IMG/VR virus record: IMGVR_UViG_3300016484_000154
Coordinates: 1-28,534 of that record
DNA length: 28,534 nt
Strand: one strand, 5' to 3'
From: a virus
Numbering within the stretch: the stretch's first letter is position 1; each line of letters opens with the position of its first letter. Below the pieces are notes generated by a model, which was not told the origin of the DNA, did no database searches, and saw only the letters and a list, made by a program, of their open reading frames with translations. The translations under genes were made by a program, and so were the position numbers. Shown here piece by piece: positions 1-28,534 of this stretch.

Positions 1-103
1 TAGCAATGATTGCGGTTATATTTCTTATCTGCTTTGGGGCGGTAAAGCCGCATTAACTTGGTCGGAATCTAAATTAAAACAAATCGAAAATGGCAAAGGT
101 TAA
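1..103 (+). CDS. 3' fragment of the XkdF-like protease gene (duplicate of 28284-28386)
   Basis: Same sequence and frame as the end of ORF 27466-28386. The stop TAA at 101-103 corresponds to 28384-28386. Confidence 0.7.
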   Translation, partial: SNDCGYISYLLWGGKAALTWSESKLKQIENGKG

Positions 104-230
104 AACATCAACAATTTCGTTCGTTAGAAAGCCAAGAAAAAAACGCAAAGGTGTACACGCTAAAACGAAATGTTCGCAAATAAAAGGTTCTAAAAATTAC
201 GTTAAATTATATAAAAGTCAAGGAAAATGA
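90..230 (+). CDS. Small highly basic protein (46 aa), possible DNA-binding or internal virion protein
   Basis: Below the ORF-track cutoff. Hand translation: MAKVKTSTISFVRKPRKKRKGVHAKTKCSQIKGSKNYVKLYKSQGK, with 16 K/R and no D/E. The ATG overlaps the end of the protease gene, and the TGA at 228-230 overlaps the next ATG (ATGA). It fills an otherwise 340-nt gap in a tightly packed genome. Confidence 0.45.
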   Translation: MAKVKTSTISFVRKPRKKRKGVHAKTKCSQIKGSKNYVKLYKSQGK

Positions 231-376
231 GTAAAGTAAAAGAACAGACGAAAAGTTCACCGCAAGGAGGTAAGCGGGGTTGCCTATGTAAAGACGGAAA
301 ATATAGCGTTAAATGCTGCGATGGAACGTTACCAGCGCAAGGTATTGGTAACATAGGAGGAAAGGTAACGCCTTAA
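227..376 (+). CDS. Small Cys-rich protein (49 aa)
   Basis: Below the ORF-track cutoff. Hand translation: MSKVKEQTKSSPQGGKRGCLCKDGKYSVKCCDGTLPAQGIGNIGGKVTP, with four Cys arranged CxC...CC. ATGA-coupled to the preceding micro-ORF. Confidence 0.4.
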   Translation: MSKVKEQTKSSPQGGKRGCLCKDGKYSVKCCDGTLPAQGIGNIGGKVTP

Positions 377-442
377 TTTACAATAAGTTATAAATAAAAA
401 GGTGTACAATAGTTAATTAATTGAGTTTTAAATAAAAAAGTT

Positions 443-1051
443 ATGGAAGAAAAAACAATTTTAGGACGGCTTCAAGCCTTGTTAGGTTTAAACAAGGTTG
501 AATTAGCACAAATGAAACTTATGGATGGCGTTACCATAATCGAAAGTGAAAATTTCGAAATTGGTTCGGAGGTATTTATAGTTACTGAGGACGAACAAAG
601 AATTCCTTTACCAGTTGGCGAATACTCTTTAGAAGACGATAAAATTTTAATCGTAGTTCAAGAGGGAATTATCGGAGAAATGAAAGAAAAAGAAGAGGAA
701 AAAGAAATGCCCGAAGAAATGCCGTCCGAAGAAATGCCACAAACAGAAGAGGCGGAATTAACGGAGGCTGAAACACAAGTTTTAAACCCTAAAAAAGTTA
801 TTAAAAGTACAATCGAGGAAACGTTGTTTTCCAAAATTGAGGAGTTAAAAAAGGAAAACGAGGCGTTAAAGTTGCAACTTTCCACAATGAGCGCACAAGA
901 GGAAGCGCCAGTAATGGAAATGGAAAATGAACCCGCAACAAAACCAATTTCCTATAACCCCGAAAAACCGCAAGCGCAACCACAATTTACTTGGGGACAA
1001 AGTGCGGGTATGTCGACGTTCGACAAAATAATTAGTAAACTTAATAAATAA
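443..1051 (+). CDS. Putative scaffolding protein
   Basis: A 202-aa acidic protein with Glu/Lys-rich helical stretches and an EEMP x3 repeat (nt 704-738). It lies between the protease-like gene and the major capsid gene, the canonical scaffold position. The capsid protein has no obvious delta domain. Confidence 0.5.
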   Translation: MEEKTILGRLQALLGLNKVELAQMKLMDGVTIIESENFEIGSEVFIVTEDEQRIPLPVGEYSLEDDKILIVVQEGIIGEMKEKEEEKEMPEEMPSEEMPQTEEAELTEAETQVLNPKKVIKSTIEETLFSKIEELKKENEALKLQLSTMSAQEEAPVMEMENEPATKPISYNPEKPQAQPQFTWGQSAGMSTFDKIISKLNK

Positions 1052-1059
1052 AATAAAAA

Positions 1060-2025
1060 ATGGCTACTTCAATTACAACAACTTATGCTGGTGAGTTTGC
1101 GGGCAAATACGTTGCCGCGGCTCTTTTATCCGCTCCTACCATTGAAAAAGGTGGAGTTACCGTATTACCTAACGTACGTTATAAGCAACTTTTGCAAAAG
1201 GTTGCCGATACTAACTTGGTACGAAATGCAACGTGTTCATTCACCGATGCATCAACAATTACTTTAACCGAGCGTTTTATCACAACGAAAGACCTACAAG
1301 TAAATTTGGAATTGTGCAAATCTGACTATTTCCAAACGTGGCAAGCCGCTGAATTAGGGTTTTCTAACTTTAAAGAATTGCCAAAATCATTTGCTGATTT
1401 TATGATTGCTCGTGTTGGTGAGCGTGTTGCTGCTAATATTGAAACTGCATTTTGGCAAGGTGCAACCGCTACTCAAGGTTCATTTGATGGTATCTCAACT
1501 ATCGTTGCCCTTGACCCATTGTTGCCAGCAGCGCAAGAGGTAACTGGTACAACTGTAACCGCTCTTAACGTAGTTACCGAATTGGGTAAAATCGTTGACG
1601 CAGTACCAGCCGCTCTTTACGGAAATCCTAATTTGAGAATTTACGTATCTACTAACATTGCTAAGGCTTATGTACGTGCATTGGGTGGTTTTTCTACCGT
1701 AAGCGGTTTAACTGGAAACGTTGCTCCAGCACCCGGAGTTGGTGGAATGTCCACAACTTGGTACAACCAAGGCGCATTATCTTTTGATGGAATCGAAATA
1801 TTTTGGGCGCCCGGATTAGCTAACAACACCGCTATTTGTACAACCGTAGATAACCTATTCTTTGGTACATCTGTTCTAAGCGATTTGAACGAGGTTAAAG
1901 TAATTGATATGGCGGATATCGATGGCTCACAAAATGTGAGAATGATTATGCGTTTCGTTGGTGGTGCGCAATATGGCGCAGTTGAAAACGTTGTTACTTA
2001 CGGAATCGTTAACGCGGTTAACTAA
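1060..2025 (+). CDS. Major capsid protein (HK97-fold-like)
   Basis: 321 aa. The sequence style is typical of HK97-like capsid proteins (for example ANIETAFWQGATATQGSFDGIST). It follows the scaffold gene and is followed by a strong intrinsic terminator. Confidence 0.8.
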   Translation: MATSITTTYAGEFAGKYVAAALLSAPTIEKGGVTVLPNVRYKQLLQKVADTNLVRNATCSFTDASTITLTERFITTKDLQVNLELCKSDYFQTWQAAELGFSNFKELPKSFADFMIARVGERVAANIETAFWQGATATQGSFDGISTIVALDPLLPAAQEVTGTTVTALNVVTELGKIVDAVPAALYGNPNLRIYVSTNIAKAYVRALGGFSTVSGLTGNVAPAPGVGGMSTTWYNQGALSFDGIEIFWAPGLANNTAICTTVDNLFFGTSVLSDLNEVKVIDMADIDGSQNVRMIMRFVGGAQYGAVENVVTYGIVNAVN

Positions 2026-2037
2026 TTTATAAACTTA

Positions 2038-2058
2038 GGGGGGGCAACCCCCCTTTTT
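2038..2058 (+). terminator. Rho-independent terminator after the capsid gene
   Basis: GGGGGG-GCAA-CCCCCC followed by TTTTT: a 6-bp G:C stem with a GNRA-type tetraloop and a T tract. Confidence 0.85.
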
Positions 2059-2072
2059 AAAACTTTTTACAA

Positions 2073-2867
2073 ATGGCTTGTTTAGTTTCAAACGGACGAT
2101 TAGAACAATGCAAGGATTCGATTTCGGGAATCCAAGCGGTGTACCTAATCAATTTTGGCGATTTCGATCCGGATCCAACAACGGGAGGTGGTGACGTAGG
2201 TTATAACGAAACTACGATTTCACTTACCACGGGAGGAACGGGTTATACTACTGGTACTGCGGTGGCAACAACTGGAGGTTCGGGTACGGGTTTCACCGTA
2301 AACATTACCGCTGCTGCTGGTGTTATTACTGCGATTACCGTAAACAACGATGGCAGTAACTACGTTGCGGGCGATGTTTTAACCGTAACGGGTGGTACGG
2401 GCGGTACATTTACAATTACGAATTATGGTACTGTAGGTTACGAAGATATGATTACTTCAATCGGAGGTTCAATCAACAACATTTATAAGTACGAATTAAA
2501 AGGTAATAACGGGTTTATTCAAACTATGAATACATCGAGAGAGAATGGAACAACTTTCTTTACTCAAACGATTACCGTAGAATTGAAAAGACAAGATCCA
2601 GTTTTCCACAAGCAATTTAAAATCTTGGCTTACGGACGTCCGCACGTTGTTGTACGTACAAACGGAAACCAATTCTTTTTAGCTGGTTTATTCCGTGGAT
2701 GCGATGCAACCGCTGGAAGCGTTGAAAGCGGGGTACAGTATGGTGATTTTAATGGTTATAAAATTACTTTTGAGGCGATGGAAGAAAAACCCGCAAACTT
2801 CCTTGATTGTTCAACCGAACAACAATTGCTTACTTTGTTAGGTGCGCCAACATTGGTTACTACTTAA
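2073..2867 (+). CDS. Abundant virion structural protein (major tail tube or decoration candidate) with an inserted Gly/Thr-rich module
   Basis: 264 aa, bracketed by two intrinsic terminators, which suggests a highly expressed unit. The C-terminal half (GDFNGYKITFEAMEEKPA) resembles major tail proteins by eye. Residues about 50-118 form a Gly/Thr-rich module also present in ORF 5157-5897. Confidence 0.35.
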   Translation: MACLVSNGRLEQCKDSISGIQAVYLINFGDFDPDPTTGGGDVGYNETTISLTTGGTGYTTGTAVATTGGSGTGFTVNITAAAGVITAITVNNDGSNYVAGDVLTVTGGTGGTFTITNYGTVGYEDMITSIGGSINNIYKYELKGNNGFIQTMNTSRENGTTFFTQTITVELKRQDPVFHKQFKILAYGRPHVVVRTNGNQFFLAGLFRGCDATAGSVESGVQYGDFNGYKITFEAMEEKPANFLDCSTEQQLLTLLGAPTLVTT

Positions 2868-2891
2868 TAGTTAATCTAACGATTAAAAGAA

Positions 2892-2914
2892 GGGGGTTAA
2901 TAGCCCCCTTTTTT
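2892..2914 (+). terminator. Rho-independent terminator
   Basis: GGGGG-TTAATAG-CCCCC followed by TTTTTT. Confidence 0.8.
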
Positions 2915-2952
2915 ATTTAGAAACAAAAAGTAATTTTTTAAGTTATTATGTT

Positions 2953-3288
2953 ATGATAGTAGTAACGGACGATACGGTAAATGACCAATTTATTTATTTT
3001 ATTCCTCGCGTTCAAGGCGTTGACCAAATGTATTTAACGGATGAATCAACTAACGTTACGGTAAACGTTCCAATTACCAATTATACAATGGGTTCATATG
3101 CCGACGAAATCGAAGCGGTTTTCCCTTGCAAACAAAACCATTTTTACCGATTGGTTTTAACGGATGTAAGCAACAACGAAATATATCGAGACCGCATTTT
3201 TTGCACAAACCAAACACCAAGTAATTATACGCCTAACCAAAACACGTATGTTTCCGTTAGTTCGAATAACGAATTTTTAATGTTCTAA
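2953..3288 (+). CDS. Hypothetical protein in the head module
   Basis: 111-aa ORF in the structural block. No motif recognised. Confidence 0.5.
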   Translation: MIVVTDDTVNDQFIYFIPRVQGVDQMYLTDESTNVTVNVPITNYTMGSYADEIEAVFPCKQNHFYRLVLTDVSNNEIYRDRIFCTNQTPSNYTPNQNTYVSVSSNNEFLMF

Positions 3289-3297
3289 TATTCTAAT

Positions 3298-5157
3298 ATG
3301 AATAATATACACATCGTAAATTTAGCCGCATACGAAGCGCCAGTTATCAAAGAAAGTAAACGAGATAATTGGGTGGAGTACGGCGAAAACAATTTACATT
3401 TTAATTTTTTGCTGGATAGATATATAAATAGCACAACCAATAACGCCGTTATTAACAACATAGCGAGGTTGGTTTACGGCAAAGGTTTAAAAGCATTGGA
3501 CGCATCCAAGAAACCAAACGAATACGCGCAAATGGTAGCGTTATTCGATAAAGAATGCGTACGTAAAATGGCTTTGGATTTTAAAATGTTAGGGCAATTT
3601 GCGATCCAAGTTGTATATACGAAAGACCACAAGAAAATCGCAAAGGCTTACCACGTTCCGGTACATTTATTACGAGCGGAAAAATGTAACGAAGACGGCG
3701 AAATAATGGGTTACTACTATTCGGATAATTGGGCGGAATATAAGAAATATACACCCGTAAGATATAGCGCGTTTGGCACATCAAAAGACGAATTGGAAAT
3801 AATGTTTGTTAAACCTTATTCCGTTGGAATGAAATATTATTCTTATCCCGACTACCAAGGTGCAATTCCCTATGCCGTATTGGAGGAGGAGACATCGGAT
3901 TATATGATAAACCTTGTTAAATCGTCCTTTTCGCCGAAAAGCATAATTAATTTTAACAATGGCGTTCCTTCCGAGGAAATGCAAATGCAAGTTAAAAGTG
4001 ATATTATGAATAAACTTACGGGGGTTAATGGCGATAAAGTGGTGGTAAGTTTTAATAATTCTAAAGAAAGCGCCGCCACAATTGAGAATATGCCGATTGA
4101 CCAAGCGCCCGAATTGTATAAATATTTATCCGAGGAATGCGTACGTAAAATTTTAATTGGACACAACGTAACTTCGCCGTTACTTTTCGGTATTGCAACA
4201 ACTACGGGTTTTGGAAGTAACGCCGATGAACTAAAAAATTCGGCAATTTTGTTTAATAATATGGTAATCGTTCCGTTGCAAGAAATGATGTTAGACGCGT
4301 TCGATAAAATTTTAGCATATAACGGAATTAGTTTAAAACTATATTTTGAAACGTTAAACCCTCTCGATGCTGGTGGCGAAATTACAACAACCGACGAAGC
4401 AACCAAAGTTACCGACGCAATTAATATGATGAGTCCATTGGTAGCTAACAAAGTTTTGGAATCAATGACATCGGACGAAATACGCGCATTGGTTGGATTA
4501 AAACCCGCACCCATTCAATTGAAAAAAGAGGATGTAAGCGACGAAACATTGCAAGGTATTTACGATAATTTAGGAGGCGAGGAAATCGATAACGATGTAT
4601 GGGAATTAATCGAGGAACGAGAATTTTCCGATTCTAACGATTCAGCTGATGAATGGGCATATAGATTGTTAGCGCCTAAAAAAACGTTAATGCAAAAGTT
4701 AAGCGGGGTAATTAAAAGCAATCCAAACGGATTTAGCTACCTTGACAAATCAATTTATAAAGTTCGTTACCGTTATTCGGAGCGATATAGTAAAGATAAT
4801 TCGCGAGATTTTTGCGTTCAAATGATGCGACGAACTAACAACGGAGTTGTATATAGAATCGAAGACATCGACGCGGCGAGTAACTTAGGAATCAACGAGG
4901 AACACGGACACAAGGGCAAACCTTACGATTTATTCCGCTTTAAAGGTGGTGTTAATTGTGGGCATTTTTGGACGGAACAATTATACCAAAGAAAGAAAAA
5001 CCTCGACGGGACATTAAAGGAAGACAAAGCATTATCGAGTAACGAACAAGTTGCAACAATACCAAAAACATATCAACCAAACCCTCGCGGTTCGGGCGAT
5101 GCAAATACGCCTCCGATTGATATGCCAAATAACGGACATCACCCAAATTATAAATAA
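3298..5157 (+). CDS. Portal protein with a C-terminal MuF-like (head morphogenesis) domain
   Basis: 619 aa, the largest head-module protein. The N-terminal two thirds are portal-like by eye (INSTTNNAVINNIARLVYGKGL). The C-terminal part (SRDFCVQMM...VYRIEDID...KGGVNCGHFW) follows the topology of SPP1 gp7 / Mu F domains. Confidence 0.6.
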   Translation: MNNIHIVNLAAYEAPVIKESKRDNWVEYGENNLHFNFLLDRYINSTTNNAVINNIARLVYGKGLKALDASKKPNEYAQMVALFDKECVRKMALDFKMLGQFAIQVVYTKDHKKIAKAYHVPVHLLRAEKCNEDGEIMGYYYSDNWAEYKKYTPVRYSAFGTSKDELEIMFVKPYSVGMKYYSYPDYQGAIPYAVLEEETSDYMINLVKSSFSPKSIINFNNGVPSEEMQMQVKSDIMNKLTGVNGDKVVVSFNNSKESAATIENMPIDQAPELYKYLSEECVRKILIGHNVTSPLLFGIATTTGFGSNADELKNSAILFNNMVIVPLQEMMLDAFDKILAYNGISLKLYFETLNPLDAGGEITTTDEATKVTDAINMMSPLVANKVLESMTSDEIRALVGLKPAPIQLKKEDVSDETLQGIYDNLGGEEIDNDVWELIEEREFSDSNDSADEWAYRLLAPKKTLMQKLSGVIKSNPNGFSYLDKSIYKVRYRYSERYSKDNSRDFCVQMMRRTNNGVVYRIEDIDAASNLGINEEHGHKGKPYDLFRFKGGVNCGHFWTEQLYQRKKNLDGTLKEDKALSSNEQVATIPKTYQPNPRGSGDANTPPIDMPNNGHHPNYK

Positions 5158-5897
5158 TGGAAGCATTACTAATTACAAGGCAAGATTTAGTAAAATACAC
5201 CGCAGTTAACGGAGCAGTTGATACTGATTCTTTTATACAATGGATAAAGGTTGCACAAGATATTCATATCCAAAATTATTTAGGCACGGATTTATTTAAT
5301 AAACTAAAAGCGGATGTATTATTTACAATCAGCAATACGGGAATACCAACAACGACAAGTTTAACCGCTGGCGGTACGGGTTACACAAACTTAACTGGAA
5401 TCGCTTGTTCGGGCGGTACGGGTTCGGGGTTTGGCGTTGATATTACAACGGCGGGTAACGCGGTTGTTTCTTACGTTGTATCCACGGCTGGTACTGGTTA
5501 CACGGTAGGCGATGTTTTAACTATCCAGGCGGGAAACACCAATGCAACGATAACGGTGGATGCTATCGATGAAATACAACAACCATATTTAAACCTACTT
5601 ACAACGTATGTAAAGCCGTGTTTAATTCATTGGGCAATGGTTGAATACTTGCCGTTCAGCGCCTTTACTATAGCGAACAAAGGAGTGTTTAAACACGGAA
5701 GCGAAAACGCTACAAACGTAGAAAAAAGCGAATTAGAAATGCTAATTGAAAAGCAAAGACAAATAGCGCAAAACTATACGCAAAGATTAATTGACCATTT
5801 GGTATTTAATGCGGGAATTTACCCCGAATATAACACGAATAGCAACGGCGATATTTTTCCAGATTCAAACAATTATAATATAGGATGGGTACTGTAA
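5157..5897 (+). CDS. Head-tail connector/adaptor-like protein carrying the Gly/Thr-rich module
   Basis: The N-terminus (LITRQDLVKYTAV...DSFIQWIKVAQDIHIQNYLG) resembles gp6-like head-tail connector proteins. The gene sits directly after the portal with a TAATG overlap. Residues about 68-136 match the module in ORF 2073-2867. Confidence 0.4.
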   Translation: MEALLITRQDLVKYTAVNGAVDTDSFIQWIKVAQDIHIQNYLGTDLFNKLKADVLFTISNTGIPTTTSLTAGGTGYTNLTGIACSGGTGSGFGVDITTAGNAVVSYVVSTAGTGYTVGDVLTIQAGNTNATITVDAIDEIQQPYLNLLTTYVKPCLIHWAMVEYLPFSAFTIANKGVFKHGSENATNVEKSELEMLIEKQRQIAQNYTQRLIDHLVFNAGIYPEYNTNSNGDIFPDSNNYNIGWVL

Positions 5898-5952
5898 GAA
5901 AACCGAACAAAGAAAACATAAAAAAGTTATTAGTTTACTTAAATAAAACAAA

Positions 5953-6378
5953 ATGCCAAACGAAATAAGTTGGGGTAAACCCTACGATGAAATAAGCGGT
6001 TACGGAATGGCGGCGGTTAATGGCGCATTGGATGGTTACGGAACAATAGTTATTAATTCTTATTCGGGGGAAACGGATATAAGTTCCATAGACGAAGACA
6101 ATAGAACAACCAGTTCAATAATAATAGGCGATCCAAACTTATATTTAGACGGCGGAATAATTTATTTATTCTTTGAGTTTGCGGAGGGCGTTACGTTTCA
6201 ATCTATTTCGTTAGACCTTTATTTAAACGATGAATTTTTGGTCAACAAAGGATTAACCAGCGATGGAATTAGTTTAATTGATGCAACACCAGTAGCGGGT
6301 ACGTATTTCGCTTATTTAACTATTAACATCGACACGGAAACAAGTTACACGTTTGTTTCAAATACCATTGTTGTGTAA
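5953..6378 (+). CDS. Hypothetical structural protein
   Basis: 141-aa ORF between the connector-like and fibre genes. TAATG overlap with the next gene. Confidence 0.5.
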   Translation: MPNEISWGKPYDEISGYGMAAVNGALDGYGTIVINSYSGETDISSIDEDNRTTSSIIIGDPNLYLDGGIIYLFFEFAEGVTFQSISLDLYLNDEFLVNKGLTSDGISLIDATPVAGTYFAYLTINIDTETSYTFVSNTIVV

Positions 6379-7172
6379 TGAGTAATAATATTAAACCGAG
6401 CAAATATCCAGTTAATCCGGATGAACAAGCGGAATTATTAGACCAAGCCGTTAACGCTGGAAGATCGGGTAAACAAGACGCATTGGTTAGCGGTACAAAT
6501 ATTAAAACGGTTAATGGAAATTCTTTACTTGGAAGTGGCGATATAGTTGTTTCGGGTAATGCAAGTTGGGGTAATATAAGTGGAACGATTAGTTCGCAAG
6601 TTGATTTACAAAATTCTTTAAATGGAAAACAAGGGGTTTTAACGAGCGGTTCAAATATCAAAACAATCAACGGAAATTCATTACTTGGAAGCGGTAATTT
6701 AGCTATTCAAATGAATCCGCGAACCATTTCAAGCGTGAACGGAAACCCAATTACGGGTACAAGCATACAAATAAGCGCCTCCGTTTTGATTCCAGCGGGT
6801 ACGTTGGTAGCGAATAATACTCTCTATATTAAAGCATTTATAAATAAAACGGCGGGGTCGGGGGTTACAACGCCACGTTACTACGTTAACACGTCAAATA
6901 CTTTAACGGGCGCAACCTATTTAGGCGCTGGTGGTGGAATGTCAACAAGCGTTTATTTTCAAAGGTTTGAAAGAAATATTTTCTTTGACGGAACAAACTT
7001 AAATTCATTTTTGGCGGGTACAAGTGCGGCAAATGATTACTCGTTAAGCGGTATTACTTTAACGGCATTCAACCCATTGGTTGACAATTATTTGATTTTT
7101 GCAATCAGCAACGGAACAACAACACCCGACAATGGAAATTTTAAACGCGTAATTGTGCAAGTATATGATTAA
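6378..7172 (+). CDS. Tail fibre / receptor-binding protein candidate
   Basis: Two copies of the fibre-type repeat SG(T/S)NIKT(V/I)NGNSLLGSG, 52 aa apart (nt 6471-6551 and 6627-6707). The C-terminus is beta-rich. Confidence 0.55.
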   Translation: MSNNIKPSKYPVNPDEQAELLDQAVNAGRSGKQDALVSGTNIKTVNGNSLLGSGDIVVSGNASWGNISGTISSQVDLQNSLNGKQGVLTSGSNIKTINGNSLLGSGNLAIQMNPRTISSVNGNPITGTSIQISASVLIPAGTLVANNTLYIKAFINKTAGSGVTTPRYYVNTSNTLTGATYLGAGGGMSTSVYFQRFERNIFFDGTNLNSFLAGTSAANDYSLSGITLTAFNPLVDNYLIFAISNGTTTPDNGNFKRVIVQVYD

Positions 7173-7365
7173 TATAACAACGATAAAAGGCGGTTTCAAA
7201 TTAAATGAAATCGATTATATATTAGAAGGTGAAGCGGAAATAATAAGCCAAACACAAGCGCACGTAATAACCGATAAAGGCATTATATTAATCGACGTTA
7301 CGGTAAACGTTGATGGGCAACAACTTACCACAATACAAGATTTATTAAGTTATTTATACAAATGA
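7165..7365 (+). CDS. Hypothetical protein (66 aa from the ATG)
   Basis: The ORF track starts at a TTG at 7153. The ATG at 7165 gives an ATGATTAA-type overlap with the upstream stop and is the more plausible start. Confidence 0.45.
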   Translation: MINITTIKGGFKLNEIDYILEGEAEIISQTQAHVITDKGIILIDVTVNVDGQQLTTIQDLLSYLYK

Positions 7366-7550
7366 ACATTAAAGGAGTTGCGGGAATGTATTTTATTTTG
7401 GCTTACGCTGGGTGTTTTATTGCTTTGCTCGAAGGCGAACAAATATACATCCGTGTTTTAGCTGGCGCATACGCTTGTTTACTCACATACCAATTATTAC
7501 AATCTTATGAAAGCCACCGCGACGATTTTACTAACGACGATACAAACTAA
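7362..7550 (+). CDS. Small two-TMD membrane protein (holin or antiholin-like)
   Basis: 62 aa with two hydrophobic segments and a charged C-terminus (SHRDDFTNDDTN). ATGA overlap upstream. It overlaps the start of the holin gene. Confidence 0.45.
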   Translation: MNIKGVAGMYFILAYAGCFIALLEGEQIYIRVLAGAYACLLTYQLLQSYESHRDDFTNDDTN

Positions 7551-7974
7551 ATGGATTTCCCTTTTGGGAATTGTTTTAACTTTTTTTATGCCTATTACCG
7601 GAATGGTTTTAGCGGTTGGTTTTGCTATCTTTTTAGACACGGTAACGGGTATTTGGAAAAGCCGTAAAAACGGAGTTCCTATCCGTTCACGTAGGTTAAG
7701 CGCGGTAATATCTAAAATGTTTTTATACCAATTAACAATAATTCTTTTTTTTCTTATTGATTGGTTTATTCTAAATGACATTTTAAAATCTATCTTTACA
7801 ACTGAATTACTATTAACCAAGGTACTTTCGTTGGTACTTATTTCAATCGAGGTTGTAAGCATTAACGAAAATTACAAAGCCGTTAGAGGCATTGACCTTT
7901 GGGCAAGTTTGAAAAAATTATTAAGTCGAGCAAAAGAATTAAAAAATGATACCGACGAAATTAGATACCAGTAA
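7507..7974 (+). CDS. Holin (Phage_holin_4_1 / TcdE-like pattern)
   Basis: Multi-TMD 155-aa protein with FLDTVTG and IEVVSINEN motifs, characteristic of this holin family. Immediately upstream of the endolysin. Confidence 0.65.
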   Translation: MKATATILLTTIQTKWISLLGIVLTFFMPITGMVLAVGFAIFLDTVTGIWKSRKNGVPIRSRRLSAVISKMFLYQLTIILFFLIDWFILNDILKSIFTTELLLTKVLSLVLISIEVVSINENYKAVRGIDLWASLKKLLSRAKELKNDTDEIRYQ

Positions 7975-8602
7975 AATTATCCAAGTTCCGTTGGATAAAT
8001 CGCAATACTTCCAAGAGGAAGCGACAAAGAAACAAATCTATTTGCACCATACCGCGGGCGGTGGTAATGCAAGGGCGGTTAGTCATTTTTGGAATTCTAA
8101 CGAAACACGGATAGCAACGGCTTTTATTATAGCTAATAACGGAGAAATAGTACAATGCTTTTCGAGTAAGCATTGGGCGTGGCATTTAGGAATAGATGCG
8201 GAGGATTTCGCAAAGAACGGAGCGCCTTACCAAAACCTTAATAAAAGTTCGGTAGGCATTGAAATTTGTAATTTCGGAATGCTTAAATTCCGCAACGGGA
8301 AATACTACAACTACGTTAACGGAGTAGTTGACCCCAAAAACGTTACTACCTTAGAACAACCATACAAGGGGTATTTACATTGGGAAAAATACACGGATGC
8401 GCAAATAGAAAGCACCCGACAATTATTAGTTTACCTTTGCGACACGTATAAAATTCCAAAGGCTTACCGAAGCGAAATTTTCCAAATAGACAAAGAAGCA
8501 TTTAAAGGAACTGCGGGCATATTTACGCATAATTCAGTACGTAAGGATAAATCCGATATTTACCCTTGCCCGAGAATGATTCAAATGCTCAAAAATTTAT
8601 GA
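7946..8602 (+). CDS. Endolysin, N-acetylmuramoyl-L-alanine amidase (Amidase_2 / PGRP fold)
   Basis: Motifs IYLHHTAGG, WAWHLG, SVGIEICN, YTDAQIESTRQLL and THNSV...DIYPC fit zinc amidase endolysins. Confidence 0.8.
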   Translation: MIPTKLDTSKIIQVPLDKSQYFQEEATKKQIYLHHTAGGGNARAVSHFWNSNETRIATAFIIANNGEIVQCFSSKHWAWHLGIDAEDFAKNGAPYQNLNKSSVGIEICNFGMLKFRNGKYYNYVNGVVDPKNVTTLEQPYKGYLHWEKYTDAQIESTRQLLVYLCDTYKIPKAYRSEIFQIDKEAFKGTAGIFTHNSVRKDKSDIYPCPRMIQMLKNL

Positions 8603-9060
8603 TTAGAATAATAGCGATTTTAAGCGTTTTAACGCTCTTTTCTTGTTCAAGTGAACGCTTAGCACAATACCACGTCCGAAAAGCGCTTAAACACGGCGCA
8701 AAATTAACACAAGACACCGACACGATACGCATAACTACGTTGGATTCATTCCCCGTAATAAAACACGATTCTATATTTTGGGAAAAATTCATAACAACTA
8801 AGGATACTATTGTACAATTCAAGAACGTTTTTGTGCCAAAAACACGTTGGCAAACCCGAATCGAATACAAAGAACGAATCAAGACGCTTCGAATTCAAGG
8901 TAAAACACAATGGAAGACCGCTAAGGCGCAACAAGTGGTTAAATATAAGTTCCGTTGGTGGTGGTTAATTGTGGCGTTTTGTGTTGGCTTTTCGGTTCGT
9001 TACATTTTATCGCCTACTTTTATAGGTAGGATTAAACTATTTATGAAATTATGGAGGTAA
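8599..9060 (+). CDS. Unimolecular-spanin-like lipoprotein (N-terminal lipobox plus C-terminal TMD)
   Basis: The ATG at 8599 overlaps the endolysin TGA (ATGA). The N-terminus MIRIIAILSVLTLFSC looks like a signal peptide with a lipobox Cys. The C-terminus has a hydrophobic segment, WWWLIVAFCVGFSVRYIL. The ORF-track start at 8566 is less likely. Confidence 0.45.
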   Translation: MIRIIAILSVLTLFSCSSERLAQYHVRKALKHGAKLTQDTDTIRITTLDSFPVIKHDSIFWEKFITTKDTIVQFKNVFVPKTRWQTRIEYKERIKTLRIQGKTQWKTAKAQQVVKYKFRWWWLIVAFCVGFSVRYILSPTFIGRIKLFMKLWR

Positions 9061-9917
9061 TAAAACACGGACGAAATATCCACGAATTAAGGATAGACGG
9101 TAAAACGGCGCACGTTGCAATGCTATCGGATATTCATTGGGATAACCCTAAATGTGAACGCGATTTATTAAAGAGACATTTAGAATTTTGCAAATCAAAT
9201 AATATACCCGTAATAATTAACGGGGATTTCTTTTGTTTAATGCAAGGTAGGGGCGATAATCGACGCAATAAATCGGACATTAGAACCGAACATAATAACG
9301 CAAGGTACTTAGATTCGATTGTAGAAACTGCGGTTGAATGGTTTTCCCCTTACGCGGAAATCATTAAAGTTATCGGTTACGGCAACCACGAAACGGGAGT
9401 AATTAAATACCAAGAAACGGACTTACTGCAAAGATTCGTTGACCTATTAAACTACAAAAATGGTACTCAAGTTTATACGGGCGGGTACGGAGGTTGGATA
9501 ATTGTTAGACAAATGTTCCATTCAACGGTTTCATTAAGTACCAAAATTAAGTATTTCCACGGGAGCGGTGGCGGTGGGGTGGTTACTAAAGGAGCGTTAA
9601 ACCTTACCCGCGCTTTGGAAATGTACGAAGATTTCGACGTATTTTCAATGGGACACATTCACGAAAATAGCGCACGTAACGACGTAAGAGAATGCCTTAA
9701 CCATAACGCTAAATTGGGTTATTCTGTTAAACAAAAGTACATCCATTCGATGTTAACGGGTACTTATAAAGAGGAATACGGGGATGGTTCGCACGGATGG
9801 CACGTCGAACGTGGCGCGCCCGTTAAGCCTTTAGGAGGTCGAATCTTAAAAATTGAATGCAAAGACGTTGAAAATTCGTTGATAAAGAATATAGATAGTT
9901 TCAAATTTCCGTTGTAA
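9051..9917 (+). CDS. Calcineurin-like metallophosphoesterase
   Basis: Ordered motifs LSDIHWD, NGDFF, GYGNHE and MGHIHEN match the metallophosphoesterase signature (DxH, GD, GNHE, GHxH). Confidence 0.75.
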   Translation: MEVIKHGRNIHELRIDGKTAHVAMLSDIHWDNPKCERDLLKRHLEFCKSNNIPVIINGDFFCLMQGRGDNRRNKSDIRTEHNNARYLDSIVETAVEWFSPYAEIIKVIGYGNHETGVIKYQETDLLQRFVDLLNYKNGTQVYTGGYGGWIIVRQMFHSTVSLSTKIKYFHGSGGGGVVTKGALNLTRALEMYEDFDVFSMGHIHENSARNDVRECLNHNAKLGYSVKQKYIHSMLTGTYKEEYGDGSHGWHVERGAPVKPLGGRILKIECKDVENSLIKNIDSFKFPL

Positions 9918-9936
9918 TTTAGCGCCATAGCGTTAA

Positions 9937-9961
9937 GGGGGGTAGAAATACCCCTTTTTTT
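9937..9961 (+). terminator. Rho-independent terminator closing the late/lysis transcription unit
   Basis: GGGGGG-TAGAAATA-CCCC followed by a 7-T tract. It is followed by the longest intergenic region of the genome. Confidence 0.8.
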
Positions 9962-10004
9962 ATGTCTTAAAAACGCTTGAAAATCAACGAGTTACAAATT
10001 ATTT

Positions 10005-10034
10005 TGTTAAAAATCGAAAAAAAATGTTAAAAAT
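10005..10034 (+). promoter_or_regulatory. Two direct TGTTAAAAAT repeats (candidate operator or UP-like element)
   Basis: Identical 10-mers at 10005-10014 and 10025-10034, 20 bp apart, abutting the -33 element of the early promoter. Related copies occur upstream of the 13951 promoter. Confidence 0.45.
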
Positions 10035-10035
10035 G

Positions 10036-10067
10036 TTTGGTAGATTGAAACTTTGTATTTATATTTG
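10036..10067 (+). promoter_or_regulatory. Bacteroidota-type housekeeping promoter (early)
   Basis: TTTG (10036-10039), then 20 nt, then TATATTTG (10060-10067). This fits the -33 TTTG / -7 TAnnTTTG consensus. It lies just after the major terminator and before the first early gene. Confidence 0.6.
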
Positions 10068-10103
10068 CGTATGATTATTCACGAAACAATTAAAAAAAAC
10101 GCT

Positions 10104-10262
10104 ATGAAAACAATTATTAAAGCCTACGAAAAAGAACTACGCGAAACGATGCAAGAAAATATCGATGCATTCGGACATTTAGACACCGACACCCAACGAG
10201 CAATCGAGCGTTGGTTAGTTATCGAAGAATTATTAACCCGCTTAAATTTGAACAATGATTAA
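10104..10262 (+). CDS. Hypothetical early protein (52 aa from the ATG at 10104)
   Basis: The ORF-track start at 10053 lies inside the promoter. The ATG at 10104 follows the leader AAAAACGCTATGAAA, which is shared with the erf-like gene. Confidence 0.5.
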   Translation: MKTIIKAYEKELRETMQENIDAFGHLDTDTQRAIERWLVIEELLTRLNLNND

Positions 10263-10338
10263 AGATTTTTTACTTTCGACTTTATTGCTTGTTGCGATGC
10301 CATTTTTATTATATTACCTTTTAATCTTTTTATTATGA
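10255..10338 (+). CDS. 27-aa hydrophobic micro-protein (single TMD)
   Basis: Hand translation: MIKDFLLSTLLLVAMPFLLYYLLIFLL. The start overlaps the upstream stop (ATGATTAA) and the stop overlaps the downstream start (ATGA at 10335-10338). It exactly fills the 72-nt apparent gap. Confidence 0.45.
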   Translation: MIKDFLLSTLLLVAMPFLLYYLLIFLL

Positions 10339-10661
10339 GTTGGCAAATAGAACTTGAAAACGATTGTTGTAATTTTTACTTTGAGCGCAACGGAACGGAT
10401 ATTTGGGGATCGTGTTTATTTACGCTGGCTCCGGACTTTGATGGTGGGTTTGAAGTTGAAACCGAAAATATAACCGCTTGGTTTGATTCTGAGGAATGCG
10501 AATTACCTTGTAAACTTACGTTCGACGAAGAGTTAAATTTAGCTGATGCAATCGCAAACGAAGCAAATAATTTAATGCTTTGGGAAAAGATGGAACAAGA
10601 AAGATTGGATGATTTAGAAAACGAAAAAATAGACGAATGGAAAAGCAACAGATGGAATTAG
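10335..10661 (+). CDS. Strongly acidic early protein
   Basis: 108 aa, rich in D/E with several Cys (ENDCCNFYF, ECELPC). No recognised family. Confidence 0.55.
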   Translation: MSWQIELENDCCNFYFERNGTDIWGSCLFTLAPDFDGGFEVETENITAWFDSEECELPCKLTFDEELNLADAIANEANNLMLWEKMEQERLDDLENEKIDEWKSNRWN

Positions 10662-10861
10662 GCGCGCAGGTTTATTGGTGGTGCCACGGAGGTGGCGCAT
10701 TTGTAAAAGGCGGGCATTTTAATTGGAAACATTATTGTAAAGTAATCGAGGCAAAAAATGAAATCATACGAAATACTATTTTGGAGTCGGAAGTTCGCAA
10801 TGAGCAAACCAACGAAAACACGGATAACGATAACGGCTTACGACAAAATCGACGCGGTTAG
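10637..10861 (+). CDS. Hypothetical protein (uncertain extent)
   Basis: 74-aa ORF. The N-terminal part (YWWCHGGGAFVKGGHFNWKHYC) looks protein-like. The C-terminal third is low complexity and overlaps an alternative ORF at 10758-10910. Confidence 0.3.
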   Translation: MEKQQMELGAQVYWWCHGGGAFVKGGHFNWKHYCKVIEAKNEIIRNTILESEVRNEQTNENTDNDNGLRQNRRG

Positions 10862-10910
10862 GCGCTTGGATATTTGGGAAAAATTAATAATTAAAATTCG
10901 TGAGTTATGA
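10758..10910 (+). CDS. Hypothetical 50-aa protein (alternative to the 3' part of 10637-10861)
   Basis: Hand translation: MKSYEILFWSRKFAMSKPTKTRITITAYDKIDAVRRLDIWEKLIIKIREL. The TGA overlaps the ATG of gene 10907 (ATGA). Confidence 0.35.
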   Translation: MKSYEILFWSRKFAMSKPTKTRITITAYDKIDAVRRLDIWEKLIIKIREL

Positions 10911-11089
10911 CCGCAAAAGACAAAGCAATTTATTTAATCGTCAAGTTTAACAAGGTTTCAATTTGCGTAAATTTTACGAACGAAATGCTAAACAATTTAG
11001 AACATATTAAAAACCTAACCCCAAGTAAAACAATTTATGATTTAATTGAGTATTGGGAAAACGTTAAAAAAGAAATAGAAAATTTATGA
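10907..11089 (+). CDS. Hypothetical early protein
   Basis: 60-aa ORF, ATGA-coupled at both ends. Confidence 0.5.
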   Translation: MTAKDKAIYLIVKFNKVSICVNFTNEMLNNLEHIKNLTPSKTIYDLIEYWENVKKEIENL

Positions 11090-11463
11090 TTGAACAAGCC
11101 GAACATTTAATAATAAAATACAACCTTCGAAGACGTTGCAGAAATCAATACCTTGTACATCAACGCGCCTTTTTAATGAGTCGACTAAGCAAACACGGAT
11201 TAAGCGTTACAAGAATCGCGAGAATGTTTAAAATGAATCACGCTACTGTTTTGCACAACGTTAGAAACGCAAAATATTACGAAGAAATCGAAGACAAATA
11301 TTATTTAGCGGATGTTGCCGAAATACGGGAGGAATTAGAAAGCAACCCCGTTGTTAGAAATATGGAAGACCTAATTTCCGAAATTCTTGAATGCACCACG
11401 GTAAGAAGGTTAGAAAAAATTCAACGAAGAATTTTACGAAATGAGTACAAGTTAAAAGAATAA
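11086..11463 (+). CDS. DnaA domain IV-like helix-turn-helix DNA-binding protein
   Basis: RRCRNQYLVHQRAFLMSRLSKHGLSVTRIARMFKMNHATVLHNVRNAKYY aligns by eye with the DnaA C-terminal pattern (R..pRq.amyL...lt..Sl..IG..fg.rdHtTVlha..ki). There is no AAA+ domain. Confidence 0.5.
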   Translation: MIEQAEHLIIKYNLRRRCRNQYLVHQRAFLMSRLSKHGLSVTRIARMFKMNHATVLHNVRNAKYYEEIEDKYYLADVAEIREELESNPVVRNMEDLISEILECTTVRRLEKIQRRILRNEYKLKE

Positions 11464-11467
11464 TAGT

Positions 11468-11475
11468 TATATTTG
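11468..11475 (+). promoter_or_regulatory. -7 box TATATTTG (candidate promoter)
   Basis: Exact TAnnTTTG match in the intergenic spacer. No clear -33 TTTG at the canonical distance. Confidence 0.35.
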
Positions 11476-11485
11476 TACTTGCGCT

Positions 11486-11547
11486 CATCCTACATTATAA
11501 GCGCTTATGAACTTATTAAGGCTCTTAAATGAACGTGAGGTAGGATG
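11486..11547. repeat. Inverted repeat CATCCTAC / GTAGGATG enclosing a 12-bp palindrome ATAAGCGCTTAT
   Basis: 8-bp arms at 11486-11493 and 11540-11547, with a perfect palindrome at 11497-11508. An A/T-only tract follows at 11564-11589. All of it lies in the noncoding spacer upstream of the replication genes. Confidence 0.7.
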
Positions 11548-11589
11548 CACGGGATTTTAAGGGCTTTTTTTATTGATTAAATTTTTTTT

Positions 11590-12183
11590 ATGGAAAGGGA
11601 TTCTATGATTATTTACCGCAGTTTCTTCGAAGCGATTAAGGAACTACAAAAGACGAACCAAGCGGAGGTTTGGAATGCAGTTTATGAGTTAGGGTTAAAT
11701 GGAAAGTACGTTGAATTGAACGGAATTAGTAAAACTATTTTTACTTTAATTGCGCCACAAATCGAAGCTAATTACAAGAAATTTATAAACGGGAGCAAAC
11801 CCAAAACCAAACAAACTGAAAGCAAATCCGAAGCAAAAGATAAGCAAACCCGAAGCAAAACCGAAGGCAATGTAAATGATAATGTAAATGTAAATGTTAT
11901 ACCCTCTTGCGAGGAATTTATAGCTTATGCAGTTAGTAACGTTTCGGATATAAACACGGAGGAGGTAAGATTAAAGTACCAATCTTGGAAGGTAAATAAT
12001 TGGTGTACGAATGTTAAAGGCAAAGAGAAACCAATTAAAAATTGGAAATCAACGCTTTTAAATACTTTACCTTACCTTAGTCGAACGAAACCCGAAGAAT
12101 TATCTTTGGAACAATTACAATATAACCACGTACAAAAAATGTTAAATTACAAAGACACTAAAGATTATTCAAATGCTGACTAA
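11590..12183 (+). CDS. Replication-associated protein candidate (DUF6291-like N-domain)
   Basis: The N-terminus (IIYRSFFEAIKEL...IAPQIEANYKKFINGSKPK) and the NVNDNVNVNV linker resemble, from memory, a Bacteroidota phage family found at the head of replication modules. Directly upstream of the helicase. Confidence 0.35.
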   Translation: MERDSMIIYRSFFEAIKELQKTNQAEVWNAVYELGLNGKYVELNGISKTIFTLIAPQIEANYKKFINGSKPKTKQTESKSEAKDKQTRSKTEGNVNDNVNVNVIPSCEEFIAYAVSNVSDINTEEVRLKYQSWKVNNWCTNVKGKEKPIKNWKSTLLNTLPYLSRTKPEELSLEQLQYNHVQKMLNYKDTKDYSNAD

Positions 12184-13054
12184 ACAGGGCGATACGATAC
12201 AATATTTACTTGACTTAAAAGCGGGTAAGATAAAAGCAGGCTTAGGCATTGACTGCGTATTGGATAATTTTTTAAGATTTAAACGCAAGCAAGTAAACAT
12301 AATTTTGGGACATGATAACGTCGGAAAAACGTATTGGATTAATTGGTATTTCCTTTGCCTCGCGTTAAAACACGGACTTAAATTCTGCCTTTGGAGCGGG
12401 GAAAATCAAAAGGGACAAGTTCTAAGGGACTTAATACAATTGTACTCGGGTGAATCATTCAAGAACTTAACCAATAACCAAATACAAAGTTACCTTACAT
12501 ATTTAGAGCAATTTTTTATTTTCGTGGATAATTCTAAACTTTACAAGCCGTTGGAACTTTTGGAGGTGTTTAAGCAAAGCGAATGCGATGTAGCGTTAAT
12601 TGACCCTTTTACAGGGTTAGACCGCGAAATGACATACGAAGGCAATTACACCTTTATGAATAAGGCACGGGAATTCGTAAATAAAACGGGAATAACGCTA
12701 TACATAAATACGCATCCAAACACGGAAAGTGGACGCAGCGGAAATTTATACACGGAAGGCGAATGGAAGGGGCATCTTAAACCACCGTTAAAGGACCACA
12801 TCGAAGGCGGTAAGGCTTTTCTAAATCGATGCGACGATATGTTAGTAATTCATAGGCTAATAAAACACGAACAAATGAAATATAAAACAATGATTTCGAT
12901 TGAAAAAGTAAAGGACACGGAAACGGGAGGAAAAATAACGGGAATCGGAGAGCAACTTTTATGCGATTGGAATAGTGGACTTGGATTCGAACTTTACGGA
13001 GTTAACCCTTTACGAGATATGAGAAACCCAAAGAAATCTAATTTACCTTTTTAA
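12173..13054 (+). CDS. DnaB-like replicative helicase (RecA-fold ATPase domain)
   Basis: Walker A GHDNVGKT, Walker B-like VALIDPF, and the later INTHPNTESGRSG...LKDHIEGGKAFLNRCDDMLVIHR resemble the DnaB C-terminal domain layout. Confidence 0.6.
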   Translation: MLTKQGDTIQYLLDLKAGKIKAGLGIDCVLDNFLRFKRKQVNIILGHDNVGKTYWINWYFLCLALKHGLKFCLWSGENQKGQVLRDLIQLYSGESFKNLTNNQIQSYLTYLEQFFIFVDNSKLYKPLELLEVFKQSECDVALIDPFTGLDREMTYEGNYTFMNKAREFVNKTGITLYINTHPNTESGRSGNLYTEGEWKGHLKPPLKDHIEGGKAFLNRCDDMLVIHRLIKHEQMKYKTMISIEKVKDTETGGKITGIGEQLLCDWNSGLGFELYGVNPLRDMRNPKKSNLPF

Positions 13055-13055
13055 G

Positions 13056-13349
13056 ATGGACGATTTAACAATATTAAAAGCGAAGGTATTAACCACGTAC
13101 ACCGCAACCAAGGTACAAAGCAGTTTGGACGACATCAAAGCAAAAAACGGACACCGTACCGATTTAATCGAATCAATGCAAGCCACGTTGTTAGACCTTA
13201 ACGAAATACGGAGAATAATCGACGGCTTAGAAAAAGAATTAAGGTTTGCAAATTCTTCCGCGTTTAGGTTGGAGCGCTTATGCTTAGAATTGAAAGCAGA
13301 AAACAAAGAACTGAAAAACGAAATAAAAGCGTTAACCACGGAGTTATAA
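13056..13349 (+). CDS. Coiled-coil protein, function unknown
   Basis: 97 aa with a heptad-like C-terminus (LCLELKAENKELKNEIKALTTEL). Confidence 0.5.
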   Translation: MDDLTILKAKVLTTYTATKVQSSLDDIKAKNGHRTDLIESMQATLLDLNEIRRIIDGLEKELRFANSSAFRLERLCLELKAENKELKNEIKALTTEL

Positions 13350-13378
13350 AATAAACTGAAAACTTTAACCTTTGAGTT

Positions 13379-13897
13379 ATGAAATGTAAAAACTGCAAAG
13401 CCGTATTTACGCCCGTTAGATTTAATCAAAAATTTTGTTTAAAATCCGAATGCGTCCGTGTTTGGATAGAATCGGAAAAGGAAAAACAATGGAAGAAAAA
13501 AAAGAAGGTATTGAAAGACGAACTGCAAACCTTACCCGAACTTCTTAAATTAGCGCAAATAACGTTTAATAAGTACATTCGATTACGAGACAAAGATAAA
13601 CCTTGCGTAAGTTGTGAAAAGCCGTTAGGCGCAAAATTTGATGCGGGGCATTACTTCAGTATGGGAGGGCATAAGGCGGTAACATTTGACGAAGAAAATG
13701 TACACGGACAATGTGTAACGTGTAACCAACACAAACACGGAAACTTATTGCATTATCAAATAGGAATACAAAAAAGAATCGGAGCGGATAGATTAATAGA
13801 ATTACACGCCCGTGCATATGAAACAAAAAAATGGACCCGGGACGAACTAAACGAAATAATTAAAATTTATAAATCAAAAATAAAAAATAAATTTTAA
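13379..13897 (+). CDS. ninG: NinG/Rap-family recombination endonuclease
   Basis: N-terminal CxxC (MKCKNCK), FNKYIRLRD, CVSC, AGHYFS, HGQCVTCNQHKHGN: the pattern of lambda NinG-like proteins. Confidence 0.75.
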   Translation: MKCKNCKAVFTPVRFNQKFCLKSECVRVWIESEKEKQWKKKKKVLKDELQTLPELLKLAQITFNKYIRLRDKDKPCVSCEKPLGAKFDAGHYFSMGGHKAVTFDEENVHGQCVTCNQHKHGNLLHYQIGIQKRIGADRLIELHARAYETKKWTRDELNEIIKIYKSKIKNKF

Positions 13898-13958
13898 CAT
13901 TTTTTAACAAATTAATTATATCGTAGTATTGCAGATTAAAAAATAAGTATTACATTTG
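13892..13958 (+). promoter_or_regulatory. Promoter region: inverted TGTTAAAA copies plus -7 box TACATTTG
   Basis: TTTTAACA (13892-13899) and TTTTTAACA (13901-13909) are reverse complements of the TGTTAAAA(A) repeat. ATTG at 13928-13931 is a partial -33 element. TACATTTG at 13951-13958 is the -7 box. The downstream GTATAATTA...AAAAACGCTATGAAA parallels the 10060 promoter and leader. Confidence 0.5.
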
Positions 13959-13982
13959 TGTATAATTAAAAACAAAAACGCT

Positions 13983-14510
13983 ATGAAACATTTATTTAAA
14001 TCGTTGGCAGCATTCCAACAAGAAGTACCCGTAATTCACAAGGGTACGCAAGGATTCGGTTATTCTTACGCTGATTTACCCGCTATCTTTGAAAAGATTA
14101 ATCCGTTATTAGCTAAAAACGGATTAGGCTTTACGCAGTTGCTTAATTCTAAAGACGGGGAAAACTATTTAGTTACCGTTCTTTTCCACGTTGAAAGCGG
14201 GGAATCAATCGAAAGCACTACCTTAATTCCGCAAGTTGAACTTAAGGGTATGAATTCTTACCAATCCTTCGGATCCGGTTGTACTTATTTTCGTAGGTAT
14301 TGTTTGAGTTCAATTTGTGGTTTGGTTACGGACAAAGACACGGACGCAAGCGGCGAACAAGTTAAACACGAAACAAAAAAACCAACAATTGATAACAAGA
14401 GGTTAGGCAAAGCAATCGAAACCATTTCCGCGGGTAAATACACTAAAGAGGAATTGTTAGCTAATTTTAGCCTTACGGAAGCGCAGTTAAAAATGATTGA
14501 AACTATTTGA
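13983..14510 (+). CDS. erf: ERF-family single-strand annealing protein
   Basis: FQQEVPVIHKGTQGFGYSYADLPAIFEKINPLLAKNGL ... GSGCTYFRRYCLSSICGLVTDKDTD fits the ERF superfamily pattern. The start is moved to the ATG at 13983 because the track start (TTG at 13956) lies in the -7 box. Confidence 0.7.
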   Translation: MKHLFKSLAAFQQEVPVIHKGTQGFGYSYADLPAIFEKINPLLAKNGLGFTQLLNSKDGENYLVTVLFHVESGESIESTTLIPQVELKGMNSYQSFGSGCTYFRRYCLSSICGLVTDKDTDASGEQVKHETKKPTIDNKRLGKAIETISAGKYTKEELLANFSLTEAQLKMIETI

Positions 14511-14533
14511 AGGTCTAATTTAATTAATTTGTT

Positions 14534-15205
14534 ATGAAAGTAAGATGCTCACAAATTGGTAAAATAATGGCAACCCCCCGTAAAGGGGGGGAGGTGCTAT
14601 CCGAAACGGCTAAAACCTACGTTCACGATTTGGTATTGGAAGAAAAATACGGAATCAAAAAGGAATTTAGTTCACGTTACACGGATAAAGGTAACGAGGT
14701 AGAAGAAATCGGAATAGCCTTAGTAAACGAGGTGTTAAACTATAAATTCATTTACAAGAATTACGAGTTTTTCGAAAACGATTGGGTTAAAGGAACGCCC
14801 GACGTAAACACGGACGAGGTGTTATTAGACGTTAAATGTTCTTGGGACGCTACTACGTTTCCGTTTTTCGATACGGAAGTGCCTAATAAGGATTACTATT
14901 ATCAGTTACAAGGGTATATGTGGCTAACGGGAAAACAAGAAAGCATTTTAGCTTATTGTTTAATCAATACCCCTTTTCAAATGGTAGAAGACGAAATAAG
15001 GCGGGCGCATTGGAAATTTAACCTAATCGAGGAAAACACGGAACTACGTAAAGAGGTAGAAAGTAAACACGTTTTCGACCACATCCCCGAACATAAAAGG
15101 GTAAAGTATTGGTTTATCCGAAGGGACGAAGCCGTAATTGAAAAAATAAAGGAGCGTGTAGAACTATGCCGCGAATACTATAATCTTTTAATGAAAACGA
15201 TATGA
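14534..15205 (+). CDS. YqaJ / lambda-exonuclease-like PD-(D/E)XK nuclease
   Basis: The N-terminal CSQIGKIM, GTPD, LLDVKC and YYYQLQGYMWLTG match the D...ExK...QxxxY layout of YqaJ-type exonucleases. Adjacent to the annealase. Confidence 0.65.
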   Translation: MKVRCSQIGKIMATPRKGGEVLSETAKTYVHDLVLEEKYGIKKEFSSRYTDKGNEVEEIGIALVNEVLNYKFIYKNYEFFENDWVKGTPDVNTDEVLLDVKCSWDATTFPFFDTEVPNKDYYYQLQGYMWLTGKQESILAYCLINTPFQMVEDEIRRAHWKFNLIEENTELRKEVESKHVFDHIPEHKRVKYWFIRRDEAVIEKIKERVELCREYYNLLMKTI

Positions 15206-15561
15206 GCCAAAAACGAAATATGCCTACTAAAAAAGCTATTTTTCAACATTGGGAAAATAAGTATGAAATGGAGTTATATGATAATGTTTGTTGGGGTTGC
15301 GCTTTTCCATCCGTTCTTTATAGATGCCATTTATTAGCTAAATGCGAAGGGGGAAAAGACGATTTAGATAACTTAGTTTTGCTTTGTTCTTTTTGTCATA
15401 ACATACAAGAAAATTATTTTAGCTATAATAATAAATTGTCTAATAAATTTAAGCAAAGAATTATTGATTACCCGCCTTTTTTAAATGTTAGATGGGATTA
15501 TTTTAATTCGTTAATAAAACACGGAATAGTTGATTTAAGTAAATATAAATTATCAATATGA
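15202..15561 (+). CDS. HNH endonuclease
   Basis: CWGC ... CHLLAKCEGGKDDLDNLVLLCSFCHN is a classical HNH/zinc-finger motif. Confidence 0.7.
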   Translation: MSQKRNMPTKKAIFQHWENKYEMELYDNVCWGCAFPSVLYRCHLLAKCEGGKDDLDNLVLLCSFCHNIQENYFSYNNKLSNKFKQRIIDYPPFLNVRWDYFNSLIKHGIVDLSKYKLSI

Positions 15562-15770
15562 ACATAACACACGAAAACACGATTAAACACGAAGACACGG
15601 TATTAATAGCAGTAATGACAAAGTACCACGAACGAAGCAAAAAAGGCTTACGGAAATACGGAACGAACTTAGATAGAACCGACGTTGATTTATTAGGGTG
15701 GTTAAACCATTTACAAGATGAACTTATGGACGCAACGTTGTACATTGAAAAACTAAAGAAGGAAATATGA
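15558..15770 (+). CDS. Hypothetical protein
   Basis: 70-aa ORF, ATGA-coupled at both ends. Only a weak helical signature (LQDELMDATLYIEKL). Confidence 0.5.
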   Translation: MNITHENTIKHEDTVLIAVMTKYHERSKKGLRKYGTNLDRTDVDLLGWLNHLQDELMDATLYIEKLKKEI

Positions 15771-15964
15771 AACAAACAGCAGTAGAGTGGTTGGAAAATG
15801 AATTTAAAGAAGCCCATAAAATGTTTGGGTGTATTGATACAAATTGGATTAAAAGATTTGAACAAGCAAAAGCAATGGAGAATGAGCAGATTGAAGATGC
15901 AAAAAATGAAGGCTATGGTCAAGGATGGGATGAAGGAGCAAATTATGTAGCAAAATGTATGTAA
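15767..15964 (+). CDS. Hypothetical protein in a CpG-free cassette
   Basis: 65-aa ORF. I find no CG dinucleotide anywhere in its 198 nt, against 13 in the preceding 209-nt gene. Confidence 0.5.
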   Translation: MKQTAVEWLENEFKEAHKMFGCIDTNWIKRFEQAKAMENEQIEDAKNEGYGQGWDEGANYVAKCM

Positions 15965-16036
15965 ACAAACCTTTAAATCATAACGGCAAACGGCTTGCCG
16001 TAGTACAAGGATTTAATAACAAAAAGTTGAATAGAT

Positions 16037-16267
16037 ATGAATACTATTGAAATAAAAACAGATTTAAGCGGAGAGGAATTACAGGTGTTGATATGGGAAT
16101 TAGAGGCTTTCTGCGAAGGGAAGCGTTTGCCTAAGCCTGTATTACGGCAAGCCGATGTTAGCGGTGAGTTAAATTGCGAACATGATTGGCTTGTTGATTA
16201 TTACGACCATTTTGGTTTCCCAGCAAGCAGGTTCTGTGATAAATGCAACACTCGTGAAGCAATTTAA
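16037..16267 (+). CDS. Hypothetical acidic Cys-containing protein
   Basis: 76-aa ORF with CEHDW and CDKC. Confidence 0.45.
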   Translation: MNTIEIKTDLSGEELQVLIWELEAFCEGKRLPKPVLRQADVSGELNCEHDWLVDYYDHFGFPASRFCDKCNTREAI

Positions 16268-16311
16268 TTACCGCTAACTAGATGCTAGAAGCTATAAAAT
16301 AGCGTATATAC

Positions 16312-16336
16312 AAATAATTTAAATCAGAATAAGATG
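16312..16336 (+). repeat. Gene-junction repeat, copy 1 (AAATAATTTAAATCAGAATAAGATG)
   Basis: Matches 16515-16538 at 24 positions with one extra T. It ends at the ATG of gene 16334. Confidence 0.8.
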
Positions 16337-16534
16337 GCTAAGATAAAGATAGAATGTGAAATTGAATTTAATGAAGACACTTGGTATAGTCACAATGATG
16401 AGGAAGAATTAGAATGGTTTACATCTTTCTTAAATGACAAAGAAAATATTATGGTAGTACTTCACTCAAATGATATTGGCGACACAATAGGTCAAACAAA
16501 TGATTTTAAATGGAAAATAATTAAATCAGAATAA
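16334..16534 (+). CDS. Hypothetical acidic protein in a CpG-poor cassette
   Basis: 66-aa ORF with a single CG in 201 nt. It is flanked exactly by the junction repeat. Confidence 0.5.
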   Translation: MAKIKIECEIEFNEDTWYSHNDEEELEWFTSFLNDKENIMVVLHSNDIGDTIGQTNDFKWKIIKSE

Positions 16535-16538
16535 GATG
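16515..16538 (+). repeat. Gene-junction repeat, copy 2 (AAATAATTAAATCAGAATAAGATG)
   Basis: Encodes the last residues and stop of gene 16334-16534 and ends at the ATG of gene 16536. Confidence 0.8.
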
Positions 16539-16757
16539 AAAGCAAAACTAACATTTGACCTACCCGAAGACGAACACGAATTTTACTGCGCAACTAAAGG
16601 TAAAGATATGTTTGTAGTTCTTTGGAATATTCAGCAGGAACTTCGAAAATTATACAAATACGAAGAATTAAACGAAGACGAATGGCAAATAGTCGAACGG
16701 CTACGGGACTTCTTAAACGATAGCCTAAACGAAAACGAAATAAACTTAAATAAATAA
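16536..16757 (+). CDS. Hypothetical protein
   Basis: 73-aa ORF. CpG-rich codon usage resumes exactly here. Confidence 0.5.
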   Translation: MKAKLTFDLPEDEHEFYCATKGKDMFVVLWNIQQELRKLYKYEELNEDEWQIVERLRDFLNDSLNENEINLNK

Positions 16758-16760
16758 AAA

Positions 16761-16997
16761 ATGGAAACAAAAGTAAACACGGGAGCAATTTTTAAAAATG
16801 ACAAAAAACAAGGTAATCAACCCGACTACCGAGGAAAAGTAAATGTAAACGGAAAAGAAATGGAAATAGCGTTATGGTTAAAGGAATCCAGTAAAGGCAC
16901 TAAGTATTTTTCGTGTTCATTTAGCGAACCACGAACCAACGAAGCGCCCAAACAAGTTCACACGCAAATAATTGAAAACGACGATTTACCCTTTTAG
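16761..16997 (+). CDS. Small DUF736-like protein ending in an SSB-type C-terminal tip (DDLPF)
   Basis: NDKKQGNQPDYRGKVNVNGKEMEIALWLKESSKGTKYFSCSFSEP resembles the DUF736 pattern. The last residues, ENDDLPF, mimic the conserved acidic tip of bacterial SSB (DDD[IL]PF). Confidence 0.5.
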   Translation: METKVNTGAIFKNDKKQGNQPDYRGKVNVNGKEMEIALWLKESSKGTKYFSCSFSEPRTNEAPKQVHTQIIENDDLPF

Positions 16998-16999
16998 TT

Positions 17000-17209
17000 A
17001 TGTTTATAGATGACAATTCATTACGTAAGGAGTTGAAAGCGATACTACTTACCAAAACACGAAACCAAGTTGTAAAGGAAATAAAATCCAAAGGGTTAAA
17101 AATGCACCAGTACACAATAGACCGATTTTTATCCGGAGCGCTGGTAAGCATTAAAACCCTTAGAACATTGGACGAATACGTTTACCGACAACAAAAAGGA
17201 TTCAAATAA
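17000..17209 (+). CDS. Small putative DNA-binding (HTH-like) protein
   Basis: 69 aa. The segment NQVVKEIKSKGLKMHQYTIDRFLSG is helix-turn-helix-like by eye. Weak call. Confidence 0.3.
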   Translation: MFIDDNSLRKELKAILLTKTRNQVVKEIKSKGLKMHQYTIDRFLSGALVSIKTLRTLDEYVYRQQKGFK

Positions 17210-17230
17210 GTTTAATTAAAATATAAACAT

Positions 17231-17238
17231 TATATTTG
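17231..17238 (+). promoter_or_regulatory. -7 box TATATTTG upstream of the sigma factor gene
   Basis: Exact TAnnTTTG in the 45-nt spacer before ATG 17255. The -33 element is poor. Confidence 0.4.
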
Positions 17239-17254
17239 ATGGCAATCTAAACAA

Positions 17255-17761
17255 ATGAATTGGATTACTCAAATCGCAAAAGAGCATAAAGAATGGGTTA
17301 GAATAACCAAAATGTTTGGTGGAAACTTATTTGCGGAGGACATAGTACAAGAGGTTTATATTAGGTTAATGAAATATTCCAGCGAAAATTTATGCATAAT
17401 TGACGGCAAAGTAAACAAGCCCTATATTTATTTTGTTTTGAGAAATACGTTTTTGTTGATGCAAAAAGGCAACCGCCCCGAATTTATTGATTTAACAAAT
17501 TTGCATAACATACGCGAAGACGAATCTAATTTAAATAATTACATTGAATTAGAAAACGCGATTGAAAAAGAGGTTTCGAACTGGCATTGGTATGACCAAA
17601 AATTATGGTCAATTTACCGAGACGAACAAATGTCAATTCGTAAGATAAGCGAGAAAACAAAAATTAGCTCTAAAAGTATTTTTACCTCTTTGAAAAGTTG
17701 CAAAACACGGATTAAAAAGGCAACATTAAACGAATGGAATAATTATAAAAACAATGAATAA
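17255..17761 (+). CDS. ECF-like sigma-70 family sigma factor
   Basis: Region 2-like FAEDIVQEVYIRLMKY ... YIYFVLRNTFLLMQKG and region 4-like MSIRKISEKTKISSKSIFTSLKSCKTRIKK. Confidence 0.55.
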   Translation: MNWITQIAKEHKEWVRITKMFGGNLFAEDIVQEVYIRLMKYSSENLCIIDGKVNKPYIYFVLRNTFLLMQKGNRPEFIDLTNLHNIREDESNLNNYIELENAIEKEVSNWHWYDQKLWSIYRDEQMSIRKISEKTKISSKSIFTSLKSCKTRIKKATLNEWNNYKNNE

Positions 17762-18173
17762 ACGAGTAAAGAAAAAAGAACCTATTCAATTAGGCGATGC
17801 CGTCGAAAAAGTAACGAAGGCAACCGGAATAAAAGCAATTGTTAAACATTTAGTCGGTGAGGATTGCGGCTGCGATGAACGTAAAGAGGCGTTAAACGAA
17901 TGGGGCGCAAAGATAACCAGCAAAATAAACAACCTATTCAAGCGAAACACGAACCCGTTAACGGAAGACGAATACGATTATTTACATAACTACTTTACCA
18001 GCGGTCAACGTATGGTAAGACCAAGCGAACAATTACGTTTACTGGAAATAAACAACCGTGTTTTTAATCAAAAACTGCAATATACAACGTGCGGTAGTTG
18101 CGTTATAGAAATGGTCAATCAATTAAAAATTGTATATAATGCCTATTCCACAACCAAACAAGACGGAGAATAA
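17754..18173 (+). CDS. Hypothetical Cys4 protein, translationally coupled to the sigma factor gene
   Basis: 139 aa, overlapping the sigma gene by 8 nt. Contains CGC...CGSC. The N-terminal GDAVEKVTKATGIKAIVKHLVGEDCGCDERKEALN resembles a motif I recall from other phage proteins of unknown function. Confidence 0.45.
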   Translation: MNKRVKKKEPIQLGDAVEKVTKATGIKAIVKHLVGEDCGCDERKEALNEWGAKITSKINNLFKRNTNPLTEDEYDYLHNYFTSGQRMVRPSEQLRLLEINNRVFNQKLQYTTCGSCVIEMVNQLKIVYNAYSTTKQDGE

Positions 18174-18321
18174 ACAAGAATTCGTAATTCGTTGTATGTC
18201 TAACGATACAATGATTAAAGAATTTTCAAAACAAGACCAACGTTTAGCGGTTTGTTCGTCTACTTACGAGGAATCTAAACTATCAAAACACGAAAACAAT
18301 GGGACACGGAAGACCAAATAA
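18139..18321 (+). CDS. Hypothetical small protein
   Basis: ATG at 18139 (the track start at 18130 is TTG). MPIPQPNKTENKQEFVIRCMSNDTMIKEFSKQDQRLAVC resembles a small protein seen near packaging genes in other phages, from memory. Confidence 0.45.
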   Translation: MPIPQPNKTENKQEFVIRCMSNDTMIKEFSKQDQRLAVCSSTYEESKLSKHENNGTRKTK

Positions 18322-18745
18322 AATACATTCACCAGAACACCTTTGGGAACTATTCACGGAGTATAAGAGACACGTAAAAAATAATCCTATTCTAAAACAT
18401 ACTTTTGTAGGTAAAGAAGGTAGGAGCGAATATAGCGAATTAGAGCGCCCGTTAACCATAGAAGGGTTCGAATGTTATTGCGCGGATTTGGGAATAATAG
18501 GCGATTTAAGCCATTATTTTGCGAATACGAACGGAAGGTATAAGCGTTTTTTAACTATCGTTACGCGTATACGTAGGGAAGTTCGAAATGACCAAATCGG
18601 AGGTGGTATGGCGGGAATATATAACCCAAGTATTACGGCACGATTAAACAACCTTGTGGAAAAGAAAGAAATTACAAATGTAGAACAACCATTATTCCCC
18701 GATGTTTCGGAAGACAACAGCGATTCGCAAGATACTGAATCTTAA
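18299..18745 (+). CDS. terS: Terminase small subunit (gp3-packaging-like)
   Basis: GRPNKIHSPEHLWELFTEYKRHV ... RPLTIEGFECYC ... IRREVRNDQIGGGMAGIYNPSITARLNNL fits the small-terminase pattern. Directly upstream of and overlapping terL. Confidence 0.65.
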   Translation: MGHGRPNKIHSPEHLWELFTEYKRHVKNNPILKHTFVGKEGRSEYSELERPLTIEGFECYCADLGIIGDLSHYFANTNGRYKRFLTIVTRIRREVRNDQIGGGMAGIYNPSITARLNNLVEKKEITNVEQPLFPDVSEDNSDSQDTES

Positions 18746-19862
18746 AAAACGGATTAAGATTATTCAAGGCGGTACGAGCGCGGGTAAGACGTTCGGAATA
18801 ATTCCCGTGTTAATCGACAAAGCCGCAAGGCACGAAGGTTTGGAAATATCAATTGTCGCGGAAACGATTCCCCATTTACGAAGGGGTGCGCTCAAAGATT
18901 TCCTAAAAATAATGAAATGGACGGGGCGATTCTTCGAAGATAGGTTTAACAAATCTTTACTGCGTTACGAGTTCGCCAATGGAAGCGTTATCGAATTCTT
19001 TTCCGCAGATGATTCGAGTAAACTACGGGGTGCAAGGCGCGACATTCTTTATATCAACGAATGCAATAATGTTACCTTTGATTCTTATAACGAACTTGCT
19101 ATTCGAACACGAAAGGAGGTTTATTTAGATTTTAACCCCGCTAATGAATTTTGGGTACACACCGAATTAAAGAACGAACCCGACTCCGATTTTCTTATTC
19201 TTACTTACAAAGACAACGAAGCGTTAGACCAATCAATTATCGAACAAATAGAAAAGAACAAAGAGAAAGCTAAAACGTCTACCTATTGGGCTAATTGGTG
19301 GAAGGTTTACGGCGAAGGGCAGTTAGGAATGTTAGAGGGGGTAGTGTTCTCAAATTGGAAACAAATAGACACGATACCCAAAGAAGCAAAGTTGTTAGGA
19401 ATAGGGTTGGACTTTGGTTACACAAATGACCCGACTGCGATTATAGAAATATACAATTACAACGGGCAAAGGATAGTTAACGAGTTAGCCTACCAAACAG
19501 GGTTACTAAATAGCGAAATAGCCAAGCTGCTACCAAAACACGTACCCGTTTACGCGGATAGTTCCGAACCCAAATCAATAGATGAGATTAAACGCTTTGG
19601 AATAACGATTAAAGGAGTAACCAAAGGCAAGGATTCGATTAACTACGGAATAGATGTTATCCAGCGTAACGAATACTTAGTAACTGCGAATAGTGGTAAT
19701 TTAATCAAAGAATTACGCTCGTATGTTTGGGATACCGACAAACAAGGGAAACGCTTAAACAAACCAATAGATTTTAATAATCACGCTATAGATGCATTCA
19801 GGTATCACGAAATGGAAACGTTAGGCATAGGAGCAAATTACGGAAGTTATGCAATCAGGTAA
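18702..19862 (+). CDS. terL: Terminase large subunit (PBSX / Terminase_3-like)
   Basis: Walker A GGTSAGKT, Walker B-like ILYINE, and a C-terminal nuclease-like part (GLDFGYTNDPTA ... YADSSEP ... HAIDAFRY). Confidence 0.85.
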   Translation: MFRKTTAIRKILNLKKRIKIIQGGTSAGKTFGIIPVLIDKAARHEGLEISIVAETIPHLRRGALKDFLKIMKWTGRFFEDRFNKSLLRYEFANGSVIEFFSADDSSKLRGARRDILYINECNNVTFDSYNELAIRTRKEVYLDFNPANEFWVHTELKNEPDSDFLILTYKDNEALDQSIIEQIEKNKEKAKTSTYWANWWKVYGEGQLGMLEGVVFSNWKQIDTIPKEAKLLGIGLDFGYTNDPTAIIEIYNYNGQRIVNELAYQTGLLNSEIAKLLPKHVPVYADSSEPKSIDEIKRFGITIKGVTKGKDSINYGIDVIQRNEYLVTANSGNLIKELRSYVWDTDKQGKRLNKPIDFNNHAIDAFRYHEMETLGIGANYGSYAIR

Positions 19863-20031
19863 AACCGACGATATGTTAGTAATGATTCGAGTAATCGAGG
19901 AATACATTTACGAACGTAAGGGGGTAAGGGTGCAAATAGTTTTTAACAACCTCGCAAGGTTTGCAGTTCATTTTGATATGCTTTTAAAGGCTTACCATTT
20001 TGTTTTGGAATACAAAAACACGAATAAATAG
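19849..20031 (+). CDS. Hypothetical protein
   Basis: 60-aa ORF overlapping the terL end by 14 nt. Confidence 0.35.
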   Translation: MQSGKTDDMLVMIRVIEEYIYERKGVRVQIVFNNLARFAVHFDMLLKAYHFVLEYKNTNK

Positions 20032-20041
20032 TTAAATAGAT

Positions 20042-20797
20042 ATGCAATTAGAATTAACATTACCAAGTTCAATTAGCGAAATACCCTTAGTGAACTACCA
20101 AAAATTCCTAAAGGTTCAAGAAAATTCCAATGACGAAGAATTTATAGTTCAAAAAATGATTGAAATATTTTGCGGAATCCAGTTAAAGGATGTCGTGAAA
20201 ATTAAGTACACGGAGTTACAAGGCTTGTTAGAACATTTCCAAAAGATATTTAGCGTAAAGCCAAATTTTTACCAAACGTGGAAATATAAGGATATGGAAT
20301 TTGGATTTATTCCTAACCTTGAAAATATAACGTGGGGCGAATATATCGATTTAGAACACCATTTAAACAATTGGGACGATTACCACAAAGCAATGGCGGT
20401 GATGTATAGACCAATTATTAAACGGGAAAAAGAACGTTACCAAATAGCGCCATATACGGCAAGCGAGGAATTTCACGAGTTTATGAAATTTATTCCAATG
20501 GAAATAGCGATTTCAGCGCGGGTTTTTTTTTACAATTTAGGAGCAGAATTGTTAAGGAGTACAAGCAATTATTTGGAGACGATGAAAACGATGAACCGGA
20601 AAGAGCGCCGAGTTTTAATGAAAGGGAGCAATTTAATAAGCAATGGGGGTGGTATTCAAGCATTTACGCAGTTGCTCACGGAGATGTCCGACGATTTGAT
20701 GAAATTACAAACTTACAATTACATCAATGCCTCACTTTCCTTACCTTCGAAAAGCAAAAAAACGAAATCGAAGAAATCGAATTTAAAAGAAATATGA
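20042..20797 (+). CDS. Tail-morphogenesis protein (chaperone candidate) with an alternative -1 frame C-terminus ending at 20805
   Basis: 251-aa frame-0 ORF with a T9 run at 20523-20531. The -1 frame is open from 20422 to the TGA at 20803-20805. See findings. Confidence 0.5.
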   Translation: MQLELTLPSSISEIPLVNYQKFLKVQENSNDEEFIVQKMIEIFCGIQLKDVVKIKYTELQGLLEHFQKIFSVKPNFYQTWKYKDMEFGFIPNLENITWGEYIDLEHHLNNWDDYHKAMAVMYRPIIKREKERYQIAPYTASEEFHEFMKFIPMEIAISARVFFYNLGAELLRSTSNYLETMKTMNRKERRVLMKGSNLISNGGGIQAFTQLLTEMSDDLMKLQTYNYINASLSLPSKSKKTKSKKSNLKEI

Positions 20798-20801
20798 AAA
20801 G

Positions 20802-21257
20802 ATGAAAGGATATTACGAATTAATCAAAGAATTAAAAAACCATTTTGACAATGACCCGTTGGTGAACACGGTAACGAACGGGGATATTTTCGATGTTGAT
20901 ATTTCCAAACAAACCATTTTCCCGCTGGTGCATACAATGGTAACGCAAGCGCAGTTCGAAAGCAACATCCAACGATTTACGTTAACTATTTTTGCGATGG
21001 ATATAACCGATAACGTAAAGGAGGAGGATAATACCAAATGGGAAACGAGAGACAATACTAACGATGCGTTAAATTCCACGTTGCAAATTTTGAACAGATG
21101 TTTTAAAATGCTAAAAAGCGGAAACCTTTACAACCTTAATTTTGTTGTTGAAGACGTACCAACGTGCGAACCATTTACCGAGCGATTCGAAAATAATTTA
21201 GTTGGTTGGGCGATGACATTAAACATAATTTGCCCCAATGAAATGACCATTTGTTAA
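20802..21257 (+). CDS. Hypothetical virion protein (possible neck or tail-completion protein)
   Basis: 151-aa ORF in the tail block. Assignment is by position only. Confidence 0.4.
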   Translation: MKGYYELIKELKNHFDNDPLVNTVTNGDIFDVDISKQTIFPLVHTMVTQAQFESNIQRFTLTIFAMDITDNVKEEDNTKWETRDNTNDALNSTLQILNRCFKMLKSGNLYNLNFVVEDVPTCEPFTERFENNLVGWAMTLNIICPNEMTIC

Positions 21258-21811
21258 TGAATGAACAAGAAACATATAAGCATTTACAAAAATTCCGCGA
21301 CAAAGTAATTAAGGAGGCGCGAAAAAACTTAGCGCAAAAAGGTAAAAACGCATCCGGAAAACTTTCCGATTCAATCGATATAGAAGTTAAAGCAATGCCC
21401 AATTCGATAGGCATTTACTTTGATATGGAAGAATATGGTATTTACCAAGATAAAGGAGTAAGTGGTGTAAAGCAAAAATACAACACCCCATTTAGCTATA
21501 AAACTAAAATGCCCCCCCCGAGTAAACTGGATAAATGGATAGTTAGAAGGGGAATAGCGCCACGAATCAAAGGTAAATTTACGGGACGTAGTATTAAATC
21601 GGTAGGGTTTGCGAAATCAATTCAATTCCTAATTGCTCGCAGTATTTATATTAAGGGTATTGAGCCGAGTTTGTTTTTTACGAAAGCGGTTGAGACGGCA
21701 TACAAAACGTTACCAGATGAGTTAATAGAAAAGTACGGATTAGATGCGGAAAAAATTACATTGGACGCATTGGATGAAATAATAAAAAAATATGGCAATA
21801 AACGCGCGTAG
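21251..21811 (+). CDS. Hypothetical virion protein (weak HK97 gp10-like resemblance)
   Basis: 186 aa. ASGKLSDSIDIEV ... YGIYQDKG is reminiscent of gp10-type head-tail joining proteins. Low certainty. Confidence 0.35.
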   Translation: MLMNEQETYKHLQKFRDKVIKEARKNLAQKGKNASGKLSDSIDIEVKAMPNSIGIYFDMEEYGIYQDKGVSGVKQKYNTPFSYKTKMPPPSKLDKWIVRRGIAPRIKGKFTGRSIKSVGFAKSIQFLIARSIYIKGIEPSLFFTKAVETAYKTLPDELIEKYGLDAEKITLDALDEIIKKYGNKRA

Positions 21812-22877
21812 TCCACATATCGTTTTAGTGGATAATGCTTTACAAACTGGTTCCAAAATCGAAATAGATTTATGGTATTATACGGGTACGCAACCAACAA
21901 CACCAACGTATACGTTAAGCAAATTAATACCGAGTTCTTTTAATACGAAAACGTATTACAATATAAGCGCATATATACGTGAATTCTTAACGCATAAATT
22001 CAACGGAATTAATTATATGACAAATCAGTTTCTAACTGAGGAAGACGAATACGTCAACATTCAATATCGAACATATAACTTTATTGGTGGTGTGTATGTG
22101 TTAGACCAAACGGTGACTGATACGTGTTTTGATGGTTTTGGATATTACGAAGAGGGGGTAAATATAGATAGGGGTAATATCTTACTTGGTAATGGTACAT
22201 CTCATTATTATTGGGACGATAGCGCAAATAATCCAAATGCAAATCCAGCGCATCGAGCGGGAATAGTAACGGCAAAAGTAAAACGGAATTGGTATTATGT
22301 ACATATTCCCATTGGAGGCGGTACACCCGTAACGTATACATTTACATCTGATGGGGTGTTTGATATTAAACGAGTTCACCAAGGGAATTATGCAACCGGA
22401 AACATCTTACAAATATTTGATAATTTAAATGTTTTGCAATGGACGGGTTATTTTTACCCGAAAACGGAATGCCGTTATGAACCAATGACTATTGATTTTA
22501 TTAATAAATTTGGCGGTTGGCAACGTGAATTTTTCTTTAAAGCATCTCAAGAATTATTAGATGTAAATTCGTCCACGTATAATTTAATGCCGTCTCAATT
22601 ATTACCTACATTGGTAAGCGAGGGACAAAGGCACGTAATGAATAGCAACGGAACACGTCGATATTTAATTAATACGGGTTGGGTTGATGAATCGTATAAT
22701 GAAACAATCCAAGAATTATTATTAAGTGAGCGCGTTATTTGGCAAAACGGAATTCAAAGAATACCAGTAAAGGTAAATACGAAATCGATTAATAAGTTTA
22801 AGAACATCAACCAAAAGACGATTAATTATCAAATCGAAATAGAATTAGCGTTTGACGTAATACATAGCGTAATTTAA
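21792..22877 (+). CDS. Tail or baseplate structural protein candidate
   Basis: 361-aa beta-rich ORF coupled to the 709-aa gene by a TAATG overlap. Confidence 0.4.
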   Translation: MAINARSPHIVLVDNALQTGSKIEIDLWYYTGTQPTTPTYTLSKLIPSSFNTKTYYNISAYIREFLTHKFNGINYMTNQFLTEEDEYVNIQYRTYNFIGGVYVLDQTVTDTCFDGFGYYEEGVNIDRGNILLGNGTSHYYWDDSANNPNANPAHRAGIVTAKVKRNWYYVHIPIGGGTPVTYTFTSDGVFDIKRVHQGNYATGNILQIFDNLNVLQWTGYFYPKTECRYEPMTIDFINKFGGWQREFFFKASQELLDVNSSTYNLMPSQLLPTLVSEGQRHVMNSNGTRRYLINTGWVDESYNETIQELLLSERVIWQNGIQRIPVKVNTKSINKFKNINQKTINYQIEIELAFDVIHSVI

Positions 22878-25006
22878 TGAAACGAGACGTAAAGGTATTT
22901 ATTGAGGGAATCGAATTAGATTTATTCGAAGACGAACAAGTTCAAATAAGTTCGAGCGTTCAAGACGTGTACGATATTAACAAAACGAAAACGGAAATAT
23001 CGCAATCATTTACCGTACCAGCAACCCCAAGAAATAACCAAGTTTTTCAGCATTTTTACGAAACGGATGTTGATGCAACAATTGACCATAATTTAAGGCG
23101 AGATGGTTACATTGAAATAGATTTAACAACCTATAAAAGCGGAAAAATTCAACTTGAAAAATCCGTAGTTGAAAAGGGTAAAGCAAAGAGTTATACCATT
23201 ACATTTTACGGAAAATTAGTCACGTTAAAAGATTTATTTGGCGAGGATAAATTATCTGATTTGGATTATAGTACATTATCGCACACGTATAATTGGGCGC
23301 AAGTTTTTGGTAGAATCAACGGAAGTATTACGAGCGATGTGCAATACCCTTTAATTACATCTAATCGGATATGGGAATACGGAGGAACGCAACCAACAAT
23401 AACGAATCCAAACTATTTAACCGCAACCACAACTAATAATAATATACATACTGCAACGGGGGCGATAAACGTATTACGTGAGTTATTCCCCGCGATAACG
23501 CTAAATAAACTTATTAACTTAATTGAGTTAAAATATAACGTTACGTTTAATAGTTCGTTTTTTTCTACGGAAGAATTTAGAAACGTTTATTTGTGGTTTA
23601 AAAATCGCGACGTTCCAAACGTAACTACCGATGCTAATTTTATTGATTTCGACGCGCAAATATTTAGCAGTATTTACACGTTTGACCCAACGCCATTCGT
23701 AGATATTGCAAACAATACGGTTAATGTTCAATACCAAGTAACAACGGCAACCAATTTTACCATTACTTTACATCGTGTTTTATTGGATGTTATTTTTGTG
23801 AGTAGTACCACAACGCAGTATTATGTTGATGTATACGTAAATGGTGTATTAACTGCGACCCATACGGGTATTAACGGAACAATTAACGGTTCAACAACTT
23901 ACGGTTTAATGTACGCGGCAACAAACGTTGTGGGTTTAAATGATGCGGTACAATTAAAGGTACGAGCGGACGAAGGGTTAACGATTGATTTTAATTTGAT
24001 TTATCAAATTTGGGACACCGAACCGACGTTAGGCACGTATATAAATAGTGTTACGTATAGTTGTTCAGCACAAAATTTAATTAGTAATATCAACCTTTCG
24101 AACTTTGCTCCGGATATGAAAGTAGTTGATTTTATGAGCGGAATTTTAAAGGAGTTTAATTTAGCAGTTGAAAATACTGGAGAAAACGAATATACAATTG
24201 AACCCCTTTTAAATTGGTACACGCAAGGTAGTATTTACGATATTACCCGATTTACGGATGTTGATTCAATCGAGGTTGCAAAAGTTCCGCTATACAAAAA
24301 AATAAGTTTCAAATACGAAACGAGCGAAAGCGTACTAAATAAATATTATTTCCAATCGTATAAAAAAGAATATGGAAACACGGAGCATATTTATAGTTAC
24401 GATGGCGCGGAATATAGCGTTCAAGTTCCGTTTGAAAACTTAATGTTTAACCATTTTTTTCATAGTGGTACACCAAGCGGTTTACAAGTTGGTTACGCGT
24501 TGAATTCAAGCTTAGCGCCATACATACCAAAACCCGTTTTACTTTATAGATATGGTAACGTTACTGGATTACCGCACGATATACATTTTAAAGATGCAAT
24601 TGGGAATAATGCGAATATAGATAATTACGTAATGTTTGGGCAAGACTATACCAATAGCACAACGGGCGTTCAATATAGTTTAAATTTTGCGCCCGAAACC
24701 AGTACGTACCATTTAGTTGCTATTCAACAAAGCATTTTCGCAACGTATTATTTTCAATATCTTTATAACTTATATAATTTAAAGAACCGAATTACCACGG
24801 TAAAAACGGTGTTGCCGATTTCCATATTAACCAAAATACGTTTATGCGATAGGGTAATAATACGGGACAAAAGATTTATAATCAATGATATGCAAATAAA
24901 TCTAACAACTGGAGAAGCGACATTAAGATTATTAAACGATTTTATGCCGATTGACCCCGAAAGTTTAATACCGCCTCCGAGCGAAAGTGATATAATTATA
25001 GAATAA
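22877..25006 (+). CDS. Large tail-tip or baseplate structural protein candidate
   Basis: 709 aa, Asn/Thr/Tyr-rich and beta-type in composition, in the tail block. Confidence 0.4.
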   Translation: MKRDVKVFIEGIELDLFEDEQVQISSSVQDVYDINKTKTEISQSFTVPATPRNNQVFQHFYETDVDATIDHNLRRDGYIEIDLTTYKSGKIQLEKSVVEKGKAKSYTITFYGKLVTLKDLFGEDKLSDLDYSTLSHTYNWAQVFGRINGSITSDVQYPLITSNRIWEYGGTQPTITNPNYLTATTTNNNIHTATGAINVLRELFPAITLNKLINLIELKYNVTFNSSFFSTEEFRNVYLWFKNRDVPNVTTDANFIDFDAQIFSSIYTFDPTPFVDIANNTVNVQYQVTTATNFTITLHRVLLDVIFVSSTTTQYYVDVYVNGVLTATHTGINGTINGSTTYGLMYAATNVVGLNDAVQLKVRADEGLTIDFNLIYQIWDTEPTLGTYINSVTYSCSAQNLISNINLSNFAPDMKVVDFMSGILKEFNLAVENTGENEYTIEPLLNWYTQGSIYDITRFTDVDSIEVAKVPLYKKISFKYETSESVLNKYYFQSYKKEYGNTEHIYSYDGAEYSVQVPFENLMFNHFFHSGTPSGLQVGYALNSSLAPYIPKPVLLYRYGNVTGLPHDIHFKDAIGNNANIDNYVMFGQDYTNSTTGVQYSLNFAPETSTYHLVAIQQSIFATYYFQYLYNLYNLKNRITTVKTVLPISILTKIRLCDRVIIRDKRFIINDMQINLTTGEATLRLLNDFMPIDPESLIPPPSESDIIIE

Positions 25007-25007
25007 T

Positions 25008-25184
25008 ATGATAGTAAAACAAATCATTAAATTGTTATCCGCTGGCGAACATTTAGGGCAAAGCGAGATAATAGAAATCGCAAAAGGTAAATACGAAATC
25101 AAACCTACGTTGAAAGGGGCGTACAAACAAAAGGTTAGAGAGTTATATATAAAAAAGGCAAATGGCGGAAAAACGGATAATTGA
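25008..25184 (+). CDS. Hypothetical 58-aa protein
   Basis: Below the ORF-track cutoff. Hand translation: MIVKQIIKLLSAGEHLGQSEIIEIAKGKYEIKPTLKGAYKQKVRELYIKKANGGKTDN. It fills the gap before the tape-measure gene and overlaps that gene's start. Confidence 0.4.
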   Translation: MIVKQIIKLLSAGEHLGQSEIIEIAKGKYEIKPTLKGAYKQKVRELYIKKANGGKTDN

Positions 25185-27462
25185 ACTTGAGGTTAAAGAT
25201 AATACGCAAAGTTTAAAGGCGCAGTTAAGGGAGGCACAATCCGAAGTCCAAAAATTAGCCGATAAATACGGCGCAACATCAAAAGAAGCAATCGAAGCGG
25301 CAAAACGCGCCGCGGACATAAAAGATAGAATCGGAGACGCCAAAGCGTTAACGGATGCATTTAACCCCGACGCAAAATTTAAAGCATTAAGCGCATCGTT
25401 AAGCGGTGTTGCTGGTGGATTTAGCGCGGTAACGGGAGCAATGGGTTTACTTGGGGTGGAATCTCAAGACGTTCAACAAATGATGCTGAAGGTGCAAAGC
25501 GCGATGGCGTTAAGTCAAGGTTTGCAATCGTTAGGAGAGGCAAAAGATTCATTTAAACAATTGGGGGCAGTTGTTAATTCAGCTTTTGCGGGAATGACAA
25601 GCGCGGGCAAAGCCTTTGCAATTACTGGAATTGGCTTAGCAATTACCGCCGTTGGTGTTTTGGTAACTGCGTTTGGTAATTTTGGAAAAAAGGAAGTTGA
25701 AACATACGATCAATGGCGCGAGAAACAAGACAAGGTAAACGAAGCAACGCAAAAGCATTTAGATTTACAATTTAAGCAATTAGAAAATGCCCGAAAAAAT
25801 GTAGACAAATTAACGGAGCAATACGATAGAGAAATAGCATTAGCGAGAGCGCGAGGTAATTCGGATTTAGCAGAAATAAAAACTAAAGAAAAACTAAATA
25901 CAATTATCAAAACCGAACAAGAAAACCGTAAACAATACGATGAAGCAGTAAAAAAAGCACGCGCGGAATTAAACCAACAAATTGGTTTTTCAATGCAACT
26001 TGAAAAACATTTAGCGGAATATGCGGAAAAAAGCCGTTTGGATGATGAATATAAGGGGCGCGCACGTGCGATATATAATGTTGGTTTAAAAGGCGAAATA
26101 ACAATAAACCAAAAAGCATTAGAACAAGCGCAAATGGTTTTAAGTTATAAAAGTGCGGTTGGGAAAATTGAAAAGAAAAATTTAGAAAACGCAAAAAGAC
26201 AAATTGCGGATTATGAGCATCAAACTAAACTAATTGAAAATTTAAAAAAATTAGGTGCGGAAAGAAATGTTATAGACAAAAGTATAGCGGATGCGCAAAA
26301 TGAAATAAATGTAATGAACGCAGCGGCAAATAAAGCGGCGGCGGAAAGAAATGCGGAATTGAAAAGAGAACGAGACGCAAATAATAAAGATATAAAAAGG
26401 CAAATTGAAGATGAAAAAAATAAAAGGATTGAGAACGAATTAGAACGAACAAAAAAAGAATTAGAAATAAATGCCCAAAGACGTAAAGAAGATTTAAACA
26501 AATTAAAAGCGGATGAAACACAAAAGAAACTTTTAAAAGAAGAAATTGATGCAACGTTAAAATTAGATTTACAAAAAGCAGAAAAGGATTATAATAAAAA
26601 AATCGATGAAATTGAGGAACAAAAAAGAAAGGATAAGTTAGAAAAAGAAAAAGAGTTACAAGAAAAAATTAAAGAAAATGAATTAAAAGAATCGGAACGT
26701 TTTTTATCCGACCAAGAAATAGTTATAACGTTATTAAACGATGGCTTAGAAAAGCAAATTGCAATTAGGAAACTGGCATACGACAAAGAACAAATCGATT
26801 TACAAAATAAATTAGACAATCAATTAATAACCGAAGAGCAATTCCAAGCATTATCGAGAAATAATTTTAAAAATTATAATAAAGGCGTTGCGGATGATAC
26901 AAAAAAAATTGATGAGGAAATGATGCAACACAAAATCGCGGTACAACAACAAGGTTTGGATTTAGCGTTGCAAGCAAACAATTTAATGAAAGATTTATTT
27001 GGAAAATCTAAAGGCGTACAAAAAACTGCAATTTTAGTAGAATCGGCGGTTGGTATTGCAAAAATGATTATATCAAATAAATTAGCAAATGCTGGTGCAT
27101 TAGCAACACCGCAAGCAATAGCAACAAGCGGAGCGGCGGCGGTTCCAGTTATTGCAATGAACAATATTTCAACGGGGTTAGGAATAGCGGCAAACATCGC
27201 AGCAACGGCAAAAGCGTTAAAGGAAATCGGCGCTGGTGGTGCGCCCCCTCCCGCCCCTTCAACATCCGGAGGTGGCGGTGGTGGTGGCGGTGGTTCAATG
27301 AGTAGCGGAATTGTTGCGCCTAATTTTAACGTGGTTGGTAATAATAACATCAACCAATTAGCGCAATTACAACAACAACCAATTAAAGCGTACGTAGTTG
27401 GTAGCGAGGTAACTACTCAACAATCGTTAGATAGAAATAGAATAGGAATAGGACAATTATAA
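25162..27462 (+). CDS. Tape measure protein candidate
   Basis: 766 aa. There is a long K/E-rich coiled-coil core. It is flanked by Gly/Ala-rich hydrophobic segments: GVAGGFSAVTGAMGLLG, AFAITGIGLAITAVGVLVTAFG and a C-terminal AAAVPVIAMNNISTGLGIAANIAA. A Gly9 run is also present. Confidence 0.55.
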   Translation: MAEKRIIELEVKDNTQSLKAQLREAQSEVQKLADKYGATSKEAIEAAKRAADIKDRIGDAKALTDAFNPDAKFKALSASLSGVAGGFSAVTGAMGLLGVESQDVQQMMLKVQSAMALSQGLQSLGEAKDSFKQLGAVVNSAFAGMTSAGKAFAITGIGLAITAVGVLVTAFGNFGKKEVETYDQWREKQDKVNEATQKHLDLQFKQLENARKNVDKLTEQYDREIALARARGNSDLAEIKTKEKLNTIIKTEQENRKQYDEAVKKARAELNQQIGFSMQLEKHLAEYAEKSRLDDEYKGRARAIYNVGLKGEITINQKALEQAQMVLSYKSAVGKIEKKNLENAKRQIADYEHQTKLIENLKKLGAERNVIDKSIADAQNEINVMNAAANKAAAERNAELKRERDANNKDIKRQIEDEKNKRIENELERTKKELEINAQRRKEDLNKLKADETQKKLLKEEIDATLKLDLQKAEKDYNKKIDEIEEQKRKDKLEKEKELQEKIKENELKESERFLSDQEIVITLLNDGLEKQIAIRKLAYDKEQIDLQNKLDNQLITEEQFQALSRNNFKNYNKGVADDTKKIDEEMMQHKIAVQQQGLDLALQANNLMKDLFGKSKGVQKTAILVESAVGIAKMIISNKLANAGALATPQAIATSGAAAVPVIAMNNISTGLGIAANIAATAKALKEIGAGGAPPPAPSTSGGGGGGGGGSMSSGIVAPNFNVVGNNNINQLAQLQQQPIKAYVVGSEVTTQQSLDRNRIGIGQL

Positions 27463-27465
27463 ATT

Positions 27466-28386
27466 ATGAAAATATTAGAATTAATTCTTGACGAAGAAAA
27501 CGAAGAAATGGGAGTTTATGCTATTTCCGTAGTAAACGATCCAGCAATAGGTGAAAACTTTGTAAAACTAAGCAACGAACAAATTACTTTTAGCACCATT
27601 GATAAAGAAAAAAAATTATTAATGGGTGCGGCATTAATACCGAACAAACAAATTTACCGACGCAATAAAAAGCACGGAGAATTTTACATTTACTTTTCCG
27701 AGGACACGGTAAGAAAAGCGAGCGAATTATTTTTTATCAACCACAACCAAAGCAACGCAACGTATGAACATTCTAAAACTTTGGAGGGAATGTCCGTTGT
27801 TGAAAGTTGGATAATCGAAGACGAACAAAAAGACAAATCTAAACTTTATGGTTTCGATTTACCAAAAGGAACTTGGATGATTTCGATGAAAGTAAACAAC
27901 GAAAACGTTTGGAACGATGTTAAAGAGGGTAAGGTAAAAGGATTTTCAATAGAAGGTTATTTTGCGGATAAATACGAAATGAGTTTGGAAACAAGTTTGC
28001 GCAAAACAATGGACGAAGAAAAAGAGTATTTAATCGAGCAAATCAAAAACGTATTAAAAGGAAATGAATTAGCGGAGGAATCATATAACGATTATCCAAG
28101 CGTTGTTAAACGAAACGCGCAACGTGGTATATTACTTAACGAAAAGAATGGTAATAAATGCGCGACGCAAGTTGGTAAAATACGCGCCCAGCAGTTAGCA
28201 AACGGCGAGAAAGTAAGTATTGAAACGATTAAAAGAATGTATAGTTATTTAAGCCGAGCGGAGGTATATTACAACCAAGGCGATAGCAATGATTGCGGTT
28301 ATATTTCTTATCTGCTTTGGGGCGGTAAAGCCGCATTAACTTGGTCGGAATCTAAATTAAAACAAATCGAAAATGGCAAAGGTTAA
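27466..28386 (+). CDS. XkdF-like prohead protease-domain protein
   Basis: The N-terminal half (GVYAISVVNDPAIGENF ... ESWIIEDE ... GTWMISMKVNNENVWNDVKEGKVKGFSIEG) fits the XkdF / Peptidase_S78_2 pattern by eye. It lies upstream of the scaffold and capsid genes across the window junction. Confidence 0.55.
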   Translation: MKILELILDEENEEMGVYAISVVNDPAIGENFVKLSNEQITFSTIDKEKKLLMGAALIPNKQIYRRNKKHGEFYIYFSEDTVRKASELFFINHNQSNATYEHSKTLEGMSVVESWIIEDEQKDKSKLYGFDLPKGTWMISMKVNNENVWNDVKEGKVKGFSIEGYFADKYEMSLETSLRKTMDEEKEYLIEQIKNVLKGNELAEESYNDYPSVVKRNAQRGILLNEKNGNKCATQVGKIRAQQLANGEKVSIETIKRMYSYLSRAEVYYNQGDSNDCGYISYLLWGGKAALTWSESKLKQIENGKG

Positions 28387-28534
28387 AACATCAACAATTT
28401 CGTTCGTTAGAAAGCCAAGAAAAAAACGCAAAGGTGTACACGCTAAAACGAAATGTTCGCAAATAAAAGGTTCTAAAAATTACGTTAAATTATATAAAAG
28501 TCAAGGAAAATGAGTAAAGTAAAAGAACAGACGA
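28284..28534. repeat. Terminal direct repeat, right copy; identical to 1-251
   Basis: See the left copy. Confidence 0.95.
28373..28513 (+). CDS. Second copy of the 46-aa basic micro-ORF (inside the terminal repeat)
   Basis: Identical to 90-230. It is the same gene, duplicated by the window overlap. Confidence 0.45.
   Translation: MAKVKTSTISFVRKPRKKRKGVHAKTKCSQIKGSKNYVKLYKSQGK

Follow-up and report, generated by a model that had tools for sequence, protein, structure and literature searches.

A conserved T9 frameshift site with two overlapping C-terminal reading frames in a phage gene of Bacteroidota phages

Lambda-type tail assembly chaperones are made as G and GT through a programmed -1 frameshift (Levin 1993; Xu, Hendrix and Duda 2004; reviewed in PMC5009743), and frameshift-derived capsid and tail isoforms such as T7 10A/10B and those of Lactobacillus phage A2 arise by a -1 shift near the end of the gene, at heptamer sites that in some cases have stimulators, which adds an extension without a long dual-coded overlap. 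Transcriptional slippage at homopolymers is known from Thermus thermophilus dnaX, where a run of nine gives a mixed mRNA population and both shifted frames end at once to yield a truncated gamma (PMC5009743), and from Shigella flexneri mxiE (T9) and spa13 (Penno 2005, 2006; cited in PMC3711429 and PMC5009743), where the functional longer product requires polymerase slippage and, for spa13/spa32, the end of the extension overlaps the start of the next gene. Here, a T9 run inside a gene of a 28,534-nt phage sequence (IMG/VR record IMGVR_UViG_3300016484_000154, the whole of which is referred to as the window) was analysed, following an original prediction that a second reading frame is reachable only through this run.

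The locus shares with lambda G/GT that a late-operon gene of a tailed phage gives two products with a common N-terminal part, the second domain lying in the -1 frame without a start of its own and being reached at a slippery site without an obvious stimulator. In contrast to G/GT, the slip site is a T9-10 homopolymer rather than a G_GGA_AAG-type sequence, the gene follows the terminase rather than lying between the tail tube and tape measure genes, and in the window clade the zero-frame product is not short but runs on for 88 codons of dual-coded sequence, giving 251 against 254 aa; a short (175 aa) against long (~230 aa) geometry was found in Nonlabens phage. As in dnaX, the run has the length of the RNA-DNA hybrid and stops lie nearby in an unused frame, but here the frame reached by a +1 nucleotide slip encodes a conserved 91-residue domain, the unshifted frame has its own selected tail, and the gene is a phage gene rather than a cellular replication gene. 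The unshifted product of mxiE is a short, probably useless peptide, while both products are full-size and conserved here, and the site is conserved over far greater sequence divergence. The resemblance to T7 10A/10B and phage A2 lies in a structural-module phage gene making a second isoform with an alternative C-terminus by a -1 shift.

The T9 run and its two reading frames

The ORF at 20042..20797 (+) reads CGG GTT TTT TTT TAC across nine T's at 20523..20531 (+) and encodes 251 aa, ending with a TGA at 20795-20797. The shared N-terminal alpha/beta domain (aa 1-160; 20042..20522, +) is 60-99% identical in 80 IMG/VR loci and shows an ordinary coding signature, with diversity by codon position of 0.19/0.14/0.49. 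It is followed in frame 0 by a tail (YNLGAELL...SKSKKTKSKKSNLKEI, with peptides such as VLMKGSNLISNGGGIQAFTQLLTEMSDDLMK) that is helical in the structure model and ends in a basic, disordered stretch; predicted confidence was high for the N domain (pLDDT 80-90) but low for the tail (69 falling to 30). A homologue with this layout (P0004) and about 90 others were found. The -1 frame is stop-free from 20422 to the TGA at 20803-20805, has no ATG, GTG or TTG before the run and only one ATG four codons from its end, and its translation is exactly the peptide of the original prediction. Its C-terminal domain (20530..20805, +; 91 codons plus the stop, LQFRSRIVKEY...QFNKQWGWYSSIYAVAHGD...LTFLTFEKQKNEIE...NMKR, with peptides such as QWGWYSSIYAVAHGDVR) is a predicted three-helix domain with a WGWY motif, folding with pLDDT 85-90 and showing 40 invariant alignment columns, and the fused product (...ARVFF-LQFRS...) is 254 aa with 163 N-terminal residues in common with the frame-0 protein. 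The TGA overlaps the ATG of the next gene (20802..21257, +) as ATGA, while the frame-0 stop lies 5 nt upstream of it.

Notably, exactly T9 was found in 236 of the first 244 related loci examined, which came from three clades. T9 or T10 was found in another 20 loci, including prophages in Bacteroidota genomes and reaching down to about 22-30% protein identity; among more distant genome-derived loci, 17, including a Galbibacter pacificus isolate prophage, have T9 or T10, the one exception being a cut-off MAG locus with T8. In total, T9 or T10 was present in 257 of 264 loci examined, and T9 was also found in Nonlabens phage P12024L at ~22% identity; a wider sample of the Nonlabens-like clade returned only 2 loci. 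The flanking bases vary and the run occupies codon phases 0, 1 and 2. Nevertheless, the first and last T of the run are also held in place by amino-acid constraints ([VLI]FF[YW] in frame 0, FFL in frame -1), and exact T9 conservation is therefore not proof that length itself is selected. T9 is the longest homopolymer in the window, and no other runs of 9 or more occur there, although about 2.4 A9+ runs are expected from composition.

The C-domain is in the -1 frame in all scored loci, with no ATG before its conserved core (the WGW motif) in 220/220 loci, and in seven loci a TAG lies immediately 5' of the run in that frame, so entry must happen inside the run. One locus has a nonsense codon in the -1 domain. 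The 34 open -1 codons 5' of the run (20422..20522, +), which the original prediction had included in its open stretch, are incidental, since the -1 frame of relatives closes 0-33 codons upstream of the run; only the ~92 codons 3' of the run matter. The +1 frame has a TAG stop three codons after the run (20538..20540, +, inside the conserved TTTAGG), which would truncate products of +2 or -1 nucleotide slips, and this frame closes after 5-7 codons in 238 of 243 scored loci (3 in two loci, at least 26 in three).

Selection on both frames of the overlap

Off-frame stop density in 6866 codons of other genes in the window was 8.5-9% per codon, higher than the 6-7% originally assumed, and the longest off-frame open stretches in those genes were 70 and 74 codons. 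With the -1 peptide held fixed and synonymous codons redrawn from this genome's usage, frame 0 stayed open this long in 0.1-0.25% of trials, while the reverse test gave 0.005% or less. Shuffle tests gave P <= 0.0025 in the window clade and a second clade (P0010), but only P = 0.03-0.17 in the P0081 clade.

Within the dual-coded overlap (20532..20797, +), third-position diversity of the -1 frame was 0.34 against 0.49 in the N domain; in the P0081 clade it was 0.19 against 0.41, and returned to 0.41 after the frame-0 stop. This 30-55% drop is confined to the overlap and holds within 2-, 4- and 6-fold codon classes, arguing against a codon-degeneracy artefact, while stop-codon avoidance alone gives only a 1-7% drop. 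The frame-0 tail, which stays open for 57-93 codons in the sampled clades and for 28 in Nonlabens phage, had originally been contrasted as low-complexity and Met-rich with the -1 peptide, but it is under purifying selection, even though part of its sequence conservation is forced by the -1 frame ('NGxGI' mirrors 'WGWY'). The long overlap, with measurable selection on both frames, is a clean natural example of dual coding.

How the -1 frame may be reached

The comparative evidence supports the original reading of one gene with two near-equal-length isoforms whose second C-terminal domain is entered by slipping at the T9 run, and rare T10/T7 contigs show the two parts fused in frame. With moderate confidence, and in the absence of RNA or protein data, I infer that the host RNA polymerase realigns on the 9-bp rU:dA hybrid and adds one extra U, so that ribosomes read the -1 frame by ordinary translation. 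Bacterial RNA polymerase slips efficiently at runs of 9 A or T, matching its 9-10 bp hybrid (PMC5009743), slippage of the E. coli polymerase is biased toward poly(T) (PMC6260861), and T runs longer than 8 are used for MxiE (PMC3711429), but the slippage properties of Bacteroidota RNA polymerase are unknown. The main rival, tandem tRNA-Phe slippage on U_UUU_UUU by the ribosome, would give the identical protein and may contribute; as the main or only route it remains possible but less likely. A T9 run contains an in-phase heptamer in every codon phase, and -1 frameshifting without stimulators is well documented in tailed-phage genes (PMC5009743). However, U_UUU_UUU is a much poorer shift site than A_AAA_AAG in E. 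coli (PMC5009743), a T9 run is expected to make bacterial RNA polymerase slip in any case, and seven T's would be enough, yet runs of 9-10 are kept in about 260 loci and no T7/T8 lineages were found. RNAalifold predicted 0 pairs in 42 diverse sequences, without covariation, and the window folded no better than shuffles upstream or downstream of the run (z-scores +1.0 and +0.7). There was no hairpin that would make T9 the tail of an intrinsic terminator.

Homopolymers are error-prone, and fused 250-256-aa proteins exist in the databases, their contigs carrying T10 or T7 with the two parts in frame. A miscall of T10 is nevertheless all but excluded: seven near-identical contigs from different samples have T9, IMG/VR holds at least 120 T9, 2 T10 and 0 T8 for the commonest flank, the frame-0 tail is under selection, and the fused examples are rare singletons whose 95-99% identical relatives have T9, two of them with record names suggesting long-read or low-coverage assembly ('pilon', '1.32x'). 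Poly-T tracts are mutable in replication (PMC3711429) and the T10/T7 contigs still keep both frames open, but phase variation at the DNA level appears very unlikely, as assemblies are at least 97% T9 with no lineage fixed for the fused state, contingency loci normally show many run lengths among close relatives, and both isoforms would seldom be present together in one infected cell. It is also unlikely that frame 0 is merely kept open to carry ribosomes to the next gene. The short distance to the next ATG, the low-confidence and low-complexity tail, its 28 codons in Nonlabens phage and the weak P0081 shuffles would fit this view, but not the extent of synonymous suppression or the P0081 clade, in which frame 0 ends ~22 codons before the next gene and suppression ends at that same point; moreover, T10 should sweep to fixation if frame 0 were useless, and it does not. 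Independent initiation of the -1 domain is highly improbable, although GenBank and RefSeq annotate Nonlabens gp40 and gp41 as two genes, with an ATG 25 codons after the run, because the -1 frame is open and conserved from the run onward even in Nonlabens (FFLSFRERL), apart from the lack of start codons described above.

Genomic context and distribution

The original placement in a tail-morphogenesis block, with its lambda G/GT context, is not established. The upstream gene (18702..19862, +) is the large terminase subunit (Pfam Terminase_3 and Terminase_3C), an order that recurs in Nonlabens phage and in metagenomic relatives. The following ORFs of 151 (PHROG 30964), 186, 361 and 709 aa are of unknown function, and the only tape-measure-like protein (766 aa, coiled-coil plus hydrophobic segments) lies four genes downstream; as the neighbours are unannotated, this order is odd rather than decisive. 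Membership of the tail-assembly-chaperone family is not supported: Pfam, NCBIfam and PHROG searches of both isoforms gave only unknown function (PHROG 32199), with one of 22 members reaching a sub-threshold E = 0.03 to Phage_TAC_7. Profile and single-sequence PDB searches of the gene and four neighbours found nothing, Foldseek of the fused model gave a meaningless best E = 2.4 against PDB and only uncharacterised phage proteins in BFVD, and blastn of the region against GenBank phages gave no match. The protein's function is unknown; its likely role, which is inferred, is that of a two-form assembly factor, as with chaperone pairs.

Literature searches found no description of this site. It is conceivable, though tentative, that this is the first family-wide case of programmed transcriptional slippage in a morphogenesis-region gene of a dsDNA phage, in which phages of aquatic Bacteroidota would use the hybrid-length T9 run as a built-in ratio-setter to make two full-length isoforms, plus a truncated third, with alternative C-terminal domains written over each other in a 60-90-codon stretch, in a protein family unrelated to known tail assembly chaperones. 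The site would extend programmed slippage to Bacteroidota, whose translation initiation and polymerase differ from the E. coli and Thermus models, and the hundreds of natural variants in several codon phases make the site a good system for separating polymerase from ribosomal slippage. Hundreds to thousands of phage genomes and prophages, the reference Nonlabens phages among them, are mis-annotated at this point as one ORF with the wrong tail, as two genes or as a pseudogene, and pipelines that 'fix' homopolymers would erase the signal. The gene is conserved across a large group of freshwater and marine phages, comprising 3447 clusters at 50% identity.

The T9 run and its conservation

The window contains nine consecutive T's at 20523-20531, inside ORF 20042-20797, where frame 0 reads CGG GTT TTT TTT TAC. 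The -1 frame has no stop from 20422 to the TGA at 20803-20805, and its translation matches the peptide given in the original prediction, which had proposed a second open frame reachable only via the T run. This frame has no ATG, GTG or TTG until an ATG four codons from its end, which explains its absence from the ORF list. Its TGA overlaps the ATG of the next gene as ATGA, while the frame-0 stop (TGA 20795-20797) lies 5 nt upstream of that ATG, and the third frame closes at TAG 20538-20540. Chance does not explain this arrangement: in 6866 codons of the window's other genes, off-frame stops occurred at 8.5-9% per codon and the longest off-frame open runs were 70 and 74 codons, while redrawing synonymous codons for either peptide left the other frame open in at most 0.25% of trials. 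Notably, T9 is the longest homopolymer in the window. No A run reaches nine, although the base composition (37% A) alone predicts about 2.4 such runs, and the longest other runs are A8 (10017-10024, 10092-10099, 13496-13503, 26901-26908, 27608-27615), T8 (7745-7752, 11582-11589) and C8 (21512-21519), which suggests that hybrid-length runs are avoided everywhere except the recoding site.

The run is not a miscall. A fused test protein, consisting of the N-terminal part plus the -1 peptide as if the run were T10, found 3264 database relatives that fell into two classes: proteins of 242-256 aa carrying the frame-0 tail, which were the majority and included a 94%-identical cluster seen on 12 contigs, and a minority in which the -1 peptide is in frame. 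DNA was then fetched for 80 IMG/VR loci related to the window (60-99% identity in the N domain), 160 more from two other clades, 18 from bacterial genomes and MAGs, and the cultured Nonlabens phage P12024L. Of the first 244 loci, 236 have exactly T9, and three have T10 with the C-domain still in the -1 frame. The more distant genome-derived loci (31-97% identity) have T9 or T10, and Nonlabens phage, at about 22% identity, also has T9 at the same place (ILFFYHLG against RVFFYNLG). One of the two T10 loci was scored and still needs the shift. A relative from a Lishizhenia MAG (locus L385, JBMYYC010000021), however, has an interrupted run (T8 C TTTT) and no detectable -1 C-domain, but this locus is cut at the contig edge and could be a decayed copy. 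Among the genome-derived loci, homologues with T9 and a -1-frame C-domain lie inside long bacterial contigs, namely in the isolate Galbibacter pacificus CMA-7 (L379, NZ_JAPMUA010000002, 396176-402900), a possible experimental system, and in a 467-kb contig of a Bacteroidota MAG (L381), so these are integrated prophages.

All six 'fused' database proteins that I traced to contigs carry T10 (five) or T7 (one). These are singletons whose 95-99% identical relatives have T9, two of them have record names suggesting long-read or very low-coverage assembly, and all still keep the other frame open for 65-102 codons. They are errors or short-lived variants and not the normal state. Five database proteins (P0047, P0064, P0074, P0079 and P0087) start in the frame-0 tail and switch into the -1 domain 3-50 residues later; because both frames are open, any indel in the overlap yields a chimeric ORF.

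Two overlapping C-terminal reading frames

In every locus scored, the conserved WGWY domain lies in the -1 frame relative to the N domain, and there is no ATG between the run and the domain core in 220/220 loci. In seven loci a TAG sits immediately 5' of the run in the -1 frame, so the frame can only be entered within the T's. The run occupies three codon phases (xTT TTT TTT Txx; xxT TTT TTT TTG; TTT TTT TTT Txx) and has variable flanks. The -1 domain has many invariant positions (QF..WGWY..IY..A.G......L..L.FEK.K..E), although in one locus (L014, IMGVR_UViG_3300009068_000961) the invariant Gly of WGWY, at codon 44 of the -1 frame after the run, is replaced by a stop (KQW*WYQS) while the rest of the domain is intact, which is a lone nonsense variant or a sequencing error. 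In an AlphaFold model of a fused homologue, the -1 domain forms three helices at pLDDT 85-90, which follow a long helix spanning the slip site and then an acidic disordered linker (overall pLDDT 83, pTM 0.76). In the reference records of Nonlabens phage P12024L (JQ823123 23946-24640, here locus L001:4001-4695; also NC_018272), gp40 (175 aa) and gp41 (55 aa) are annotated as separate hypothetical proteins, but the T9 run at L001 4444-4452 and the open, conserved -1 frame between them imply a joined gp40-41 product of about 230 aa.

The frame-0 tail is also under selection. After the run, frame 0 stays open for 73-93 codons in the window clade, 86-92 in the P0010 clade, 61-68 in the P0081 clade and 57-90 in distant genomes, but for only 28 in Nonlabens phage. 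Among the best 150 of 3447 family representatives at 50% clustering, 117 consist of the N domain plus another tail of 22-99 residues (median 62), joined at [VLI]FF[YW], while only 11 are fused. Nucleotide diversity by codon position showed an ordinary coding pattern in the N domain (for example 0.19/0.14/0.49). In the overlap, in contrast, the third-position diversity of the -1 frame dropped from 0.49 to 0.34 in the window clade, from 0.41 to 0.19 in the P0081 clade and from 0.44 to 0.31 in the P0010 clade, and in the P0081 clade it returned to 0.41 in the 19 codons after the frame-0 stop. The drop held separately for 2-, 4- and 6-fold degenerate codons at columns with a conserved amino acid, while a Gibbs simulation in which frame 0 only has to avoid stops predicted a loss of just 1-7%. 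The frame-0 amino-acid sequence itself is consequently constrained, and this is true dual coding. Nevertheless, the frame-0 tail was modelled less confidently, with helices to about residue 219 followed by a disordered basic end and pLDDT falling from 69 to 30, and some of its conserved residues are forced by the other frame, as NGxGI lies under WGWY.

Polymerase or ribosomal slippage

No conserved RNA structure was found next to the site: RNAalifold on 42 diverse sequences gave zero pairs, the window's own folds were weaker than shuffles, and there is no terminator hairpin either. Bacterial RNA polymerase slips with high efficiency on runs of nine A or T, which matches its 9-10-bp hybrid, and produces transcripts with extra bases in decreasing proportion (PMC5009743); T runs longer than 8 are used for MxiE (PMC3711429), and E. 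coli polymerase slippage favours poly(T) (PMC6260861). A +1-nucleotide slip, the commonest event, puts ribosomes into the -1 frame, which is where the conserved domain always lies, while the next slips (+2 or -1 nucleotide) meet the conserved TAG three codons on. I therefore favour polymerase slippage, albeit with only moderate confidence. Ribosomal -1 shifting on the heptamer, which is present in every phase and would give the identical protein, is less likely but remains a serious rival and may act as well, even though U_UUU_UUU is a much weaker ribosomal shift site than A_AAA_AAG in E. coli (PMC5009743). That recoding of some kind operates here appears very likely.

Programmed frameshifting in phage late genes and polymerase slippage at nine-base runs are both known. 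What is new here is the gene family, the conservation of the homopolymer site from about 99% down to about 22% protein identity and across codon phases, and the geometry of two full-length isoforms whose alternative C-termini are written over each other for 60-90 codons with selection detectable on both. The site is not annotated in the reference phage records, which list two hypothetical proteins, and my literature searches did not find it.

Protein family, genomic setting and hosts

The function of the protein is unknown, and only PHROG 32199 (no function) matched. Searches of Pfam and NCBIfam, PDB sequence searches and Foldseek against PDB gave nothing, while BFVD returned uncharacterised proteins of uncultured phages, Nonlabens phage P12024S and Flavobacterium phage 6H. 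The hosts are Bacteroidota, judged from the cultured relatives and the genome hits. Short phage-like contigs carrying this gene were also binned into non-Bacteroidota MAGs, namely 'Candidatus Fonsibacter lacus' (loci L368 and L369) and a PVC group MAG (L371), but these are probably mis-binned viral contigs rather than evidence about hosts.

The gene directly follows the large terminase, both here and in relatives. The setting is the morphogenesis region, but the lambda order of tube, chaperone and tape measure is not seen, and the claim that the protein is a tail assembly chaperone failed the tests I could run. A G/GT-like mode of action, meaning two forms that share one domain with a second domain added by a slip, remains a reasonable functional analogy, but this is an inference. 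A 60-aa ORF at 19849-20031, for which no family match was found, overlaps the end of the terminase gene by 14 nt and ends 10 nt before the recoded gene, and similar 54-59-aa ORFs sit at the same place in relatives.

The window (1-28534) is nearly a whole phage genome (relatives are 29-32 kb) with an unusual late-gene order: the terminase and the recoded gene are followed by four ORFs of unknown function, a 766-aa tape-measure-like protein and an XkdF-type protease, and then, at the start of the window, by a capsid-like protein, the portal, a tail protein and the lysis genes (holin and endolysin). The 766-aa protein (25162-27462) matches no annotated family but looks like a tape measure or ejection protein, with an N-terminal coiled coil, glycine/alanine-rich hydrophobic segments, a long Lys/Glu-rich coiled coil and a run of nine glycines near the C-terminus.
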